DNA from: a virus
Lineage: Duplodnaviria; Heunggongvirae; Uroviricota; Caudoviricetes
Length of the DNA: 64,000 bases
Strand: one strand, 5' to 3'
IMG/VR virus record: IMGVR_UViG_2703718774_000012
The notes under the pieces: generated by a model
Seen by the model: the letters and a program-made list of their open reading frames with translations, nothing else
The model's database searches: none
What the model was told of the DNA's origin: nothing
Translations under genes and position numbers: made by a program
Shown here: piece by piece, positions 1 through 64,000 of the stretch
How positions within the stretch are numbered: position 1 is the first letter of the stretch
Layout: every line of letters begins with the position of its first letter

Positions 1-885
1 TAAACCTGATTTTGCCCGGACATTGCGACCCGGATGACTTATCGTTCCCGCCGCTGACTTTGACATGTATTTAACCTTCAAATCCTCAATGACAATCATT
101 GCGTGGTTTTTGCTGATGATCGTTGTGACTTTATGAAGGTAGTCTCTGCGGATATTTGCGATACGAAAATGCAGTCGCTGTATTTTGCGTTTCTGCTTCT
201 GCCAGTTGTTGCTGAATTTGACCTTGCGGCTTAACTGTCGCTGAAGTCTCGCCAGCTTCTTCTGGTTTTTCTGAAAACTGTTTACAGGCTCAAAGACTGT
301 GCCATCTGACAGCGTGGCGAGTTTAGCCACGCCAGCATCCAGCCCGATCATTGATGCTGAAGGGTGAACCGGAGTGGATATTTCACTTTCTGTCTGAATA
401 CTGATGTACCACTTACCGCAGGACTGGCTGACAGTGACATTTTTCACAACTCCCGTGACCTGACGGCTATTCCGGTAGCGCATCCAGCCCAGTTTCGGCA
501 GAAAAATACGGCTGTTTTCCTGATCGAGCTTAACGCCCTGCGGGTAGCGAAATGCATCATTCTGTCCCCGCTTTTTGAATCGGGGAAAAGCAGCCCGATT
601 CTGGAAGAAGTTTTTGTAAGCCCGCTCAAGGTCTTTCAGTGACTGTTGCAATGGCTGTGAGGGAGAATCTATAAGCCATTCGGTTTCAGTGTCTTTTTTC
701 CACTCAACCAACCAGGAAGCCATTTTCGTGTAAGGGATGTATTTTTTACCGGCCTCATGATTCTCATTCTGAAGCGCCAGAGCACGGTTGAAAACGAAAC
801 GACAAGCTCCGGCAAAGCGCCTCATTTGACACTCCTGTTGACCATCTGGTTTTAACCGGAATTTGAATGACACCTGTTGTTTCAT
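1..885 (-). CDS. tnpB: IS200/IS605-family TnpB (OrfB)-like protein, N-terminal 295 codons; gene continues beyond window start
   Basis: Manual minus-strand translation is open from ATG 885 down to position 1 (MKQQVSFKFRLKPDGQQECQMRRFAGACRFVFNRALAL...IEDLKVKYMSKSAAG), with a stop at 895-897 just upstream. Not in the ORF track because it has no in-window stop. Confidence 0.75.
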   Translation of the reverse strand, partial: MKQQVSFKFRLKPDGQQECQMRRFAGACRFVFNRALALQNENHEAGKKYIPYTKMASWLVEWKKDTETEWLIDSPSQPLQQSLKDLERAYKNFFQNRAAFPRFKKRGQNDAFRYPQGVKLDQENSRIFLPKLGWMRYRNSRQVTGVVKNVTVSQSCGKWYISIQTESEISTPVHPSASMIGLDAGVAKLATLSDGTVFEPVNSFQKNQKKLARLQRQLSRKVKFSNNWQKQKRKIQRLHFRIANIRRDYLHKVTTIISKNHAMIVIEDLKVKYMSKSAAGTISHPGRNVRAKSGL

Positions 886-984
886 GTCACTATTTTAAGC
901 AAAAATAGCCGGGAGGAAAACTGTGCCTTATATCCCCACTATGAGGAGCGTAGGGGGCGGCACATTGGATAAGGCGTAACAGGG

Positions 985-3972
985 ATGAGCTTAAGCGATC
1001 AGGTGGTAATGGCCACCAGCATAGAAACGCTGATCGAGCTGCTAAAGAACCTGCCCGATTATGGGCGGGTTTCGTATGTGGTGACAGCGAAGGGAGACGA
1101 GGTAAAAACAGCGTTTGATATCGTCGATGCCTCAGCTCTTTTGGTATCCAATACTCTGGATGGGAAAATTAATCCAGACTATCCCCAGGAACTTCAGCCG
1201 CGCGACCGGACCCGCGCATCCAGCCTTCTTCAGGTCAACCAGATATCCAAGGATTTGCGTCCTGCCCAGCTTACCGATTCCGGTTTATCCAGCCATGGCG
1301 CGCCAATAATTGGTGAGGACAATGCCGTTGAGTCAGGTAATGGGCGGACCATGGGGATCATTAAAGCCTATCAGGACGGTAATGCGGATCGGTATCGGGA
1401 GTACCTGATTGAACATGCGACCGAATTCGGCATACGGCCTGAAAAGGTTGAATCAATGACGGCTCCGGTACTGGTGCGCCGCCGGTTAACGACGGTTGAC
1501 CGTGTTCAGTTTGCCAAGGACTCAAATATTTCTGATCTCCAGGAAATGGCAGCCAGTGAAAAGGCTTTTGTTGATGCCGACAGCATAACACCGGCGATGA
1601 TGGCGCTTTTTAACCCGTCAGAAAGCGGAGATCTGCTTAGCCGCAGTAATGACGCGTTTATTCGCGGATTTATGACGCAAGTTGGTGCCACACAGGCGGC
1701 TGGCCTTGTAACTGAAGATGGGCGACCAACACGGCAACTTGTTGACCGTATACAAAACGCGATCTTTGCCAAGGCATATAAGGATGCGCGCCTGGTAAGG
1801 ATGGTTGCAGAAGAACCTGATCCGGATATGCGTAATGTTCTGACGGCGCTTAATGCGGCAGCCAATGATTTTGTCCAGATGCAGGCTTTATCAGGAGAAG
1901 CGCACAAGCAGGCTGTGACAACTATTGTTGATGGCATTGAGACAGCGGATAGCCTCGATAAAAAGGCGCTGGCGGCATTGAAAGATGCGGTAGACCTGGT
2001 AAGGCAATCGAAGGAGTCAGGCCAGCATATTACCGATGTTATTGCTCAGGGGGATATGTTCAGCGAAACGGCCCCGGAGGTGAAAGCACTCGCGTTGTTC
2101 ATCGTCGCGAATAACCGTAGCGCGAAGCGTATGGCCACCGCCTTTAAGTTGATGGCGCAACGTATCAATGATGAGTTACAGCACCAGGGCCAGGCGCTCG
2201 GGGATATGTTTGGCGGCGGCGATGTGTCGTTACAGGATATCCTTCGCCAAGTATCTCAGGAACTGGAAAACGAAGGTATGCAAGGGATATCTGGCGGTCT
2301 TTTCGAGTCAGCTTCTGGCGGTAGTTACAACGGTGTTGCTCCATATACCAGCTTGCTATTACATCGGGCATCCGGCATCAAAGACATTATTCATCTGATC
2401 AGGCTGCTTTCCCGTACAGATCCCCAGGATGAACAGCTTGTTCAAGTGCTTGCGCATTTTGTTCGAATGCCTGTTGCCGACGTGAAAAAATGGTGCCGAT
2501 TATTCGGTATCAGCAATTCGTTACTTCGCGGCTTGTTAAATCACGCATCTTCCCTTGGGCGCGATGGCTTTGACGAGATAGCGCAGGCGATAAAAAACGG
2601 AGATATGCCACCAGCTATTGACTGGTTTTCCATTCGCCCAACCAGGGTGAAAGCATTCCTTAGCGCGGCGCATTCGGCATCACCATTGGCAGAAATGGTT
2701 CAGAGGTTGTCGCTCATATTCACAGACCATACCGCGTTGGGTGATCTGACTCTGGACGAGATGAAAGAAGCCTCCATTCAGTGGGCCGATCAACAAAATG
2801 AGGTTAACTCAGACTTCTTGCCAGCATTCAGGAAGGCCGTTAGTAAAGCGGATGATGCCCGTGGAATTCTGAAGGCATTTAAGGCATTGCAAAGTCGTGT
2901 TAATAAACATGTCGGTGATATCTATGGGGTAACGGCGGAAGGCCGGGATATCCTTAAAGAGCACGGCATAACGCCAGAGTTTATTGATGAGATCAGGACT
3001 GATATGCAGCGTGAGGTCGTATCGTCCCTGCAAATCGTAGCCAGAGCGTTGGCGGATGCTAATCCGAAGAGTGCGGCCATTGTTAACCGGGTTATTGGTG
3101 ATATTGAAGCATCGGAGGGCATGGGGGCGCTGAAACTCTTCCTTTCGCGAGCGTTTAATCCTAACGGCAATATTCTCCCTGGCATTATTGGTGAGGCTAA
3201 AAAGTATGTCAGTGAAGAAGAACTTGAGCAGCTTGACCAACTACTTAAGCGATTCTCATATAACCCGCAGACACGCTGGCAAATGAATCAGCGAAGTATG
3301 GGTTCGGTCCACGAGAAAGTGTTATCTGCCATGAACAGTGCGATCGCAAACTCATCCGTATCTGAAGAAAAAGCTCTTGAGTGGGCCGACTCTTTTATCA
3401 CAGAAGAAGTGGAAGAAGCCCGCGCTGGACAGAATGGTGGGATAGACCTGCGCAAGGAACTTGCTGATATTTATCGCCTGACCGGCGGGAAAATATCGAC
3501 CTTATCAAAGGTAGTTCACCACCAGGGAAGGGCATATGCAAATCTAAATGGTGTTGTTGCTGTCAATTTGAACGATGAAAATGCAAGTGCACTGTGGCAC
3601 GAGCTGGGTCATCATCTTGAGTACAGTAACCCTGGTTTGTTAGAGAAAGCCCGGTCATTCCTGAAGGCCAATGTTGAAGGGGATAAGCCATCTTTCGTCA
3701 ATATCGGTGGGCGTGGCAAGCCTGAATGGTGCTTCAGATCTCGATTGAGTAATATTTATATGGCGAAGGTATACCCGCCAGCCTCAGTAAGTAACACCGG
3801 GAAAATTCGGCATAAATCACCGACTATTTCCAAAACGTCAGCAACGGAAGTATTCTCTATGGCTCTTCAGTTGTATCATGACAAAGAGGCCGCTGCCGCA
3901 TCACTGATGAATGGTGACGGATTGCTGGAACTGTTATTAGGTGTGGCAAAGGAGCTAAATAATGCAGATTAA
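985..3972 (+). CDS. large hypothetical protein (995 aa) with HExxH-type motif near C-terminus; possibly a Ddr-like antirestriction-operon protein
   Basis: Long ORF in track; HELGHH at nt 3598-3615; Ddr-like name is inference from position next to the ssb/lyz block only. Confidence 0.6.
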   Translation: MSLSDQVVMATSIETLIELLKNLPDYGRVSYVVTAKGDEVKTAFDIVDASALLVSNTLDGKINPDYPQELQPRDRTRASSLLQVNQISKDLRPAQLTDSGLSSHGAPIIGEDNAVESGNGRTMGIIKAYQDGNADRYREYLIEHATEFGIRPEKVESMTAPVLVRRRLTTVDRVQFAKDSNISDLQEMAASEKAFVDADSITPAMMALFNPSESGDLLSRSNDAFIRGFMTQVGATQAAGLVTEDGRPTRQLVDRIQNAIFAKAYKDARLVRMVAEEPDPDMRNVLTALNAAANDFVQMQALSGEAHKQAVTTIVDGIETADSLDKKALAALKDAVDLVRQSKESGQHITDVIAQGDMFSETAPEVKALALFIVANNRSAKRMATAFKLMAQRINDELQHQGQALGDMFGGGDVSLQDILRQVSQELENEGMQGISGGLFESASGGSYNGVAPYTSLLLHRASGIKDIIHLIRLLSRTDPQDEQLVQVLAHFVRMPVADVKKWCRLFGISNSLLRGLLNHASSLGRDGFDEIAQAIKNGDMPPAIDWFSIRPTRVKAFLSAAHSASPLAEMVQRLSLIFTDHTALGDLTLDEMKEASIQWADQQNEVNSDFLPAFRKAVSKADDARGILKAFKALQSRVNKHVGDIYGVTAEGRDILKEHGITPEFIDEIRTDMQREVVSSLQIVARALADANPKSAAIVNRVIGDIEASEGMGALKLFLSRAFNPNGNILPGIIGEAKKYVSEEELEQLDQLLKRFSYNPQTRWQMNQRSMGSVHEKVLSAMNSAIANSSVSEEKALEWADSFITEEVEEARAGQNGGIDLRKELADIYRLTGGKISTLSKVVHHQGRAYANLNGVVAVNLNDENASALWHELGHHLEYSNPGLLEKARSFLKANVEGDKPSFVNIGGRGKPEWCFRSRLSNIYMAKVYPPASVSNTGKIRHKSPTISKTSATEVFSMALQLYHDKEAAAASLMNGDGLLELLLGVAKELNNAD

Positions 3973-4282
3973 AATCGCAGCGCCATTAGGCGGAGATGCC
4001 ATTATCGAATTTGATGATAATGAAGAAGTTTCCGGGCGTTTGAGCATTATCTCCGGTGACATTACCGAGGACATGATCGCTGAAGCCATAGCTGGGGCAA
4101 ATCCCAATAGCTATATGGGATTCGTTAACACCCTTGATGCTCCCGCAAGTGATGTTCTCCGAACGCTGCATCTTTACGCTGGCTGGTTTGTTGATTGGCC
4201 AGCAGTAGATGGTGGCGATGAGGATGATGATGACGATGAAGAGGTTTTTAGTGATGAAACAGTAAACCAACTCTTGTATTGA
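3962..4282 (+). CDS. small acidic protein (106 aa) overlapping end of upstream gene
   Basis: ORF track; start overlaps 3' end of 985..3972; acidic tail DGGDEDDDDDEE. Confidence 0.55.
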   Translation: MQIKIAAPLGGDAIIEFDDNEEVSGRLSIISGDITEDMIAEAIAGANPNSYMGFVNTLDAPASDVLRTLHLYAGWFVDWPAVDGGDEDDDDDEEVFSDETVNQLLY

Positions 4283-4411
4283 CAGGAATTGGCATAGAAT
4301 TGATTGTTCAAATTTCATCCATCACATAGACGACTTCATGTTATTTGCCTGATAATTATGGCCTTAATAACCCATGTATATCTTTTGGGTTATATTCTTA
4401 TCTTTAACAAG

Positions 4412-4457
4412 GTTATAAGAGCGACAATGATAAATTTATCACTATCGCTCTTATAAC
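4412..4457. promoter_or_regulatory. nested inverted repeat, candidate protein-binding site or bidirectional terminator
   Basis: Perfect 13-bp arms GTTATAAGAGCGA (4412-4424) and TCGCTCTTATAAC (4445-4457) around a 14-bp palindrome TGATAAATTTATCA (4428-4441); lies between convergent genes. Confidence 0.5.
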
Positions 4458-4485
4458 TCTTTGTTAGCTATAGCTTTAAACAAAT

Positions 4486-4773
4486 TTAGTTTTGAGGCAA
4501 TGCAACAAAAGTCAGCTCTTGATCTTTGATTAATGCTTTTGTTTGTTTGGATGTAATTCCCACTTTAGTTTTTACATCATTGTGGAGCTTCTTATACGCT
4601 TTTATTTCATCTGCTGTATATCGGAAGCCATTTGCACTGTTACTGGACAGTTGAAGTGCGATTACGTCATCACTGACACCCGCATCGCTTAGCTTAGCTA
4701 TGCGGGTAATAGTGTGGCCTGCGCGAGTGTTTGGGGTGGATATTTTGTCTAAGAAATTGTTCAGTTTTTCCAT
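4486..4773 (-). CDS. hypothetical Lys-rich protein (95 aa), stand-alone AT-rich gene
   Basis: ORF track; about 40% GC; AT-rich upstream region of about 220 bp. Confidence 0.5.
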   Translation of the reverse strand: MEKLNNFLDKISTPNTRAGHTITRIAKLSDAGVSDDVIALQLSSNSANGFRYTADEIKAYKKLHNDVKTKVGITSKQTKALIKDQELTFVALPQN

Positions 4774-4990
4774 TGTTTACAACCTCTTACTTGAGTTTAT
4801 TGCCAGTAGAATTGCCACTATTCTTTTGCCTCAACGAATCACAATGTACTGGAATAAGAAACTATGAGCAATACTTACGCTTTGCGAATACAGAAGATGA
4901 ATAATCAACTTATTACTAAAATGTTAATAATATTATTCTGTTACATAGTGTTCGCTATAACAATCGGGAGTTGAATGCTAATTCAATAAA

Positions 4991-5022
4991 TAAAGAACCC
5001 GCCAATTGGCGGGTTCTTTTTA
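4991..5022. terminator. bidirectional rho-independent terminator
   Basis: Hairpin AGAACCCGCC-AATT-GGCGGGTTCT followed by TTTTT on + strand and TTTATTTATT on - strand; overlaps stop of 5020..5808. Confidence 0.7.
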
Positions 5023-5808
5023 ATCACTTTCCACTTCTCCCGTGGTGTTTTCTTGCAGTTCTGTTAATGCAGCACGACATAGGTTCCGGGCATTGGCTAT
5101 AGCCACACTTTTGACTTCATCCGTCATCGTGCAGGTAATGTACTGATCTAGTTCTTCATCGCGGATGATGCTTTTGCCAATCAGAAACTGTATTTGCCAG
5201 AGCAGATCGGCATCCATAATCAGAATTTCTGCCGGGCCTTCAGGGCCAGCCGGGAAGGAAACATAAGACTGTTTGCCCAGGCCGACAACTCGACAACTTG
5301 CTTCAAGAATTGCGCGCTTGAGGTCTGACTTTATAACGGAAACAGGTTGATTTTCACCAGTGATTACGCCGTTGACATGGAAAGGCATGTAGCTTGAAAT
5401 TCGCTCTACTTTCCATACGCCAGCAAGCGATCCTTCATGCAGCACAATGGGGGTAACCGCGAGTTTCATCTCACCATATAACTGCTGGCAGATAGCTGGA
5501 TTGCTGAATACATCCAAAGGTTCACACTCAAACAGCGGCGCAATCTGCATGAGGTCCATCATGGTCATCCCTGGGGTACGAGCAGTAATGAATCTGCGCA
5601 TACCAGTATCCATTGCGCTCCAGATTGCTACACCATGCTTTTTGCTCACTTCTTCAGTAAAGCCAAGGTGGCACATGATGGTTTTTTCGATAGCCAGATC
5701 AGAGATAGAAACCTTTTCGCCTGGCACTCCATCATTATTGACGGTCACTTCGACACTCTGGCCATTACGTAGGCGGTATTGAATGGTTTTAGTATTTTGT
5801 GCTGTCAT
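5020..5808 (-). CDS. hypothetical protein (262 aa)
   Basis: ORF track; downstream of ssb on same strand; no motif recognised. Confidence 0.6.
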   Translation of the reverse strand: MTAQNTKTIQYRLRNGQSVEVTVNNDGVPGEKVSISDLAIEKTIMCHLGFTEEVSKKHGVAIWSAMDTGMRRFITARTPGMTMMDLMQIAPLFECEPLDVFSNPAICQQLYGEMKLAVTPIVLHEGSLAGVWKVERISSYMPFHVNGVITGENQPVSVIKSDLKRAILEASCRVVGLGKQSYVSFPAGPEGPAEILIMDADLLWQIQFLIGKSIIRDEELDQYITCTMTDEVKSVAIANARNLCRAALTELQENTTGEVESD

Positions 5809-6005
5809 AGTCTTTTCTCTGCTTAAAAACTGATGTATTGCGCCTTCAGGTTGGTTAGGAATGTTTTCCCACCAGCGAAAGCAATATCTCGGGGTGTTCT
5901 ATTCGTTAAAAGCGCGTGCCATTGCCAACTTTGGCGTTTTTGAGCGAGTTCGTGCTTTTGTCGGCGTCTGGACCACCGCTTTTTTTTCAGTCGTTTTTTA
6001 CACAT

Positions 6006-6494
6006 TCAAAACGGAATATCGTCGTCAAAGTCCATTGGAGGTTCGTTATTAGCGTTGCTCTGAGGTTTACCGCCACCACTGTATTGCTGGTGGTTTTGAG
6101 GTTGGTTTGATTGCCCCCAGCCATTTGTGGACTGTGAATCGTCGCGACGAGCGCCGATCATTTGCATGGTGCCGCCCTGGCTGACGATAATTTCCGTCGT
6201 GTAACGTTCTACACCGGCGTCATCTGTCCACTTACGGGTTTTAAGTTTCCCTTCGATGTAGACCTGAGAACCTTTTCGTAAATACTCACTCGCAATTTCA
6301 GCAAGTTTTCCGAACAAAACGACTTTATGCCATTCTGTTTGCTCTTTCTGTTGGCCCGTTTGCTTGTCGCGCCATGATTCATTCGTTGCGATGCTGAGTC
6401 TTCCGACCGCGCCGCCATTTGGTATATACCTGATCTCCGGGTCTTGCCCCAGGGTGCCAATCAGGATGACTTTGTTTACACCGCGTTGTGCCAC
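6006..6494 (-). CDS. ssb: single-stranded DNA-binding protein
   Basis: [20 protein letters not shown]... OB-fold N-terminus and acidic tail DFDDDIPF; GTG start. Confidence 0.95.
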
Positions 6495-6513
6495 TTATCT
6501 TACCTAATAAAAT

Positions 6514-6530
6514 AAAATAATTAGAGCAAC
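6514..6530 (-). promoter_or_regulatory. C1 operator-like site upstream of ssb
   Basis: AAAATAATTAGAGCAAC matches 14/17 of the reverse complement of the recalled P1 operator consensus ATTGCTCTAATAAATTT. Confidence 0.5.
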
Positions 6531-6663
6531 AATGTATATCTTTGAAACGTAGCTAACAAGTGATTTGCATTATCCTGTGCCTTCTAAAGGGATCGAGTCA
6601 GTCGGTATTGGCTGTGAATGGGTGTTTGTCCTGGAGCGTAAAAAATTCGCTTATGAGGTCTTT

Positions 6664-7221
6664 ATGAAGGGAAAAACAGCCGCAGGAGGCGGTGCAATTT
6701 GCGCTATCGCGGTGATGATTACCATCGTGATGGGTAATGGCAATGTGCGAACCAACCAGGCGGGGCTTGAGCTGATTGGTAACGCTGAAGGTTGCCGACG
6801 TGATCCATACATGTGCCCGGCGGGGGTATGGACTGACGGGATCGGTAATACACACGGGGTAACGCCGGGTGTGCGAAAAACCGACCAGCAAATCGCCGCT
6901 GATTGGGAAAAGAATATCCTGATCGCTGAACGCTGTATTAATCAGCACTTTCGGGGCAAAGACATGCCCGATAATGCCTTCAGTGCAATGACAAGCGCGG
7001 CATTCAATATGGGATGCAATAGCTTACGGACCTACTACAGCAAAGCGCGAGGCATGCGAGTCGAAACGTCCATCCACAAGTGGGCGCAGAAAGGGGAATG
7101 GGTGAATATGTGTAACCATCTCCCTGATTTTGTGAACAGTAACGGCGTGCCCCTGCGAGGTTTAAAGATTCGCCGTGAAAAAGAACGCCAGCTTTGCCTG
7201 ACGGGGCTGATCAATGAATAA
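6664..7221 (+). CDS. lyz: SAR endolysin (phage lysozyme, 185 aa)
   Basis: MKGKTAAGGGAICAIAVMITIV signal-arrest-release segment, then lysozyme motif ELIGNAEGCRRDPYMCPAGVWTDGIGNTHG; start taken at internal ATG 6664 of track ORF 6565..7221. Confidence 0.92.
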   Translation: MKGKTAAGGGAICAIAVMITIVMGNGNVRTNQAGLELIGNAEGCRRDPYMCPAGVWTDGIGNTHGVTPGVRKTDQQIAADWEKNILIAERCINQHFRGKDMPDNAFSAMTSAAFNMGCNSLRTYYSKARGMRVETSIHKWAQKGEWVNMCNHLPDFVNSNGVPLRGLKIRREKERQLCLTGLINE

Positions 7222-7468
7222 ACTCCGGCAGCTCCGCCGACTTTCGACAATGAAGTTATCGCTGGCGGCGATAGTTTTCGACTCGATTTTCATGGCGGTA
7301 TATGTGCTCAATGAGACGTGGCCACTGGAACCGCTATTATATGCCGGGCTTCGGCTGTGCCTGACATTTTTGAGCATGGCTGCAAGATTGATGCAGCAGA
7401 AAGAAACCGCTTCAGATTGCCCACGTCGCGCGGTGCGCAAATATATGGCACGCAGACGAAGGCGATAA
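7214..7468 (+). CDS. small membrane protein (84 aa) translationally coupled to lyz; lysis-accessory candidate
   Basis: ATG 7214 overlaps the lyz stop; hydrophobic segments; Arg-rich C-terminus. Confidence 0.5.
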   Translation: MNKLRQLRRLSTMKLSLAAIVFDSIFMAVYVLNETWPLEPLLYAGLRLCLTFLSMAARLMQQKETASDCPRRAVRKYMARRRRR

Positions 7469-7481
7469 TAGTTAACGATAA

Positions 7482-7508
7482 CCCCGGCAGCCGCCGGGGT
7501 TATTTTTG
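7482..7508 (+). terminator. rho-independent terminator
   Basis: CCCCGGC-AGCC-GCCGGGG hairpin followed by TTATTTTTG. Confidence 0.8.
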
Positions 7509-7512
7509 ATGG

Positions 7513-10243
<2,731 letters not shown>

Positions 10244-10309
10244 TTAATTAGAATAATTTGCATCGTGTTTGAACGGAATTTAACACTAGTCACTTGTTAA
10301 GGATTACCA

Positions 10310-13300
10310 ATGAACAAGCTATCTATGGGGGTGTTTCGCTGTTCAAGTGTCAGCGAAATATTGAAATACATTAGGGCAATAACATCTCACCGAGCGCCGA
10401 TTAAATACGGCGTGGAAAAGGTGGAAGGCAAAAGCTATGACCGACTGCGCCGGGAGGCGAATCAGAAGGCGATAGATTTGCTTAATTCACTGGTGGACGG
10501 CGCGACACTGACAGATGAACAGCGCCAGATCCTGGCTGGGTACACCGGTGAAGGCGGCATTGGCGGGTCCGTCTCCGAATATTACACACCAAAGCCGATC
10601 GCTGAAGGTGTCTGGGAGATCATGAAGCTCTACGGCGCGGACGTAGGTAACACTCTGGAACCATCGGCGGGCACCGGCGTTTTTAATGAGACAAAACCGG
10701 TTGGTACGGTGATGACTGCGACTGAGATCAGCAGTGTTTCCGGTCGTATAAACCAGTTGTTACACCCGGAAGACAGCGTACAGATTTCCCCGTTCTAACA
10801 GCTGGCTATAAGCACACCTAACGATTCATTCGACCATGTTGTGGGTAACGTTCCGTTCGGCGGTCGTGATAACACACGCAACATCGATAAGCCTTACGCA
10901 GAAGAAACGGACATGGGTTCTTACTTCATGCTCCGCATGCTGGACAAGATAAAGCCAGGCGGATTCATGTGCGTGATTGTGCCGCCGTCCATTGTTTCAG
11001 GTTCAAACATGAAGCGGTTACGCCTGCGCCTATCACGGAAAGCAGAATTTCTTGGTGCCCACCGCTTGCCTACCGGTACTTTTGACGCAAACGGGACCAG
11101 TACGGTCGTAGATGTGGTGCTGATGCGCAAACATCCGGCAGAGATGGCTGAGAAAATCCCCCTGGTGGATGAAAGCACTCTTGAATCAGCAAATGTGCTT
11201 TGGCCAACGTTTATTTCTGGCAAGTGGTTTGAAAAGGATGGCCGCCGGTTTGTTCATGGCACCCAAGAAAAGGGCTTCCGGGGGCGTATTGAGGTTCGTG
11301 CCGACGGTCAGATTGATAACCAGGCTCTTAAAGCGAAGCTGATTCATCGTTTCGAAAGCCGTATCGACTGGTCTTTGCTCGATATGGCTGAACCGTCACC
11401 GACCGCAGACGTTGTTGGTGAAGGGGAAATGCGCCTGATTAATGGTGTATGGCAAAAATATGCTGGTGGTCGCTGGATTGAAGCTGATGCCGGGAAGGAA
11501 CTTAAGATCGATGCTGCCAGTTATGGCGCGGATAGCTGGGAGGCTCTTCAGCGTAACCTGACTACAACAGAAGGCCGTCTCGGCATGACATTTACCCAGA
11601 TGGCAAATGTCCGCGATAAGTACACCACATCAATCAGCGACGATATGGTGCAGCTGGTGGACTGGATTAACAGCCAGCCTGAAAAATACCGTGAACGCTT
11701 GTATCGCGGGGCGATGATTGGCCGGATGTTAATTGAATATCAGGACATGAAGGCCGCCGGGCATAGTGCTGAACAAATCGAACAGCAGCGCCTTTCTCTG
11801 GTATCCCGTTTGCAGGCAGAGATTGACCGTTTTGGTAACCCCGGTCGCGGTCCGATAGCGAAATTATCGGGGAGCGGTGCGCGCGCCTGGTTTGCTTTCC
11901 GTGGTGCAATTAAGCTGGATGGCACTATTTCTGACGAGCTGACAGGAAAACTGGTTACGCATGATTCCAGCGCCAGTTATGACTCCACCAGCTATCAGGA
12001 CACCCTGCGTTATCTCTACAGTGATCTCACTCGCGATCCAATCCAGCTCGATGATTTCCGCCTTGCGTTTACCGGCGAACTGCCAGCCAGTGATGATGAG
12101 TTGCTTAATTTATTGGCCAGCACCCCTGGCATTGCGGTTTCACCGTATGGCGGGATTGTTCCGTTCGCCCGCGCCACCAGCGGCGACATTAACGAGATAG
12201 TGGCTCCAAAACAGGAATTCCTCGCCACGCTCCCCGACGGTCCAGTAAAGAACAACGTCCTTAATCAGCTGGCAGCGATCGAAGAGAAGCGCATCAAGAC
12301 GCCAGCAGAGAATATCCGCTTTAAGCTCAATAGCCGTTGGTTCGACCGCTCCGTCATTCTGGAGTTTTTGCAGGAAAACGGCTATCCGGATCTGCGCTAT
12401 GTGCAGTCAGTGCAGCTGGAAGGCGACGAAATGGTTTCTGACACCTATCACGGTGGTGATGGTCTGTTCGTCGGGCACCGATACGGTGTCGTCCAGCGCA
12501 AGGATAAAGAAACAGGCGAGATCCGCTACGAGTGGGACCGTAAATCAGGTGAAAACGCGACCGGGTTCCCGGCACAGCTGGAAAAGTATCTCAATGGTGC
12601 GCGTATCGGTGGCAAAGATAGCGCGACGGCGAACGGCTACCGCGAGCAGATGGCACTGCTTGAGGACCAGTTCAATAAGTGGATCAAGACGCACGATCGC
12701 TACGATGAGCTGGTTGCCAAATACAACGATGTGTTCAATAGCAATATCCCGTATGAACACTCTGGCGATCCGCTTGGGTTGAAGGGATTAAGCGGTAAGC
12801 GCCAGCCATTTGATTACCAGAATAGCGAGGTGCGCCGACTGTCCGAAGATGGGCGCGGCATCCTGGGCTTCGGCACCGGGCTGGGTAAAACCACGACCGC
12901 GCTGGCGCTTGAGGCGTTCAACTATGAGAACGGTCGCTCCACCCGTACTGCTTATGTAGTGCCTAAATCAGTGCTGGAAAACTGGTATTACGAAGCAAAA
13001 GAGTTCCTGAGTGAAGAGGCATTCAGTAACTACCTGTTCGTCGGTCTTGATGTGCTGATGGATGGCGATCAGATTCGCCAGGTGCCGGTGCTCGATGAGA
13101 ACGGTAAACCTGTTCTTGGTACTGATGGCACTCCAGTTATGCGCGATGCTCTTAAGCTGGCAGATGAAGCCACTATCACGGCGCGGATGAACGCGATCCC
13201 GCACTCAAATTACCGTGCAGTCGTGTTTACCAAAGAACAATACGCCCGCATTCCGCTACGTGATGACACCGTAGATGAGCATGCACAAGACATGCTTTAT

Positions 13301-16300
13301 GACTTCGTTGCCGCCGGGCGCGTAGCCAGCGCAATGGATTCCGACTCCCATCGTAAAGAGGCGGCGCGTCGCTGGGTATTGTCGGAGTATTCAGATACCG
13401 GTACCGAAAAAGCAGAGAAGTATCCGTACTTTGAGGATATGGGCTTCGATAGTGTGATCGCCGACGAAGGTCACAACTACCGCAATAGCTATAAAAATGG
13501 TCGCGAAGCGTCACAACTGGCCTATCTGCCCACCAGCGCGGTGGCGCAATCGGCGCGGGATATGGCAATCAAAAACGCGTACCTGATGAAAAAGAATGGC
13601 GGGCGCGGGCCGGTTCTCCTGACTGCAACGCCAGTCGTTAACACCCCGATCGATGCATACAACATGCTTTCTCATGTTCTGCCGAAGGAATACTGGCAGA
13701 AGATGGGGATCTACGGTCCTGATGACTTCGTTAAATTCTTCGGCAAGACCAGGCTGGAAACGGTACAGAAAATCAGCGGTGAAGTTGAAGAAAAAATGGC
13801 GCTGGTGGGCTTTGAAAACCTTGATGCGCTGCGCGGTATATTCCATCGCTGGGTAACGCTTAAAACGGCGGAAGACGTTAAGGATACCGTGGAGATCCCG
13901 GAGCTGGACGAACACCAGCAGGATGCACCACTTACTGAAGAACAACTGGCGGCGTATGAAGAATTGCGTCAGCAGGCGGAAGCGGCGGCCAAAGCCAACA
14001 ATGGCGTAACGACCTCGGTCAATGAAGACGGCGTGATTGAGCACGAGAAAGCCCGTCCGATCTTCTCAATAATCAGGGATATGGACCGCGTATGTACTGA
14101 CATGGACCTGTACTATCGCCGGATCACCTATCGTTTCCTGCCGGAGTACGCAGATGCGGTGCAGCAGCTGGCGGACAGTTTGCCTAAACAAGCCACCAGC
14201 GAAGACGACGACAGTGATGATTCAATCACGCAGCAATCGCAATACTCCCTGATAGATAAGGGCGAGTTTATTCAGTTGCAGGTTCCGGAAGCGTTCGAGC
14301 AGGAAGTGAATAAGCGCCTGGCCAGGTTTGGCATTGACGAACAGACCGTAACTCACCCCGTTACGCCCAAATACGCGAAGCTGATTGCCACGCTGAAGGA
14401 GTTTTTCCCGGAAGGTAAGCAAATCATCTTCACCGATGAAAAAACGCAGCACCAGAAGCTCAAGCGCATTATCTGCAATGCTCTTAACCTTGAACCTTCA
14501 AAGGTGGGGATACTGAATGCTCAGACGGTTGCCGAGGCAGGTAAAACCGGTAAGAAACTGAAAGCGGTTAAACCGCCGAAAGAGCTACCGGATGAACCAA
14601 CAGATGCACAGATAGCGAAATACAACGAGCAAATGGCTCTGTATGACGCCTATATCGCGCAGCAAAATGAAATGTCGCTGGGCGGGCTGGAAAAGATTGC
14701 TGCCGACTTCCAGGAGGGCCGGACTCCGATCATCATCTGCAACAAAAAGGCAGAGGTGGGTATCAACCTGCATCGAGGAACGACTGACATCCATCATCTG
14801 ACGTTGCCATGGACACCAGCCAGTATCGCACAGCGTAACGGTCGCGGTGCCCGAGTTGGTTCCAACCGTGCAAGCGTTCGCGTTCACTACTACTGCGGCA
14901 AGGGTTCTTTCGATGAATACCGACTGAAGACGCTGAAGCGTAAAGCAGGCTGGATCTCCGATATCCTCCGTTCAGATAAGTCAGAAATGGAGAACGCCGA
15001 CGCCAACGATATGATCGAAATGCAGATGTATACCGCTAAGGATGATGGCGAACGTCTGGCAATGATGCAGGTTCAAATGGATAAGGCGAAAGCCGCGCAA
15101 CGCGCTCGCCAGAAAGAACAGGCTACTATCGACCTTCAGAACTACATCAAGGCGCAGCACGCAGCTGGTGAGGATGTGGAGGTGCTTACCGCTGAATTAG
15201 AGCGAAGAAAAGCGGAACTCGAAAAGACCACCGCCGACGTCGCCAAATTCAAACAGGCGGTAATGGCCAAAGCAGCTGATAACGCAGACTGGAAAGCCCG
15301 CTGGGGTAGCGTCCATCACACAGACCGTACGTTGTTAGCACAGTATCGCGCGTCGTTGAAAAGCGCCATTCAGCGCAAGGCTAATATCTCTCAAGCCATC
15401 TCCCGCTATGAGAAATTATTGAACCGTACTCAGAAGGCCGCGACGGATATCAAACGCCTTCGCCCGCTGGTGGAGGATGCAATAAATAAAGGCATTCTGG
15501 ATGTTGATCCTGACCTGGTTAACCATGCGAGTGAGTTCCTTATTATCGGCGATCGCTCATGGCGTGTAGGCCAATACTACGATTGTGCCGGTGATATCGT
15601 TCGCATTAAGTCGCTGGACTTCGACAGCCAGCGCGCAGACGTGGAGATTATCTTTACCTTCAAAGGTACCAAATCGGGTAACTGGGATGTGAAGACGCTG
15701 GATAAACAGGTTGATGTAACTCCCGATGAAGATGCTGTTATGCAGAAAATCAGTGGTGGCGTCTCCATCGCCGGGATTAACGACATCATTTCCTGTGACG
15801 ATTTCTACCGTTTCCAGCAGCGCGGCATGATCAAAATCACTGACTCATACGGCGTTCAGACTACAGAGTCAGGCTATAGCATTGATTTTGTTGGTACCTA
15901 TACGGACCCACTGAAGCATGCGGTTTACCCGGATCGCCGTGACGGCGCGCTGAAGTCGTCAATTGCAAAATGGGTGCTTGGTATGATGTCTGAAGGGAAT
16001 AACCGCCAGGTCCGTTTGGCAGAAGTATTCCTGACTGAACTGTTTGGCTCCAATTATGGCGATGTAATCGCGTCATATGGAGATACGCTATCCCCTGAAG
16101 CAATTCAGGAGAAAATAGCGGATGCGATCGCCAGAATGCCGGAGAAAACAAGCCAGGGGGCTACTCGTAACGGGGATTCTGAACTTGAGGTCACCAATGC
16201 CATTTTCGGTACCCATGAGTTCCGGGCGTCAGATTATGAGATCACCACAGCACAGTTTGGCACCATTGGCATTTACAGCAATAAAGCCGAGATCAAGCAG

Positions 16301-17077
16301 GCAATGGACGCAGCAAGCGCGCGTATCGCAGCAGAACGGGAAGCCAATCTGAATCATGCAGTCGCCGCACTGACTCAATCGTGGGTAACAGCAATCAGGG
16401 AGGCCGCCACCACAGGGAAAATCACACCTGCAATTGCGGATGTCGTAAACGACGGCTCTAAATTTATGGATGCCTATCAAATGGATGCGGTGAAGTTGCC
16501 ATCAGCCTATGGTCAACTCAGCTATCGCATGACCTACAACCTGGTATCAATGTTTTCCGACCTTGCCATCCTTGGGCTGGTGGATCTTAACGAGGTTACG
16601 CCGGAATTGCTCAGCATGCGCAAGAATCATGTGGAGATATTGCAGAGAATTAACACGGTTCTTGCCGGGCGCACCGATGAAGAGAAACAGGCCGACGCTG
16701 ATCGGATAAACCTGGCCCTTGGCAACATCACGGAGGAAGAAATTGCCGCCAGAAACGAGAAACAAGAAGAGTTATCATCAATACAGGGTGATGCCACCAG
16801 CATAGCTCAGTCTCTTGGTCTGAATTATCGCGTATCCACCGCCGACCTGAAGATGATGTACGCACCAAAATTCGCCGCTGGCGAGGTATTTGGGCTTCAG
16901 GAAGCCTCAGGCATGAAAGGCGTTCTTTTCCGTGCGAAAGACGCAATCAAGGCGAAATTCGGCGCTCGCTGGCTGCCAGCGAAGGCGAAGAACAGCGATT
17001 TCCCGGGTAACTGGTGGATTATCGAGACAAAACACAACGTGGCGGACGTTCTGGCCGTCATCCAACAATACGCATAA
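10310..17077 (+). pseudogene. darB: darB-like antirestriction gene (2255-codon frame: N6-adenine methyltransferase + SF2 helicase) interrupted by in-frame TAA at 10796-10798
   Basis: Track ORFs 10310..10798 and 10841..17077 share one frame and are separated only by the TAA. SAM motif EPSAGTGVF lies before the stop and NVPFGG (NPPF-like) after it; helicase motifs GFGTGLGKTTTA and VIADEGHNYRN follow. Confidence 0.85.
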
Positions 17078-17110
17078 CAGGAGCGCCCGGTTCGCCGGGC
17101 GTCGCATAAT

Positions 17111-17551
17111 ATGGCCACACTATCTGATACAATAAAACCGAATAAAACATATCTTGAGGCGGTACTGCGTACGGCGTTGTTAGGAAAGACAGAAGACGAA
17201 TACGTTGATTTCTTCCTGTCAGGGCTACGTGGGCGATTACTGAAAAATCCCCGCCTGTACCGCAGCTATGGCCCATACTGGCCGGAAATTAAAAAATTAT
17301 TACTGGAGCGCGGTTATGGTAATTTCGGTCGTCTCGTAGACCGTGACGTTCGCAAAATTTACCGTTATGACCGCCCGGCGCTAACACTCATAGCCGCGAC
17401 GCTCTACAGCCAGGAGCGTTTTGATAATGGTCAGATATACTCAGCCTGGCATTTACTGCCAGTGCCTGAAGAAGTTGACGACCAGGACTATGAGTTTGAG
17501 TCTTACGATTTGGAAGTTGAAGCCTTGGCACAGGCTGGAGAGAAAACTTGA
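17111..17551 (+). CDS. ulx: Ulx-like protein (146 aa)
   Basis: ORF directly downstream of darB and overlapping the next gene; synteny with P1 darB-ulx-lxc. Confidence 0.55.
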   Translation: MATLSDTIKPNKTYLEAVLRTALLGKTEDEYVDFFLSGLRGRLLKNPRLYRSYGPYWPEIKKLLLERGYGNFGRLVDRDVRKIYRYDRPALTLIAATLYSQERFDNGQIYSAWHLLPVPEEVDDQDYEFESYDLEVEALAQAGEKT

Positions 17552-17796
17552 AAAAGCGATACTACACAGTAAAGCATGGGACGCTACGAGCATTACAAGA
17601 GTTTGCTGACAAGCATAACGTTGAGGTGCGCAGGGAAGGGGGAAGTAAAGCTCTGCGCATGTACCGTCCGGACGGGAAATGGCGGACGGTCGTCGATTTC
17701 AAAACTAACAGCGTTCCCCAGGGCGTCCGCGACCGGGCATTCGAAGAATGGGAACAGATCATCATAGATAACGCATTGCTCCTGAATGCGGATTGA
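17548..17796 (+). CDS. lxc: Lxc/Bof-like modulator (82 aa)
   Basis: 82-aa ORF coupled to ulx; size and position as P1 lxc. Confidence 0.55.
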   Translation: MKKRYYTVKHGTLRALQEFADKHNVEVRREGGSKALRMYRPDGKWRTVVDFKTNSVPQGVRDRAFEEWEQIIIDNALLLNAD

Positions 17797-17805
17797 TTTA
17801 TATAT

Positions 17806-17835
17806 CGGGCAGTTGTAGCTGCCCGTTAAATTTTT
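17806..17835 (+). terminator. rho-independent terminator
   Basis: CGGGCAGTTGTAGCTGCCCG hairpin followed by TTAAATTTTT. Confidence 0.8.
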
Positions 17836-17847
17836 GCCGCTCTTCAA

Positions 17848-19155
17848 TTACACTATATCTTTTACTATAGAATTAGCATCCTCCAGTACGCCAATTTCTT
17901 CGATGCGTTTTTTTATTATTAATCGATTTGAAGCAATGATTGTGGACCATCTTGTTTCCCAAGCTCTATAAGCATGCCACGAATAACCTAATCTCATTTC
18001 TTTGCTCATGTTGGACATTGAGTATTCAACGGCGTCTAAATATTCATTTTCATACTTAGTTCCACCAATTTCTAAAAGGCTGCCGAAATATATAAGCCAT
18101 TTTGCAAGCTGCTCGTATTGCTCCCAAGCACCACTCTCTCTTGTTAAATCTCTTTTTTGTTTTATTATTCTCTTGAAAAAATCAACTACTTGTCCGTCAT
18201 TCCAGTCGAAACCCTCAGATATAATCGAGGAGGTTATTTGATAGAATGAATCTTCTAATCTAAGGTATTCATCCTTATAGTTGAAAGTGCCTGATAAAAC
18301 TCTTTTTATACTTTGTCTGGCTCTTGCTATGACGCCTTCAATTAACATTATGTTAATGCTCAATCTCTTAAAGAAAGAGTCTATTTCGGTGTTGTCAATT
18401 ACTCGTATTCCAAAACAATAAAAATAATAATCCTTCATATCTTGACTTACTTCACTGCGAGAGATGAAAAATATATTAGAGCACAGAGCGTTACCTTTCG
18501 AGAATATTTTGTAATCATTTATAATTGCTTTTAGGTTCGTGTCGCTTAAAGAATAGCCTAATATCGCAACTGTATTTTCATGCAGCATCGTGCTAAGTTT
18601 TCGAGAGAAATAAGTGTCGGAGTTTATAAACCTAAAATAGTCTTCTGATGTAACAATCATGTTTTGTGGAGAGTCAATAGAACCATGGACATGATATATT
18701 TTAACTTTGGAGGGATATTTAGGAATAGGTAAGCCTGGGGTAATAGACTGAACCTCCTCATCTCCAGTTAAGTATTCAGCTAACTTGTCATAATTCGTTG
18801 TAATGACACGAAATGTTCTTTTTTGAAAAAAATCCTTTATATTTGATATATCTTCGCCAAGTTGTATTGGAGATATGATGTCAACAATTTCATCATAAAT
18901 CGACTTGCCTTCAATGTTGAGCTTCAAAGATAGTATCTGTGCGGCTTCTTCAAGACTCAGTGCTGGTGGTTTATCATCAGGGAATAACGTGTCTTCCAAC
19001 TGTTTGGCGTTGTGAACTTTGCTGCAAACTTTTTTTAATAGTTCTTTCCACGTTGGTGCTTCGCCGTTCGAGACTGCCTTTGAAAAGCCAGTCCCGGTAA
19101 ATAGACAAAGCCTGCTTGTAGCGGCAGCGTATGCTAACTCAACATATTCGCTCAT
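17848..19155 (-). CDS. SIR2-like (SIR2_2-type) protein, 435 aa; candidate defence effector
   Basis: Motifs LFTGTGFS (GAGxS-like), TTNYD, HVHGS and ILGYSLSD in the N-terminal half; markedly lower GC than flanks; RBS GGAG. Confidence 0.8.
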   Translation of the reverse strand: MSEYVELAYAAATSRLCLFTGTGFSKAVSNGEAPTWKELLKKVCSKVHNAKQLEDTLFPDDKPPALSLEEAAQILSLKLNIEGKSIYDEIVDIISPIQLGEDISNIKDFFQKRTFRVITTNYDKLAEYLTGDEEVQSITPGLPIPKYPSKVKIYHVHGSIDSPQNMIVTSEDYFRFINSDTYFSRKLSTMLHENTVAILGYSLSDTNLKAIINDYKIFSKGNALCSNIFFISRSEVSQDMKDYYFYCFGIRVIDNTEIDSFFKRLSINIMLIEGVIARARQSIKRVLSGTFNYKDEYLRLEDSFYQITSSIISEGFDWNDGQVVDFFKRIIKQKRDLTRESGAWEQYEQLAKWLIYFGSLLEIGGTKYENEYLDAVEYSMSNMSKEMRLGYSWHAYRAWETRWSTIIASNRLIIKKRIEEIGVLEDANSIVKDIV

Positions 19156-19211
19156 TACTTACTCCATTTACTTATAGTTCTATGGAGAAGTATACCCTAA
19201 TGCATTGACGT

Positions 19212-19853
19212 TTATAGATAATTTCCTTTTCCTGTTAATTCCCCTTTCGGCACCCGTTTTTGTGCCAGCGTTTGGGTTCCGCGAATTATGTTAATCAGAG
19301 GGCTTAGTAACGATGGCTCCTGGCGGGCCTCAACTTCTCCAGCCATTGCCCTGATGTAGTCGGCGCTGGCAACGTTGTTGTATTCCGTCGCAAAGCAACA
19401 TAGTAACGTCAGAACATGTTCTGTCGTTATTTCGCTCCAGTTGATGTTGAAAAATTCATCGCCTTTTTTATCGTGTTCGGAATCGAAGATGCTTTGGTGA
19501 AGGATGTATTTGCCGGATTCCTTGCGCGGTAACTTGATCGCTTTCTGGCGTTCCAATTCCTTGTAAATCTGCATTGCTTCAATCAGTACCGGTCTGCCGT
19601 TCATGAAGGGATCACGCAACCTTACACGCTGGCCAACTCGACCGGTAATAAAGCTGTTTTCCTCTTCCACCAGCACGATAAAACCCTTTTCCTCTTTTTC
19701 TCGCAATTCGCGCAGCAGCTGGAGTTCCATATCGCGGCGGCGTTCAGGGTAGCTGGTCCGCTCAGCCATGATCAGCTCATTGTTGATCCATGCAGCAGTC
19801 ATTGACGCCGGTTTGCCGACGCTCATTGAAACAACGCATATTTTCTTATCCAT
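19212..19853 (-). CDS. mat: Mat-like particle maturation protein (213 aa)
   Basis: Track ORF 19212..19880; start at ATG 19853 with RBS AGGGG; position between ref and the res/mod slot. Confidence 0.5.
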   Translation of the reverse strand: MDKKICVVSMSVGKPASMTAAWINNELIMAERTSYPERRRDMELQLLRELREKEEKGFIVLVEEENSFITGRVGQRVRLRDPFMNGRPVLIEAMQIYKELERQKAIKLPRKESGKYILHQSIFDSEHDKKGDEFFNINWSEITTEHVLTLLCCFATEYNNVASADYIRAMAGEVEARQEPSLLSPLINIIRGTQTLAQKRVPKGELTGKGNYL

Positions 19854-20041
19854 AGCGCCCCTACAAAAAAGAAAAGCCACCAGCGGCGGCTTAGCAATAC
19901 AACTGAAGGTAGCGCCCGGTACTCAGACTGTGCCGTCCATGGAATATTTGAAAAGGGATCCATCCGTACCGGGCGTGTGATGATTCTGACTGAAGTCACT
20001 TGTCAGTTGTCAATCATTTATCATTAAAAATAATATATTTA

Positions 20042-20602
20042 TTAGTGCATGATGTTTGCCATCTCATAGGCATCAGCCAGTAACTCCATCTCTGACTTGT
20101 TCAGCAAGATGAATTCTTTCTTGCCTCCAACCACACCATCGGCATGAACAGGGACCAGCCATGGGTATTTTTCTCTTACTTCAGCCGGAGCTGCATGCTG
20201 GTGGTGCCATCTACAAAGTGGCAATTGCTTTTTATGACAACCCGGCGCGGTACGACCGGCGATATGGTGCAGAGACACCTCATTAGATATTACTCCATGC
20301 ATATAGCAGGCAATGCAGGGGAGAGCGCCAAGAGCATTGGCGATGCGCCGTTCCTCCGCCGTTGGTGTTCTCCCCTTCAAGCCACGAGATTTTATTTTTA
20401 CCGCGCTTTTCCGCGTTTTGCTGGCTGGTGGGCGCTCTTTCTGTTTAGCGATACGGCGGTCGATAGAATCCCGCATTTTCTGATATTGCGATTCTCTCCA
20501 GGCGGGGTCAGCCAACTTTTCCCGTTGCCGAGCGATCGCTCGTTCTCTGGCTGCCTTCTGCCACTCGCGGCGCTGTTCAAGTTTTTGTTCGATTGTTTTC
20601 AT
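20042..20602 (-). CDS. ref: Ref recombination enhancement function, HNH endonuclease (186 aa)
   Basis: MKTIEQKLEQRREWQKAARERA... with Cys/His cluster CIACYMHG...CRWHHQH; start at internal ATG 20602 of track ORF 20042..20707. Confidence 0.9.
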   Translation of the reverse strand: MKTIEQKLEQRREWQKAARERAIARQREKLADPAWRESQYQKMRDSIDRRIAKQKERPPASKTRKSAVKIKSRGLKGRTPTAEERRIANALGALPCIACYMHGVISNEVSLHHIAGRTAPGCHKKQLPLCRWHHQHAAPAEVREKYPWLVPVHADGVVGGKKEFILLNKSEMELLADAYEMANIMH

Positions 20603-20607
20603 ATGGC

Positions 20608-20634
20608 AAAAAAAAGGCGGCCTAATGGCCGCCA
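20608..20634 (-). terminator. rho-independent terminator on minus strand abutting the ref start
   Basis: GGCGGCC-ATTA-GGCCGCC hairpin followed by nine T ending 5 nt before the ref ATG. Confidence 0.7.
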
Positions 20635-20700
20635 ATGATGTCAAGGAGTTAAGTAATGGCAACGTCTTCGTAGTTGACAAAAACTGCGGCTCAATTATAG

Positions 20701-20717
20701 CAATCAATTAGAGCAAT
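20701..20717 (-). promoter_or_regulatory. C1 operator-like site upstream of ref
   Basis: CAATCAATTAGAGCAAT, 14/17 to consensus (reverse orientation). Confidence 0.5.
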
Positions 20718-20847
20718 GGTAGATATTTTGTTAATCGAGAATCACATTTTTTCACTTCAGTACCTGTGTGCTATACTCTTTCTTGATTGATTGGATGCGG
20801 AATACAAACCCGCTCTTTTGTGCAGCCTGGCTCCTTGCCAGGCTTTT

Positions 20848-21159
20848 TTATTTCATCATGGAAGCTGTTAACGCTTTGGATCTTGCTGAACTGATTGAAA
20901 GGGCATTGTTTACCTTACCCAGGAGTTCGCCAAATTCCGCCATCACTCTAGTAAGCCCTCGCCGCGCTTCCTCCTCCGTTGCATTCATCACAAAATGTTC
21001 AGCACTCCGCATGCTTTTAACGGGGAACGCAACAGATATCGAGTCGATATCAGGCATCCTATCGCTCAATTTTACGGTGACAATGACAGATGGTGACTGA
21101 ATTTGAGAGCTTACAGACAGCACCACATATTTTCCGTCTATTTTGAAATCCTTCCGCAT
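20848..21159 (-). CDS. cra: Cra-like small protein (103 aa)
   Basis: ORF directly downstream of cre; synteny with P1 cre-cra-ref. Confidence 0.5.
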   Translation of the reverse strand: MRKDFKIDGKYVVLSVSSQIQSPSVIVTVKLSDRMPDIDSISVAFPVKSMRSAEHFVMNATEEEARRGLTRVMAEFGELLGKVNNALSISSARSKALTASMMK

Positions 21160-21175
21160 GTGTCACCATAAATAT

Positions 21176-21192
21176 CAAATAATTAGAGCAAT
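21176..21192 (-). promoter_or_regulatory. C1 operator-like site between cre and cra
   Basis: CAAATAATTAGAGCAAT, 14/17 to consensus. Confidence 0.5.
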
Positions 21193-21209
21193 CAAGTAAA
21201 AATGAACGG

Positions 21210-22241
21210 CTAATCGCCATCTTCCAGCAGGCGCACCATTGCCCCCGTTTCACTATCCAGGTTACGAATGTAGTTCATGACAATATTTACGTTGGTCCAG
21301 CCACCAGCTTGCATGATCTCCGGTATTGAAACTCCGGCGCGGGCCATATCTCGCGCGGCACCGACACGGGCACTATGTCCAGACCAGGCCAGGTATCGCT
21401 GACCAGAGTCATCTTTTGCCCCGTAAATCAATCGGTGAGTTGCTTCAAAAATCCCTTCCAGGGCGCGAGTTGATAGCTGGCTGGTGGATGATGGCGCGGC
21501 AACACCATTTTTTCTGACGCGGCAAAACAGGTAGTTATTCGGATCATCAGCTACACCAGAGACAGAAATCCATCGCTCAACCAGTTTAGTTACCCCCAGG
21601 CTAAGTGCCTTCTCTACACCAGCGGTGCTAACCAGCGTTTTCGTTCTGCCAATATGGATTAACATTCTCCCACCGTCAGTACGTGAGATATCTTTAACCC
21701 TGATCCTAGAAATTTCGGCTATACGTAACAGGGTGTTATAAGCAATCCCCAGAAATGCCAGATTACGTATATCCTGGCAGCGATCGCTATTTTCCATGAG
21801 TGAACGAACCTGGTCGAAATCAGTGCGTTCGAACGCCAGCGCCTGTTTTGCACGCTCACCGGCATCAACGTTTTCTTTTCGGATCCGTCGCATGACCAGT
21901 GAAACAGCATTGCTGTCACTTGGTCGTGGCAGCCCGGACCGACGATGAAGCATGTTTAGCTGGCCCAAATGTTGCTGGATAGTTTTTACTGCCAGACCAC
22001 GCGCCTGAAGATATAGAAGGTAATCGCGAACATCTTCAGGTTCTGCGGGAAACCATTTCCGGTTATTCAACTTGCACCATGCCGCCCACGACCGGCAAAC
22101 GGACAGAAGCATTTTCCAGGTATGATCAGAAAACGCCTGGCGATCCCTGAACATGTCCATCAGGTTCTTGCGAACCTCATCACTCGTTGCATCGACCGGC
22201 AATGCAGGCAAATTTTGGTGAACGGTTAACGAATTAGTCAT
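21210..22241 (-). CDS. cre: Cre tyrosine recombinase (343 aa)
   Basis: Near-identical to recalled P1 Cre (MTNSLTVHQNLPALPVDATSDEVRKNLMDMFRDRQAF...MVRLLEDGD); loxP lies 0.8 kb upstream. Confidence 0.98.
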   Translation of the reverse strand: MTNSLTVHQNLPALPVDATSDEVRKNLMDMFRDRQAFSDHTWKMLLSVCRSWAAWCKLNNRKWFPAEPEDVRDYLLYLQARGLAVKTIQQHLGQLNMLHRRSGLPRPSDSNAVSLVMRRIRKENVDAGERAKQALAFERTDFDQVRSLMENSDRCQDIRNLAFLGIAYNTLLRIAEISRIRVKDISRTDGGRMLIHIGRTKTLVSTAGVEKALSLGVTKLVERWISVSGVADDPNNYLFCRVRKNGVAAPSSTSQLSTRALEGIFEATHRLIYGAKDDSGQRYLAWSGHSARVGAARDMARAGVSIPEIMQAGGWTNVNIVMNYIRNLDSETGAMVRLLEDGD

Positions 22242-22633
22242 TTATTATGCGTGATTTTAACAGTTAAGCCTTGTTCATGAAGTATCTCATCAATAATTCG
22301 AATCACATCCCCTGGTAGATCATCGTTCTCGAAATATCTGTGATCGGGGATTTCTACAGTGATTGGGGTTGCTGCTTTATGCAAAATCCGAACAATCTTT
22401 TTTTCTTTTTTGCATGTTGCATATTCAGCCTCTTCGATATCTATCCAGCTCGCACCATCAAATTGCTGGTAAACCCGAGTGTATAGTAAGCGGTTTCGCT
22501 TTACTTCTTCTGCTAACTCCCAAATTGCAACAGCCATAGCACGTTCATTTTCATTCGTTCCAGGGTTAGCAGCTTTTTGTTTTGCGTCGTTCAGTAAGGC
22601 GTTTACCTTGGCATCTGTCAGGCCATTAAACAT
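22238..22633 (-). CDS. hypothetical protein (131 aa) translationally coupled to cre
   Basis: Its TGA overlaps the cre ATG (ATGA); about 40% GC; no motif recognised. Confidence 0.55.
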   Translation of the reverse strand: MFNGLTDAKVNALLNDAKQKAANPGTNENERAMAVAIWELAEEVKRNRLLYTRVYQQFDGASWIDIEEAEYATCKKEKKIVRILHKAATPITVEIPDHRYFENDDLPGDVIRIIDEILHEQGLTVKITHNK

Positions 22634-22652
22634 TCATCACCTCATGATCAAG

Positions 22653-22874
22653 TTAAATTATTGTTTTCAGCAGAGTGTACAGGATTGGCTCTGCCTTTAC
22701 CTGGTTATGGTTCTCGTCATAGAAACGCCAGCGACCGCGCGTGCGTTCTATTTTCTCTTCACCGCGAGATAATGACAGTTGGTAACTATCACGCTCAAAC
22801 CATTTTGCCCGCCAGTAACCACGGTTTTTCTCAAGCTCAAGATGAGTGGACACTTTAGCAGCTGAATATCCCAT
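22653..22874 (-). CDS. hypothetical small protein (73 aa)
   Basis: ORF track only; may overlap the cre promoter region. Confidence 0.3.
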   Translation of the reverse strand: MGYSAAKVSTHLELEKNRGYWRAKWFERDSYQLSLSRGEEKIERTRGRWRFYDENHNQVKAEPILYTLLKTII

Positions 22875-22970
22875 TTTTCACCTCTGATTGATTGGTGGTG
22901 CTAAGTGCGCTACGCGAAATCTGGAGCACTAACACTGCCAACATTTCGCAGATTTTACGTAGCGCAACCT

Positions 22971-22992
22971 TGATCAAATGATCAAGTGATCA
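22971..22992. promoter_or_regulatory. three TGATCA (Dam GATC) hexamers in the lox-cre regulatory region
   Basis: TGATCA at 22971, 22979 and 22987, 8 bp apart; P1 cre promoters are known to be Dam-sensitive. Confidence 0.5.
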
Positions 22993-23063
22993 CTATTTGA
23001 CCTGATAAGGTATTGAACTGTATGGATTTACAGGTAAATTAATCATGTTCAATAACTCTTAAG

Positions 23064-23097
23064 ATAACTTCGTATAATGTATGCTATACGAAGTTAT
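23064..23097. other. loxP: loxP site (Cre recombination target)
   Basis: Exact 34-bp ATAACTTCGTATA-ATGTATGC-TATACGAAGTTAT. Confidence 0.98.
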
Positions 23098-23140
23098 TAG
23101 GTCTGAAGAGGAGTTTACGTCCAGCTGCGCATAAAAATCA

Positions 23141-23157
23141 AGAATTATTAGAGCAAT
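23141..23157 (-). promoter_or_regulatory. C1 operator (c1/coi control region)
   Basis: AGAATTATTAGAGCAAT, 15/17 to consensus. Confidence 0.7.
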
Positions 23158-23223
23158 AAATCTTGAGAGAAAAATCCCACTCCACCAGCCAAAAACTGGA
23201 TTGTTTTTCATAGTTGTTTGACA

Positions 23224-23240
23224 ATTGCTCTAATAAATTA
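23224..23240 (+). promoter_or_regulatory. C1 operator (c1/coi control region)
   Basis: ATTGCTCTAATAAATTA, 16/17 to consensus. Confidence 0.8.
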
Positions 23241-23478
23241 TAGTTTTGCCGCCGTTTCGTAATACGACTTTGGATTCACTATTTAATGTGTCTTCAGCGT
23301 TGTAGAGCGGCTCAGAAGGAAATGAGCAAACAGGGAAACCTTATACAACGGCATTACAGCTATGCATTGCTCATCTTACACACAGCGCAATGTTGTTAGA
23401 TTACCCCAGCATGGATCATGGGTGAAACAGTAGGTCAGAGCTTCAGGCTCTGTGTTGTCAATACAGTGAGGCATAATT

Positions 23479-23688
23479 ATGGCTTTCATTCCACCAACCA
23501 TCGACGACGTTAGACATTGCTCTAACGCTTTATCTGTAGACCCCGCCGAAACCGACGCTGCCCGCGCCATTGCTGAACACTACTCAAAGATATCCAATCA
23601 GGAGTACCGCATCACCCAAGACGACCTGGATGATCTCACTGACACAATCGAATATCTCATGGCCACTAACCAGCCAGACTCACAATAA
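23479..23688 (+). CDS. coi: Coi, C1 inactivator (69 aa)
   Basis: 69-aa ORF immediately upstream of c1; size and position as P1 coi. Confidence 0.8.
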   Translation: MAFIPPTIDDVRHCSNALSVDPAETDAARAIAEHYSKISNQEYRITQDDLDDLTDTIEYLMATNQPDSQ

Positions 23689-23704
23689 ATGCACTAATAA
23701 ATCT
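23688..23704 (+). promoter_or_regulatory. C1 operator-like site between coi and c1
   Basis: AATGCACTAATAAATCT, 14/17 to consensus. Confidence 0.45.
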
Positions 23705-23798
23705 ATTATTTTCGTTGGATCCTTCTATAATGGTGGCCAACAACTCCCAGTGTAATCCGCTGTGAGTTGTTGGCCATGTCAATTCTGGAGGAGGATCA

Positions 23799-24650
23799 AT
23801 GATAAATTATGTCTACGGCGAACAACTGTACCAGGAGTTCGTCAGCTTCAGGGATCTCTTTCTAAAAAAAGCTGTTGCACGCGCCCAACACGTTGATGCC
23901 GCCAGCGACGGTCGTCCTGTACGCCCGGTTGTCGTTCTGCCGTTCAAAGAAACTGACAGCATTCAGGCTGAAATTGATAAATGGACTTTAATGGCGCGGG
24001 AACTGGAACAGTACCCAGACCTCAATATCCCAAAGACTATTTTATATCCAGTGCCTAACATCCTTCGCGGTGTGCGTAAGGTTACGACTTATCAGACAGA
24101 AGCTGTGAACAGCGTCAACATGACCGCTGGCCGCATTATTCATCTGATTGATAAGGACATTCGCATCCAGAAAAGCGCAGGGATCAATGAGCACAGTGCG
24201 AAATACATAGAGAACCTGGAAGCAACAAAAGAGCTAATGAAGCAGTACCCGGAGGATGAAAAATTCCGTATGCGCGTACACGGCTTTAGCGAAACAATGC
24301 TGCGCGTCCATTACATTTCTAGTAGCCCTAACTACAATGATGGTAAATCAGTTAGTTACCATGTGCCGCTATGTGGTGTGTTTATCTGCGATGAAACTCT
24401 CCGTGATGGAATTATCATCAACGGTGAATTCGAGAAAGCAAAATTTAGCCTTTATGACTCTATAGAACCGATCATCTGCGACCGCTGGCCGCAGGCAAAA
24501 ATATATCGCCTGGCAGATATTGAAAATGTAAAAAAACAAATTGCCATCACTCGCGAAGAGAAAAAGGTCAAATCAGCCGCATCAGTTACGCGCAGCCGTA
24601 AAACTAAGAAAGGGCAGCCAGTAAACGACAACCCCGAAAGCGCGCAATAG
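23799..24650 (+). CDS. c1: C1 repressor of lytic functions (283 aa)
   Basis: MINYVYGEQLYQEFVSFRDLFLKKAVARAQ... matches recalled P1 C1; 283 aa. Confidence 0.95.
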   Translation: MINYVYGEQLYQEFVSFRDLFLKKAVARAQHVDAASDGRPVRPVVVLPFKETDSIQAEIDKWTLMARELEQYPDLNIPKTILYPVPNILRGVRKVTTYQTEAVNSVNMTAGRIIHLIDKDIRIQKSAGINEHSAKYIENLEATKELMKQYPEDEKFRMRVHGFSETMLRVHYISSSPNYNDGKSVSYHVPLCGVFICDETLRDGIIINGEFEKAKFSLYDSIEPIICDRWPQAKIYRLADIENVKKQIAITREEKKVKSAASVTRSRKTKKGQPVNDNPESAQ

Positions 24651-24674
24651 TTTCCATCCGGCATGGTCAATGAG

Positions 24675-26159
24675 TTATTCATTAAGCCATGCCAGAGCTT
24701 CATCAACCTGCGCTTCGTCTTCGACGCTAAGCACTTCATCCTGGGGAACATAATCCGCCAGCATAGCGAAACAATATGTATCCCAATGGTCTGGTGAGTG
24801 CAGGTTGAGTTTTTTCTTCATATCCTCCTTACTCATCACCTTCCATTGACCTGCGGAGTTAATCCCTACAGGGATTTTCGACGCTTCCTCAATAGTTTCA
24901 TTACCCTTATCCAGTCTCATACGACCAGATTTTACGGCCTCTGCGGCTTGAACGTTGGCATAAGCACGTTTATCAAAGTACAGGCTCTTATCTTCACGGC
25001 TATGCATCTTTTTACCCCAGCGTATACGCTGTACGGTAATACCATAATACTCGTACATCAGATCCGCCGTTGCTTTACCCAGCCCATCGCCGTCTATCGC
25101 TATGGTGATATTTGGGAATCGCTCAGGATTACATTCTGCGAAAATTTTGGCGGCAAGCTGCGTTTCTGTAACGTCTGTGTATTCCAGCATTCGATAGTTG
25201 ATTACACGGCGTTTATTTCTCTGGCCGGACACCATCATGATATTGATAACGGACTTATCCCGTCCCGTACCACCAGCAACGTCCACACATGCAAGCCAGC
25301 CCCATCCTTTGGCAATCTTGACTTTCCGCCGCGTCGCACGTTCAACCTCATCACGTCCAAGAAGGAAGCCATCCTGTGATTTAGGGAATAGTCCGCGTAC
25401 CTTAATCATGTACATAGGGTTATCACGCCCGCCGTACTCCGCCAGCTTCATTTTGATAAATGCTGGCGTTACCAGCGGTGATTCCTCACTGTTAAGCGTG
25501 ATCGCCGTATAAACGCCATCAGGGTTACCAGGACGCTTGGCCAGTTTATGGTGAGTATCGTAGAAATAGCCGCTTGGGCGTGTAGGCTGTGACAGTAATA
25601 AGATGCGGTTATCCTGTCCGGTAAGAGCACCAGTGATGATACCGAAAGCTCTATCACTGACACCGGAGGCTTCATCGATAATATACAGAAGATGATCTGC
25701 GTGTTCACCGGCGAGAGCTTCTTCACTTCCCAGACGAAAGCCCTTCGGTACTACAGTCCATACACCTTTACCAGTAACCTCATAGAAAGCGGTTTCTGTC
25801 AGAACAAAATAATCAGCAAGCCATGGAAAACGGCTGGTGGCAGTAGCCCAGTTTATCTTGATGTACTTGAATATACCGGTCATTACCTGCTGAATTTTGT
25901 TCGCAACGATAATGGCGCGGGCACCGGGATACATGATTATGAACAACATGATCATGATAGAAGTCATGTCTGATTTCCCGGTACCGTGACCAGACGAAAC
26001 AGATGTCTTGCTACCCTGTTCCTGCACAGACTCAATAATCAGATCCTGCTGCCAGGTAGGTGTTTTGCCGAACAAAACATCAGCGGCAGCAATCCAGTCA
26101 TAACGATATAGCGCCACCAGCTCGCGCCAACGTGGATCCGTTACGCAACTTCTGGCCAT
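24675..26159 (-). CDS. pacB: PacB packaging (terminase) subunit-like (494 aa)
   Basis: 494 aa, start overlaps pacA stop; size and position as P1 pacB. Confidence 0.85.
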
Positions 26160-27352
26160 TAATCATCATCCCCGTATAGCTTGCGGGTAACTTCTTCGTC
26201 TTCCTCCTCGTCTTCGTCCAGGTCTTGTTCCAGCCATGGGTCGTTTGGTACACCTTCAGTATCAACATCTCCATAACCGCCTGTATCAACGATATCGGCG
26301 ATTTCTTCCCTACGCTGCTCAATCCACAATGCGGCATCGGCGCGGCGGTTGGCGGCCCGTTCTCGCGCAACTTTGTCCAGATCTTCAAGAGAAGGGCCAC
26401 CGACGGCTGTTTGCCTTTCCTCATCATCGGTATTGGTCTTAGGAGCACGCAGATCGGCTTTGATTTGCTCCAGCATCAGGGGCGGCACTTTTCCGCCATG
26501 CGCCTCGATGAATTCAGCTGCTTCCAGCACTGACCAGTTATTTTCACGCTTTCGTTCGTATGCCAGCTTAACAATGCCAGCTTGCCCCATAGATAAAGCG
26601 TGCTTTTCCGCCTCCCGGCTTTCTTTTCGATAGTTATTCCGGATGCTGTAAATGGTGTTGATCAGGCTGCTTATCTGCGCGGAACAGCTGTTTAGCATGC
26701 TCGCGATACGATATTCAGGCGGAGTCCCTTCATCATCGTCTTTTTGCTGATCGCGCATTTCCTGCACCAGACGAATACACGTATCCCTGGCGTTCTCCAG
26801 CATAAGGAGATGAGAAAGAGACTTTTCCAGAAGAGTGGTTTCCAGAACATCGGCCCCGGACCGACGCAACATAGCGCGCGCGGCCTTCCGCGCTTCAACG
26901 TTATCTATCAGGTAATCGCCAGCTTCGAATTCAAAGCGTTCACCATCATCATCCAGGGTGTCGCGTTCCAGGCGATCACGTAAGGTCCGGTGGGCGCGGG
27001 TGATCACGTCATGATCATCAGAACGATCATTTATGCGCTTATTTTGGCGCTTCGCATTCTCGACTGCGGCACTGACAACGGCATTAACCCTTTGTTTTTC
27101 CGTTATTTCAGCCGCAATGTGATCACCTGCATGTTGATCATTAGAGTGATCAATGATCATGCTTTTTAGTGGCTTCCTGACTGGCTTATTTGGCTTGCGG
27201 CTGTCCGCTGTCCTGGTGTCTTCTTTGAAGGCACGGAGATAACGACGTGCAGTATTAGGGTTAAGATTAAACTCGGCGGCATACTGTGCGATGGTGTAAC
27301 CACCATCTCGCGCCAGGCGAGCAAAATTCTTCTTGTGATCGTCCCAGGTCAC
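26159..27352 (-). CDS. pacA: PacA pacase subunit (397 aa); contains the pac site
   Basis: 397 aa; GTG start with RBS AAGGAAG; TGATCA hexamer clusters in the 5' part; acidic C-terminus. Confidence 0.85.
26973..27159. other. pac: pac packaging site (two clusters of TGATCA/CGATCA hexamers)
   Basis: Hexamers at 26973, 27001, 27012, 27024 and at 27120, 27135, 27147, 27154. Confidence 0.8.
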
Positions 27353-27437
27353 TTATGCTTCCTTTCGTAAAAACTCTTTTTGACGCGAGGGTAACGAAAG
27401 TCACATGTCAAAAGGCCCGGAACGGGCAAGCAATCAA

Positions 27438-27890
27438 TCAGATACGTGCGGATGTGGCATTACCGTAATGACGGTGCTGACGGGCCACCTTATTGAAAAG
27501 TTGACGCGCCATTACCCAAGGCTGGTGCTCCCGGCGTTCCTTTTCGTCCTGCGTCATATAGAGTTCGTTCTGGAGTTTTTCATCAAACCGGCGCGGAGCG
27601 CGGCTACGGCGAAAGAATTCAGGATTCAGAGAGTGGATCTGAAATCTACGTGGGCGTGTACTGTCATCAATCAAAACAGACGAATACTTAGACACAGCGA
27701 TAGCCTTTAAGCGCAGATAAACATCGCGCTTATCGACATCCAGATGCGGGTATTCCTTTTCAAGAATTGCTGCGAGTTCTTTCGCTGATAGAAGAGATTT
27801 AGTGCGGATCATGTAATCCGCAATCTCGTACGATGTTATTCGTGAGTGATTTATTTCCATGAAGTGGCGTCCCTGCCAGTTAAGTAACAT
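27438..27890 (-). CDS. lpa: Lpa late-promoter activator (150 aa)
   Basis: 150-aa ORF upstream of pacA with a C1 operator-like site upstream; matches P1 lpa in size and position. Confidence 0.8.
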   Translation of the reverse strand: MLLNWQGRHFMEINHSRITSYEIADYMIRTKSLLSAKELAAILEKEYPHLDVDKRDVYLRLKAIAVSKYSSVLIDDSTRPRRFQIHSLNPEFFRRSRAPRRFDEKLQNELYMTQDEKERREHQPWVMARQLFNKVARQHRHYGNATSARI

Positions 27891-27960
27891 CCTGTCACCT
27901 ACTGATTAGCCCATGTCAACTAATCAACGTGGAATATAATACCCTCGATTAAAGAAATAG

Positions 27961-27977
27961 CAATACATTAGAGCAAT
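27961..27977 (-). promoter_or_regulatory. C1 operator-like site upstream of lpa
   Basis: CAATACATTAGAGCAAT, 14/17 to consensus. Confidence 0.55.
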
Positions 27978-27978
27978 T

Positions 27979-29022
27979 TTATCTAACGCTCGACGAGTGA
28001 CTTGTGATAGCGCCGACTCCAAGCGCGTAATCAAAGAACAATCGTTGATGCATCGCCAGCCTACCGTGCGTCTTCTCCCAATTATCGCGGTCACGCTCAA
28101 TATCACGCTGGCATGACTGGCACAGAGGAATTGCGTAAATGTCATGCGCGCATAATCGACTATGACGAACGATATAAGGCGTAATGTGAGCGCCAGCTCC
28201 CGCAGCTCCACACCCACAGCATGGACGGGAAGCAACAAAGTCCATGTACTCAGGTAATTTTAGCGATTGCAGTTTTGGTATTTTGAAATGCGCCATGCCA
28301 GGGTCGGAGTCAACATCCACAGGGCATACTTTTGCACGCATCGGCGCGGCGCGTTCTTCCATCATCTGAACATATGCTGTAGCGCGATCGTCATACGGGC
28401 GAATATCCGCCTCTTTCAGAGGTCCGCTATCCTGCGTTGCGGCTTTCATCTTATTTATTGATATACGGCAAACTTCTTCCGGCATCAGGTGCATCATGTT
28501 GCGCATGAAAGCCCACCAGCACAGTTCCTGAATACTTAAATCATGGCCATCTGAAAGCCCCATTTCCTGACGGGCGACATCCAGTATCCAGTTAACGCGA
28601 TTATTATGCAGCGTTTCTTTCAGCTCATTAAAACCACGCATCCGGTAATGGTTATCGTGATGCCAGCACAACAACACCGCGCTATTGTCTCGTTCTGCGT
28701 GGACAATATGGTTGTCACACCAGCTACGATCTGCGGCCTGGCATTGCCCCTCTTTCCTGCGCAACCACGCCACCAGCGCGTCAATTCCACCAATACGGCG
28801 AAACAGTTCATCGCTGTTAAAAAACGGCTGCAACGCCTCATTTGTTGCCATAGTTTGCTCGGAAACAACGAGGCCGTCGTCCATGTGCTCGATTAACTCA
28901 CGCGGCACCGGCTCCATAATAAATTTACGGCCAGCCTCCACCAGCTTTCTGACTTCCTGATCCACTTTGAATGTGGCGACGCCAAGCTCTTTTTGTACAA
29001 AGGGAGTAATTACGGCTTTCAC
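27979..29022 (-). CDS. Cys-rich hypothetical protein (347 aa), downstream of doc
   Basis: ORF track; cysteine cluster CCGCG...CAHD...CQSCQ. Confidence 0.65.
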
Positions 29023-29049
29023 ATCACACCTTTCATCACTGATTGGGCT

Positions 29050-29250
29050 TTATCTGCTGCCCGGCATTCTCTGTTTAAGCACAACCATTTCCTGACGGCA
29101 TAACACAGCAATAGCGGTCCTGGCACCAATTTGCTTACCAACCAGGTATTGCTTTACCTCGCGGCGACTCACGCCATCAAGAAGCATCTTTAACGCTTCA
29201 CGGGACAATTTGTTGTATTTACGTGCCATTAATCTACTCCGCGGAACCAT
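29050..29250 (-). CDS. small hypothetical protein (66 aa) overlapping doc 3' end
   Basis: ORF track only. Confidence 0.35.
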
Positions 29251-29614
29251 ACAATCTACGTAACGTGTCGGCGACAGAAGATACAGATATCTCTCCGGTC
29301 GCAGCCCCTACGGTAAGGTCTGCCAGTTCAGGTGTATCAAATACCTGCACCCCGTTACGGCGTAGAAATAACAGCGCACTGTTTAGCGCGGTACGCTTAT
29401 TGGCATCATTGAATATATGCCCTCTCGCTGTAGCCACCAGGTAGGTGGCGGAGACTTCGAAAAGGTCGCTGATCTCTTCGTAGGCAACTCTGGCCTGAAC
29501 TCTCCCGATAATGGCCTCTGCCCTACCCGGATCTGACATTCCCGGCAGGCCACCGTAGCGGCTTATATTCGCATCATGAAGCGCAATAAGTTCTTCCGGT
29601 GATATATGCCTCAT
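29234..29614 (-). CDS. doc: Doc toxin (126 aa)
   Basis: [25 protein letters not shown]... matches recalled P1 Doc; start overlaps phd stop. Confidence 0.95.
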
Positions 29615-29835
29615 TATCGGTTAACCAGTTCCTTGTTGGTGGAGTCCAGGGTGTCAAACAGGGATGCAAATTCGGCATCCAGCGCCGCTTTTTTGTAGGC
29701 TTCAAAAGTAGCCTTGCTAACAATTACTGCTGGCTCACGGCCTCTGCGGGTGATTTCAACCTCTTCCCCGGCTTCAACATTGTTGAGCACTTCAGAAAGG
29801 TTGCCGCGCGCGGTACGGAAGTTAATGGATTGCAT
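29614..29835 (-). CDS. phd: Phd antitoxin (73 aa)
   Basis: [39 protein letters not shown]...; start at ATG 29835. Confidence 0.93.
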
Positions 29836-29943
29836 AAACACCTCGTGTGCTCGTTATGTGTACGCAATTATAGGTTTTAATGATGCTGAATACCACTTCT
29901 TGGTGCCTTAAATCCTCGAGATGCAGTCTTGCAATTGCTGGGA

Positions 29944-30366
29944 TTAAGCAGAATAAGTGGTTGGAATTCTGAGCAGTAATCCAATCTTGGCTATGTGCTC
30001 ATATGGCAGCTCTCCGGTTTTACCGTCATGTATCGAGGCTATCAGATTCAATTCTTGCGCCGCTTTACGAATTTCAGTTTCTGATGGAACAAGGCGAAAA
30101 CCGATGTGTAACATTTTGATATAGAAAGGTAATAGTTCGTACTTCACCCGTAACTGTGCTGCCGCATCTTTCAAATCATGGATGATTTCTTGTTTTAAGT
30201 CAGAGCGGGGATTCGATAGCTTTGCTTGGTTAGACAATAACAGATGCGATATTTCCCCCAACTGTTCCTTGAATGAAATGTAAGACTCAACCCCCTTGAT
30301 GATGAGTCGACCTAGGACAAAAACGCTTACTCCAGTGACAACAGTGACAAAAGCAGACGAACTCAT
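29944..30366 (-). CDS. membrane-anchored hypothetical protein (140 aa)
   Basis: N-terminal TM helix SSAFVTVVTGVSVFVLGRLII; GC about 41%. Confidence 0.6.
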   Translation of the reverse strand: MSSSAFVTVVTGVSVFVLGRLIIKGVESYISFKEQLGEISHLLLSNQAKLSNPRSDLKQEIIHDLKDAAAQLRVKYELLPFYIKMLHIGFRLVPSETEIRKAAQELNLIASIHDGKTGELPYEHIAKIGLLLRIPTTYSA

Positions 30367-30500
30367 TCGCGTACCTAAAAAGAGAATTATAACCTCATCT
30401 TATCTTCAAGTGAGTAACCGCGTCTAATGGGAGTAATCATTTAAATGGCCAGGGCGATATAGATCCAGTCATGCCTCTCTATGGTTTCTCTGAAAACAAA

Positions 30501-30890
30501 TCATATAGCAGGACTATCATCAAATTCACCGCCCCTGGCGTCATTGATAATGTGGGTGATCACACCAAAAACAGCATTACTGCCCGTGTATCCATCGTCA
30601 TCTACTGGTAACGCCTCTTTCTTCCCGGTGCTTAAATCCTCCAGGTGCTGGCGCGGATACTTTCGGTATCTCTTTATGCGATATTCACCCTCCATAGCGC
30701 AGACAAGCAGCGAACCATCAACCGGAGTAAGCGAGGAATCAACCACCAGCAAAGCACCCTGCAATATTCCCTCACGGTGATGGCTGTCTGCCGCCCGCAT
30801 GAAGTAGGTCGCTGATGGATGCCTGATTAGTTGCTGATCAAGAGAAATTCTGCTTTCAACATAATCCGCCGCAGGAGAAGGGAAGCCCAT
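30501..30890 (-). CDS. humD: UmuD-like SOS mutagenesis protein
   Basis: UmuD/LexA-type peptidase-like sequence; LexA box directly upstream. Confidence 0.8.
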   Translation of the reverse strand: MGFPSPAADYVESRISLDQQLIRHPSATYFMRAADSHHREGILQGALLVVDSSLTPVDGSLLVCAMEGEYRIKRYRKYPRQHLEDLSTGKKEALPVDDDGYTGSNAVFGVITHIINDARGGEFDDSPAI

Positions 30891-30911
30891 AGCGTTTTCA
30901 CCTCAATAATA

Positions 30912-30927
30912 CTGTTCATTTATACAG
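30912..30927. promoter_or_regulatory. LexA (SOS) box upstream of humD
   Basis: CTGTTCATTTATACAG fits CTGT-N8-ACAG. Confidence 0.8.
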
Positions 30928-31011
30928 TATACATTAAAGAGACACCTTTGGTGCAAACTCGTTATGTACACCAACCACCGCAGATGATTTTGTGCGCTTT
31001 GCTACTATTCA

Positions 31012-31290
31012 TCACCAATGGATCAGCGTAATCTCATTGCCAATCTGCAGAATTTTATCCACCAGCGATGTGATTTTTTCTGCCAGGTCATCATTACTTA
31101 CCCAATCCTGGCGGGCAGCCAGAACGGGCGACAAGGCTAATATTAACTCTCGTCGTAATGATACGTTCCTTGCTACAGGCGGAATACGTGGTGCTGGTGG
31201 TGGTTTAAGCCCCTCGCTCCCCTGTATTTCTGGAGTATTCGGCTGATAGCCATTAGTTATTTTCGGCGGTATTGGACGAGGACGAAACAT
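31012..31290 (-). CDS. hypothetical Pro-rich protein (about 92 aa)
   Basis: Track ORF 31012..31410; likely start at internal ATG 31290 just after the stop of the upstream gene. Confidence 0.4.
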   Translation of the reverse strand: MFRPRPIPPKITNGYQPNTPEIQGSEGLKPPPAPRIPPVARNVSLRRELILALSPVLAARQDWVSNDDLAEKITSLVDKILQIGNEITLIHW

Positions 31291-31294
31291 CGCG

Positions 31295-31579
31295 CTACCT
31301 CCTACACTCAGGGCAGGTGTTCCCTTCCGCAAAGTAGGGGAAACTGCTATCAAGTTCATCACACCATCTGCGATGCTCGTAGCACCAAAAAGCCTCCCAC
31401 GGTAAACCAAAAGACTTCATCCACCGGGACACTCGATCTGGTATATCTGCTGGTGGCAGTTCTTCTGGCAAGAATTTGCCTGATAATTCCCTTTCCGCCC
31501 GTGCCAGCATTCCTTTTAGACTCGCATTCTCTTTTTCAAGAATCTCTATGCGCGCCTGTAACTCAGCTTTCGTTGGCAT
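31295..31579 (-). CDS. hypothetical protein with C-terminal CxxC pair (about 94 aa)
   Basis: Track ORF 31295..31660; likely start at ATG 31579. Confidence 0.4.
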   Translation of the reverse strand: MPTKAELQARIEILEKENASLKGMLARAERELSGKFLPEELPPADIPDRVSRWMKSFGLPWEAFWCYEHRRWCDELDSSFPYFAEGNTCPECRR

Positions 31580-32243
31580 GGTCCGCCTCATGCTTTTCAG
31601 CCACCAGCGGCAATAAAGCCCTGGCCATCTTATGAACCAACAGAGCATCGATAATGCCAAGCGTATGCCCCGGCTTAATGTTTAATGCCGCCTCAAGGTG
31701 ACACCTTTCCAGGTCACTTTTCTCGGCTTGTTTATGATGATCTGGCGTAATAACGTCGCCCAAAACACGGCTAATTCTTTCTCGTAATTGCCGGGTGCCT
31801 GCACACTTGATCGCTGTATCGTGGAGACGGTTAACCAGTTCGCGATAAACATGCGGCTTAATGCGGATACGTTCACCGGTGACGCCCTTTCCTGGCGCTG
31901 GCACCGAACTATCCGGAATATCCGGATAGTTGCCAGCCTCGTAAGCTACCCGCAGCCAGTGCATGAATGTTTCAGTAGACACACAACCACAGTCCACATC
32001 GATTTTTCCGCGTTGCTGTTCCAGCCACTGCTCAAAATTCAATCTACACGTATTACTTTCATGTTGCTCTTTTTGTCTTAAGGCCAGCACCTGTTGGGCC
32101 AGTTCCAGAACGATACCGGGTGACGCTAACCTCTCAAATTCCAATAAATAGTTTGCGTCAGGATGACAAGTAGCCTCGCCTGCAAAAAATACCAATTGCT
32201 GTAAGTATGCTGTCGTTAGAGTAGTCATTTCTTTTTGCGCCAT
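31563..32243 (-). CDS. hypothetical protein (226 aa)
   Basis: ORF track; part of a long leftward operon. Confidence 0.6.
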   Translation of the reverse strand: MAQKEMTTLTTAYLQQLVFFAGEATCHPDANYLLEFERLASPGIVLELAQQVLALRQKEQHESNTCRLNFEQWLEQQRGKIDVDCGCVSTETFMHWLRVAYEAGNYPDIPDSSVPAPGKGVTGERIRIKPHVYRELVNRLHDTAIKCAGTRQLRERISRVLGDVITPDHHKQAEKSDLERCHLEAALNIKPGHTLGIIDALLVHKMARALLPLVAEKHEADHANES

Positions 32244-32599
32244 TTCTTTTCACATTCCTTAGTCCATTTTTCAATGTTCATTTTGGCAATATCAGTCATT
32301 CCATCACCTAAGAAATACTTTTTCCGGTACGTCTTGCACTTAAACCACACTACAACAGCCACCAGCCAGAAAATAAAAGGCCATACAGCAATACCAACTC
32401 CAGCCGCGATAAAGCCCAATAGCCATAAATGAAGCTCTCCAACTTCTGTTTGCGGCAATATTCTTAAAGAATTAAACAGCAGGCTGAACGAATGGTCGTA
32501 TGCATTGGCAGTATAAGACATGCAATCCATATAATTAAAGTCATAGCCTGCGGCTGCCGCCCATAATGGGCGGTCAAGAAAATGTTTTAGTGTCATCAT
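32225..32599 (-). CDS. hypothetical membrane protein (124 aa)
   Basis: ORF track; hydrophobic core LWLLGFIAAGVGIAVWPFIFWLVAVVVWF. Confidence 0.55.
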   Translation of the reverse strand: MMTLKHFLDRPLWAAAAGYDFNYMDCMSYTANAYDHSFSLLFNSLRILPQTEVGELHLWLLGFIAAGVGIAVWPFIFWLVAVVVWFKCKTYRKKYFLGDGMTDIAKMNIEKWTKECEKKWRKKK

Positions 32600-32605
32600 A
32601 TAAAT

Positions 32606-32986
32606 TTAAGGTTCAGACCAGTTATCTTCAATAGCAATGCTTAATCTTTGTAGCCATTCTGCTAATTTCAGCATTGCTTCTCTTTCGCTTAAACCACGAG
32701 GAAAATCATCAAGCGATATTGTTGGCTTGAAGCCCCCGTAATTATCCATTTCAACGGTCAGATTTTGCTCCAGTACGGTATTCCTTACGCGGCTATTGTG
32801 GCGAAGCAAATATACTGAACGTGATTTATTGGTTTTGTGGTCGAGCTGATATTCGGTAAGTATCATCTGGCTTTTTCCATGACTATTACCTCTCCACATA
32901 CTTACCCCACTTAATAAAACAACTCCATACGTAGTTGATGATTTTTCCCCACGTAATATAAATATGCACTCCAGCAGAAAAACCAA
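32606..32986 (-). CDS. hypothetical protein (126 aa)
   Basis: ORF track. Confidence 0.5.
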   Translation of the reverse strand: MVFLLECIFILRGEKSSTTYGVVLLSGVSMWRGNSHGKSQMILTEYQLDHKTNKSRSVYLLRHNSRVRNTVLEQNLTVEMDNYGGFKPTISLDDFPRGLSEREAMLKLAEWLQRLSIAIEDNWSEP

Positions 32987-33077
32987 AACCTACAATTACT
33001 GAAAAAATCAAAACATTTACTTTTGACATTATAAAACTTCTCTCTGTGTCGTAGGTGATAGAACCATAATTGATAAT

Positions 33078-33329
33078 TTAGTGAGTTAGCAGTTCCATTT
33101 TTTTGATGATTTCCGCATGAGCATCATCGTTATCAACACTTAGCTCGTTTAATGCTTCTCGCACTACATCAACTTCTTCTGGTTGGAAGAAATCATCTCG
33201 GTAGTCACCAAATAGAACCGAAACAAGCCTGCCACCGGCAACATCAAGATTGGCGCTAACAGGTGGCTCTTTACCATCCTCAAATTCGACTACAAAAGTT
33301 ATTTTTCCCATCGTTACCACCAGCGACAA
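33078..33329 (-). CDS. hypothetical protein (83 aa)
   Basis: ORF track. Confidence 0.5.
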   Translation of the reverse strand: MSLVVTMGKITFVVEFEDGKEPPVSANLDVAGGRLVSVLFGDYRDDFFQPEEVDVVREALNELSVDNDDAHAEIIKKMELLTH

Positions 33330-33393
33330 ATTGAATACAAACCCAGTGCTGCCGCCATCACAATTCCTACCGTGGTGAATGCTTCAGGCCAGG

Positions 33394-33738
33394 TCATCGT
33401 AAAACATCCTCTGCGCTTATCAGTCCGTTTCGCTTCAGGTAGTCCATCGCCTTACCCGGCAATTTACAGTCCGGCTTCGTTTTCCTCAGTTGCCAGGTTA
33501 ACTGCTTTACCAGCATGGTTAACTCGTCGACCAGACGCTGATGTCCCACTGGTTTGTATTCATGCAATTTACCGGCTGGCTCTGCTGCCAGCGATGCCAG
33601 TGCGATTTCCAGAACAGCAATATCCATCTTATATGTGCGGATGATGTCATGGTCGATTGTGCCCGGTATACACAGTCTCTGTGCTTCAATAGTCTCCTCT
33701 GCGTGAGCTATTAACTGCTCTCTGGTAATAGTGGTCAT
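33394..33738 (-). CDS. hypothetical protein (114 aa)
   Basis: ORF track; start overlaps stop of upstream gene. Confidence 0.55.
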
Positions 33739-34280
33739 GCCGCGTTTCCTTCTTTCTTATTAACAATTACACCGTCATATATTTCATTAAGGTGCCCTCT
33801 CAACTCCATGCGCCTTAATGCAGACAACATGTAATCGCATTCAACCTGCTTATTTCCAGTAAATGGCTTATCGTCAGGATTACCCCAACAGCAATTACCC
33901 TTGGGCCACCCATGTACTTTCCGTACTCTTCCGTTAACAACGTGAAGTAATCCCCAGCCAGGTGGTAAATCCTCAACTGAAATAATTCCCGGCTCACTAA
34001 TAAAGAATCGCCAGTCGCCCATGCCAAGTGAGGGATTTTTACGGAAACGCTTTTTTCTATCTGCCAACAAGTCAGCACGAGAACATTTCGCCTCTATCAG
34101 GCATGATGCTGAATTTCTGAATCCCATAGCATCTGGCTGTTCTCCGGTACTGGTTACAGCTATAAAGCGGTCATGAAAACAAACCTTGAACCCGTTGCGC
34201 TTAAGGAACTTGTACGCAATCTGACAGAGTTCGCGGTGTGTTAACGCCATATCACTCTCCTTTGATGCGAATGCCAGCAA
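33735..34280 (-). CDS. hypothetical protein (181 aa)
   Basis: ORF track. Confidence 0.55.
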
Positions 34281-35136
34281 GCCAGTTTCTTATGCCGATA
34301 TATTCAGCGTTCCTGAAACCGCCATTTACATATATAAATGGCAAGCGAAGATTGTGACCATTGACTGCCAGGTAGTCTTTACAACCCTGTTCGGTGAAAC
34401 AGCAGGTAACGAATTCATCAATATCTTTCACAGCAACGCGCCGCCATTTTTCTGGTGGCTCTCGAAAGTTTTCGTGAAGTAGTTCGAGACGACGACTTTG
34501 GCGTTTATTGGCTTCATTGCCATCTTCATCAACCCAGACAATCCGGTCATAGTCATAATCAGCATCAACAACGATTTCGCGCTTTTGATACACACAAAAC
34601 ATAGGGTCTGACGTTATTCGATTATCCTGTGTTCGAATATTTTCACCGATGATGCCAAACGAATCTGGTGCAGATTTTGTCTGCAACTCTTCGATACGTT
34701 CAGCCATCGCAGCACACTCTTCAAAGTTGCTTAATGCTTTTCGCTCCCATTCGGCGCATTGTTTTTCCAGTTCTGCTATGCGCTTACTTCCATCCGCTAT
34801 TACTCCCTCGTAATATTCACGCTGCTCGTTGAGTTTTGATTTTGCTGCTTCAAGCTCAACGCGCAGCTTCCCTACCGTTAGCGCAATATCCTCGTTCTCC
34901 TGGTCGCGGCGTTTGATGTATTGCTGGTTTCTTTCCCGTTCATCCAGTAGTGCCAGCACGGTTTCTGGTCCGGCCAGAAATTTGAAGGCGTTGAGCGCAT
35001 CAATATCCACACCGTAATCTTTAAGTTCCTGTTCACTTAACAAATCATCATCAGCTGGCAACATTAACAGGCGTTCCATTGCTGGAATTGCACGTTCCGC
35101 CGCCTCACGCAGTGCCTGATAGTCAATCTTGCTCAC
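34252..35136 (-). CDS. hypothetical protein (294 aa) with N-terminal IDYQALREAAE module
   Basis: ORF track; N-terminus paralogous to 35133..35834. Confidence 0.6.
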   Translation of the reverse strand: MSKIDYQALREAAERAIPAMERLLMLPADDDLLSEQELKDYGVDIDALNAFKFLAGPETVLALLDERERNQQYIKRRDQENEDIALTVGKLRVELEAAKSKLNEQREYYEGVIADGSKRIAELEKQCAEWERKALSNFEECAAMAERIEELQTKSAPDSFGIIGENIRTQDNRITSDPMFCVYQKREIVVDADYDYDRIVWVDEDGNEANKRQSRRLELLHENFREPPEKWRRVAVKDIDEFVTCCFTEQGCKDYLAVNGHNLRLPFIYVNGGFRNAEYIGIRNWLAGIRIKGE

Positions 35137-35834
35137 TGGTTGCCTCCTTTTCGAAGCTGGGCGGCGATATCTTCGAGAACGCCATCAGAGAATGAGCGGT
35201 CAAAATCGCCTTCCGGCGCATTAGCCATAAACTCAGTAGAGGTAAGAATCATCCGGGCAATATCCGCGGCGTTCTTCGCAGTATCATCAATAAAACCAGC
35301 TTCCCAGGCAGCCAGCATTCTGTTCGCCACAAAATAAGCGCCTTCCTTGCGTGCTTCAGTCTTCACTTCAGCTAGAAAAGCATCGGTAGCTGGAGTTTCG
35401 CTGTGGTGCAGGGCATCGTTGATAATCATTGCAGCAACTCCGGCCTGCCCTGCATCCGTGACCGACACATGCTCAAGAGTTACGGCCATTGCGTGTTTCA
35501 GCCCGGCGTTCTCTGCCACCAGCGCCGCGAGATTAGTCTCAAGCTCTGCAATTCGACACATAGCATCAATATTTGTGTCCTCCAGGCACTTAATTTCACC
35601 AAGCAGCTCCAGTGCAACCTTTGGGTTGAACGCGGCAACATGACGAGCGTTGTTCTCTGCATTTTTCTGTCCATCAAAGCCGGTCCATTTGATAACGTCT
35701 TCACATCGTTCATCACCGGGCGTGTGCACCGCATAAGTACCAGTATCCGTCGAAATAAATGCGACCCATTCGTCTGGTGTTGCCTTTTCTGCCGCCTCAC
35801 GCAGTACCTGATAGTCAATTGTCATTCTCGCCAT
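35133..35834 (-). CDS. hypothetical protein (233 aa) with N-terminal IDYQVLREAAE module
   Basis: ORF track; C-terminus AAQLRKGGNQ shared with 36463..36702. Confidence 0.6.
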   Translation of the reverse strand: MARMTIDYQVLREAAEKATPDEWVAFISTDTGTYAVHTPGDERCEDVIKWTGFDGQKNAENNARHVAAFNPKVALELLGEIKCLEDTNIDAMCRIAELETNLAALVAENAGLKHAMAVTLEHVSVTDAGQAGVAAMIINDALHHSETPATDAFLAEVKTEARKEGAYFVANRMLAAWEAGFIDDTAKNAADIARMILTSTEFMANAPEGDFDRSFSDGVLEDIAAQLRKGGNQ

Positions 35835-36502
35835 CCTTCACAGTTGTAATCACTACAGCCTTCAAAATCATATGGGCTGTACTGCCAGGTTATTTTTCCG
35901 CAATGCGGACAATTCCAACGCACCTTCCCGCTTCGCGACTTCTTTCTTCTGTTCTGCTCTTCCAACCAGTCAGGCATGACCAAACCTGCGCCCTGAACCA
36001 TTGTTCTGCGGTTAAAGTTATTGATATTGAACGTCCGACGCTTTGCTGCATCAGCAATGGAAAATGGCAACCAAACTATTCCTGGTTCGTTTTTGTTGGC
36101 GACGCTAAAGATGGTCGCTTTACTGAAGTCATCTGTTGGCAATCCACCGTGTTGAAGCCAGTAAACATCGTTGCCGTTCCAGCTACCTTTTTTGTAGGCC
36201 ACATACGCAGTGCAATCTGACTCAATCAGGCTTTCTGTAGGGATGTACTGGCAATCAACGTGCCACACAGCCATTGCATCCACACTATCGGCACAAACAG
36301 GCTGATCGATATCTCGACCACAATTCCAGGCTTTTTGGGCTTCTTCCTGCGTGTAAACATGTGCTCGATCGATATCAGAACTGTAACCATTGCCGTTATG
36401 GCAATGGAATGAGGCGTTATTACCCACAGTTTCACGCAAGCACATCATGTAAAAACGGTTACTCACTGGTTGCCTCCTTGGCGGAGTTGCGCTGCGATGC
36501 AC
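35822..36502 (-). CDS. hypothetical protein (226 aa) with C-terminal zinc-ribbon-like CPHCG...CEGW
   Basis: ORF track. Confidence 0.55.
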   Translation of the reverse strand: MHRSATPPRRQPVSNRFYMMCLRETVGNNASFHCHNGNGYSSDIDRAHVYTQEEAQKAWNCGRDIDQPVCADSVDAMAVWHVDCQYIPTESLIESDCTAYVAYKKGSWNGNDVYWLQHGGLPTDDFSKATIFSVANKNEPGIVWLPFSIADAAKRRTFNINNFNRRTMVQGAGLVMPDWLEEQNRRKKSRSGKVRWNCPHCGKITWQYSPYDFEGCSDYNCEGWRE

Positions 36503-36702
36503 GAAAAAAAAGACTCCCGAGTGTGACAGTTAAGAGCTGGTGCGAACGCCGCGTTAAGAACGGCGGAATCACAGCCGTCATCAATATAGAGCGCAATTTT
36601 TTTCTCCAGGCGCGCTTTGGCTTCCTGCAACTGCATACCCCGGCACGCACGCGGGATATAATCAGCAATTTGAGCGATAGCTTTTTCGTTCTGTTTAAAC
36701 AT
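36463..36702 (-). CDS. hypothetical protein (79 aa)
   Basis: ORF track; ends AAQLRQGGNQ. Confidence 0.45.
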   Translation of the reverse strand: MFKQNEKAIAQIADYIPRACRGMQLQEAKARLEKKIALYIDDGCDSAVLNAAFAPALNCHTRESFFSCIAAQLRQGGNQ

Positions 36703-36898
36703 GCTTCACCTCGATAGGCTTGATGGTGTCTAACAGCAGTCGGCGGCGCGTATTTTCTGCAAAATGGCGGCGTCCAGTTTCTTTGTGGTAAAACTCGTTT
36801 TTGCCAACGACCCACATCCGCTCTGTTTGGTGCAGTTTTTTTACCTTCGGGCCATCTTTGGTGATCACGGTACCGGTATGGGTTTTTACGATTGTCAT
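36695..36898 (-). CDS. small basic protein (67 aa)
   Basis: ORF track. Confidence 0.45.
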   Translation of the reverse strand: MTIVKTHTGTVITKDGPKVKKLHQTERMWVVGKNEFYHKETGRRHFAENTRRRLLLDTIKPIEVKHV

Positions 36899-37773
36899 TC
36901 CACTACCTCTTCGAATTTCAACTCCGATTGGTCACCCCAGATTTCACATGATTCGGAACACGAACCAGTATCAAACCGCTTGGCCAGCACCATCGCCTGA
37001 TACAAATTTCTGTAGTCACTGTCGGCATACATTCTGGCAATCCCGTCAAGCGTCAGGTGGCCACGGTACATAACGTCTTTACCTGTTCTGCGATGACCAT
37101 CCCTGACGTGTTTGCCTGTAACCAGTTCATTAAAAACCCGCATCAGACCTGGTTCGTCTTTACATGCAAGCCCCAGCTTTTGCGTTGACTTTTTGATGCA
37201 AAAAACACAGTTCCCGAGGTGCTCCGGGATTTGCAAATCAAAAGGTTGTTTTCGCCACCACCGGATAACATCCGACTTATCAAAATCTGACAGTTCGGCA
37301 AGATACCGGACGCCCGGTTTCGGTTTCAGCCTACGGGGTTCGTCCGCACGAATACCGAGCCATGTGATGTAATTCCCTCGCCCAAAATGGTCATCGCAAT
37401 ATTTCGTGAAAGGGGTGAGTTTTAGCCTGTCGGTACAGAACGCGCCGCCGATGTATGGCGTACCGTACTTTTTAACCATGTCCATAAACGGTTTAAGCAC
37501 CGGCATTCGCGTCTGAATATCCTTTGGTTCCCATTCCGTATAACCATTTGGCTGCCCAAGTTCTGGATTTATATCGACCTGCAACACCGTTAGCGGTACG
37601 TTCCAGAACTTCACAACCTCACGAATAAAGCGATACGTCAGAGGATGTTCACAGCCGGTATCCATAAAAATGAAATGGACGCTAGCGCCAGCTTTTCGCT
37701 GTGCTTCCATCAGATGAACGAGATAAGCCGATGTTCGTCCACCTGAAAAGCTGACGACTTGATGCATACTCAC
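36895..37773 (-). CDS. PAPS-reductase-like (PP-loop) family protein (292 aa)
   Basis: PP-loop motif SFSGGRTSAY near N-terminus. Confidence 0.7.
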   Translation of the reverse strand: MSMHQVVSFSGGRTSAYLVHLMEAQRKAGASVHFIFMDTGCEHPLTYRFIREVVKFWNVPLTVLQVDINPELGQPNGYTEWEPKDIQTRMPVLKPFMDMVKKYGTPYIGGAFCTDRLKLTPFTKYCDDHFGRGNYITWLGIRADEPRRLKPKPGVRYLAELSDFDKSDVIRWWRKQPFDLQIPEHLGNCVFCIKKSTQKLGLACKDEPGLMRVFNELVTGKHVRDGHRRTGKDVMYRGHLTLDGIARMYADSDYRNLYQAMVLAKRFDTGSCSESCEIWGDQSELKFEEVVE

Positions 37774-37776
37774 GGT

Positions 37777-38355
37777 TTATTCCTGAATGCGCTTAAACTC
37801 GATTACCCATACCAACGGGTTAGATAGCCAGTTATCCTGCCCGTAAATACTGCGCCAGATATCACCAAAACCAACGCGATAAACAGCTTCAGATGGCGTA
37901 ATCTTGTACGTCGCCGGAGTTGCGCCTTCTGCTTTAGCATCTGCCTCGCTCATGTCATGCAGCCGTTCCACACGCACGTCGGTAATTTCCAGAAGAATGC
38001 GCGATGCCCAGCGCGGCATGTGAATTGATGGCGTCCACTTTTCTGATACTGGTTTATTACAAACCTCGACCGGAACCCGGTGCGTTTGTTCTGTCCAGGA
38101 GTTACGCACGCTTGCGCGATAAACCAGCGTTGCGACGTCCGTCGCTTTGCCATGTACCCGGTAGGTTTCGCGAACCCAAATACGATCGCCCGGTTGACCA
38201 TATGGACAATGCTTAGCAAGCAACTCTGCGGCCACTGCCCGTCCATAGAATTTTTCTTCAACAATCCTGCGAGTCTGTGTTTTATTCCCGCCAAGAATTG
38301 CCCGGACCATCTCATCGTTGAAAATCATGCCGCGCTCTTTCACTTCGCCTTTCAT
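37777..38355 (-). CDS. hypothetical protein (192 aa)
   Basis: ORF track; first gene downstream of operator 38534-38550. Confidence 0.55.
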   Translation of the reverse strand: MKGEVKERGMIFNDEMVRAILGGNKTQTRRIVEEKFYGRAVAAELLAKHCPYGQPGDRIWVRETYRVHGKATDVATLVYRASVRNSWTEQTHRVPVEVCNKPVSEKWTPSIHMPRWASRILLEITDVRVERLHDMSEADAKAEGATPATYKITPSEAVYRVGFGDIWRSIYGQDNWLSNPLVWVIEFKRIQE

Positions 38356-38533
38356 GCATCCCCCTTACCCATGCGCGACGATGCCGCCAAAAGTGATAGA
38401 GAACAGCCAGAAATAGATCGCGGCCATAATGATTTTGAATGCCGTGTTCATATTTTCAGCTCCTGTGATTGATTGGATACATGCCGCGCCTTGCGGCATG
38501 TTTTTATTTTCACTTTCTCTATTTTAAAAATCA

Positions 38534-38550
38534 AGATTTATTAGAGCAAT
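38534..38550 (-). promoter_or_regulatory. C1 operator
   Basis: AGATTTATTAGAGCAAT, 16/17 to consensus. Confidence 0.75.
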
Positions 38551-39056
38551 TATTGTTGGTGGAGAAGCGCGTTTTCATACTCCCTGACCATTAACGTAAG
38601 TACGCCGTGACTCCTGAAAACACGCGCCACTTCAATCTTATCTTCCAGCGCGAACGCAATTTTACTTAGACCAATTTTCTTCAGGAGATCAATCTTTGCT
38701 GGACCATCATTTCTGTCATCGGTGGCAGGACGCATAGATAGCAAAGGCTCAGCCCCGTTTGTTACGTACTTCCGCAGCCAGGCTCGTGTTTTATCCCTTG
38801 CGATCTCACAGCGCCCGGTTACAAACCAGACCGTGTAAACGTTAAATAACTGGCGCACCATATCAATAACCGGAGTGATGGGAGTATCGGTGTCACAGGC
38901 GAGATTAAACTCGTTCCAGTCCTTTGTTAATGCACCTTTACCTGGTGGCGGAAGCAAATGCAGTCTGTCTTCAGTTGCCTCTGATATTGTTCCATCAATA
39001 TCGACTATGACGATATACGGACGTTCCTGGTGTGCGTGTTTATTGAAAATACTCAA
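38550..39056 (-). CDS. HAD-superfamily phosphatase-like protein (168 aa)
   Basis: DxDGT motif IVIVDIDGTISEA. Confidence 0.65.
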   Translation of the reverse strand: MSIFNKHAHQERPYIVIVDIDGTISEATEDRLHLLPPPGKGALTKDWNEFNLACDTDTPITPVIDMVRQLFNVYTVWFVTGRCEIARDKTRAWLRKYVTNGAEPLLSMRPATDDRNDGPAKIDLLKKIGLSKIAFALEDKIEVARVFRSHGVLTLMVREYENALLHQQ

Positions 39057-39128
39057 ATGCCCTCCTCATTGGACGAAAAAAATGCTGGTGGGCGCACTCC
39101 ACCAGCATTAAAAGTGACGCTGTAACTA

Positions 39129-40391
39129 TCAGCGGACGTAAATAGTGCCGCCGTTCTCTTTTTCCCATGCATCGCTACGTGCATAGCAAACATCGAGAAG
39201 TCTTCTTGCCGCTGTTTCCTCTAAACCCAATTCGACAACCAACTGCTCATGACGGCGGGTAACCACATCAAACAGGGTATGCAACCCTTTAGTTGCCAGA
39301 TCATCAATGAATTCCGGTTCGAACGGCAGCTCTGTATCTGCCAACATAACCTCTTGCGCCCACTCAACTCGACGGACCAATTCCGGGCGGCGGCTTTCCA
39401 TCTCTTTACAGATCAATTCATGGAAGAACTCTACCCAACCTTCCGGCTGGAACTCGCGGAAAATTGCCAACGGCTGGAAGTTTGGCATCAACCATTCGTT
39501 GATACGGATATCAATGGCATAGCCCATGTCGCAGCAGAACTGATAAGCAAAGTCCAGCTTAGAAACGATATAAGGACGCTCGTTATTGAACTCTTTAGGC
39601 GATGAGATCCCATAAGCCAGGAGGCGCGGGAAGAAGGAGATTTGCCCTAACGTCGGATGAAGTTTGCTTGCAGGGAAACGGCGCTCAGTAATGCCATACA
39701 TTTCCTTCTTGAGCGTCGCAAATTTGGCATTCTCATTAACCAGCGCGGTAACCTCTGCTTTTTTATTAGCAAATGCCACGCGCGCTTCGCTTGCATCTTT
39801 AATAGTTTTTTTGAGCTGTTGGTTAAGGTCGGCGACCTGCTTACGCAGTTCCTGTCGCTCGCTTTTAGCTTTGTTATAGCGTTTCTCAAGGTTAAAAGGA
39901 TCAAGTTTCATGATCTCTTTATATTGAGATTTTAGCGTTGAAATCTGTGAGTTCCGCAGTTCAACCATCGCGGTCATTTCATTGAGTTTTGTTTCCAGCT
40001 CAATGCTTATACGTTCGGCATTATCAGCACGCTGGTTGGCGTCATGCGTCGCATCGTCGATCGCGTCCTGTTGCTGGCGTTTCAAATGTTCAATTTGTAG
40101 CTGAAGCTCTTCAATTTCTTTACCCTTCAGACCGAGATCCAACTGCATATTTTCAGCTGCATCTACCAGGGAGTTATGGCTATCAGCTTCTGCGTTATAA
40201 ACATCAATAAGCTGTGCGTGAAGCATCTCCGCTGACTGAACCGCATTATCAAAAAAACGCGCTGTGAGGTCATCACAACTAACGCGGCGTTGCGCGGCCC
40301 GGATGTTCTGGATAATGGCCGGGATACCGGCATTCAGGACGTCAGGGATAGATACATTTTCGATTGATTGGTTTTGTGCTGAAGTGATCAT
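39129..40391 (-). CDS. coiled-coil protein (420 aa)
   Basis: ORF track; long heptad-rich central region. Confidence 0.6.
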   Translation of the reverse strand: MITSAQNQSIENVSIPDVLNAGIPAIIQNIRAAQRRVSCDDLTARFFDNAVQSAEMLHAQLIDVYNAEADSHNSLVDAAENMQLDLGLKGKEIEELQLQIEHLKRQQQDAIDDATHDANQRADNAERISIELETKLNEMTAMVELRNSQISTLKSQYKEIMKLDPFNLEKRYNKAKSERQELRKQVADLNQQLKKTIKDASEARVAFANKKAEVTALVNENAKFATLKKEMYGITERRFPASKLHPTLGQISFFPRLLAYGISSPKEFNNERPYIVSKLDFAYQFCCDMGYAIDIRINEWLMPNFQPLAIFREFQPEGWVEFFHELICKEMESRRPELVRRVEWAQEVMLADTELPFEPEFIDDLATKGLHTLFDVVTRRHEQLVVELGLEETAARRLLDVCYARSDAWEKENGGTIYVR

Positions 40392-40392
40392 T

Positions 40393-40611
40393 TCAAAGTT
40401 CCGTATTAGCTTGTGCTTCGGTCATTTTTCCTAAGTATGAAGGAGGAAGGACTACGCAATTTGTATCCAGTCCCTCACCTATGGCAGCCTGTAAAATTCT
40501 GGCTAAGGTGAGTCTCTTGTTGCGATACCTGGTGATGACATGCCTGATACCGCCGGTCGGCGTAACAAAGGCGATCAGCCAGTAGTGATATTTCCGTCGG
40601 AATGGCCACAT
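40393..40611 (-). CDS. hypothetical protein (72 aa)
   Basis: ORF track; first gene downstream of the operator pair. Confidence 0.45.
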   Translation of the reverse strand: MWPFRRKYHYWLIAFVTPTGGIRHVITRYRNKRLTLARILQAAIGEGLDTNCVVLPPSYLGKMTEAQANTEL

Positions 40612-40625
40612 AGTGCACCTTGTAG

Positions 40626-40642
40626 ATTGCTCTAATAAAAAA
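40626..40642 (+). promoter_or_regulatory. C1 operator-like site (left member of divergent pair)
   Basis: ATTGCTCTAATAAAAAA, first 14 positions match consensus. Confidence 0.65.
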
Positions 40643-40664
40643 CGTGATGAGTGTACATCACGTT
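40641..40664. promoter_or_regulatory. 9-bp inverted repeat AACGTGATG-N6-CATCACGTT between the two operators
   Basis: Perfect 9-bp arms; function unknown, candidate activator or repressor site. Confidence 0.4.
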
Positions 40665-40674
40665 TTAAAAATAT

Positions 40675-40691
40675 GGAATTATTAGAGCAAT
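40675..40691 (-). promoter_or_regulatory. C1 operator-like site (right member of divergent pair)
   Basis: GGAATTATTAGAGCAAT, 14/17 to consensus. Confidence 0.6.
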
Positions 40692-40692
40692 A

Positions 40693-41394
40693 TTATTCTG
40701 ATTCTCGCTCAAAAAATGAGCTGATAAGGGGAAGCCAATCCTCTGACACTTCGCGAGGTCGCGGTTTGCCGTGGAAAAAGATTATTCGGCAGTCTTTTGG
40801 TAATGCCCCATTCCCCCAGGAGTAACGCGCGCTCGCATATTTTGAACCAGGTTCCACAACATCGGCCTTGTAACTTACAAACCATCCTGGATACAGATCC
40901 TGAAATGCTGGTGTATCATCGCCCATAACCTTTCGTAAGAACCCCTGGTCACCCCAGCACTCAGTAGTGACACAACGAGAAATCCAACCTTCCGGATCTT
41001 GCCAGAATGAACTCCAGATATGCGCTTTAACACTATTTGGTATCCACAGGGCACCGCTGCCACGATATTGTGGATGGTAAAAATCCCTAAGCATGGTGAA
41101 GCTGGTTGGTGGATGCTCTAGGATTGGGCGTATATCACCGGCAATAACCGTGTCCAAATCCAGATAGAACAGATCATCGGTTATATCCGGTCGGAACAAC
41201 TCGATTTTCGCCCACCAGCCACGGCACTTTTGCCACTGGTTGATCAATGGGATAACTTTGACGCCAGGTACATGTAAACACTTCAGGTCTGTCAGGCAAA
41301 TAATTTCATAGTCTTTTGGCAGTTGATTAACCAGCCACTGCACATCGGAAGCGTTATAGTCACCACCAGAGCGAAGAACTAAAGCAATCTTCAT
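40693..41394 (-). CDS. hypothetical protein (233 aa)
   Basis: ORF track. Confidence 0.55.
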
Positions 41395-42083
41395 GCTGCA
41401 CCATCACCTTTCACTTTCATCAATGTCAGGTTTCCGCAAAATACGGCACCAGTGTCGATATACTGCTGATTCCAGAATGTCTTCGGGCTTTTCACCGGAG
41501 TGTGACCAAAGATAAAACGATCTGCGCCCGAAATTTCGCCACCAATATCATCCATCGAATCACTGATACGCTCGCGCGCCCAGACAACGTTGAAAAGCGG
41601 CACCTCCTTACCGAATTGGTATTCATTATCCGGATAGTCGGCATGGGCTATAACGATAGTTTCTTGCCCGGTGTTCAACTCAATGATATAGGGCAGACGC
41701 TTTACCAGCTCCACCAGCGCCCTGGCTAATATTTCCTGATCAGTGTCCAGCATGAAGAACCATTGTCCGCCATTCATTAGCCAGTTATTCACGTTGCCAT
41801 CAGGACTTAACGCATCGAGCATCAACCGCTCATGGTTCCCCATCACTGCCCTGAACCAGGGCATCTGCAATAGTTCCAGACATTCGACATTTTCAGTACC
41901 GCGATCGATAAGGTCGCCGACCGATATCAGTAAATCCTGCGCCGGGTCAAAATCCACACGATGGAGTTCGGACATCAGTCTGGTGTAGCAACCATGCAGA
42001 TCACCAACAACCCAGACATTCCTGTATTTGGTACCGTCGATACGGTGATAAATTGTGGGTGCCATCATGTATTCTTCAGCCAT
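41391..42083 (-). CDS. Ser/Thr protein phosphatase (calcineurin-like metallophosphatase, lambda-PPase type)
   Basis: Motifs GDLHG, GDLIDRG, GNHE. Confidence 0.8.
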
Positions 42084-42691
42084 TCTTTAAGAGTCATCTG
42101 CGGAATACCTCCCATTTTCCCGCATGAAACAACGTCAATCTGTTCACGCGCAGACTGGAATAACAAAGGCAGGTGACTTAGATTTTTTGGCGTGCCGCCG
42201 GAGTGAACGCGTAGTTCTTGCGTAGCGTCAACGCCCACCAGAGCTACATGTTTGAATCCGATATGGAAAGCCAGGTTCAGAGCACCATATGCACTATTGC
42301 CGCTGGCAATTTCATTCTCATCTTCGCAAAGGCCGAAATGTGCGGACCAGCGCCACGCCCACCACTCGGGAGAATTCGTATTTTTTGGCTCCATGCCGCG
42401 TTCAGCCACACGACGGAAGCACAGAACGCCATCTCTGACTTCACGTTCTTTAACATCGGGTAGTGCCATGCAATAACAAACACCACGGCGACGGCGGCCA
42501 CGACCAACGCGCCGCATATTGTCTGGGGATGGATCAAGGGTGAAAAAATAAGAAGCGCGGTTAAGCCAGTCGATGGCCCCATTGACCGCTATAATCGGCA
42601 CTCCGCGCGGCGCAACAAAGTTTGCGGCGCTTGGGCCACTGCCGACGATAATAACGCGATCACTGCCTCTAAATTTATTCTTGGGAAACAT
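42065..42691 (-). CDS. hypothetical protein (208 aa) with N-terminal VGSGPS...AVNG motif
   Basis: ORF track; paralogous to 42589..43251. Confidence 0.5.
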
Positions 42692-43251
42692 TGAATTGCA
42701 CTGCTCCTACTTGCATTCAAAATATGTAAATCTGCGTGTTTTTTGCGGGTATCCAGGAACTGCTGTTGCCATTTTGAAATAGACACCTGCGTTGGATTCC
42801 GTAGTGCTTGAGGGTGCGCGCCATGCCAATGAAGGCCGTTTTGCAGAGAACAGTCATAGCCGACTAATACCACTACTTCAGCCCCTGATTCAGCAGCCAG
42901 ACTGATAGCCTGCGCGCCGCTATTTACCCCTTCCGCCGGTCCACAATATCGCCTGTACTCCAACGAAAATGATTTCGCCGCCGCCAGGTTGGCTGTCACT
43001 TTGCGGAACCTCCCTCCCGGTATGGTGGAACCGTATTGCTTCCACCATGACAAATCACCGGCGTATAAGGCATAAATGTCATCGAACATCTGCCAGGAAT
43101 TGTTAACCGCGATGATTGAACAGCCAGTTTTTTCTATAGCAGCACAGTCCTCACGAGTGAGTGACGGACCGCTACCGACACAAAAAACAGTCCTAGTCGC
43201 CCTGGGTGGTATGTTCATTCTCAGCTGCAAATTCAGCCTCCAGGTGAGCAT
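42589..43251 (-). CDS. hypothetical protein (220 aa) with N-terminal VGSGPS...AVNN motif
   Basis: ORF track; 3' end overlaps the next gene by about 100 nt. Confidence 0.5.
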   Translation of the reverse strand: MLTWRLNLQLRMNIPPRATRTVFCVGSGPSLTREDCAAIEKTGCSIIAVNNSWQMFDDIYALYAGDLSWWKQYGSTIPGGRFRKVTANLAAAKSFSLEYRRYCGPAEGVNSGAQAISLAAESGAEVVVLVGYDCSLQNGLHWHGAHPQALRNPTQVSISKWQQQFLDTRKKHADLHILNASRSSAIQCFPRINLEAVIALLSSAVAQAPQTLLRRAECRL

Positions 43252-43414
43252 TCATTTCAGCGATTACAGGGTCCACTACAGCATCTGTTTCCTGTTCATT
43301 ACGCGGCATGACCGATGCCAGCGACTCATAATTAACCTTGGATGACACGATTATTCTCCCGATGTTAAAGTGCACTACCACAAAGAGCGTACATGCACTA
43401 ATTAATTTATTATT

Positions 43415-43984
43415 TTAAGCAGCATGCAACCACTTATCGCCGTTCAATACATGCTCAATAGCCTCACCCTTTTTAAGACTTATGTATTCCAGGATGGCGG
43501 TAATCGCTTGTTCTGCACCGTACGCAAGAACGACGTAGTAACCTTCCTCTCTAAGCCTGCGCATCCAGGCGATCTGCTCTTTCGTCGGGGCTTTACCATT
43601 TGGTTCTTTAAGCTCAATTCGCATGCCGTGATAAATACCGCATGCTTTATCGAGACTCATGTCCGGATAACCTTTTTTCTGCCCTTCAGCCTTCATTTTC
43701 CCGGCGGTTGCTTTTGAACGTTTCCCTCCGTTAGGCGTTGCATGCAACAGCTCATAGATGTCAGGGTGCTTGCGTTCGAAGTAATCAAAAATGAAAACCT
43801 GCTCGAAGTGCTCGCAATTTCCGTCGCGCAGGTCTGGGTTCTTTGCAAGTGCCTTCGCATGTGGAGAAACTTCTTTTACCGGCGCAAGCGATAAGAATGG
43901 ATCCTTTTTGGTTTTTGGCCTGGACCGCCCCTTATTTCGACGCTCACTAAAAGCCTGAAACTCTTCCTCAGTAAAGCGCAACAT
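43415..43984 (-). CDS. VRR-NUC-like nuclease domain protein (189 aa)
   Basis: C-terminal GYPDMSL...ELKEPNGK...QIAWM pattern typical of VRR-NUC (PD-(D/E)xK) domains. Confidence 0.6.
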   Translation of the reverse strand: MLRFTEEEFQAFSERRNKGRSRPKTKKDPFLSLAPVKEVSPHAKALAKNPDLRDGNCEHFEQVFIFDYFERKHPDIYELLHATPNGGKRSKATAGKMKAEGQKKGYPDMSLDKACGIYHGMRIELKEPNGKAPTKEQIAWMRRLREEGYYVVLAYGAEQAITAILEYISLKKGEAIEHVLNGDKWLHAA

Positions 43985-43986
43985 AA

Positions 43987-44232
43987 TCAGTCAAATCCTG
44001 CCGGTCGCATGCCATATTTACGCTGTTTTGCGGCCTGCTCTTCCCTGTGCCATTGCGCACATTCAGCGTCACAATAAATGCCTGATTCAATCGATTCATT
44101 GCAGTAACGACACTTCCCTGTAAATACCTGGCTCACGACCTGTGCCTGCTTTCTGATGTTATCGATGGCCATGTCTTTGAGAGCTTCTAACTGATTCATG
44201 CTCAGCTCTGCATCATCAACACGTTCTGCCAA
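43987..44232 (-). CDS. small zinc-finger protein (81 aa)
   Basis: CRYCNESIESGIYCDAECAQWH Cys4-like cluster. Confidence 0.5.
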   Translation of the reverse strand: MAERVDDAELSMNQLEALKDMAIDNIRKQAQVVSQVFTGKCRYCNESIESGIYCDAECAQWHREEQAAKQRKYGMRPAGFD

Positions 44233-44289
44233 TTTTGTTTCCTCGTGAAGAACCTACTTAAGGGCAGAATGATACATTTCACAATCAAA

Positions 44290-44306
44290 ATTGCACTAAT
44301 AATTTT
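44290..44306 (+). promoter_or_regulatory. C1 operator-like site upstream of structural operon
   Basis: ATTGCACTAATAATTTT, 15/17 to consensus. Confidence 0.5.
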
Positions 44307-44378
44307 CTTTTATTGAGTTAAATATTCAACAAATGACTAGCGGTAGAATCACCATCATCTATTTCTGGCAGGCTGACT

Positions 44379-57700: not shown

Positions 57701-57801
57701 TCGATTTCAGCAAACCACGCCGGACGCATACCCAACGGTTCCCAGGCAATACTCGCGGCTTCAATTCCACTGCAAACAGATCCATAGCACAGCTCTTTCA
57801 C
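54760..57801 (-). CDS. dmt: Dmt DNA methyltransferase: N-terminal C5-cytosine MTase (Dcm-like) fused to C-terminal N6-adenine MTase (Dam-like), with an intein inserted in the PCQ motif
   Basis: C5-MTase motifs [17 protein letters not shown]|C...QAFSIAG (split by the intein) and ENV; Dam-like [11 protein letters not shown] and [11 protein letters not shown]. Confidence 0.85.
56548..57570 (-). mobile_element. intein (341 aa) with LAGLIDADG homing-endonuclease motifs inside dmt
   Basis: Begins CFTAGHMVL, block [19 protein letters not shown] and [10 protein letters not shown], ends [21 protein letters not shown] followed by extein +1 Cys; excision would restore [12 protein letters not shown]. 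Confidence 0.85.
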
Positions 57802-58703
57802 TGCTTAGCCTCTCCGCCAAGGGCATTTACCAGAGCATCAACCAGGCACGAAATTTCACTGGTCAACAGGAAGAAATCTGCGTCCAGTCGCTGCGCAACA
57901 TCTTCACTATCAATATCAGAGTTCTGCTCAAGCAATTCATCCGCAAATTTGACGCTGGTAAGGCTGAAGTTATGGTCCAGTGTAAATTTAATGCGGTTCT
58001 GCCAGTCGAGTGCCAACTTAGTGACGAGCTTGCCAGCTTCCAGGTGTGTGGAAATTTCATCGCTTCCCAAATCCTGCTTTTTCACTCGGGCAATACCGCC
58101 ATCCTCAAGCACTGCCTTAAGTTCTGCCGCATCCCCCATTTGAAATCCCTGTGGAGCACTACCATCACGTACCCAGTCGGTCAGCGTTAATTCAATGGGA
58201 TTTTCAACACTCAGGGGAACAGCAGGAAGAGAACCCAGAGACTTACGCATAAGCGCGAGCATATCCTCTGCCTGCCGCGCGCTGGCATTGATATAGATAC
58301 GTTTAGTTGAACCGTCGTAGATCGCCTGGATAACAGAAAACTTTGAAAAAGCCCGTGGCAGAAGAGAATGCAGAACTTCGTCTTTCAGGGAGTCCTTCTC
58401 TGTTTTCTTCAGTTTACGCGCTTGTTCTTGCTCAAGTTTTTCAATTTTTTCTTGAATAGCTCGCTGGATAACCGGCGGGGGAAGAATTTTTGTTTCGCGC
58501 TTTGCTTCAACAAGGATAAAACCATTTCCATGCATAGCGATAACTTCAGAATTATCACCAAATGGCGATACAAAACCGAACTTGGCCATATCCTGACTAC
58601 CGCATGGCGTGAAAAGGATCATTTTCTTTTTATCTTCTAAGTCGGTCAGATCCGCCTCACGAGAAAGTTTATAAATAGTAATGTTTTTCCAGTGCTTAAA
58701 CAT
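57798..58703 (-). CDS. hrdC: RdgC-like recombination-associated protein (301 aa)
   Basis: [16 protein letters not shown]...[17 protein letters not shown]... closely resembles E. coli RdgC; start at internal ATG 58703 with RBS AAGGG. Confidence 0.85.
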
Positions 58704-59043
58704 GTTGTAACCCTTGAATATCAACCACAGAAAGCTCGTCTTTGTAGAAAAAGGCCAGGTTGTGGCACCCCCTCGTTTGAGCGTATGAGCTGGGACCAAT
58801 TTCGTTCTTCCAGACAAATGGCTTCAAATCCGTACGGCGAAGCATAAAAACGCGATTTATTCCGCTCTGATTCCCAATGAGGCAAAAGCCTTCTTTCACC
58901 TTGATAGCCTGCAAGTTGTCGAGTTCACCGCTGGTTACACGGCTATCGAACTCTTTGCGGCTTATTAGCTCCATCTGCATCTGACGACTCCAAACAAATG
59001 CCCATTGAAGGGCGATGGCTGAATGGTACCGAAAATACGACAT
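58696..59043 (-). CDS. uhr: hypothetical protein upstream of hrdC
   Basis: Track ORF 58696..59052; probable ATG at 59043; operator directly upstream. Name by synteny. Confidence 0.4.
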
Positions 59044-59051
59044 AAAAAACA

Positions 59052-59068
59052 ATATTTATTAGAGCAAT
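59052..59068 (-). promoter_or_regulatory. C1 operator upstream of the uhr-hrdC-dmt block
   Basis: ATATTTATTAGAGCAAT, 16/17 to consensus. Confidence 0.75.
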
Positions 59069-59149
59069 TTTGCGATAAGTAAACGCCATACAGACCACAA
59101 ATAACCTAAGTTAAAATAACGAAAATCAGAGCAAATAATTGGTGATGGC

Positions 59150-59434
59150 GTGGCAAGCATTGCAACAAAAGACAGCATTTGTTCGGGGCACGGAGGATTC
59201 CCATCCAGGCCTCCTGTAGAGAGTGAACCACTACTTAAAGTCAACGGAGTCGAAGTGTTAGTTGATGGTAAGCAATATGCACAGCATACCGATGGAAACA
59301 GTACGCACGGTGGGCAAGCTATATCAACCAGGGCATGGTTTACCGTCAATGGTAAAGGGATCGTATGCGTTGGTGACCCTGTTTCATGCGGATCTACCGT
59401 AGCGTCCGGAGACGGCCTGGTTCAGGTAAGTTAG
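59150..59434 (+). CDS. PAAR-motif-like protein (94 aa)
   Basis: Gly/Cys-rich pattern SGHGGFPSRP...VNGKGIVCVGDPVSCGS typical of PAAR-type spike-tip proteins; GTG start. Confidence 0.55.
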   Translation: MASIATKDSICSGHGGFPSRPPVESEPLLKVNGVEVLVDGKQYAQHTDGNSTHGGQAISTRAWFTVNGKGIVCVGDPVSCGSTVASGDGLVQVS

Positions 59435-59442
59435 GAGATATC

Positions 59443-60231
59443 ATGCTGGAAAAAGACTACCAGTTATCCGCATATAAAAAATTGGCCGCCGCCGGTGGGA
59501 TGAAAACACCTGGTGCCATAACATCGGCACGAAACAGTGCTAACACAGCAAAACTGCTTGCAGAAGAATTGACCGGATTAATTCTGGATACAATTGTCTA
59601 TCCCGACACTATTACCAGCTATGTTTCAACGATCAGAACAACCACAACCGGCTTAACGAACATTGGAGAACTGGCAACTAAGCACGCGGACCTGTTGGCT
59701 GGTTATGCAGATCTGTCAATGCTGCTTCAACTCGATATTGGTTGGGATGTTTACTGCCGTGCTAATGAGCGAGAAGTTTCAGAACTGCCGATCTCTATTG
59801 CCATTGGTGATGTGAATATTACTAAATCGCTTGAGGACGCTGTTAACGCGCTTAATACATCAAGTTTAGTCGCTGCAATGGGGGAGATTAACCAGGCCCT
59901 TAACACTGGCTCAGAAAGCTCGTCAGGCTCTGGTTCAGGCGGCGGCACTGCCACTCCCCCACCAGCACTAACAGAAGAGCAAATTGAATCTCTGAAAGTA
60001 GCAACTGAACAGTTTGGGGTTGTTTTCAACCAGACAACAGCACCCACAACTGCGTTACAACAGCAGTATGAACGAGCGAATGAAAGCGCCAACGTAGCCA
60101 TAACTGCTTATAACCATGCTATCGGTACCGCGCTTGCGGAAGCATCAGCAAATAAGGCCAGCACAGCCAGCGCAGTCGCCGCTTTGGTTCCTGATTCTGT
60201 TCTTGATGAATTAAACAAAGCGGCACGGTAA
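59443..60231 (+). CDS. hypothetical protein (262 aa), Ser/Gly/Thr-rich linker
   Basis: Track ORF 59386..60231; start at ATG 59443 preceded by RBS AGGAGA. Confidence 0.55.
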   Translation: MLEKDYQLSAYKKLAAAGGMKTPGAITSARNSANTAKLLAEELTGLILDTIVYPDTITSYVSTIRTTTTGLTNIGELATKHADLLAGYADLSMLLQLDIGWDVYCRANEREVSELPISIAIGDVNITKSLEDAVNALNTSSLVAAMGEINQALNTGSESSSGSGSGGGTATPPPALTEEQIESLKVATEQFGVVFNQTTAPTTALQQQYERANESANVAITAYNHAIGTALAEASANKASTASAVAALVPDSVLDELNKAAR

Positions 60232-60270
60232 CAAAGGACTTCATTGATAATTTTTCTTCAGGAGGAAGAC

Positions 60271-60693
60271 ATGTCATTCTTTTCTACGTTAAAAACAGCT
60301 TTGTCTTTGAAGGAGAAACTTGCTGCTACTGGTGTTCTTGTTCTGATTTGCGCACTTGTTGGTGCTGGGTTTGCATGGGAACGTCATCAGCTAAAGCAAG
60401 CCATGGAGAAAATTGGCAGTCTTGATCAGGCTGTTAAGGAACGTGATAAGTCAATAATGGATCTTAACCAGACCATTGAGACGATGAACAAAGCAGAGCA
60501 ACATTTTCACAGCCAGGAAGTGAAAAATGAATCAGAACAAGCCAAATATGCTGACAGGCAAATGGAACGAAAAGCTGAAGTTCAGAAACAACTGGTTGCG
60601 GCGGGTAATGTTCGCCAGCGCATTCCTGCTGACACTCAGCGGTTGCTCCGGGAGTCGATCAGCGAATTTAACGCCGACGCCGACAAAGGTTAA
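60271..60693 (+). CDS. i-spanin (Rz-like) candidate: N-terminal TM helix plus coiled coil
   Basis: Start ATG 60271 with RBS GGAGGAAG; TM segment GVLVLICALVGAGFAW; overlapped by a lipoprotein ORF in another frame. Confidence 0.6.
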   Translation: MSFFSTLKTALSLKEKLAATGVLVLICALVGAGFAWERHQLKQAMEKIGSLDQAVKERDKSIMDLNQTIETMNKAEQHFHSQEVKNESEQAKYADRQMERKAEVQKQLVAAGNVRQRIPADTQRLLRESISEFNADADKG

Positions 60694-60859
60694 CCACCCT
60701 GCCCCCAAAAGTGCGTTTATGTGCAGGATGCCAGAGTTTAGCAGTGAATATTTTGATGATCTGCCAGCGTATATCCTCGATACAGAAACGATGCTGATGG
60801 GGATTAACAGGAAGAATCGCAACGTTAATGATTACAACCGCGCTATCAGCGGTAACTAA
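60527..60859 (+). CDS. o-spanin (Rz1-like) lipoprotein candidate overlapping the Rz-like gene
   Basis: Lipobox FLLTLSGC followed by Pro-rich segment TPTPTKVNHPAPK; true start uncertain (60548 or 60608). Confidence 0.55.
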   Translation: MNQNKPNMLTGKWNEKLKFRNNWLRRVMFASAFLLTLSGCSGSRSANLTPTPTKVNHPAPKSAFMCRMPEFSSEYFDDLPAYILDTETMLMGINRKNRNVNDYNRAISGN

Positions 60860-60870
60860 AAGGGATTTTT

Positions 60871-61263
60871 ATGTCTGATAAAGTAACAGTAAAGCAAACT
60901 ATCAACAAAGCGACTTCAATTTACAAAATTGAGCACATCACTGTTGGCAAGCCAGGATCTGAACAATACCGTCATGCTTTCGAGCTTGCCGATCAGCTTG
61001 GTTTAAAACACCCGGATTGCATCGAGCATGTATTTCCGACCTATGCTGATGAGCAATGTACTCATGTTCTTACCGAAGAGGATTTTTTCAGCACTGAAGA
61101 ACGAGAAGGCGTTGATCGCTGCATTGGTGTGATTTGCTCTTCAGTGAGTTATGAGTTATTCCCTAATGTCCATGAAAATGGTGGTATTGGATACCAATTC
61201 CTGTACGAAGGCGATGAGCTTAAATGTTATGAACATGGTCTTCTTATCGAAAGCGTAGAATAA
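60871..61263 (+). CDS. hypothetical protein (130 aa) upstream of the plasmid origin
   Basis: ORF track. Confidence 0.55.
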   Translation: MSDKVTVKQTINKATSIYKIEHITVGKPGSEQYRHAFELADQLGLKHPDCIEHVFPTYADEQCTHVLTEEDFFSTEEREGVDRCIGVICSSVSYELFPNVHENGGIGYQFLYEGDELKCYEHGLLIESVE

Positions 61264-61277
61264 TACCCTTCCTTCCA

Positions 61278-61301
61278 ACCGGCTATGTTGGCCGGTTTAT
61301 T
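61278..61301 (+). terminator. putative terminator hairpin
   Basis: AACCGGC-TATGTTG-GCCGGTT followed by TATT; short T-run. Confidence 0.45.
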
Positions 61302-61305
61302 CAAC

Positions 61306-61314
61306 TTATCCACA
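61306..61314 (+). promoter_or_regulatory. DnaA box
   Basis: TTATCCACA exact consensus. Confidence 0.7.
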
Positions 61315-61319
61315 GCATA

Positions 61320-61376
61320 GATCCAATAAACAGATCCTAAAGAGAACCCAGGAAGATCCAAAGAAGATCCCGGATC
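61320..61376. promoter_or_regulatory. cluster of five GATC (Dam) sites in the origin
   Basis: GATC at 61320, 61333, 61355, 61366, 61373, mostly as AGATCC; analogous to the GATC heptamer repeats of P1 oriR. Confidence 0.65.
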
Positions 61377-61416
61377 GCTGTAAGCCGCGCCATTTCTGGC
61401 CTGAAATGGGATCAAC

Positions 61417-61521
61417 ATTGACTATACGCGATTTTATGTTGACTGTGCACGATTTATTGTTGACTGCACGCGATTTATTGTTGACTATATGCGACAGAAA
61501 CATTGACTGTACGCGATTTTA
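61417..61521 (+). repeat. origin iterons: five direct repeats of about 21 bp (consensus TGTTGACTRTRCGCGATTTAT)
   Basis: Repeats at 61417, 61437, 61458, 61479, 61501, directly upstream of repA. Confidence 0.85.
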
Positions 61522-61596
61522 GAGCCTGACTATTCACAGTTGTTGATAACTGCAATCCAGATGACGCCAGGCCGCGCCACATATGGAGAAACCACG

Positions 61597-62481
61597 ATGC
61601 TGGAAGAAAATAAAGGCTTCCTTAGCGTTGAAGAAGTTGCAGGAAATACAGGAGAAATCCACAGCCTGAAACCCAATAACAATAGCACTATACAACCCAT
61701 TGCTTTGTTGCGCTTAGGTGTGTTTGTGCCAACCTTAAAATCTACCAATGTGGCACTACGTCGCGGATCGTCAGTTACTACAAACACAACGAACGCAACC
61801 GAAGAACTATCAAGCCTCAAAATTGTTGAGCAGGAAGGCTATGAGGGAATTGAAATTCATGGTCCACGCCTGGATATGGATACTGATTTTAAGGTGTGGG
61901 TGGGCATAACCTCCGCGTTGTTTGACTACGCACCTGATGATGACGGCATAATCACCCTGCCATTCTCCGAGTTTGCCGATCGATGCGGCTATCCACGTAA
62001 GCGCCTTTCAAAGGCGTTCCGTAAAAGTATTGATGACTCTCTGACACGCATTCAGCAGACAGTTGTCAAATTCCGCTTCCCGGCGGCAAAAGGTCATCTC
62101 AATAACATTAACGTCAACTTGTTGGCATATAGCAGCCTGAATACCGAGCTTGATGTTATCGAGATCCAGCCGCAGAAACAGCTATCTGAACTTTACTATG
62201 TTGACTATAAGCGAATCCTGAAGCTGAAGATGCTGGATAAGCTCGGGCGCAAAGAGACGGCCAAGGTACTGTATACATTCTTTGAGGCTCTACCCGCCAA
62301 CCCGGCACCTGTCAGCATTGAGCGCCTTAGAGCAAGGCTTAATCTCAAATCATCCGTTAGCGTGCAAAATAGCGTTATCAGAAAAGCCATGAAAGATTTG
62401 GAAGCTATTGAATATCTTAAATTTTCAGAGATAAAAAACGGCAGGAAAATCGGCTTTCAGATCCATAAGCGCAATCCATAA
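61597..62481 (+). CDS. repA: RepA plasmid replication initiator (294 aa)
   Basis: Blocks QPIALLRLGVFVP, GPRLDMDTDFKVWVGI and YTFFEALPANPAPVSIERLRARL recall P1-family RepA; start at ATG 61597 with RBS GGAGA. Confidence 0.85.
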   Translation: MLEENKGFLSVEEVAGNTGEIHSLKPNNNSTIQPIALLRLGVFVPTLKSTNVALRRGSSVTTNTTNATEELSSLKIVEQEGYEGIEIHGPRLDMDTDFKVWVGITSALFDYAPDDDGIITLPFSEFADRCGYPRKRLSKAFRKSIDDSLTRIQQTVVKFRFPAAKGHLNNINVNLLAYSSLNTELDVIEIQPQKQLSELYYVDYKRILKLKMLDKLGRKETAKVLYTFFEALPANPAPVSIERLRARLNLKSSVSVQNSVIRKAMKDLEAIEYLKFSEIKNGRKIGFQIHKRNP

Positions 62482-62484
62482 TAT

Positions 62485-62738
62485 TGACTATATGCGATAG
62501 CGAGAAGTTGACTATAGGCGACATTCGTTGACGCTGGTGGATTTTTGCTGGCGTCAATATTCTGCAAGTCGCTATTGAGATGGCTTTTAGGGTCATTTCA
62601 TCGCGTATAGTCAACGTTTCTCCCGACAATATCTTACATAGTCGATCTTTGGTGGAGTTAAATCGACTACAGTCAACTTTTGACTGTAGTCACATCGCGC
62701 ATAGTCAACTATTCACATTAACTTTCGCGCATAGTCAA
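62485..62738. repeat. incA-like iteron array downstream of repA (iterons in both orientations)
   Basis: TTGACTATATGCGATA, TTGACTATAGGCGACA, then inverted copies ...TCGCGTATAGTCAA, TCGACTACAGTCAA, TTGACTGTAGTCACATCGCGCATAGTCAA, TCGCGCATAGTCAA. Confidence 0.8.
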
Positions 62739-62773
62739 CATTTGCGCGGTTCTCATCAAGCAGTGGTATTGAT

Positions 62774-63109
62774 ATGCAAGAAGAGAAACAACACTACCTC
62801 TACGTTCTGGTGCCGGAGAACGGAGATACTTTTAAAATCGGCATTTCATGTGGTCCATTGGCACGGTTTAAAGGGCTACAAGTGAGTCCCGATTTTGCGC
62901 TTTCACGGGTCTATCGTGGTACGCGTTTGGCAATGGTTAATCTTGAGCGGGCTTTACACGCAACCTTTTTCCCCTGGAATGCGCCGTGGGAGAAAAGCGC
63001 CGGTGGCGGGCATACTGAATGGTTTACACGAGAGTGTCTTGATAAGGTTTTGGCTCATATCGAATATCTAAATGATATGTGGGGAGGGATTCTCGAGCGC
63101 ATTAAGTAG
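62774..63109 (+). CDS. GIY-YIG/T5orf172-like domain protein (111 aa)
   Basis: YLYVLVPENGDTFKIGIS...R...GGGHTEWF pattern reminiscent of T5orf172-type GIY-YIG domains. Confidence 0.5.
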   Translation: MQEEKQHYLYVLVPENGDTFKIGISCGPLARFKGLQVSPDFALSRVYRGTRLAMVNLERALHATFFPWNAPWEKSAGGGHTEWFTRECLDKVLAHIEYLNDMWGGILERIK

Positions 63110-63178
63110 AATGATTTACTTCAGCGTCCAGTAGATGCTGCTCGCTCTTTCGAAAAAGAACTGGATGTTACTTCTATC

Positions 63179-63583
63179 GTGACTTTCAAAGATGACGCAG
63201 GAATGAGGGACGTGGCTTATGTCTCCATATCTGGCTATGAACCGGACGCGATCCGCGCTCAATGTGAATTGCTGAAAGCAATGTTTATGCTTCGGACTAA
63301 ATATCCCTGGGAGACAGGGCGGGTGTGCTTCCCTATGGAAGAGTTAACCGCCACCATTGATTCTCAGCTTTACCACGATAATCCAGAGAAGTTTTTTAGC
63401 CTTTTAGCCGGTAATGGGCTTAACTGTGTGTCCGGGCTGGGGCGAAGTAGAATCCAACATGCCTCGCTCTTCGGTCCCTTCTTTTACGATCGACACGGGT
63501 ACTTTGAGGCTGAACTTCCGGCGCTTACGCGTGCTATAGATACTATCGATTTCGAACGATTATTCGCTGCTCTTAGCAAATAA
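63179..63583 (+). CDS. hypothetical protein (134 aa)
   Basis: ORF track; followed by a terminator. Confidence 0.5.
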   Translation: MTFKDDAGMRDVAYVSISGYEPDAIRAQCELLKAMFMLRTKYPWETGRVCFPMEELTATIDSQLYHDNPEKFFSLLAGNGLNCVSGLGRSRIQHASLFGPFFYDRHGYFEAELPALTRAIDTIDFERLFAALSK

Positions 63584-63590
63584 CACTGAT

Positions 63591-63612
63591 GCCCCTGAAC
63601 GGGGCTTTTTTG
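63591..63612 (+). terminator. rho-independent terminator
   Basis: GCCCC-TGAAC-GGGGC hairpin followed by TTTTTTG. Confidence 0.8.
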
Positions 63613-63698
63613 TGCCTTTCTTGTAACTCTCAATCGTGCAAAATGAACAAAACATGCAGAGAATGCCATGTACAAGCATCTACGCATACATTATTATT

Positions 63699-63738
63699 TT
63701 ATGCAGCATTTTTAATTAAATTCAAAAATACAGCATAA
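63699..63738. promoter_or_regulatory. par operator/promoter imperfect inverted repeat
   Basis: TTATGCAGCATTTTTA...CAAAAATACAGCATAA, AT-rich imperfect palindrome just upstream of parA. Confidence 0.55.
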
Positions 63739-63751
63739 AGGATGACTTTCG

Positions 63752-64000
63752 ATGAGTGATTCCAGCCAGCTTCACAAGGTTGCTCAAAGAGCAAACAGAA
63801 TGCTCAATGTTCTGACTGAACAAGTACAGTTGCAAAAGGATGAGCTACACGCGAACGAGTTTTACCAGGTCTATGCGAAAGCGGCACTGGCAAAATTGCC
63901 TCTACTGACTCGAGCGAACGTTGACTATGCCGTAAGTGAAATGGAAGAAAAGGGTTATGTTTTCGATAAACGCCCTGCTGGCTCTTCAATGAAATATGCG
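63752..64000 (+). CDS. parA: ParA partition ATPase, N-terminal 83 codons; continues beyond window end
   Basis: Manual translation MSDSSQLHKVAQRANRMLNVLTEQVQLQKDELHANEFYQVYAKAALAKLP... matches recalled P1 ParA N-terminus; not in ORF track because it has no in-window stop. Confidence 0.88.
   Translation, partial: MSDSSQLHKVAQRANRMLNVLTEQVQLQKDELHANEFYQVYAKAALAKLPLLTRANVDYAVSEMEEKGYVFDKRPAGSSMKYA

What the first reader, a model, noticed from the sequence alone, without database searches (positions are those of the whole stretch)
1..984. TnpB-like ORF running off the window edge, next to the large HExxH-containing protein
Manual translation shows 295 codons of an uninterrupted minus-strand ORF, starting at ATG 885, with a TnpB-like N-terminus. 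It is missing from the ORF track only because it lacks an in-window stop. TnpB proteins are RNA-guided nucleases of IS200/IS605 elements, so the element's left end and the guide RNA at the 3' end would lie nearby or just outside the window. This may be an IS insertion near the antirestriction operon.
Basis: partly seen in the sequence, partly recalled or inferred. Interest (0 to 1): 0.4.

Follow-up and report, generated by a model that had tools for sequence, protein, structure and literature searches.

The report
IS609-like tnpB element in P1 plasmid
The open reading frame at the window edge is the first 295 codons of a known mobile-element gene (an IS609-type TnpB RNA-guided nuclease) sitting between two anti-restriction genes of a P1-like phage-plasmid; it is real and intact, but it is ordinary and already described.

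Summary
Observation confirmed; interpretation supported. Window 885..1 (minus strand) is an open 295-codon frame. It is the N-terminal three quarters of a 402-aa TnpB. The window is 100% identical over 1-1100 to complete E. coli P1-like plasmids, which supply the missing 366 bp.

Alignment with empty sites in P1 and JL22 defines a 1335-bp insert (window -366..968). It lies exactly between ddrA and ddrB of the Dar anti-restriction operon, 3' of TTAT, with no target duplication.

The element has no tnpA. Relatives in other Enterobacterales carry a divergent 138-aa Y1 transposase.

The TnpB has D183/E267/D363 and both CxxC pairs. dN/dS is about 0.2 among P1-borne copies.

A 148-nt structured RNA scaffold (omega-RNA) ends at the right end. 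It is supported by covariation: 95.9% paired versus 35-47% in slid controls. It lies outside the window.

The predicted guide matches the empty P1 site (TTAT plus 24/24 nt). The nuclease should therefore cut P1 relatives that lack the insert. This is inferred, not shown.

The left-end hairpin is non-canonical and the right end reads TCAC instead of TCAA. This lineage is found only on P1-like plasmids. About 17% of them are occupied.

IS609 insertions in P1-like plasmids are already published. Low novelty.

The parts
1..885 (-). tnpB, codons 1-295 of 402 (HTH/WED-REC part and RuvC motifs I and II: D183, E267). The last 107 codons (RuvC III D363, zinc ribbon) lie beyond window position 1.
   Evidence: Translation is open. 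Pfam and NCBIfam hits. The full gene is L001 7677-8885, which is 100% identical over the shared part. It aligns with ISDra2 TnpB 8EXA over residues 5-376, E 6e-51.
886..968 (-). Left end (LE) of the element, 83 nt: CCAATGTGCCGC-CCCC(T)AC-GCTCCTCATA-GTGGGG-ATATAAGGCACAGTTTTCC..., followed by the tnpB leader. The hairpin is non-canonical for the family, whose consensus is CCCCGTCC-TTCA-GGGCGGGG starting 16 nt from the tip.
   Evidence: The boundary comes from the empty-site alignment with P1 and JL22. Comparison with canonical LEs. DNA fold z-score is only -1.5.
969..972 (-). TTAT on the tnpB strand: the insertion target / predicted TAM directly 5' of the LE. On the + strand ATAA supplied the original ddrA stop codon.
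   Evidence: About ten full-length relatives are flanked by TTAT and three by TTAC. PMC6906374 gives 'left, TTAT; right, TCAA' for IS609.
973..3972 (+). Context, not part of the element: the original ddrA-ddrB spacer with the ddrB ribosome-binding site (973-984), and ddrB (985-3972, 995 aa, ddrB-ParB domain, HELGH at residue 872). ddrB is now separated from ddrA by the 1335-bp insert.

Best explanation
A 1335-bp, tnpA-less IS609-type element (IS200/IS605 family) is inserted in a P1-like phage-plasmid between ddrA and ddrB, 3' of TTAT. It runs antisense to the Dar operon. It encodes a full-length, apparently catalytically competent TnpB. The last 148 nt of the element fold into a conserved omega-RNA scaffold that ends at the right end. 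The 16-24 nt that follow (GCTGCCTCTTTAATGTTGGC..., the antisense of the ddrA 3' end) would serve as the guide. By the established TnpB mechanism, the TnpB-omega-RNA complex cuts DNA that carries TTAT followed by the guide sequence. That sequence is exactly the uninterrupted ddrA|ddrB junction of P1 relatives without the insert. The occupied site is protected because TCAC replaces TTAT there. A cut in an empty-site P1 genome sharing the cell would either be repaired from the occupied copy, which copies the element in (homing), or would destroy the rival. Transposition would need a Y1 TnpA supplied in trans. This lineage shows no sign of having moved. Shown here: identity, boundaries, target motif, intact motifs, purifying selection, RNA covariation, and the guide/target match. 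Inferred: expression, cleavage, homing or exclusion, and loss of mobility.
For: Family and completeness. D183, E267, D363, C334/C337 and C353/C356 are present. Boundaries: the empty sites in P1 and JL22 differ from the occupied site by exactly the 1335-bp insert, with no duplication, and the ddrA protein is unchanged (GCA TAA becomes GCG TGA). Right end: in about 50 homologues the sequence is conserved up to ...GGAGGATGTCAA and the flanks are unrelated after that. tnpA: relatives carry a divergent 138-aa Y1_Tnp (E 1e-41) and this element has none. Omega-RNA: RNAalifold gives 42 pairs, 16 with compensatory changes. 95.9% of cells are paired versus 35-47% with slid partners, there are 110 double-change cells versus 6-30, and 0/500 shuffles reach the observed values. 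Many G-U pairs are only possible on the tnpB-sense strand. There is a sub-threshold Rfam RAGATH-18 hit inside the scaffold, and RAGATH-18-derived RNAs are guide RNAs of IS607 TnpBs (PMC11061315). Target: P1 reads TTAT plus 24/24 matching nt, and JL22 23/24. Selection: all 10 complete P1-borne copies have intact 402-codon ORFs, dN/dS is 0.09-0.28 and pS reaches 0.10. Confinement: the P1-type LE occurs in 64/5426 E. coli genomes, all 66 places are on plasmids and none on chromosomes. 75 of 432 P1-type ddrB junctions in PLSDB are occupied.
Against: There is no expression or cleavage data. The promoter scan found nothing above chance. The differences among P1-borne copies could partly come from gene conversion with the ~95%-identical chromosomal insQ copies present in 5015/5426 E. 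coli genomes, which would mimic purifying selection. The RE hairpin (helix 10) is also what a TnpA would bind as DNA, so that helix does not discriminate RNA from DNA function. The non-canonical LE and the TCAC end are only circumstantial evidence of immobility. The 3' end of the window's own copy is inferred from identical plasmids and is not seen in the window.
Confidence: 0.85

Rival explanations
1. A decaying relic: a dead IS fragment that is passively carried by the P1 backbone, with a tnpB that no longer does anything.
For: There is no tnpA. The LE hairpin is non-canonical and the RE terminal base is changed from TCAA to TCAC. The lineage is found only at one site on P1-like plasmids. 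E. coli chromosomal relatives often have a truncated tnpA of 95 aa (L006, L027).
Against: All 10 complete P1-borne copies keep an intact 402-codon ORF despite pS up to 0.10. dN/dS is about 0.2. All catalytic and zinc-binding residues are present. The omega-RNA scaffold and guide flank are conserved in every copy.
Confidence: 0.1
2. An exapted, nuclease-independent TnpB derivative (TldR-like RNA-guided repressor) that regulates neighbouring Dar genes.
For: It has a fixed position inside an operon, antisense to it, with a guide complementary to the ddrA 3' end.
Against: TldRs are defined by loss of RuvC catalytic residues and C-terminal truncation (own knowledge of Wiegand et al. 2024). Here D183, E267, D363 and the complete zinc ribbon are intact and the protein is full length. 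The resident site lacks the TTAT motif next to the guide match, so the resident copy should not be bound as a target.
Confidence: 0.03

Closest known systems
IS609 / E. coli insQ (ydcM) TnpB, IS200/IS605 family
   Same: The tnpB-plus-RE part (element positions 100-1334) is about 95% identical at nucleotide level to copies in 5015/5426 complete E. coli genomes, including the K-12 insQ next to ydcO. The target is TTAT and the family RE ends in TCAA, as published for IS609 in P1-like plasmids pJIE250-3 and pSvP1 (PMC6906374). PGAP annotates the P1-borne copy as 'RNA-guided endonuclease InsQ/TnpB family protein'.
   Different: The first ~99 nt (LE and leader) do not match the chromosomal copies, which have a divergent tnpA or its remnant there. 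The LE hairpin is non-canonical and the RE ends in TCAC.
ISDra2 TnpB-omega-RNA (PDB 8EXA, 8H1J, 8BF8)
   Same: The protein aligns end to end (residues 5-376, E 6e-51) with the D-E-D and zinc-ribbon positions conserved. The guide-RNA scaffold overlaps the 3' end of the gene and ends at the RE. A closing helix pairs the scaffold's 5' segment with the nucleotides just before the guide, resembling in topology the ISDra2 pseudoknot (own knowledge).
   Different: Sequence identity is low. The target motif is TTAT, not TTGAT. The scaffold is shorter (148 nt conserved core). ISDra2 has tnpA in the same element.
IS1341-type / solo-tnpB elements and TnpB homing (Meers et al. 2023, own knowledge)
   Same: It is a tnpB-only element bounded by IS200/IS605-type ends. 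The guide is the flank 3' of the RE, so the nuclease recognises the empty donor-joint sequence TTAT plus flank.
   Different: Here the empty site exists as a population of sibling phage-plasmids (about 83% of P1-type plasmids in PLSDB) and not as an excision product in the same cell. The outcome would therefore be between-replicon homing or exclusion. This is not tested.
RAGATH-18-derived guide RNAs of IS607 TnpB (Rfam RF03064; PMC11061315)
   Same: The outer stem and the conserved CCUGUGGAG...GUUGAAGCAGGAA motif of the scaffold match the RAGATH-18 consensus.
   Different: The score is 28.1 bits against a gathering score of 44.9, with a much shorter insert (17 versus 44 nt). The associated protein scores as IS200/IS605-type (249 bits) and not IS607-type (139 bits).

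Membership tests
TnpB (RNA-guided endonuclease of IS200/IS605) | Domain architecture: N-terminal HTH/WED-REC, OrfB_IS605 RuvC core, C-terminal zinc-ribbon (TNB) | tested here: met
   Pfam HTH_OrfB_IS605, OrfB_IS605 and Cas12f1-like_TNB all score above their cut-offs on the 402-aa protein. NCBIfam guided_TnpB scores 263.5 bits against a cut-off of 100 on the window part alone.
TnpB (RNA-guided endonuclease of IS200/IS605) | RuvC catalytic triad D-E-D and CxxC...CxxC zinc site | tested here: met
   D183, E267, D363, C334/C337 and C353/C356 align with the ISDra2 TnpB positions. Only D183 and E267 lie inside the window.
TnpB (RNA-guided endonuclease of IS200/IS605) | Structured guide-RNA scaffold overlapping the gene's 3' end and ending at the RE | tested here: met
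   49 non-redundant 3' ends were compared. 42 pairs are predicted and 16 are compensatory. 95.9% of cells are paired versus 35-47% in slid controls. 0/500 shuffles reach the observed values. Transcription itself was not tested.
TnpB (RNA-guided endonuclease of IS200/IS605) | RNA-guided, TAM-dependent DNA cleavage | not testable with these tools
   This needs biochemistry or a plasmid-interference assay.
IS200/IS605 insertion sequence (IS609) | Insertion 3' of a specific tetranucleotide, with no terminal inverted repeats and no target duplication | tested here: met
   Occupied versus empty alignment: TTAT | element | flank, with no duplicated bases. The same TTAT/TTAC flank is seen in relatives.
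IS200/IS605 insertion sequence (IS609) | Y1 (HUH) TnpA transposase in the element | tested here: not met
   Only 83 nt separate the LE tip from the tnpB ATG. Relatives carry a divergent 138-aa Y1_Tnp (E 1e-41). The element is therefore a non-autonomous derivative.
IS200/IS605 insertion sequence (IS609) | Similar subterminal hairpins at LE and RE, and RE ending in TCAA | tested here: inconclusive
   The RE hairpin is present 10 nt from the tip (DNA fold z -4.7), but the tip reads TCAC, not TCAA. The LE has a different 6-bp stem with a 10-nt loop, placed 12 instead of 16 nt from the tip.
TldR (nuclease-dead TnpB-like repressors) | Loss of RuvC catalytic residues and/or C-terminal truncation | tested here: not met
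   The triad and zinc ribbon are intact and the protein is full length at 402 aa.
Rfam RAGATH-18 (RF03064) | Score at or above the family gathering threshold | tested here: not met
   28.1 bits against 44.9, E 0.015. It is a resemblance only.

The most novel reading that the evidence does not exclude
The P1-borne copy is no longer a transposon. Instead it is a fixed RNA-guided nuclease cassette maintained by selection in a subset of P1-like phage-plasmids. Its ends are decaying (altered LE hairpin, TCAA changed to TCAC, no tnpA, never seen off the P1 backbone), while tnpB and the omega-RNA stay under purifying selection. Its hard-wired guide targets the intact ddrA|ddrB junction carried by the ~83% of P1-like plasmids that lack it. 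It would then act as a weapon or homing drive in competition between incompatible sibling phage-plasmids.
Probability: 0.2. Interest if true: 0.55.

Novelty: already known. Interest (0 to 1): 0.22.

Why it matters
For annotating this window, the result settles that positions 1-968 are the left three quarters of a known IS609-type tnpB element. It interrupts the P1 Dar anti-restriction operon between ddrA and ddrB without changing either protein. More broadly, the locus is a clean natural example of the TnpB logic. The guide is fixed by the insertion site, and the matching TAM-plus-target exists intact in most sibling P1-like plasmids. That makes between-replicon homing or exclusion directly testable with standard P1 genetics. 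It adds no new kind of system.

Tried and rejected
Rfam at permissive thresholds gave no omega-RNA family, only sub-threshold RAGATH-18 (28 bits) and HgcC (19 bits) hits. I treated these as resemblance, not membership.

The sigma-70 promoter and intrinsic terminator scan over the element gave counts within chance expectation. That includes a promoter-like site facing ddrB (window 867-896) and a terminator-like hairpin 17-37 nt past the RE. I drew no conclusion from either.

Searching the window for the TAM-plus-guide target with up to 3 mismatches found nothing. This is expected, because the ddrA flank lies outside the window.

Literature searches for ddrA/ddrB together with TnpB/IS609/insQ, and for phage-plasmid together with TnpB, returned nothing on this insertion's function. 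Two P1-like plasmid papers (PMC9603915, PMC5241659) do not mention it.

The TldR-like reading was rejected because the catalytic residues are intact.

I first read the LE hairpin as destroyed. Closer inspection, including variants L092, L093 and L095 with a perfect CCCCAC/GTGGGG stem, shows that a different hairpin is present. The claim is therefore limited to 'non-canonical'.

No structure prediction or large protein-database searches were run, because family assignment was already unambiguous.

Full report
**Observation.** On the minus strand, window 885..1 reads as 295 sense codons from an ATG with no stop. The ORF lister omits it only because it runs off the window. It is not a chance ORF. 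Pfam finds HTH_OrfB_IS605 (residues 1-48) and OrfB_IS605 (162-277). NCBIfam's guided_TnpB model scores 263.5 bits against a cut-off of 100. The neighbour at 985..3972 (+) is a 995-aa protein with a ddrB-ParB domain and a single HELGH motif at residue 872.

**Extending the sequence.** Window 1-1100 is 100% identical to three complete E. coli plasmids of 90-97 kb. Their annotation shows a P1-type gene order: tail fibre, holin, a 639-aa protein, a 121-aa protein, tnpB on the opposite strand, the 995-aa protein, ssb, lysozyme, icd and an antirepressor. Phage records name the flanking genes darA, ddrA and ddrB. In these plasmids the tnpB gene is 1209 nt and encodes 402 aa. The window therefore lacks its last 107 codons.

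The full protein adds the Cas12f1-like TNB zinc-ribbon domain. It aligns over residues 5-376 with ISDra2 TnpB (8EXA/8H1J, E 6e-51). D183 (GLDAGV), E267 (VIEDL), D363 (NADVN) and the two CxxC pairs (334/337 and 353/356) are all present.

**Boundaries.** P1, P7, JL22 and other relatives match only the two flanks. Aligning P1 and JL22 with the occupied plasmid gives an exact 1335-bp insert at L001 7634-8968, which is window -366 to 968.

- On the tnpB strand the junctions read ...ACGCCTTAT | CCAATGTGCC...(element)...GGAGGATGTCAC | GCTGCCTCTTTAATG...
- There is no target duplication and there are no inverted terminal repeats.
- In the empty site ddrA ends GCA TAA, 12 nt before the ddrB ATG. In the occupied site it ends GCG TGA, with the stop supplied by the element, so DdrA is unchanged.

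In window coordinates the LE is 886-968. TTAT is at 972-969 on the minus strand. Positions 973-984 are the old spacer with the ddrB ribosome-binding site.

**Family anatomy from relatives.** Eighty loci from one-genome-per-species contigs and 49 from viral contigs were fetched. In about 50 of them the sequence is conserved up to ...hairpin-AGGATGTCAA, and the flanks are unrelated beyond that. This defines the RE and shows the family is mobile.

Most Enterobacterales copies have a divergent gene about 30 nt upstream of tnpB. It encodes a 138-aa Y1_Tnp transposase (E 1e-41). Beyond it lies a canonical LE: TTAT|C(A/C)NGTGCGCCGTAAAA-CCCCGTCC-TTCA-GGGCGGGG-ATATAAGGCGCGG. The base sequence just outside the LE is TTAT in about ten loci and TTAC in three. 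This agrees with the 'left, TTAT; right, TCAA' given for IS609 in P1-like plasmids by Venturini et al. 2019 (PMC6906374).

The element in the window has no tnpA. A few other loci (L008, L015, L029, L040, L096-L101) are also solo-tnpB forms.

**Peculiarities of the P1-borne lineage.**

- Its RE ends in TCAC instead of TCAA.
- Its LE keeps the tip and the 3' arm, but the 5' arm and loop differ. The hairpin is CCCC(T)AC-GCTCCTCATA-GTGGGG, a 6-bp stem with a 10-nt loop placed 12 instead of 16 nt from the tip.
- All ten complete P1-context copies in the viral collection share the site, these ends, the same flank and an intact 402-codon ORF.
- Pairwise dN/dS among them is 0.09-0.28, with pS up to 0.10. 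A caveat is that gene conversion from chromosomal copies could contribute to this pattern.
- The P1-type LE is found in 64 of 5426 complete E. coli genomes, on plasmids only (66 places, none chromosomal).
- By contrast, the tnpB-plus-RE part is about 95% identical to copies in 5015 genomes, including K-12 insQ.
- In PLSDB, 75 of 432 P1-type ddrB junctions are occupied and about 356 are empty.

Together this indicates one ancestral insertion that has since travelled with, or between, P1 backbones. There is no evidence of further transposition.

**Guide RNA.** Rfam has no matching family at threshold. The best hits, inside the last 130 nt of the element, are RAGATH-18 (28.1 bits against a gathering score of 44.9) and HgcC. 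RAGATH-18-derived RNAs are the guide RNAs of IS607 TnpBs (PMC11061315).

I aligned the last 260 nt of 49 non-redundant elements. Conservation rises sharply over the last ~150 nt. In TnpBs only 62-64% identical at protein level, an 89-nt segment remains 91-94% identical at nucleotide level.

RNAalifold predicts 42 pairs, 16 of them with compensatory double changes. For that structure:

- 95.9% of cells are paired, versus 35-47% when partners are slid by 1-3 columns.
- There are 110 double-change cells, versus 6-30 in the slid controls.
- None of 500 shuffles reaches the observed values.

Frequent G-U pairs fit only the tnpB-sense strand, which argues for RNA and not single-stranded DNA. The core runs from AACAUUUUAGCGG (codon 369) to the RE tip: 148 nt, L001 7781-7634, window -219 to -366. 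A closing helix (ACAUUUU with AGGAUGU) sits directly before the guide.

**Mechanism.** By the established TnpB mechanism (own knowledge: Karvelis 2021; Altae-Tran 2021; Meers 2023), the guide is the sequence just 3' of the RE and the TAM equals the transposon's target motif. Here the guide would be GCTGCCTCTTTAATGTTGGC.... The empty P1 site reads TTAT followed by 24/24 matching nucleotides, and JL22 has 23/24. The resident site has TCAC in place of TTAT, so it should be immune. The target does not occur in the window.

The nuclease should therefore cut P1-like genomes that lack the insert. The result would be homing by recombinational repair or loss of the rival. Expression, cleavage and outcome are inferences.

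**Comparison and novelty.** This is an IS609-type tnpB element. PGAP annotates it as such, and its presence in P1-like plasmids is published. It fails the IS200/IS605 'autonomous element' criterion because it has no TnpA, and its ends are partly non-canonical. It is best filed as a non-autonomous, probably immobilised derivative of a known IS. It is not a TldR, because the catalytic residues are intact.

The one less ordinary reading is that it persists as a fixed homing or exclusion cassette in competition between sibling phage-plasmids. The evidence allows this but does not demonstrate it. I give it about 0.2.

**Verdict.** The feature is ordinary and already known, so interest is low.

Noticed in passing
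window 7511-7538 (+): GGTTAT|TTAAACGGGTTGATTGAATTAT is the unoccupied target of a second solo-tnpB IS609-like lineage, which has a canonical LE hairpin and an RE ending ...GGGTGTCAA. That lineage sits at exactly this position in several P1-like viral contigs (L096-L098, L100, L114, L118, L128, L130, L134). One viral genome (UViG 2636416110) has both sites occupied (L129 and L130).
   Followed up: partly
L072 2979-3238, L076 2904-3163, L085 2889-3148, L132 1428-1687, L077 2918-3177: These loci keep only the last ~150-170 nt of the element (omega-RNA scaffold plus RE) without a tnpB gene upstream. They are stand-alone scaffold remnants or tnpB-less derivatives.
   Followed up: no
L033, L035, L036, L037, L039 (about 4093-4181 in each): TnpB homologues only 62-64% identical in protein retain an 89-nt stretch of the 3' scaffold region at 91-94% nucleotide identity. 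The RNA module is much more conserved than the protein, or it has been exchanged between lineages.
   Followed up: no
L006 and L027 (E. coli chromosomes), upstream of 3001: The divergent tnpA next to E. coli chromosomal insQ-type copies is truncated (95 aa instead of 138). An in-trans source of TnpA in E. coli itself is therefore uncertain.
   Followed up: no
window 2550 onward versus L001: The window is identical to plasmid NZ_CP058684.1 up to position 2549. It then shows scattered differences within ddrB and diverges strongly after about 4040. The window's backbone is therefore a mosaic relative to the best-matching plasmid.
   Followed up: no
phage If1 (U02303.1 6413-7055), Aeromonas phage AP1 (MT713136.1 238144-238434), Morganella phage IME1369_01 (L005 2501-3735): Fragments or whole copies of the same tnpB at about 95% nucleotide identity occur in unrelated phage records. 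These include a 643-bp piece in filamentous phage If1 and a 291-bp piece in a 254-kb Aeromonas phage.
   Followed up: no
window 867-896 (+): A promoter-like site (ATGACA-18-TATTTT, 9/12) lies at the tnpB 5' end and faces ddrB. The count of such sites is within chance expectation, so it is only a lead for how ddrB might be expressed downstream of the insert.
   Followed up: no

Follow-up and report, generated by a model that had tools for sequence, protein, structure and literature searches.

The anti-restriction protein DarB of phage P1 is a virion cargo of about 40-45 copies per particle (PMC9024508, PMC12810830, PMC11109961), and it is described there as required against EcoB and EcoK. Its mechanism is undefined in the literature (PMC11109961); the same paper describes a DNA-mediated restriction alleviation, which a clpX-deleted or site-free set-up would avoid. 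Residues 1-30 of DarB form a capsid-targeting signal that is needed for packaging, Ulx is a helper for DarB packaging, and the ddrB product is another Dar component that aids it (all PMC9024508). The best solved relatives of the N-terminal domain of DarB are structures of EcoKI HsdM (PDB 2y7c and 2ar0), a γ-class N6-adenine DNA methyltransferase. The relationship is distant (E about 6e-6), but the motif X/I region (YFTPRP...DPAAGTAGF) and motif IV (NPPFG) of HsdM match DarB residues 88-125 and 176-267. In DarB, by contrast, this domain is joined to an SF2 helicase and a long C-terminal region, and the protein travels in the virion, whereas HsdM is a subunit of a restriction-modification enzyme.

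The window analysed here is a 64,000-nucleotide stretch of the IMG/VR virus record IMGVR_UViG_2703718774_000012, which is a P1-like phage-plasmid (Punavirus type) that comes nearest to plasmids of O26/O111-type E. coli. An initial annotation had described two ORFs, 10310..10798 and 10841..17077, as sharing one frame and together spanning 2255 codons, the size given for P1 DarB, with a single in-frame TAA at codon 163. The ORFs (162 aa from an ATG and 2078 aa from a GTG) are both on the plus strand, and translation of positions 10310-17077 bore the description out: the frame contains 2255 sense positions and a terminal stop, and its sole interruption is the TAA at 10796-10798. The size was also correct, as darB in P1 (NC_005856, P1_gp011, YP_006479.1) is annotated at 6768 nt and 2255 codons, equal in length to the frame in the window. 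The two proteins are colinear and 99.1% identical, with 20 amino acid differences counting the stop. With 2092 codons free of stops after the TAA and such high identity to P1 DarB, the frame lies far outside what chance would produce. The lesion is one G>T substitution, at 10796, which converts GAA (Glu163) to the ochre codon and also abolishes an 8-bp palindrome, GTTCGAAC (10792-10799). The gene is thus divided into a 5' fragment (10310..10798, plus strand), consisting of 162 codons and the premature TAA and encoding a 17.6 kDa peptide, and an undamaged remainder (10799..17077, plus strand) of 2092 codons and the natural stop. The uninterrupted ORF expected of a 250 kDa DarB is broken by the TAA at codon 163, and judged by its sequence the locus is a darB pseudogene, a nonsense allele (E163*), rather than a functional member of the DarB family.

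The stop falls within the methyltransferase. Pfam places N6_Mtase at residues 145-291, so a stop at codon 163 splits this domain; across the whole frame Pfam also matches Eco57I, SNF2-rel_dom, ResIII and Helicase_C, the last at residues 1455-1517. As the initial annotation had stated, the stop lies between EPSAGTGVF, starting at residue 117, and NVPFGG, starting at residue 180. EcoKI HsdM aligns on either side of the stop, with motifs X and I at DarB 88-125 and the part from motif IV on at 176-267, which confirms the identity of motifs I and IV. The 162-codon fragment holds the capsid-targeting signal, whose 30 residues, MNKLSMGVFRCSSVSEILKYIRAITSHRAP (10310-10399), are the same as in P1 DarB, together with motifs X and I (EPSAGTGVF, residues 117-125); searched by itself against Pfam, it matched no family. 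The downstream part holds motif IV (NVPFGG, residues 180-185) and the SNF2/ResIII helicase motifs GFGTGLGKT at 853 and DEGH at 1052, with QRNGRG at 1508.

Around this gene, the locus resembles that of P1. The order is prt (8525-10234, minus strand), divergent and upstream of darB, followed by darB, ulx and lxc (17548-17796), as in P1. The ulx gene (17111..17551, plus strand) is intact, as is a ddrB-like gene (985..3972, plus strand) of 995 aa with a ddrB-ParB domain and no internal stop; PF18763 was matched on an identical ddrB-like gene in a related locus (L053). The predicted sigma-70 promoter PdarB (10224..10254, plus strand), with a -35 element TTGTCT at 10224-10229 and a -10 element TAGAAT at 10249-10254, was placed by position, by adding the offset of 3199 to coordinates 7025-7055 of the P1 annotation (L001), and a promoter consensus scan gave a weak overlapping match at 10228-10257. 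The leader is the same as in P1 except at 10259/10260. The native ATG at 10310 is preceded by the Shine-Dalgarno sequence AAGGA (10299..10303, plus strand), with an anti-SD duplex energy of -5.9 kcal/mol. A codon-by-codon check of 21 flanking genes found no internal stops, and in comparison with pO26_EH031_1, the closest complete plasmid, no long ORF but darB is split.

Comparison of codon 163 with P1 and its relatives, a check proposed in the initial annotation, returned the sense codon GAA in P1, Ro157c2YLVW and pO111_2 and in 50 of 51 other related loci, the remaining one having TAA; at the single base 10796, other loci have G in 51 cases and T in one. A change this rare, one substitution in a background almost the same as that of intact alleles, might reflect a sequencing or assembly error in a plasmid that truly carries GAA, as the initial annotation had allowed. 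The TAA allele is also seen in no complete plasmid or genome of the annotated collections: a 61-mer carrying it had no perfect match in 313 matching complete-genome records of E. coli, in 325 matching PLSDB plasmids or in annotated phages, and none was found in GTDB representatives. The same T is, however, present in three further public assemblies from different runs (IMG/VR UViG_2698536628_000021, Logan SRR17830169 and Logan ERR7474461), two of which have private differences of their own. The exact 162-aa product also has NCBI entries (EEV2754599.1, EFG1521277.1, EFL5831789.1 and EIO7381489.1), and one source name gives the serotype O139. The change is moreover a substitution and not an indel, and no homopolymer indels occur in 24.6 kb around darB. 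Since long ORFs apart from darB are unbroken when set against pO26_EH031_1, we reject poor overall quality of the window as an explanation.

Linked variants, compared between the four TAA carriers and nine intact relatives with coverage that differs by site, also speak against error. A synonymous darB SNP at 11446 (plus strand; Gly379, GGC>GGT) marks the clade: T is found in all four carriers and C in all eight intact relatives covering the site. In ulx, a synonymous SNP at 17338 (Val76) is A in the window and in the one other carrier contig that reaches the gene, and A is absent from every intact relative covering the site (T in p00_3230-1 and its sisters). A separate SNP, C>T at 10259 (plus strand), which lies 5 nt past the -10 hexamer of PdarB, is specific to the window among the carriers; the three other carriers and the nine intact relatives have C, and across 49 loci covering the site C occurs 48 times and T once. 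Since T10796 recurs in three more assemblies, completely linked with up to two derived SNPs, we consider the mutation real and give error next to no credence. A single strain or outbreak clone, sequenced repeatedly, may account for all four carriers; random error would still be excluded in that case, and little would be learned on spread.

The intact sister plasmids p00_3230-1 (NZ_CP074968.1, WP_096854036.1), pSJ2D-1, p96_1414B-1 and 2013C-4081 unnamed2 have a near-identical backbone. The closest, p00_3230-1, differs from the SRR17830169 haplotype in 13.3 kb at 10796, 11446 and 17338 only, and three differences from the ancestral TAA haplotype are all that is seen between window positions 7500 and 20798. 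In p00_3230-1 and its sisters, which have G10796, C11446 and T17338, darB is annotated as one 2255-aa N-6 DNA methylase. Downstream of the TAA, no further darB defect was found in any carrier, and no stop, indel or substitution separates the four carriers within the stretch that each covers. The nonsense allele is real, is inherited in a small clone and is the sole disabling change in darB. Of the readings offered initially, a recent nonsense mutation is the one that agrees with these data, namely a single G>T in a near-invariant GAA on a background almost the same as that of intact alleles.

One feature of the surrounding data might hint at a technical problem: five unrelated contigs terminate exactly at base 10796. 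The idea that they mark a mobile-element or deletion junction was rejected by scans. When the base after GTACAGATTTCCCCGTTCG was required to differ from A, there was no match in viral contigs, and metagenome and genome contigs gave nothing but unrelated chance matches. In PLSDB, 455 of 458 plasmids are continuous through the site, and the Tn3 transposase of pO26_10153_1 sits in ddrB, not darB. Restriction-digest library ends were likewise rejected as the origin of the contig ends, given many internal TCGA sites and no CGA at contig starts. The mutated site is overlapped by TTCGAA and TCGA, which on fill-in would leave ends at TTCG.

A different reading of the same sequence is that the stop divides darB into working parts, with translation restarting at GTG 10841 or nearby to give a mostly helicase protein of ~232 kDa that retains a role. 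The GTG (10841..10843, plus strand) lies only 43 nt past the stop, the 2092 downstream codons are intact, and the SNF2, ResIII and Helicase_C scores of the 2078-aa ORF are normal, but an intact downstream part is equally expected of a young pseudogene. The codon opens a mechanically called ORF and is not a credible start; it corresponds to Val178 inside the single CDS of homologues. Anti-SD duplex energies were computed for all in-frame starts from 10799 to 11700. GTG 10841 lacks a Shine-Dalgarno sequence, its upstream 17 nt giving +0.3 kcal/mol, worse than the random-position mean of -1.8 and far from the -5.9 of the native start. The only restart candidates in the interval are weak ones, ATG 10967 and GTG 10973, which are preceded by SD-like sequences (-5.8 kcal/mol). 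A restart product would lack motif I, and the methyltransferase score of the 2078-aa ORF, 19.8, is under the Pfam cut-off of 20.4. It would also lack the N-terminal 30-residue signal on which packaging of DarB depends (PMC9024508), and DarB is thought to act once co-injected with DNA. No homologue has a gene boundary at this point: darB is a single 6768-nt CDS in P1, Ro157c2YLVW, pO111_2 and five further plasmids, so the split is not a natural one. The functional split raised in the initial annotation is, on this evidence, very unlikely. Some reinitiation at a low level beyond the stop, as at ATG 10967, or basal readthrough may nevertheless occur.

Full-length DarB would still be made if the TAA were decoded by an ochre suppressor or through programmed readthrough. 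tRNA genes are part of P1-like elements, and the window has four, among them a tRNA-Tyr that is one anticodon change from a supC-type suppressor. ARAGORN and Rfam, run on the whole window, nevertheless returned four ordinary tRNAs with anticodons CAT, TGT, GTA and GTT, none of which reads UAA, and Rfam showed these tRNAs only and no recoding element. A programmed signal is ruled out because the stop, confined to one clone, is not conserved in relatives. UAA is, besides, the stop codon terminated most efficiently in E. coli. We regard decoding of the TAA as extremely improbable.

The reading that we prefer is that darB of this P1-like phage-plasmid very probably became E163* by one inherited G>T, its only disabling change, with loss of DarB as the predicted result. 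A single transversion made Glu163 (GAA) an ochre TAA, and translation would stop after 162 residues. The resulting 17.6 kDa peptide would keep the signal for capsid targeting as well as the half of the HsdM-like methyltransferase that binds SAM, and would lack catalytic motif IV and the entire SNF2-type helicase. Virions of the lineage would then be without their 250 kDa DarB cargo, and virion DNA would lose the DarB-dependent cis protection against type I restriction of the EcoK/EcoB type. The rest of the phage-plasmid would be unaffected, with the helper genes ulx and ddrB left without a client. As the downstream 6.3 kb of darB is untouched, the pseudogene is young; E163* is an ordinary young loss-of-function allele of a small clone and not a new gene arrangement.

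One can also ask whether such a loss is an adaptation and not neutral decay, with the retained N-terminal peptide perhaps packaged and having a residual or dominant role. The gain could lie in easing the burden of loading about 40 copies of a protein of 250 kDa, or in escape from a host defence that senses DarB. Four slightly diverged haplotypes keep the allele, and independent disruption of darB is frequent; both observations are compatible with adaptive loss. No finding here places it ahead of relaxed selection, the prophage living mainly as a plasmid, and we hold adaptive loss to be quite improbable.

The import of the allele beyond annotation is small. The proper label for the locus is darB pseudogene (E163*) and not two genes; it would be wrong to count the ORFs of 162 aa ("SAM-dependent methyltransferase") and 2078 aa ("helicase") as separate proteins. 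A natural darB-null phage-plasmid and the near-isogenic intact p00_3230-1 make a possible clean pair for the role of DarB in wild STEC-type backgrounds.

Other P1-like plasmids have often lost the same non-essential giant gene. Where the allele in the window is a clean single-base ochre mutation with the rest of the gene untouched, the others are insertions, deletions and frameshifts elsewhere in darB. Together with E163*, the IS, transposon and deletion alleles illustrate that P1-like elements can do without this very large anti-restriction gene and often lose it during plasmid life. They include an IS3 insertion in pSCLS1, an IS1 insertion with truncation in p3347558_2, a TnAs3/integron insertion in E2 p1 and a 510-nt in-frame deletion in pO26_10153_1, with frameshifts in other P1-like plasmids. 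A different truncated DarB product, of 129 aa, is present on 44 contigs.

The two open reading frames at the darB locus, one starting with ATG (10310..10798, + strand, 162 aa) and the other with GTG (10841..17077, + strand, 2078 aa), belong to one frame. Translation of 10310-17077 gives 2255 codons plus a terminal stop, and the sole internal stop is codon 163, a TAA at 10796-10798. It falls between EPSAGTGVF, which starts at residue 117 of DarB, and NVPFGG, which starts at residue 180; every coordinate in the initial annotation was right. The DNA is 97-99.8% identical to darB of phage P1 and hundreds of P1-like plasmids. In P1 (NC_005856, YP_006479.1), darB is annotated as a single 6768-nt CDS with the divergent prt/pro genes on one side and ulx-lxc on the other, and the arrangement in the window is identical. 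The window frame shares 99.1% protein identity with P1 DarB, including identical residues 1-30. The locus agrees with P1 DarB in all sequence-based tests of membership except the uninterrupted frame, which is the functionally decisive one: a well-known gene is present here in mutated form.

In an intact DarB allele, Pfam places N6_Mtase at residues 145-291, Eco57I at 166-244, SNF2-rel_dom/ResIII at 833-911 and Helicase_C at 1455-1517. The best solved relatives, EcoKI HsdM chains, align to two stretches of DarB: residues 88-125, with motifs X and I, and residues 176-267, from motif IV onward. Together, these placements put the stop inside the methyltransferase fold, past the SAM-binding half and ahead of the catalytic NPPF-type motif.

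Codon 163 is GAA (Glu) in P1, phage Ro157c2YLVW and pO111_2; a G>T at 10796 sets the window apart from them (E163*). We tallied the codon over 49 contigs from a degenerate-codon scan of IMG/VR together with fetched references. The comparison returned the sense codon GAA in 50 loci and TAA in one; column 10796 held G 51 times and T once. A 61-nt probe centred on the TAA had no perfect match among 313 matching complete E. coli genome records or 325 matching PLSDB plasmids. A split-gene architecture was rejected because none of the homologues compared has a natural gene boundary at codon 163, and a recoding site, including programmed readthrough, because relatives lack the stop. The substitution also abolishes a perfect 8-bp palindrome, GTTCGAAC (10792-10799), which includes TaqI (TCGA) and BstBI-type (TTCGAA) sites; we found no functional meaning for it.

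A sequencing error had been one proposed origin of the stop. The exact TAA context is also present in IMG/VR record UViG_2698536628_000021, and a search for the exact 162-aa product turned up two Logan contigs with the TAA, one of 24 kb from SRR17830169 and one of 11.7 kb from ERR7474461. The downstream ORF is 2078 aa in the former and runs past the contig end in the latter. One source name of the identical 162-aa protein is non-partial, "Escherichia coli O139". We then tabulated SNPs over window positions 7500-20798, comparing the window with the three contigs and with nine intact relatives. T11446 (synonymous, darB Gly379) is common to all four TAA carriers, and A17338 (synonymous, ulx Val76) to the two that cover the site, the window and SRR17830169; every intact relative covering these sites has C at 11446 and T at 17338. 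Among the carriers, the private changes of the window are 10259 C>T plus 20109 G>A, that of the other IMG/VR record is 10306 A>G, and those of ERR7474461 are 10194 G>T plus the loss of 1 nt at 9529; SRR17830169 has none. Across 13.3 kb, just three positions (10796, 11446 and 17338) separate the SRR17830169 haplotype from the closest intact sister plasmid, p00_3230-1 (NZ_CP074968.1). Because the TAA is inherited with linked SNPs in four assemblies, three of them besides the window, the stop is a clade marker rather than a random miscall, and we rejected sequencing error. Nor is the window error-prone: the 21 flanking genes checked contain no internal stops, and over the part of pO26_EH031_1 that the window shares, darB is the sole long ORF that is split relative to that plasmid.

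Two of the private changes touch neighbouring features. Position 10259, which follows the predicted PdarB -10 hexamer at a distance of 5 nt, is C in the three other carriers and the nine intact relatives, and in 48 of 49 loci. The ERR7474461 deletion falls within a T run and breaks the portal gene prt into ORFs of 285 and 284 aa; it reflects either faulty assembly or an additional prophage defect of that isolate.

Five further contigs, 98-99% identical to the window and with the wild-type G, all terminate precisely at the counterpart of base 10796. They come from independent samples and different assemblers: GCA_012817115.1 (NCBI), SRR32301355, SRR9879813 and ERR1623582 (Logan), and ERZ13617106 (ENA). 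The exact-product look-up by design selects contigs ending within codon 163, yet all five stop at one nucleotide. Sequence searches found no foreign junction there, and a restriction-library origin was tried and failed. Chance combined with selection bias may account for the shared end, or a within-sample fork at 10796 may. The case for an inherited mutation is unchanged, since the TAA occurs in a single haplotype only and is linked to other SNPs.

The native darB start has a Shine-Dalgarno (SD) sequence, AAGGA, with an anti-SD energy of -5.9 kcal/mol; translation from it would end after 162 residues with a 17.6 kDa product. A helicase-only product from GTG 10841, the first start-like codon past the stop, had been suggested. 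This start fares badly, at +0.3 kcal/mol against a random-position mean of -1.8, and homologues have no boundary there. Among the in-frame starts from 10799 to 11700, the only SD-like contexts precede ATG 10967 and GTG 10973 (-5.8 kcal/mol), and a product restarted at either would lack motif I and the N-terminus, with a methyltransferase score under the Pfam cut-off. The window encodes no ochre suppressor tRNA. Its four tRNA genes (51820-54087, - strand) have anticodons CAT, TGT, GTA and GTT; P1 itself has three, and tRNA-Tyr(GTA) at 53921-54007 seems to be extra.

Deletions of DarB point to a packaging signal in its N-terminus, whose first 30 residues are enough to bring a reporter into the capsid; of the six Dar proteins, DarB is loaded last, at ~40 copies per virion, aided by Ulx and DdrB (Gonzales et al. 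2022, PMC9024508). It is required against EcoB/EcoK type I restriction (PMC12810830; PMC11109961) and is thought to act on co-injected DNA (PMC5512222). Given this literature, the stop and the lack of a credible restart, the window darB is best read as a null allele. Virions would lack the 250 kDa DarB cargo and DarB-dependent protection would be lost; the truncated N-terminal product may still enter the capsid. Within the window, to which the Dar-gene check was limited (darA, hdf and ddrA are located upstream of it), ulx (17111-17551) and ddrB (985-3972) are intact and would lose their DarB client.

A recent nonsense mutation, as also proposed initially, is supported by a single G>T with no further stop, indel or substitution past the TAA in the darB stretch that each of the four carriers covers. 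Given this lack of further damage the pseudogene is young, though its age has sufficed for a few private SNPs to build up in the clone. The correct annotation is darB pseudogene E163*, and the clone and p00_3230-1 form a near-isogenic natural pair for testing DarB function.

Such loss is not unusual. In a spread sample of 60 hits from PLSDB, a database that omits pseudogenes, seven had no annotated CDS under darB and an eighth matched just 25% of the probe. A closer look at five of the seven showed that darB carries an IS3 insertion and truncation in pSCLS1, an IS1 insertion and truncation followed by capsule-biosynthesis genes in p3347558_2, TnAs3 with a class 1 integron in E. coli E2 p1, and frameshifts in the remaining two, some at homopolymers and possibly long-read errors. 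In pO26_10153_1, darB has a 510-nt in-frame deletion, and the cluster of N-terminal DarB fragments holds a second truncated product, of 129 aa, on 44 contigs up to 92 kb. darB is a large non-essential target, lost repeatedly in P1-like plasmids, where cargo seems often to insert into it.

Neighbouring genes also vary. Positions 1-894 (- strand) hold the 3' part of an IS200/IS605-type gene of the InsQ/TnpB family. pO26_EH031_1 has an identical copy, which there separates the ddrA-like gene of the dar operon from the ddrB-like one, so the element may affect ddrB expression. Whereas P1 has type III res/mod genes directly after lxc, the window has, at 17848-19853 (- strand), a 435-aa SIR2-family gene (PADLOC PDC-S25, with ThsA and LmuA-like matches) and a neighbouring 213-aa ORF that gave no match, and this position looks like a variable defence-gene slot. 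In the ssb-ddrB interval, pSJ2D-1, p96_1414B-1 and p7_33_80A-2 carry an anti-phage dGTPase gene upstream of ssb, and two of these three sister plasmids, all with the same darB haplotype, also a TnpB element; the window has other small ORFs there. While darB is conserved, the accessory genes around it form a mosaic.

Follow-up and report, generated by a model that had tools for sequence, protein, structure and literature searches.

Introduction

ThsA, DSR2 and KomC are NADase effectors of defence built on a SIR2 domain. Of the characterised SIR2 NADase defences, those that act as a single protein (DSR1 and DSR2) are large, whereas the small ones need partners. NADase-type SIR2_2 proteins do without a zinc module, while canonical deacetylases require a zinc-binding one (PMC12700824). 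Taken together, the members of the SIR2_2/SIRim clade show a 12-fold enrichment near defence systems (10.1101/2024.09.18.613514), and a Sir2 homologue is mentioned among the PD systems of Vassallo et al. 2022.

Two occupants of the interval between lxc and mat in P1-like phages, EcoP1I and CapRel-SJ46, are experimentally validated defences. In CapRel-SJ46, a single polypeptide combines a toxic enzyme at the N-terminus with an autoinhibitory domain at the C-terminus that senses a phage protein (PMC9712102). P1-like elements occur commonly in E. coli of clinical and livestock origin, and the defence cargo they carry affects phage-therapy outcomes as well as competition between phages.

Here, we examined a gene in the lxc-mat interval of a 64,000-nucleotide stretch of a tailed-phage genome (IMG/VR record IMGVR_UViG_2703718774_000012; hereafter the window), which a first-pass annotation had read as a single-gene SIR2-like cassette. 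The gene very probably encodes a predicted anti-phage defence consisting of one protein, a compact form of the established SIR2 kind. More fully, we propose that it is exchangeable lxc-mat cargo whose product is a one-protein sensor-effector depleting NAD+ on infection, a function that we infer and to which we assign a probability of roughly 0.55.

Results

The lxc-mat slot and its cargo

Homology to both P1 and RCS47 breaks off at 17794, at the stop of lxc, and returns from 19212-19216, at the stop of mat (Table 1). In the identical plasmid NZ_CP027575.1, mat carries the annotation of a 642-bp CDS. Between these borders lies a discrete AT-rich insert, and relatives carry other cargo in its place. 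In P1 the slot holds res and mod (EcoP1I) together with an IS5, 6,283 bp in all; in RCS47 it is empty and measures only 41 bp; in phage SJ46 it holds CapRel-SJ46, in the same orientation as the SIR2 gene; and elsewhere it is filled by DUF2971/PDC-S31, by YaaC with a 169-aa protein, or by EAL or GNAT genes. All of these cargos are AT-rich. Cassette exchange in the res-mod slot of P1, as the first-pass annotation had suggested, is therefore borne out by the position of the homology breaks and by the content of P1, and the lxc-mat interval is a cargo and defence hotspot of P1-like phage-plasmids. The presence there of EcoP1I and CapRel-SJ46 strengthens a defence reading of the SIR2 gene.

The base composition follows the same borders. 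GC content is 0.33-0.39 along the SIR2 gene (about 35%) and 0.36 over the cassette, against about 0.50 in darB, ulx and lxc and 0.46-0.51 in mat and ref, in agreement with the AT-richness remarked on earlier. Near the slot, darB and ulx are anti-restriction functions. The SIR2 gene is oriented as mat, ref and cre are, which is the reverse of res and mod in P1. It had been placed between mat and a terminator of darB-ulx-lxc; the slot is correct, but the hairpin lies inside the variable cassette and not in the P1 backbone. Its sequence varies among SIR2 allele classes and from one cargo type to another, each cargo type having its own, so the hairpin travels with the cargo.

Table 1 Features of the SIR2 locus, in coordinates of the window
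Feature	Position	Strand	Description
SIR2-family gene	17848..19155	minus	435 aa + stop; ATG start; from ORF list, Pfam SIR2_2, phrog_7567 and dN/dS
AT-rich cargo cassette	17795..19211	.	1,417 bp between lxc stop and mat stop; P1/RCS47 homology breaks
N-terminal SIR2 (SIR2_2/'SIRim') NADase-type domain	18385..19155	minus	aa 1-257; GTGFS NAD-binding loop 21-25; predicted catalytic N121 and H157
C-terminal alpha-solenoid domain, putative sensor/regulatory	17848..18384	minus	aa 258-435 + stop codon
Leader	19156..19211	minus	56 nt, mat stop to SIR2 ATG; GGAG ribosome-binding site 7 nt upstream of ATG
Terminator-like hairpin	17806..17835	.	GC-rich, followed by T-run; lxc-proximal end of cassette; terminator scan
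lxc, left slot border	17548..17796	+	P1 backbone; 98-99% identical to P1 and RCS47, annotated lxc in both
mat, right slot border	19212..19853	minus	P1 backbone; 96% identical to P1 and RCS47; directly upstream of SIR2 gene
P1 Omat (C1 operator), Pmat and LPmat region	19983..20051	minus	Upstream of mat; identical to P1 2620-2700

Family and alleles

The protein is matched over its full length by phrog_7567 and belongs to a family of at least 705 homologues, with 72 loci in species-representative genomes. With dN/dS of 0.12-0.14 between alleles and this number of homologues, the open reading frame is a real gene under purifying selection. It is found on about 127 plasmids, where its alleles fall into classes that range from 100% down to 57% identity; in the P1 slot itself, alleles of 100, 88, 84 and 57-59% identity occur. 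Of complete E. coli genomes, 2.6% have the gene, mostly on phage-plasmids, and about one P1-like plasmid in six carries it, two of the P1-like copies being truncated open reading frames. The family is seen on prophages and phage-plasmids, and most members are chromosomal or sit on unrelated prophages. Among deposited phage genomes in INPHARED, neither megablast nor tblastn returned a match.

PADLOC, NCBIfam and the PDB yielded no full-length match to a characterised defence protein, and the PADLOC models for PD-T4, PD-T7 and PD-lambda systems did not match it. Our literature search found no published characterisation of the family, although subscription journals were thinly covered and such an absence is not proof. 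These results accord with the earlier suggestion of a type not yet characterised.

The SIR2 domain

All four SIR2_2 motifs named in the first-pass annotation are present in the translation (LFTGTGFS at 18-25, TTNYD at 119-123, HVHGS at 155-159 and ILGYSLSD at 198-205), and Pfam SIR2_2 (PF13289) matches residues 117-252 with E=1.9e-23 (83.6 bits, cutoff 24.5), a model that ten distant family members also pass. N121 aligns with N112 of ThsA, and H157 with H171 of DSR2 and H146 of KomC; both residues are invariant in an alignment of 54 homologues. When the N-terminal half was compared by Foldseek, its top matches were the SIR2 domains of DSR2, ThsA and KomC. This half of the protein thus belongs to the SIR2_2/'SIRim' superfamily, with its catalytic residues intact.

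The RefSeq product name, 'SIR2 family NAD-dependent protein deacylase', would make the protein an ordinary deacylase serving housekeeping or regulation. We consider this very improbable, as the protein is a member of SIR2_2 and not of canonical SIR2, and is encoded on AT-rich mobile cargo of patchy distribution in a slot of validated defences. It also has no zinc-binding (Cys4) module, its 435 residues containing just four cysteines (17, 44, 225 and 247) and no CxxC pairs.

Which NAD+-consuming reaction the domain would carry out is a separate matter, since hydrolysis and other such chemistries are inseparable by sequence and fold. SIR2_2 proteins may have other NAD-processing activities, and SirTM sirtuins ADP-ribosylate proteins (PMC12700824). 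Accordingly, the gene could encode a defence protein that causes no bulk NAD+ depletion and instead ADP-ribosylates a phage or host target or makes a signalling nucleotide; the slot context is compatible with this, as it favours defence in general and no particular chemistry. We nevertheless regard such a reading as unlikely, because the characterised close structural relatives ThsA, DSR2 and KomC are all NADases, and because the family has no conserved downstream effector gene able to receive a signal. An NADase effector is the reading that we prefer.

The C-terminal domain

The remainder of the protein, earlier described as about 190 residues free of recognisable motifs, is indeed motif-free but somewhat shorter, comprising the 178 residues from 258 to 435. 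Structure prediction folds it with high confidence into an alpha-solenoid. Helical repeats of this sort are a protein-binding fold class. The domain has no specific relative among solved structures and no similarity to SLOG or Macro domains. When 1.84 billion representatives were searched exhaustively with phmmer, the domain turned up in no other architecture: its matches were proteins of about 430-460 aa carrying it at the same position, of which ten were checked and all proved to be SIR2_2, while other, shorter matches were read as fragments. Within the domain, an invariant core rich in Trp and Tyr (W344, Y347, W353, W393, W399 and W403) could equally well be a structural core or a pocket for a small ligand.

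Between close alleles it is this domain that diverges fastest, at 69-79% amino acid identity as against 93-95%, and residues 258-300 show the lowest conservation across the whole family. Positive selection on the putative sensor is unsupported, as regional dN/dS stays below 1 everywhere and reaches at most 0.30-0.31. Between alleles, dS is strongly uneven along the gene (0.10-0.17 in codons 1-100, >1 beyond), which points to mosaic recombination instead of positive selection.

Search for a partner gene

No partner gene lies next to the SIR2 gene, as noted previously, and this holds across the family. In an all-vs-all BLAST of 2,867 open reading frames within 5 kb at 90 loci, whatever was shared was confined to at most 6 of the 74 non-P1 loci, and no gene kept a fixed position; a smaller test likewise gave no conserved partner. 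The lack of a recurrent neighbour in these 74 loci indicates that the family is truly single-gene. Its nearest neighbours (138 genes at 74 loci) are often defence genes.

These data bear on whether the protein might be an orphan, signal-activated effector of the ThsA (Thoeris) or LmuA (Lamassu) kind with its partner encoded elsewhere. PADLOC does report partial matches to ThsA1 (E=2.3e-17) and to the SIR2-type LmuA model, which at 433 aa is of nearly equal length (E=1.7e-16), and among the 138 nearest neighbours one is ThsB-like and two carry SMC_N. Yet both matches are restricted to the SIR2 core, that to ThsA1 ending at residue 241 and that to LmuA covering only positions 14-224 of 433; the C-terminus is an alpha-solenoid without likeness to SLOG or Macro; and across the 74 loci neither a TIR nor an SMC protein, nor any other partner, is recurrent. 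A TIR-domain ThsB gene adjoins the SIR2 gene nowhere in the window and at 1 of 74 family loci, and the window has no SMC-like LmuB partner. We have therefore rejected an orphan effector of either type as improbable.

For the partners of SIR2-HerA, Kongming and SPARSA (HerA; KomA and KomB; short pAgo) the result was similar, the flanking genes here being lxc and mat and none of these partners recurring in the 74 loci. As for Avs5 (SIR2-STAND), no NTPase family in Pfam, NCBIfam or PADLOC matched, and a length of 435 aa leaves no room for the central STAND NTPase domain of that system.

Leader and expression

The leader is 95-100% identical in 20 of 20 SIR2-bearing P1-like loci, including those whose protein alleles are only 57-59% identical, and is absent from non-P1 loci of the family and from other cargo types. 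No sigma-70 promoter site in it passed the scan, manual reading giving weak hexamers only, and it shows no significant fold as a structured RNA (z=-0.08). By manual comparison, about 8 of its positions match the 17 of what we take to be the C1 operator consensus. In the P1 annotation, Omat lies at 2628-2645 and Pmat/LPmat at 2666-2696, and mat is C1- and late-controlled in P1. If the SIR2 gene is co-transcribed with mat, the mat control region might govern it too. Together, a leader without a convincing promoter and the C1 and late control of mat in P1 make expression in the lysogen a presumption.

Such control would fit a gene serving the lytic programme of the phage-plasmid, co-transcribed with mat from a C1-repressed or late promoter, where it may act against co-infecting phages or satellites, act against NAD-dependent defences of the host, or take part in host takeover. 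The SIR2 gene lies on the same strand as mat, 56 nt downstream, with no terminator between them; Omat, Pmat and LPmat are kept upstream of mat in the window; the near-invariance of the leader across alleles 57% identical suggests a constraint tied to the P1 context; and the anti-restriction roles of darB and ulx would suit such a programme. However, most family members are found outside the P1 context, with promoter-like upstream regions of their own and no P1 genes nearby. Moreover, the other characterised cargos of the slot defend the lysogen, CapRel-SJ46 functioning under its own native promoter and in the same orientation, and a weak or non-canonical promoter in the leader is still compatible with a simple consensus scan. 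On balance, a lytic role seems quite unlikely to us, and lysogen defence is the reading carried forward below.

Discussion

Proposed mechanism

As we picture it, the SIR2_2 domain would be the effector, which once active would hydrolyse NAD+ and starve the infected cell, and the loss of NAD+ would abort replication of the superinfecting phage. The alpha-solenoid would serve as sensor and regulator, holding the enzyme off in uninfected lysogens until a phage-made protein binds to it and switches the enzyme on, probably through a shift in oligomeric state like that of DSR2 and ThsA. Most of the difference between alleles lies in the C-terminal domain, and different alleles might then recognise different phages. 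The four elements of this scheme that we infer are NADase activity, abortive infection, the direct sensing of a protein by the C-terminal domain, and the expression of the gene in the lysogen.

More tentatively, the protein could be the smallest self-contained SIR2 receptor, in which a solenoid of 178 residues reads a phage protein and gates an NADase, with the alleles in the slot as specificity variants and the leader tying expression to the C1 and late circuit of P1, so that defence is kept in step with the life cycle.

If self-sufficient, the 435-aa protein would offer a minimal model for the sensing of infection by a short helical-repeat domain and for its gating of a SIR2 enzyme, and the natural series of alleles in one slot would provide ready-made specificity swaps. 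The slot may also have practical use in finding further systems, as those of its cargos without defence annotation (YaaC with the 169-aa protein, EAL and GNAT) are candidates by location.

Comparison with known systems

KomC is the closest sequence match in the PDB for the single protein (E=6.2e-07); it is a bare SIR2 of 264 aa that works with KomA and KomB, just as SIR2-HerA needs HerA. The best PADLOC match is the candidate PDC-S25 (E=2.1e-27), which, with phrog_2695, is also a predicted single-gene SIR2. Those models span 517-531 positions, however, and only their core, about 126-286, aligns with residues 101-256 here, leaving the N- and C-terminal parts unmatched (for the PDC-S25 models, of 517-528 positions, the aligned stretch is 128-286); membership is thus unsupported by a full-length match, and PDC-S25 is itself only a candidate.

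ThsA, the effector of type I Thoeris, shares the SIR2_2 domain, a similar length (476 vs 435 aa) and the conserved catalytic Asn and His, but its C-terminal SLOG domain binds gcADPR and it needs the adjacent TIR protein ThsB, whereas the C-terminus here is an alpha-solenoid. The resemblance to DSR1 and DSR2 (defence-associated sirtuins, DSR2 being from Bacillus subtilis 29R) is one of architecture, a single protein in which an N-terminal SIR2 NADase domain precedes a C-terminus made up entirely of helical repeats, and Foldseek ranks the SIR2 domain of DSR2 as the best structural match (E=5e-12, TM 0.72-0.74 on SIR2-only chains). Nevertheless, the C-terminus here is about four times shorter than that of DSR2, a long helical sensor of a phage structural protein, without detectable homology to it, and the DSR1 and DSR2 equivalogs of NCBIfam (about 1,200 aa) score 25.8 and 23 bits where the cutoff is 1400, over the SIR2 core only. 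At 435 aa, and with no full-length equivalog match, the protein is excluded from DSR1/DSR2, and the earlier remark that it is much shorter than DSR-type sirtuins holds. It is distinct from ThsA, DSR1/2, SIR2-HerA, LmuA and KomC.

CapRel-SJ46 is a parallel of another kind. It is a fused toxin-antitoxin defence, a toxSAS tRNA pyrophosphokinase of unrelated fold and chemistry, has no sequence similarity to the SIR2 protein and is preceded by a different, longer upstream region. Yet it occupies the identical lxc-mat slot of a P1-like phage in the same orientation, and its functional logic is the one that we propose for the SIR2 protein.

Protein architecture

All four hallmark SIR2_2 motifs named in the first-pass annotation were read in translation of the SIR2 gene (LFTGTGFS at residues 18-25, TTNYD at 119-123, HVHGS at 155-159 and ILGYSLSD at 198-205), and the profile search it had proposed returned a Pfam SIR2_2 match at residues 117-252 (E=1.9e-23). 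In alignments to solved proteins, N121 corresponds to ThsA N112, and H157 to DSR2 H171 and KomC H146. Across 54 homologues of 51-88% identity, no substitution occurs at either residue, at T119, T120, Y122, D123 or H155, or within the GTGFS loop. The product contains just four cysteines, none in a CxxC pair, and therefore has no zinc module of the kind found in canonical deacetylases; NADase-type SIR2_2 proteins likewise lack one (PMC12700824). Its RefSeq product name, "NAD-dependent protein deacylase", is probably a misnomer. The full-length phrog_7567 match carries no functional annotation.

An AlphaFold2 model of the whole protein built from 54 sequences (pLDDT 87.1, pTM 0.75) begins with a Rossmann-type SIR2 domain and continues in helices from residue 258 to 431. 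Foldseek against the PDB matched this model to the SIR2 domains of DSR2, ThsA and KomC (E ~1e-11), with TM scores of 0.64-0.74 when normalised to SIR2-only or KomC chains; the C-terminal half contributed nothing to these matches. Modelled by itself, as the first-pass annotation had suggested, the C-terminal domain is a confident alpha-solenoid (pLDDT 90.9), for which Foldseek gave no match at E<=0.001 and the PDB held no similar sequence, family profile included. When residues 260-435 were searched exhaustively by phmmer in a set of 1.84 billion representatives, 78 proteins matched; each is either ~430-460 aa long, with the match in the same place at the C-terminus, or shorter and read as a fragment. 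Ten distant full-length matches were checked and all ten carry SIR2_2. The domain is therefore, as far as sequence searches reach, confined to the SIR2 plus solenoid architecture. The C-terminal domain also occurs alone in phrog_35181 (156 positions) and many short database proteins, and truncated SIR2 ORFs of 274 and 338 aa are present in two P1-like IMG/VR contigs (L110 and L114). Frameshifting or splitting of the gene may account for these, or they may be assembly fragments; in the former case, the truncated copies would hint at a fitness cost of the gene.

Distribution and gene neighbourhoods

The SIR2 gene has at least 705 homologues; among the 120 best, most have 431-437 aa and align over their full length. 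Species-representative genomes contributed 72 loci from Gamma-, Beta- and Alphaproteobacteria with a few Actinobacteria and others, while viral contigs contributed ~29 full-length copies (27 were analysed, and 16 of these are P1-like). A tblastn search found family members in 127 plasmid records, nearly all of them Escherichia elements of 90-100 kb, which corresponds to about one in six of 712 P1-like records. Among complete E. coli genomes, 141 of 5,426 have a member, which sits on a plasmid in 136 places and on a chromosome in 10. None of the deposited phage genomes searched has the gene.

The absence of an adjacent partner, already remarked on in the first-pass annotation, extends to the family. 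In a comparison, across 90 loci, of every ORF no shorter than 70 aa and no farther than 5 kb from the gene, no neighbour family occurred in more than 6 of the 74 non-P1 loci or held a fixed position or strand, and the commonest nearest-upstream or nearest-downstream family occurred three times. Defence genes among the nearest neighbours were the PADLOC candidate PDC-S31 (three times), MADS (twice) and PD-T7-1, PD-T7-5, dGTPase, AbiD, AbiU, GajB, RT-TIR and ThsB (once each); the others were mobile-element genes (S24 repressors, resolvases) and housekeeping genes. The ThsB-like TIR neighbour (PADLOC ThsB1, E=6e-52), at one of the 74 loci, is probably part of a separate Thoeris system in a defence island. 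HNH, DUF4145, HSDR_N and DUF87 genes surround the Halomonas copy. On E. coli chromosomes (L004-L007, gene at 6001-7311), a 59%-identical copy stands alone directly after a prophage integrase and beside host ccm genes, a typical moron position. The prophage, at whose end it lies, is of lambdoid type, ccm denotes cytochrome c maturation, and in one of these strains an AIDA-type autotransporter follows. The SIR2 plus alpha-solenoid family is real, widespread and stand-alone.

The lxc-mat slot

Features of the slot and the adjoining mat region (window positions)
Feature	Position	Strand	Remark
Variable segment (cargo cassette)	17795-19211		1,417 bp, GC 0.36
Hairpin beside lxc	17806-17835		
SIR2 gene ORF	19155 to 17848	minus	435 codons
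Leader	19156-19211		56 nt, carries GGAG ribosome-binding site
mat	19212-19999 region	minus	642-669 bp; 753 bp in P1
58-aa ORF	19823-19999		contains, in another frame, the N-terminal sequence of P1 Mat (MDPFSNIPW...)
Terminator-like hairpin and T-run	19892-19874		between Pmat and shorter mat start
Second variable position	~19881-20041		between mat and ref; nothing inserted

The window belongs to a P1-like phage-plasmid, with darB, ulx and lxc encoded on the plus strand and mat, ref, c8 and cre on the minus strand, and a 6.3-kb interval is 100% identical to E. coli plasmid NZ_AP027178.1. Similarity to P1 and phage RCS47 breaks at 17794 (lxc stop) and restarts at 19212-19216 (mat stop), which defines the variable segment and bears out the earlier placement of the gene at the P1 res/mod position. 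The gene is AT-richer than its flanks, as had been noted (GC 0.33-0.39 vs ~0.50 for darB/ulx/lxc and 0.46-0.51 for mat/ref). In RCS47 the slot is empty, with the lxc and mat stops 41 bp apart; in P1, where its length is 6,283 bp, it is occupied by res, mod and IS5. Across 712 plasmid records matching the region, the slot contained the SIR2 gene, RelA/SpoT, DUF2971, YaaC with a 169-aa protein, EAL, GNAT, or nothing, so the cassette exchange looked for in the mat-lxc alignment was seen. Cargos occur in both orientations and are all AT-rich (GC 0.32-0.39). Each type supplies its own hairpin beside lxc; the one in the window therefore lies within the cargo, rather than belonging to darB-ulx-lxc as first proposed, though it may nonetheless terminate that operon.

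The RelA/SpoT cargo of Salmonella phage SJ46, oriented as the SIR2 gene, is CapRel-SJ46, an experimentally validated defence in which recognition of a phage capsid protein by the C-terminal domain sets the N-terminal toxin free (PMC9712102). The DUF2971 cargo matches PADLOC candidate PDC-S31. EcoP1I and CapRel-SJ46 being proven defences and the DUF2971 protein a candidate one, the slot is a defence hotspot, and no other contextual evidence speaks as strongly for a defence role of the SIR2 gene. The YaaC-family plus 169-aa (L133:1856-3405), EAL-domain (L134:1798-3470, preceded by ~1 kb with no annotated gene) and GNAT acetyltransferase (L135:1880-2488) cargos have no PADLOC match; sharing the slot with EcoP1I, CapRel-SJ46 and the SIR2 gene makes them candidate defence or counter-defence genes.

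The short mat form is common to RCS47 and many plasmids; as the Mat N-terminus sits in a separate ORF, the frame differs from that of P1. At the mat-ref position, a DUF4145 gene (L012:4662-5516) with weak PD-T7-4 similarity (E=2.9e-4) is present in a P1-like plasmid of E. fergusonii, and other records have KilAC antirepressor or HTH and MBL-fold hydrolase genes at some point along the matched 6 kb.

Expression and allelic variation

The leader is 95-100% identical in all 20 SIR2-bearing P1-like loci, and in the 57-59% alleles DNA identity falls to ~65% right after the ATG. It was not found with other cargo types or in non-P1 homologues among the loci compared, and showed no convincing sigma-70 promoter or significant RNA fold. 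It may be kept for function (promoter, translational control) or as a recombination anchor. Non-P1 homologues have promoter-like upstream regions of their own, unlike the leader. In four non-P1 enterobacterial loci (L004, L071, L087, L107), the upstream 80 nt have a promoter-like motif in common, approximately TATTGA[AT]AA with TGTAT[GT]TTT ~15 nt further on and then AAAAGGA ahead of the ATG; its difference from the leader suggests, at the sequence level, that outside P1 these copies are transcribed independently.

The P1-annotated region upstream of mat (C1 operator Omat, Pmat and late promoter LPmat) is identical base for base in the window. Since the SIR2 gene follows mat by 56 nt on the same strand with no intervening terminator, it may be co-transcribed with mat and depend on repressor or late functions. 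Such control would fit poorly with a defence needed in the lysogen and would lend some weight to the second-ranked alternative, that the gene serves the phage-plasmid's own development. Against this, the gene may have a weak internal promoter, and CapRel-SJ46, in the same orientation, functions from its native promoter (PMC9712102), although its upstream region is longer and different.

Protein identity divides the P1-slot alleles into classes of 100, 88, 84 and 57-59%. Comparisons among the three close alleles give dN/dS of 0.12-0.14, and the SIR2 half is 93-95% identical, the C-terminal half 69-79%. Residues 258-300, the long helix leading into the solenoid, have the top dN (0.20-0.31; dN/dS <=0.30) and the lowest conservation family-wide. 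Because dS is so uneven along the gene (0.10-0.17 in codons 1-100, >1 beyond), the sequences indicate that alleles arose by mosaic recombination and not by divergence in place.

Discussion

What the first-pass annotation noticed holds, and its interpretation is supported. We favour an anti-phage defence role for the SIR2 gene product, with a probability of roughly 0.8. This is the role a specialist would expect, and a 12-fold enrichment close to defence genes has led to the prediction that the SIR2_2/SIRim clade as a whole is immune (10.1101/2024.09.18.613514). That the protein acts as an NADase appears probable, if slightly less so, from its residues and modelled fold, and the SIR2 domain would then be the effector. 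The alpha-solenoid would be regulator and sensor, as helical repeats bind proteins and it is the sole other part of a partnerless protein and the most variable between alleles; direct sensing of a phage protein is a tentative proposal, at somewhat below even odds. By analogy with DSR2 tetramers and ThsA filaments, activation would probably involve a change of oligomeric state, and the outcome would be NAD+ depletion and abortive infection, sparing the phage-plasmid's host population. Small size, a natural allele series, an invariant leader and a well-defined hotspot make the gene a good experimental target.

In the literature, of which our coverage was incomplete, we found no paper naming or testing this family. 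The comparison with ThsA, DSR1/DSR2 and SIR2-HerA proposed earlier placed the protein in none of them: it scores 25.8 and 23 bits against a DSR1/DSR2 cutoff of 1400, has neither the SLOG domain of ThsA nor ThsB, and is missing the partners of SIR2-HerA, as well as those of KomC and SPARSA. Nor is it LmuA (no LmuB, and a C-terminus that does not align), Avs5 (no NTPase domain) or PDC-S25 (alignment limited to the SIR2 core). It fits the known SIR2 NADase defences and is not a new category. Most similar in proposed working is DSR2, a single protein with a SIR2 domain and a helical sensor, and CapRel-SJ46, the slot-mate of the SIR2 gene, follows the same logic as we propose here.

Follow-up and report, generated by a model that had tools for sequence, protein, structure and literature searches.

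Few recombination systems are in heavier use than Cre-lox, whose native operon is regarded as lox-cra-cre. The 64,000-nucleotide sequence analysed here, from a Caudoviricetes virus (IMG/VR record IMGVR_UViG_2703718774_000012; "the window" denotes this entire stretch), carries an additional open reading frame of 131 aa between cra and cre, which raises the question of whether this frame (orf131) is a real gene, where it came from, how it is connected to the expression of cre and whether its product takes part in recombination. We estimate at about 60% the probability of the reading that we prefer as a whole, namely that orf131 is a real, exchanged accessory gene, a 404-bp cassette in a minority of P1-type phage-plasmids, which would extend the operon into a cra-to-orf131-to-cre translational relay and whose product would have a cargo role.

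Organization of the lox-cre region

The minus strand of the window reads loxP, three TGATCA hexamers, cra, orf131 and cre (Table 1), in the order and orientation of the P1 cre operon (lox, P3cre/P2cre/P1cre, cra, cre; positions 1-1467). In P1 (NC_005856; lox centre at 1, cra 207-428, cre 436-1467) cra and cre are separated by 7 nt and no ORF lies between them, whereas in the window orf131 (396 bp) and a 19-nt spacer are interposed and the counterpart of P1cre precedes orf131. Common to both are loxP, the LexA box (P1 positions 46-65, a LexA binding site according to the P1 record), the Dam-site promoter hexamers, cra, cre, and the placement of a cre without a Shine-Dalgarno (SD) sequence right after an upstream ORF. 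Measured against a P1-type Cre-lox module, the window has loxP, Cre and the P3cre hexamers, and its cra and cre are not joined by the 7-nt junction.

The distance from loxP to the cre start is 823 bp (23064 - 22241, with 822 bases between), about twice the 418-419 bp of P1, as the original prediction from the sequence had stated (with about 430 bp for P1). Aligning the interval to P1, which that prediction had proposed as a check, traced the doubling to the 131-aa ORF, extra relative to P1, as a net insert of 404 bp; P1 has neither the ORF nor the spacing. Aligned against P1 and the orf131-free plasmid L164 (see below), the region has its gap at 22249-22652, and the mismatches cluster at 22221-22248 and 22654-22673, that is, in the last seven codons of cra and the first seven codons of cre, where the Cre N-terminus changes from MSNLL to MTNSL. 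The predicted overlap of the orf131 TGA with the cre ATG was seen as well, the 3' end of orf131 reading CAT AAT AAA TGA, and three TGATCA hexamers lie where they had been placed (22971-22992); P1 has TGACCA in the position of the third. The 73-aa ORF reported further upstream is present but not new, being the known cra of P1: its product matches phrog_804 over its full length (1e-32), and the name cra is also given to the gene in the P1, P7 and SJ46 records.

Table 1. Features of the lox-cre region, in positions of the window.
Feature	Position	Strand	Details
loxP, canonical 34-bp	23064-23097	-	exact match to ATAACTTCGTATAGCATACATTATACGAAGTTAT, 34/34; 13-bp inverted repeats, 8-bp spacer
LexA box counterpart	23016-23035		core CTGT-N8-ACAG at 23018-23033; invariant columns against P1 46-65
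P3cre (pR1) counterpart	22952-22992	-	-35 TTGATC 22972-22977, -10 TAAAAT 22952-22957, hexamers as annotated in P1; TGATCA (Dam GATC) at 22971-22976, 22979-22984 and 22987-22992
cra	22653-22874	-	Cre-associated protein, 73 aa, pI 9.6; SD GAGGTG; 93% identity to P1 Cra
P1cre (pR3) counterpart, within cra 3' end	22657-22681	-	same register as P1's annotated P1cre 400-424; -35 TGTACA 22676-22681, -10 AATAAT 22657-22662 (P1: CATTAT)
cra-orf131 spacer, 19 nt	22634-22652	-	orf131 SD GAGGTG 22638-22643; extra GATC 22646-22649
orf131	22238-22633	-	131 aa, 15.0 kDa, pI 5.6, GC 40.5%; orphan family, PHROG 20152
ATGA overlap	22238-22241	-	orf131 stop TGA / cre start ATG, from the sequence
cre	21210-22241	-	343 aa, tyrosine recombinase, without Shine-Dalgarno; 98.5% identity to P1 Cre; PF00589 2.9e-32
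Recombination patch	22221-22673	-	404-bp net insertion and dense mismatches in both flanks

Coding status of orf131

Three variants of orf131, which differ at 23-50 nucleotides and share 82-89% protein identity, all keep the frame open. Between the window and a Salmonella copy (L005), 31 of 46 differences fall in third positions and dN/dS is 0.11, decreasing to 0.02-0.05 over residues 34-66 and 100-131, while other pairwise values of dN/dS range from 0.25 to 0.53. Because the frame is kept open in diverged variants and third-position differences are in strong excess, orf131 is more than a chance frame, and the substitution pattern indicates that it is a real protein-coding gene under purifying selection. 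Inserted non-coding DNA that happens to hold an open frame would fit with very few homologues, no domain and no confident structure, but the substitution pattern effectively refutes this reading; conservation also extends to the SD and to the stop/start overlap, and both the RefSeq and PHROG callers call the ORF as a gene, leaving this explanation with next to no probability.

Origin and distribution of the cassette

Two diverged backbones, with only 81% identity between their Cre proteins, carry orf131 as a presence/absence cassette. A near-identical empty twin was found for each of them: E. fergusonii pJD053 (L164) is 97.9% identical to the window at the nucleotide level over 18 kb and has cra-7 nt-cre, and L171 and L172, with 99% (Cre) and 97% (Cra) identity to L005, are without orf131. 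The filled sites have a common cra-side flank, CTCTGCTGAAAAC(A/G)ATAAT, unlike the empty twins, and the flank of the window is also found in L005. Cra and cre separated by 7 or 8 nt occur in P1 and five further lineages, with Cre identity down to 65%, and judged from these comparisons this is the ancestral layout. Between the window and L005, pS was 0.36 for orf131, 0.62 for cra and 0.80 (saturated) for cre, and GC content increases from orf131 (Table 1) to cra (46.1%) and cre (50.5%), with 47.9% in the window. Because orf131 has diverged far less than cra and cre and has a higher AT content, the cassette was probably imported by recombination, and it has persisted after no fewer than two independent introductions.

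We give hardly any weight to the converse, that orf131 was ancestral to the cre operon and that P1 lost it by deletion. Such a loss would agree with the ORF being present in two diverged backbones and with the MTNSL terminus of the window's Cre, which is also found in non-P1 lineages, but the empty layout extends across P1 and five other lineages, each filled backbone has its empty twin, orf131 lies 10 points below cre in GC, and the difference in pS between orf131 and cre in the same two elements means that the split between the host elements is far older than orf131.

Among 80 IMG/VR loci, the lox-cre spacing fell into two discrete classes, 410-419 bp in 62 and 822 bp in 8. orf131 was found in 14 of the 704 PLSDB records with a match to the lox-cre region, in 32 of 695 complete E. 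coli genomes with cre, and in none of 50,697 phage records; about 95% of P1-type elements are without it. Related O111/O103 STEC plasmids make up most of the 32 E. coli carriers, and given this relatedness the persistence of orf131 could be partly clonal. Scanning GTDB species representatives for Cre relatives yielded two P1-type loci only. A general cargo hotspot at the cra-cre junction was rejected, the junction being either empty or occupied by orf131 in the 80 IMG/VR loci and five diverged lineages. Lox-cre intervals of 418, 822 and about 1,890 bp show that ORFs with mutually overlapping stop and start codons can lengthen this stretch.

The cassette has no mobility genes. We propose that homologous recombination spreads it, by way of the conserved cra 3' end and cre 5' end; this flanking homology would explain why it is always found at one site.

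Translation and transcription of cre

No SD precedes cre in any lineage examined, the energy against the anti-SD ranging from -2.5 to +1.5 kcal/mol over all lineages. In the window it is +1.5 kcal/mol, compared to -6.9 kcal/mol for orf131 and -7.1 kcal/mol for cra. Because cre is without its own ribosome-binding site, it would be handed ribosomes from the upstream ORF, and in the window it is probably translated by ribosomes finishing orf131. The cassette sits exactly at the junction of the cra stop and the cre start (7-8 nt in P1 and the other Cre-encoding relatives examined) and, by supplying its own SD (GAGGTG) together with the ATGA overlap, would convert a relay from cra to cre into one from cra through orf131 to cre. 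The orf131 SD is conserved in L004 and L005, and the 4-nt overlap is also found in L003, L004, L005 and L006 and persists in each of the three diverged variants.

Transcription of cra, orf131 and cre would start at the conserved P1-type cre promoters, namely the Dam-site promoter P3cre, P2cre and the counterpart of P1cre next to orf131. We found no terminator-like site on the minus strand from cra to the end of cre, and RNA structure at the cre start did not go beyond shuffled controls (z = 0.69), with no sign of a start-masking hairpin. A consensus promoter scan of the minus strand gave no hit, which says little as the scan also misses P1's own annotated weak cre promoters. The original prediction had orf131 co-translated with cre from the Dam-site promoter region. 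Its coupling part stands, as the ATGA in three variants, the absence of a cre SD and the absence of a terminator point to co-transcription of cra, orf131 and cre with coupling by re-initiation, but the closest promoter is the P1cre counterpart, which may be active and now lies directly upstream of orf131 and not of cre.

Since an SD-less cre must depend on upstream translation, and since searches assign no function to the protein (see below), the segment could do no more than set the ribosome flow to cre, as a translated spacer or attenuator, or be a neutral hitch-hiker, with the protein itself irrelevant. We consider this very unlikely. The dN/dS of orf131, both overall and in its two most constrained parts, is low and therefore implies selection on the amino-acid sequence itself, and the ordinary 7-nt cra-cre junction already gives coupling.

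Searches for a function of ORF131

Homologues of ORF131 form six clusters among 5.8 billion proteins and are always encoded between cra and cre. The protein matches PHROG 20152 (function unknown) with E = 3.8e-92, residues 1-131 aligning to positions 1-131 of the 131-position profile. When 1.84 billion representatives were searched exhaustively with the profile, the only matches were the orf131 family, a fragment of 63 aa and a repeat protein of 630 aa; the last of these was set aside as spurious, a 22-residue motif having been matched six times.

As had been predicted for both upstream ORFs, Pfam, NCBIfam and PADLOC gave no recognisable domain. For orf131, searches with the full protein (Pfam, NCBIfam, PADLOC) and with each half (Pfam, E <= 10) produced sub-threshold noise only: FkbM methyltransferase (0.093), AadA (0.06) and TOBE_3 (0.04) were rejected as below threshold, and the one defence match in PADLOC-DB v2, to the JetC coiled coil (E = 0.01, 11.7 bits), was regarded as noise. 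The best match in a PDB profile search, a designed coiled coil (E = 0.74), was likewise rejected. The AF2 model is mostly helical with low confidence (pLDDT 53-58) and had no significant fold match; some six homologues are too few for AF2 or HHpred-type searches to resolve the fold. Residues 79-130 have a beta-beta-'DLPG'-helix-beta pattern that we take to resemble the N-terminus of HicB-like antitoxins; HicB/UPF0150 was rejected, as neither the full-length protein nor residues 75-131 matched in Pfam at E <= 10 and no fold match was found. The profile-type search suggested along with the original prediction thus left ORF131 without a domain or fold and with PHROG 20152 as its sole family. Rfam gave no match in 21000-23600, and no description of orf131 was found in the searchable literature (the P1 genome paper lies outside this scope). 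In these searches neither homology nor structure lent support to any biochemical function of ORF131.

Role of ORF131 in relation to Cre

ORF131 could be an accessory factor of Cre-lox that binds Cre or lox DNA and tunes its level, timing or directionality, for example in dimer resolution, in which case the overlap might ensure stoichiometric co-production by analogy with xis-int of lambda. In its favour, all homologues found in the two protein collections (5.8 and 1.84 billion) immediately precede cre and overlap it by 4 nt, in backbones whose Cre proteins share only 81% identity, the protein is under purifying selection, and the cassette was kept after each of its introductions. Cre-lox, however, is regarded as self-sufficient and requires no accessory protein or directionality factor. 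The P1-type elements without orf131 and the five diverged Cre lineages manage without it, the protein has no DNA-binding or Xis-like domain and is acidic, and its fixed position is equally explained by flanking homology. Apart from the junction codons, no co-adaptive Cre substitutions are shared by the two orf131-positive backbones, which counts against a tight partnership with Cre. We consider an accessory factor unlikely, and quite unlikely its more specific form, a natural Cre partner held at a fixed ratio by the overlap that modulates recombination, for example by curbing Cre activity or toxicity or by favouring dimer resolution.

Between the two, we favour accessory cargo over a Cre cofactor. 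Most likely, ORF131 is cargo of the 'moron' type rather than a recombination component, and it would be produced at a low level alongside Cre in the lysogen with no part in the recombination reaction. Typical cargo genes are found in several contexts; every known homologue of orf131 is confined to the slot immediately upstream of cre, which also fits a Cre-related function.

Comparison with known systems and implications

The above analyses describe a natural variant of the cre operon with an additional, selected protein-coding gene that appears to be wired into the translation of cre, and cre in every lineage examined appears dependent on the translation of whichever ORF lies upstream. If ORF131 acts on Cre, it would provide a new handle on Cre regulation, and as a Cre partner it would be the first accessory factor known for Cre-lox; if it is cargo, it would add to the orphan accessory genes that P1-like phage-plasmids carry in STEC and Salmonella. 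Either way, its role is easy to test with the isogenic 'empty twin' plasmids.

In phage lambda, xis lies just upstream of int and overlaps it. orf131 likewise is short, directly precedes the gene of a tyrosine recombinase and overlaps it, a likeness of gene layout only. Adjacency to and overlap with the recombinase gene are as for a directionality factor, but ORF131 does not fit the description of a small basic winged-helix or HTH protein: it is acidic (pI 5.6) and 131 aa long and has no Xis, Excisionase or HTH family match.

With phage morons, orf131 shares presence or absence between two conserved genes, a GC content lower than its flanks, a patchy distribution and an orphan sequence. Near-identical empty twins and a deviant base composition are both as for a moron, whereas an autonomous transcription unit is not found; orf131 resides in an existing operon, to which it is probably linked in translation, and occurs at one site only. 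Having neither a promoter nor a terminator of its own, it is in this respect unlike classical morons. The same cra-orf131-cre arrangement is present in plasmid pO111_3 of E. coli O111:H- 11128 (NC_013370) and in related STEC plasmids, at 99.7-100% identity to the window; these plasmids show essentially no difference from it and belong to the same element family, with the ORF annotated as 'hypothetical protein'.

An additional gene at the cra-cre junction of a P1-like phage-plasmid

In the window we find the immunity/cre end of a phage-plasmid resembling P1; its closest relatives, with 99.5% identity across 18 kb, are the E. coli plasmids NZ_AP027178 and NZ_AP027163. In P1 (NC_005856; lox centre at 1, cra at 207–428, cre at 436–1467) nothing lies between cra and cre, while in the window this junction is filled by a 131-codon ORF (orf131), and loxP and the cre start are 823 bp apart versus 418–419 bp in P1. 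The original prediction of a nearly doubled lox-cre spacing and of an ORF extra to P1 was thus borne out, as were the three TGATCA hexamers and the overlap of the orf131 stop with the cre ATG (ATGA; orf131 closes with CAT AAT AAA TGA). The 73-aa ORF that it placed further upstream is also present, but it is not novel: it is the known cra, with 93% identity to the P1 protein, and P1, P7, phiW39, SJ46 and X03453 list it under the name cra or 'ORF1'. Apart from the cra-cre junction, every feature tested places the module in the P1 Cre-lox operon family.

Features of the lox-cre module and of the genes downstream of cre
Feature	Coordinates	Strand	Remark
loxP, canonical	23064–23097	−	
LexA box, counterpart of P1's		−	between loxP and TGATCA sites
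Three TGATCA sites	22971–22992	−	overlap hexamers identical to P1's annotated P3cre
cra, 73 codons	22653–22874	−	
cra/orf131 spacer, 19 nt		−	
orf131, 131 codons	22238–22633	−	
cre	21210–22241	−	
c8			downstream of cre
ref	20042–20707		PF16786; downstream of cre
222-aa ORF	19212–19880		pJD053 counterpart annotated 'maturation control protein'
SIR2-like gene	17848–19155		PF13289
2,078-aa ORF	10841–17077		annotated N-6 DNA methylase, helicase-related or SNF2-related in related plasmids

orf131 is a real gene restricted to one slot

A word-indexed search of 5.8 billion proteins returned six clusters of ORF131, all from E. coli or Salmonella, and exhaustive scanning of 1.84 billion representatives with HMMER yielded beyond the known family only one fragment and one repeat-protein match, the latter dismissed as spurious. 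By tblastn, 14 PLSDB plasmids contain the gene and the 50,697 phage records have no copy, as a DNA search also found; it is carried by 32 of 695 cre-carrying complete E. coli genomes, the majority of them STEC of O111:H8, O111:H- or O103:H2. Its occurrence is sporadic (about 2–5% of elements), and every copy sits between cra and cre, overlapping cre by the 4 nt seen in the window; orf131 is an orphan restricted to one slot. In E. coli 06-00048, orf131-cre appears on both a 136-kb plasmid record and a chromosome record (NZ_CP015229.1:1878341-1878755; NZ_CP012497.1), reflecting either an integrated P1-like element or differing assemblies of the strain.

The gene is known in three variants (the window type, an E. 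coli variant, L004, and a Salmonella variant, L005/L006), with 82–89% protein identity and a reading frame that stays open in all three. Between the window and L005, 31 of 46 nucleotide differences fall at third codon positions (dN/dS of 0.11; 0.25 and 0.53 for the remaining pairs), and dN/dS is 0.02–0.05 over the nearly invariant residues 34–66 and 100–131. Replacements cluster at residues ~64–90 (window ~22364–22444), including 7 of the 14 amino-acid changes between the window and L004, while hardly any change falls in the N-terminal helices or the last 40 residues; the changing stretch could be a linker or a variable surface. orf131 is a real gene, and a chance ORF is only a minor rival.

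The product is an acidic protein of 15 kDa (pI 5.6), labelled 'hypothetical protein' in RefSeq, and our literature search found no paper describing it. The original reading that neither ORF has a recognisable domain holds in Pfam, NCBIfam and PADLOC; the 73-aa ORF (cra) matches phrog_804. Remote-homology searching gave ORF131 a single full-length match, PHROG 20152 (function unknown), and nothing in Pfam (also with separate halves), NCBIfam, PADLOC or PDB sequence profiles. Two AlphaFold2 runs (pLDDT of 53 and 58) suggest a helical N-terminal part and, after it, a small alpha/beta part at the C-terminus, a model too uncertain for use, and fold searches gave no specific match.

Origin of the cassette

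In a set of 80 IMG/VR loci that have a P1-type cre, loxP and cre are 410–419 bp apart in 62 and 822 bp apart in eight, with no intermediate or alternative distances. The P1-type empty twin, E. fergusonii pJD053 (97.9% identity with the window across 18 kb), has cra and cre separated by 7 nt, and alignment of the window with pJD053 and P1 defines the inserted segment as a 404-bp gap (22249–22652), bracketed by dense mismatches that are limited to the last seven cra codons and the first seven cre codons. The Salmonella backbone (Cre 81% and Cra 62–66% identical to P1) likewise occurs with orf131 (L005/L006) and without it (L171/L172), yet Cre and Cra of the latter are 99% and 97% identical to those of L005. 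In all five further lineages, with Cre identity down to 65%, cre follows cra after 7–8 nt; the layout without orf131 is the usual one.

Synonymous divergence (pS) between the window and L005 is 0.80 for cre (saturated), 0.62 for cra and 0.36 for orf131, and GC content is 40.5% for orf131 versus 50.5% for cre; the cassette is the younger compared with its hosts. Both filled sites have in common a cra-side flank, CTCTGCTGAAAAC(A/G)ATAAT, unlike their empty twins. The simplest reading of these comparisons is an inserted, horizontally exchanged cassette, with an ancestral gene lost from P1 as a minor rival. The cassette, which has no mobility genes, would have entered two or more backbones by homologous recombination via the conserved cra and cre ends, and such spread would alone suffice to explain its fixed position.

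Probable expression and coupling to cre

We found that cre lacks a Shine-Dalgarno sequence in every lineage (−2.5 to +1.5 kcal/mol against the anti-SD; +1.5 in the window), whereas both cra and orf131 have GAGGTG (about −7 kcal/mol). The cre start lies 7 nt past the cra stop in the ordinary operon and overlaps the orf131 stop in the window. All cre starts examined (window 22241, L001:436 of P1, L087:3501, L088:3501 and L005:4393) lie 7–8 nt past, or overlap, an upstream stop. Cistrons that overlap or lie close together are known to be linked by termination-reinitiation, and cre translation should therefore rely on ribosomes that complete the ORF before it. The missing SD and the position of the cre starts suggest that in P1, too, Cre synthesis is coupled to cra translation or proceeds from a near-leaderless pR3 transcript. 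The cassette would keep the ribosome relay into cre and add its own initiation site; that orf131 is just a translated spacer is a further minor rival.

No terminator-like site was found on the minus strand between cra, orf131 and cre, nor is there an unusual RNA structure that would mask the start of cre, and no Rfam family lies in the lox-cre region. The P3cre hexamers are identical to those of P1, the P2cre −35 has one change (TTGATC in P1 to TTGAGC), and the P1cre (pR3) counterpart, 24 nt upstream of the orf131 ATG, keeps the −35 TGTACA with a −10 of AATAAT versus CATTAT in P1. Given the lack of a cre SD, the stop/start overlap, the absence of a terminator and the retained promoter counterparts, co-expression of orf131 with cre is a reasonable expectation; the nearest promoter would, however, be the pR3 counterpart and not the Dam-site promoter originally proposed.

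Further variation in the region

P1 has two TGATCA and one TGACCA in the P3cre Dam cluster where the window has three TGATCA. Dam site 1 of P1 is gone from the window (23041–23047; ATGATCAA to ATGATTAA), and an extra GATC is gained past the cra stop, ahead of the orf131 SD (22646–22649). All 34 positions of the Salmonella-lineage loxP (L005:2468-2501) equal those of P1, yet the Cre of this lineage has just 81% identity to P1 Cre, with saturated synonymous sites, so loxP is very strongly conserved relative to its enzyme. In three IMG/VR P1-like contigs (L018, L034 and L045, ~2570–2590) loxP is precisely absent with both flanks intact, which could be a real deletion, Cre-mediated or other, or a vector-screening artefact, loxP being a common vector sequence.

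Salmonella/Cronobacter P1-like lineages have an extra 353–356-aa ORF between loxP and cra (L005:2699-3769; L087, L088, L168, L170, L171, L172), which matches phrog_7674 (function unknown) but nothing in Pfam, PADLOC or PDB, and whose stop has a 4-nt overlap with the start of cra. The outcome in L005 is an orf356-cra-orf131-cre chain, with the lox-cre distance extended to about 1,890 bp. Downstream of cre, we take the P1 res/mod restriction genes to lie at the place matching 10841–19155, where the window has the SIR2-like gene and the 2,078-aa ORF; this interval therefore looks like a variable defence locus.

Role of ORF131 and comparison with known systems

We assign a probability of about 0.6 to the overall picture in which orf131 would be cargo ('moron'-type), carried in an operon whose expression is constitutive and weak. 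This is favoured by its sporadic presence, AT-richness and horizontal exchange, by its being dispensable for all other Cre lineages, and by the two orf131-positive backbones sharing no Cre substitutions beyond the junction codons. An accessory factor for Cre-lox would fit a gene under purifying selection, found nowhere except directly before cre, whose overlap would fix the ORF131:Cre ratio. We consider this role unlikely, since Cre-lox is recognised as self-sufficient and needs no helper, ORF131 is acidic and without a DNA-binding signature, and spread through flanking homology explains the fixed position more simply. The remaining probability is spread over the three minor rivals (ancestral gene, translated spacer, chance ORF). 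Only if ORF131 proves to act on Cre would its importance rise substantially, and near-identical empty-site plasmids make decisive experiments straightforward.

We regard the cra-orf131-cre arrangement as a hitherto undescribed variant of the known P1 Cre-lox operon. orf131 resembles phage morons in distribution and base composition but differs in being without its own transcription signals, while orf131-cre resembles xis-int in gene arrangement only.

Follow-up and report, generated by a model that had tools for sequence, protein, structure and literature searches.

An accessory gene between humD and phd of D6-type phage-plasmids, its predicted inner-membrane protein and a possible role in phage exclusion

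Introduction

The described small anchored superinfection-exclusion (Sie) proteins include the lactococcal Sie2009-type proteins, HK97 gp15, T4 Imm and P22 SieA (compared in this work by description, not by sequence), and most such small proteins are taken to work at the periplasmic side of the membrane or inside it. Also relevant are anchored abortive infection (Abi) proteins and effectors (AbiP-type proteins, and the transmembrane effectors of retrons or CBASS), as well as the P2 morons old, tin and fun, the last of which lies between the tail-fibre genes and the sheath gene. The position between gpA and the portal gene of P2-like prophages is the old/tin defence hotspot (PMC9122126, PMC9519451), and the fun locus of P2 has been described as a second defence hotspot (PMC9519451). 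Phage-plasmids and plasmids preferentially exchange such genes (PMC10879196), and in P4 hotspots six out of eight randomly chosen unknown loci were protective against phage (PMC13586616).

Here we analyse one open reading frame (ORF) in a 64,000-nt stretch of DNA from a virus of the Caudoviricetes (IMG/VR record IMGVR_UViG_2703718774_000012), which we call the window. A preliminary description of this DNA, made from the letters and their translations, had pointed to a stand-alone gene for a 140-aa protein with one N-terminal membrane helix, located between phd-doc and humD, and had guessed at superinfection exclusion or abortive infection. It proposed a topology prediction, a remote-homology search and an alignment of the humD-phd junction, and held that presence of the gene in canonical P1 with a known housekeeping role would speak against the guess. 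The ORF has already been deposited as a hypothetical protein; the novelty lies in framing it as a candidate, from a family without a studied member, for an accessory membrane protein borne by prophages or plasmids and probably involved in conflict between mobile elements.

Results

The humD-phd junction in D6-type and P1-type elements

The ORF (29944-30366, minus strand, 140 aa) has an ATG start, a TAA stop and an intact frame, and proved to be a single gene with no conserved partner. It starts 134 bp downstream of humD (30501-30890, minus strand; UmuD'-like), and the phd-doc toxin-antitoxin module (29234-29835, minus strand; phd at 29614-29835 and doc at 29234-29614) follows 108 bp downstream of it. 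A scan for terminators found no such site in the gap on either side of the ORF, towards humD or towards the module, the sole terminator-like site being upstream of humD.

In P1 the two modules are adjacent, as the preliminary description had said, and 13-36 bp separate the humD stop from the -35 and -10 hexamers annotated for the phd promoter (Pphd). The alignment of the junction shows P1 homology to the window at 29100-29872 (97.8%) and at 30511-31045 (94.4%); because this homology breaks at 29872 and 30511, 638 bp of the window (29873-30510, GC 41.6%) stand for 45 bp of P1. This D6-type-specific segment is absent from P1-type elements: it is missing in P1, P7, SJ46 and RCS47, where the humD stop abuts the phd promoter. 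The ORF is absent from these four, canonical P1 included, and from JL22 and others, and among deposited phages D6 alone carries it (98% identity to the window over the ORF region; annotated as 'orf109, hypothetical protein'). A 100% match to the window at the ORF region is found in an 89.6-kb E. coli plasmid (NZ_CP058684.1), and the humD-ORF-phd arrangement is present in 34 PLSDB plasmids. The humD-ORF-phd-doc block (29048-30981 of the window) is intact in several IMG/VR contigs with mosaic flanks, and about 30 plasmids and several viral contigs of this kind conserve the ORF at 99% or more, with the block kept.

The base composition of the ORF (GC 42.1%) and of the D6-type segment agrees with the 'about 41%' given earlier, and differs from that of the window (47.9%), humD (50.3%) and phd-doc (51.6%). 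That the D6 lineage of P1-like phage-plasmids acquired the ORF horizontally, as an accessory gene (moron) placed between humD and phd, is well supported. Like P2 old, tin and fun, it stands alone, is absent from close relatives, is wedged between conserved neighbours that are adjacent in those relatives, and has a lower GC content than its surroundings (42% versus 50-52% in humD and phd-doc); it may also share with them a promoter of its own. It has no sequence relation to these morons or to any validated hotspot system, no terminator of its own was found, and its function is a predicted one.

The left breakpoint of the segment lies immediately upstream of the -10 hexamer (TATAAT) of Pphd (29867-29872, minus strand), where P1 homology ends. 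This sharp boundary is widely shared: phage phi456, in which a type I restriction-modification gene takes the place of humD, breaks at the same point, as do more than 1000 plasmids that hold the phd-doc module alone. As the match of all these to the window ends at 29872, lineages differ in the -35 region of Pphd. Another mosaic joint lies upstream of humD at 30945-31293: homology between the window and D6 is interrupted from 30944 until 31294, that with P1 reaches no further than 31045, and in related IMG/VR contigs the break is at 30944 or 30981.

The predicted protein and its family

Using the Kyte-Doolittle scale with 19-residue windows, we found a hydropathy peak of 2.19 at residues 5-23 and no second hydrophobic segment. 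Because windows above 1.0 occur at the N-terminus only, the product should have one membrane helix and no other (approximately residues 4-24), followed by a helical domain, which agrees with the single helix of the preliminary description. Across 40 family members the flank before the helix is 2-4 residues long and almost without positive charge (0.1 positives), and the 19-20 residues from the end of the membrane helix carry 2.9 positives; K24 is conserved. From these flank charges and the established positive-inside rule, the bundle should be cytoplasmic. The ORF product is thus predicted to be a single-pass inner-membrane protein in the N-out/C-in orientation, with one hydrophobic helix of about 20 residues and its positive charges on the C-terminal side. 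In its AlphaFold model (pLDDT 85; helices 3-45, 59-77, 96-113 and 121-132), the fold is a membrane anchor that continues into a generic four-helix bundle.

The remote-homology search yielded a large family of 999 cluster representatives and a match to PHROG 7512, but no family of known function. PHROG 7512 is the sole library match of the product (full length, E = 1.2e-77, residues 1-140 on profile positions 1-141) and is also matched by 40 of 40 sampled family members; since it has no annotation, membership is a label without a function. Scans against Pfam, NCBIfam and PADLOC gave no match (PADLOC-DB 2.0: 0 families at E<=10), and no annotated PHROG or solved structure matched. A profile search of PDB sequences returned coiled-coil and helical noise (best E = 0.002, a C-type lectin neck), Foldseek with the model returned weak, non-significant resemblance to assorted phage membrane proteins, and a Pfam scan of 40 relatives gave scattered matches only, all with E>0.05. 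By these library tests, the ORF product is outside the known exclusion, Abi and hotspot families in sequence and in predicted fold.

The protein resembles the Sie-type proteins in its size class (about 100-190 aa), its N-terminal anchor, its residence in a temperate element and the expected presence of the product in the lysogen. It differs from most of them in that its bulk is predicted to be cytoplasmic and that no library links it to Sie; in the library scans no characterised Sie protein proved related to it in sequence or fold.

Eighteen close homologues, all enterobacterial, came from a word-indexed search. The family reaches far past enterobacteria, a point beyond the preliminary description: an exhaustive profile search collected the 999 representatives at E<=1e-3, and 224 at the stricter E<=1e-10; with few exceptions they are 130-160 aa long. 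Pseudomonas members came from the profile search with names and sources, Chromohalobacter and Acidobacteriota members from a genome scan (run with a narrow alignment of the family, which gave only 6 genome loci), and metagenomic members from both. Ten positions are conserved in at least 90% of 40 members (G12, V13, Q20, P28, S40, L44, P94, N107, L132 and Y138); in the D6-type copy, Q20 is replaced by R and P28 by S, and a residue next to the anchor is missing.

The ORF protein is under purifying selection: pairwise dN/dS against homologues of 36-74% identity is 0.10-0.53, counted where dS is unsaturated. The existence of full-length homologues together with these ratios shows that the ORF is a real gene and not a chance reading frame. 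Opposite-strand ORFs at the locus are short. An RNA encoded by the segment instead of a protein was also considered, and there is no sign of one (no Rfam match in 29000-31300). In one homologue, P0014 (231 aa), the protein is fused after residue ~130 to a stretch that resembles the C-terminal maturase part of a group II intron RT; reading of the sequence suggests that an intron is inserted into the homologue gene in that contig.

Expression signals

Upstream of the ATG, the motif TAGGTAC (30371-30377, minus strand) includes a Shine-Dalgarno-like AGG 8-10 nt before the start and is conserved in the upstream alignment of homologous loci. A candidate sigma-70 promoter (30386-30426, minus strand) consists of a -35 TAGACG (30426-30421), an 18-nt spacer and a -10 TAAGAT (30402-30397); it is collinear with the plasmid homologues, whose promoter-like counterpart is TAGACA-17 nt-TAGGAT. 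A perfect TATAAT is also present at 30391-30386, 19 nt before the ATG. The upstream homology with homologous loci is significant (its score was reached by 0 of 2000 shuffles). An automatic consensus promoter scan reported no promoter near the ORF, so the promoter is read from the sequence, and the ORF probably carries its own sigma-70-type promoter.

A LexA-box-like site (CTGT-N8-ACAG, 30912-30927, plus strand) lies 22 nt upstream of the humD start, and a LexA site is annotated at the corresponding position of P1. SOS-controlled read-through into the ORF is possible, since no terminator follows humD and this site lies upstream of it. Five CTGT-N8-ACAG sites occur in the window (30912-30927, 23018, 34387, 54689 and 297), versus 0.64 expected by chance.

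The arrangement raises an SOS-linked reading, in which the ORF would encode a membrane function co-expressed with humD or umuDC (division delay or envelope change in DNA damage). The ORF is on the humD strand, 134 bp downstream of that gene, with no terminator-like site between them. Several plasmids have umuDC 1-4 kb upstream of the homologue and on its strand, and in Serratia umuDC is 3.6 kb from the homologue; yet the ORF keeps a conserved candidate promoter of its own, and most contexts of the family (P2-like, lambdoid, IncF, Pseudomonas and metagenomic) have no umuD-like gene nearby, which makes this reading quite improbable.

No C1 operators or P1 late -22 boxes were found in 29841-30520. 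Because neither lies near, the ORF is probably expressed in the carrier (plasmid-prophage) state, a timing deduced from these sites.

Genomic contexts of the homologues

In every locus sampled the homologue is a stand-alone gene, without a neighbour that is conserved from one context to the next. Three classical positions in prophages are among them. In a Klebsiella P2-like prophage (L034/L035), the homologue is between gpA (Phage_GPA) and the portal gene, beside a ParE/HTH pair; in another P2-like prophage (L058), it is between the tail-fibre genes and the sheath gene on the opposite strand; and in lambdoid prophages (Atlantibacter and relatives), it has the replication genes (P or DnaB-like) on one side and ninB on the other, and runs opposite to all neighbours. 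The family therefore resembles P2 hotspot cargo in occupying both the gpA-portal hotspot and the tail-fibre/sheath site; the P2-hotspot location is that of homologues with 51% and 39% identity, not of the window copy. In a Serratia phage-plasmid the homologue comes after the tail-fibre region, and in 50-68-kb phage-plasmids with an IncFII-type RepA it lies between helix-turn-helix genes.

A lytic-cycle role (antiholin-like lysis timing, or membrane-associated help in replication or assembly) might be suspected of a small membrane-anchored helical phage protein with a weak, non-significant Foldseek likeness to phage membrane proteins. We regard it as most improbable: the neighbours of the ORF are humD and phd-doc rather than a lysis cassette, neither Pfam nor PHROG gave a holin or antiholin match, and no P1 late-promoter box is present. 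Moreover, the ORF is absent from viable P1, P7 and other close relatives, and its homologues run opposite to the early and late operons in lambdoid and P2-like prophages and are abundant in plasmids without phage genes.

Homologues are carried by 346 PLSDB plasmids, and most of these carriers are conjugative (264/346), which the preliminary description had not foreseen; they include ColV-type IncF, IncX4 and other IncX-like plasmids. Pseudomonas homologues lie in islands bounded by serine recombinases, further homologues are at metagenomic loci, and one set of distant members is found among ordinary chromosomal, housekeeping-type genes.

Several homologues have defence genes as neighbours. In Salmonella plasmids the cassette adjoining the homologue holds AbiD (PADLOC 5e-59), 270 bp upstream of one homologue is a type IV methyl-directed restriction enzyme (PADLOC 6e-54), a retron-type 2TM effector-like protein is 0.5 kb downstream of another (PADLOC 8.5e-10), and an MmeI-type enzyme with an ISL3 transposase is immediately upstream of a further one. 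DuOB, DUF488 and mSLOG conflict-system domains are also among the neighbours. The ORF protein itself resembles anchored Abi proteins and effectors in combining an anchor with a cytoplasmic domain, and in some loci its homologues adjoin AbiD and the 2TM effector-like gene; it differs from them in having a single membrane helix, no PADLOC match and no associated sensor gene. The guess of superinfection exclusion or abortive infection thus stands in part: it fits the contexts of the homologues (P2 hotspots, lambdoid site, AbiD, restriction enzymes), but the library scans described above (PADLOC, Pfam, NCBIfam, annotated PHROGs and structures) gave the protein no match.

The spread over plasmids also suits a cargo that benefits the host or plasmid and is unrelated to phages (envelope-stress tolerance, bacteriocin immunity or membrane-protein modulation), as hotspots take every cargo. 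Consistent with this, the many conjugative carriers include ColV-type IncF plasmids with the homologue beside the sit operon, one homologue is 2.4 kb from the microcin J25 cluster, and some distant members keep housekeeping-type company. Weighed against it are the positions at three classical lysogenic-conversion/defence sites of P2-like and lambdoid prophages, the homologues directly beside AbiD, restriction enzymes and similar genes, and the lack of any consistent linkage to a bacteriocin or transport locus; we consider such a cargo unlikely.

Toxin-antitoxin pairs of several families are often near homologues, and so is umuDC. The ORF could accordingly be an accessory partner of neighbouring toxin-antitoxin or stability modules (a membrane modulator or sensor) that serves element maintenance. 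Besides phd-doc downstream of the ORF, Phd/ParE is immediately upstream in Salmonella plasmids, ParE/HTH accompanies the homologue in the Klebsiella P2 hotspot, a Gp49/HTH_37 pair is 650 bp off in the 50-kb phage-plasmids with IncFII-type RepA, and RelE/ParE is 2.7 kb from the Serratia homologue. However, the toxin families and their order, strand and distance all vary, many copies have no toxin-antitoxin pair nearby, and such pairs are themselves common hotspot cargo. P1 phd-doc is, as is well established, fully functional without the ORF. A partnership of this kind therefore seems improbable.

Two further neighbourhoods were observed. The homologues of a ColV-type IncF plasmid (L014) and an IncX4 plasmid (L041) keep the same two neighbours, a divergent protein of 159 aa (L014 5326-5805, L041 10220-10699) and a protein of 500 aa (L014 7785-9287, L041 7564-9066), neither with a Pfam or PADLOC match; these three genes may form a conserved neighbourhood in the ColV-IncF/IncX4 lineage. 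In umuDC plasmids (L065 5289-5856 and 6527-7150), three further small proteins without a known family, each predicted to lie in the membrane (82, 91 and 207 aa), flank the homologue, making up with it a cluster of anchored proteins downstream of umuDC. The small genes beside the homologues in L065 and L029 were also considered as Phd/ParE-type pairs, and no similarity was found.

A repeated border site around plasmid homologues

On plasmids, a ~45-bp site, TTAATCCCCGCGYCASC-CTGGACRTWCAGGTNATTCTGTCCAG, borders the homologues at either end, with its copies in one orientation; the core of the site is a 26-bp imperfect palindrome. Arrays of 3-4 copies mark off consecutive single-gene units, e.g. 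AbiD, the homologue and an 84-aa gene. Copies are at 5657, 6940, 7458 and 7986 in L025/L027; at 6940, 7458 and 7986 in L024; at 4379, 4617 and 5018 in L031 (pKpQIL; three within 0.64 kb); at 4476, 5506, 5914 and 6526 in L019; and at 6455, 10164 and 10727 in L041. Two plasmid lineages share the left arm of a hybrid site and diverge inside its central 14 nt, the pattern that a crossover there would leave.

The site is present in 1436 PLSDB plasmids, and genes for ResD-family tyrosine recombinases are 0.2-3 kb off in most site-bearing loci (in some, a resolvase is ~1 kb off). These features suggest a recombination site for the exchange of single-gene cassettes on enterobacterial plasmids. A likeness to the rfsF site of F and R64, seen by eye, was dropped, since the similarity is not significant (p>0.3) and the ResD regions of F and R64 hold no copy. 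We found no paper that gives the sequence of the site; searches with accession numbers and with the site sequence returned nothing relevant.

Within 8 mismatches, the window holds no copy of the site. A possible degenerate relic at 30424-30453 (minus strand) is collinear in the alignment, with p about 0.26 alone, and a downstream relic is not significant; the window copy thus keeps the cassette promoter and leader, with a doubtful border-site relic. One could see in this a decaying passenger without present function: the cassette sites that flank the D6 copy are degenerate, and the two substitutions at nearly invariant positions and the one-residue deletion beside the anchor would fit. The intact frame, the conservation of at least 99% in about 30 plasmids and several viral contigs with mosaic flanks, and the conserved promoter and Shine-Dalgarno-like motif argue to the contrary, and we hold decay to be very improbable.

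Discussion

We tentatively propose, as a reading that is quite possible, that the ORF, as a mobile moron of the D6 lineage, serves to exclude phages or defend against them at the inner membrane, a function deduced from context. Defence or exclusion is ranked first because the family occupies lysogen-expressed anti-phage positions and lies beside defence genes, and in view of the published work on gene exchange and on P4 hotspots (PMC10879196, PMC13586616). The alternatives are ordered as non-phage cargo, toxin-antitoxin or stability accessory, SOS-linked function, lytic-cycle role and decaying passenger, the last two being weak.

Under the proposed exclusion or defence role, the D6 lineage would have acquired the ORF horizontally, and the gene would be expressed from its own promoter, with read-through from LexA-controlled humD also possible. 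In its product, the 2-4 residues before the single membrane helix would lie outside, and the anchor would continue into a cytoplasmic four-helix bundle of ~115 residues. The protein would guard the carrier cell against other phages, and thereby the resident element too, as part of the conflict between mobile elements. The action at the inner membrane could be either a block of DNA entry (exclusion) or triggered membrane damage (abortive infection).

A broader proposal covers the whole family and is, in that full form, doubtful: PHROG 7512 would be a widespread single-gene anti-phage family whose membrane-anchored cytoplasmic four-helix bundle senses infection or blocks genome entry. Its members would be own-promoter cassettes that move between P1-like, P2-like and lambdoid hotspots and plasmids, and in plasmids they would lie within arrays of single-gene cassettes bounded by the undescribed ~45-bp recombination site.

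If the cassette exchange is real, it would help explain the shuffling of small defence and stability genes between plasmids and phage-plasmids. If the family protects against phages, the humD-phd junction would be a cargo site in P1-like elements, beside the P2 and P4 hotspots, and the family would be a very small single-gene system, frequent among the plasmids and prophages of E. coli, Salmonella and Klebsiella. Since it is already common (346 PLSDB plasmids, ~1000 family clusters), such a system would bear on the host range of phages in therapy and on competition between phage-plasmids.
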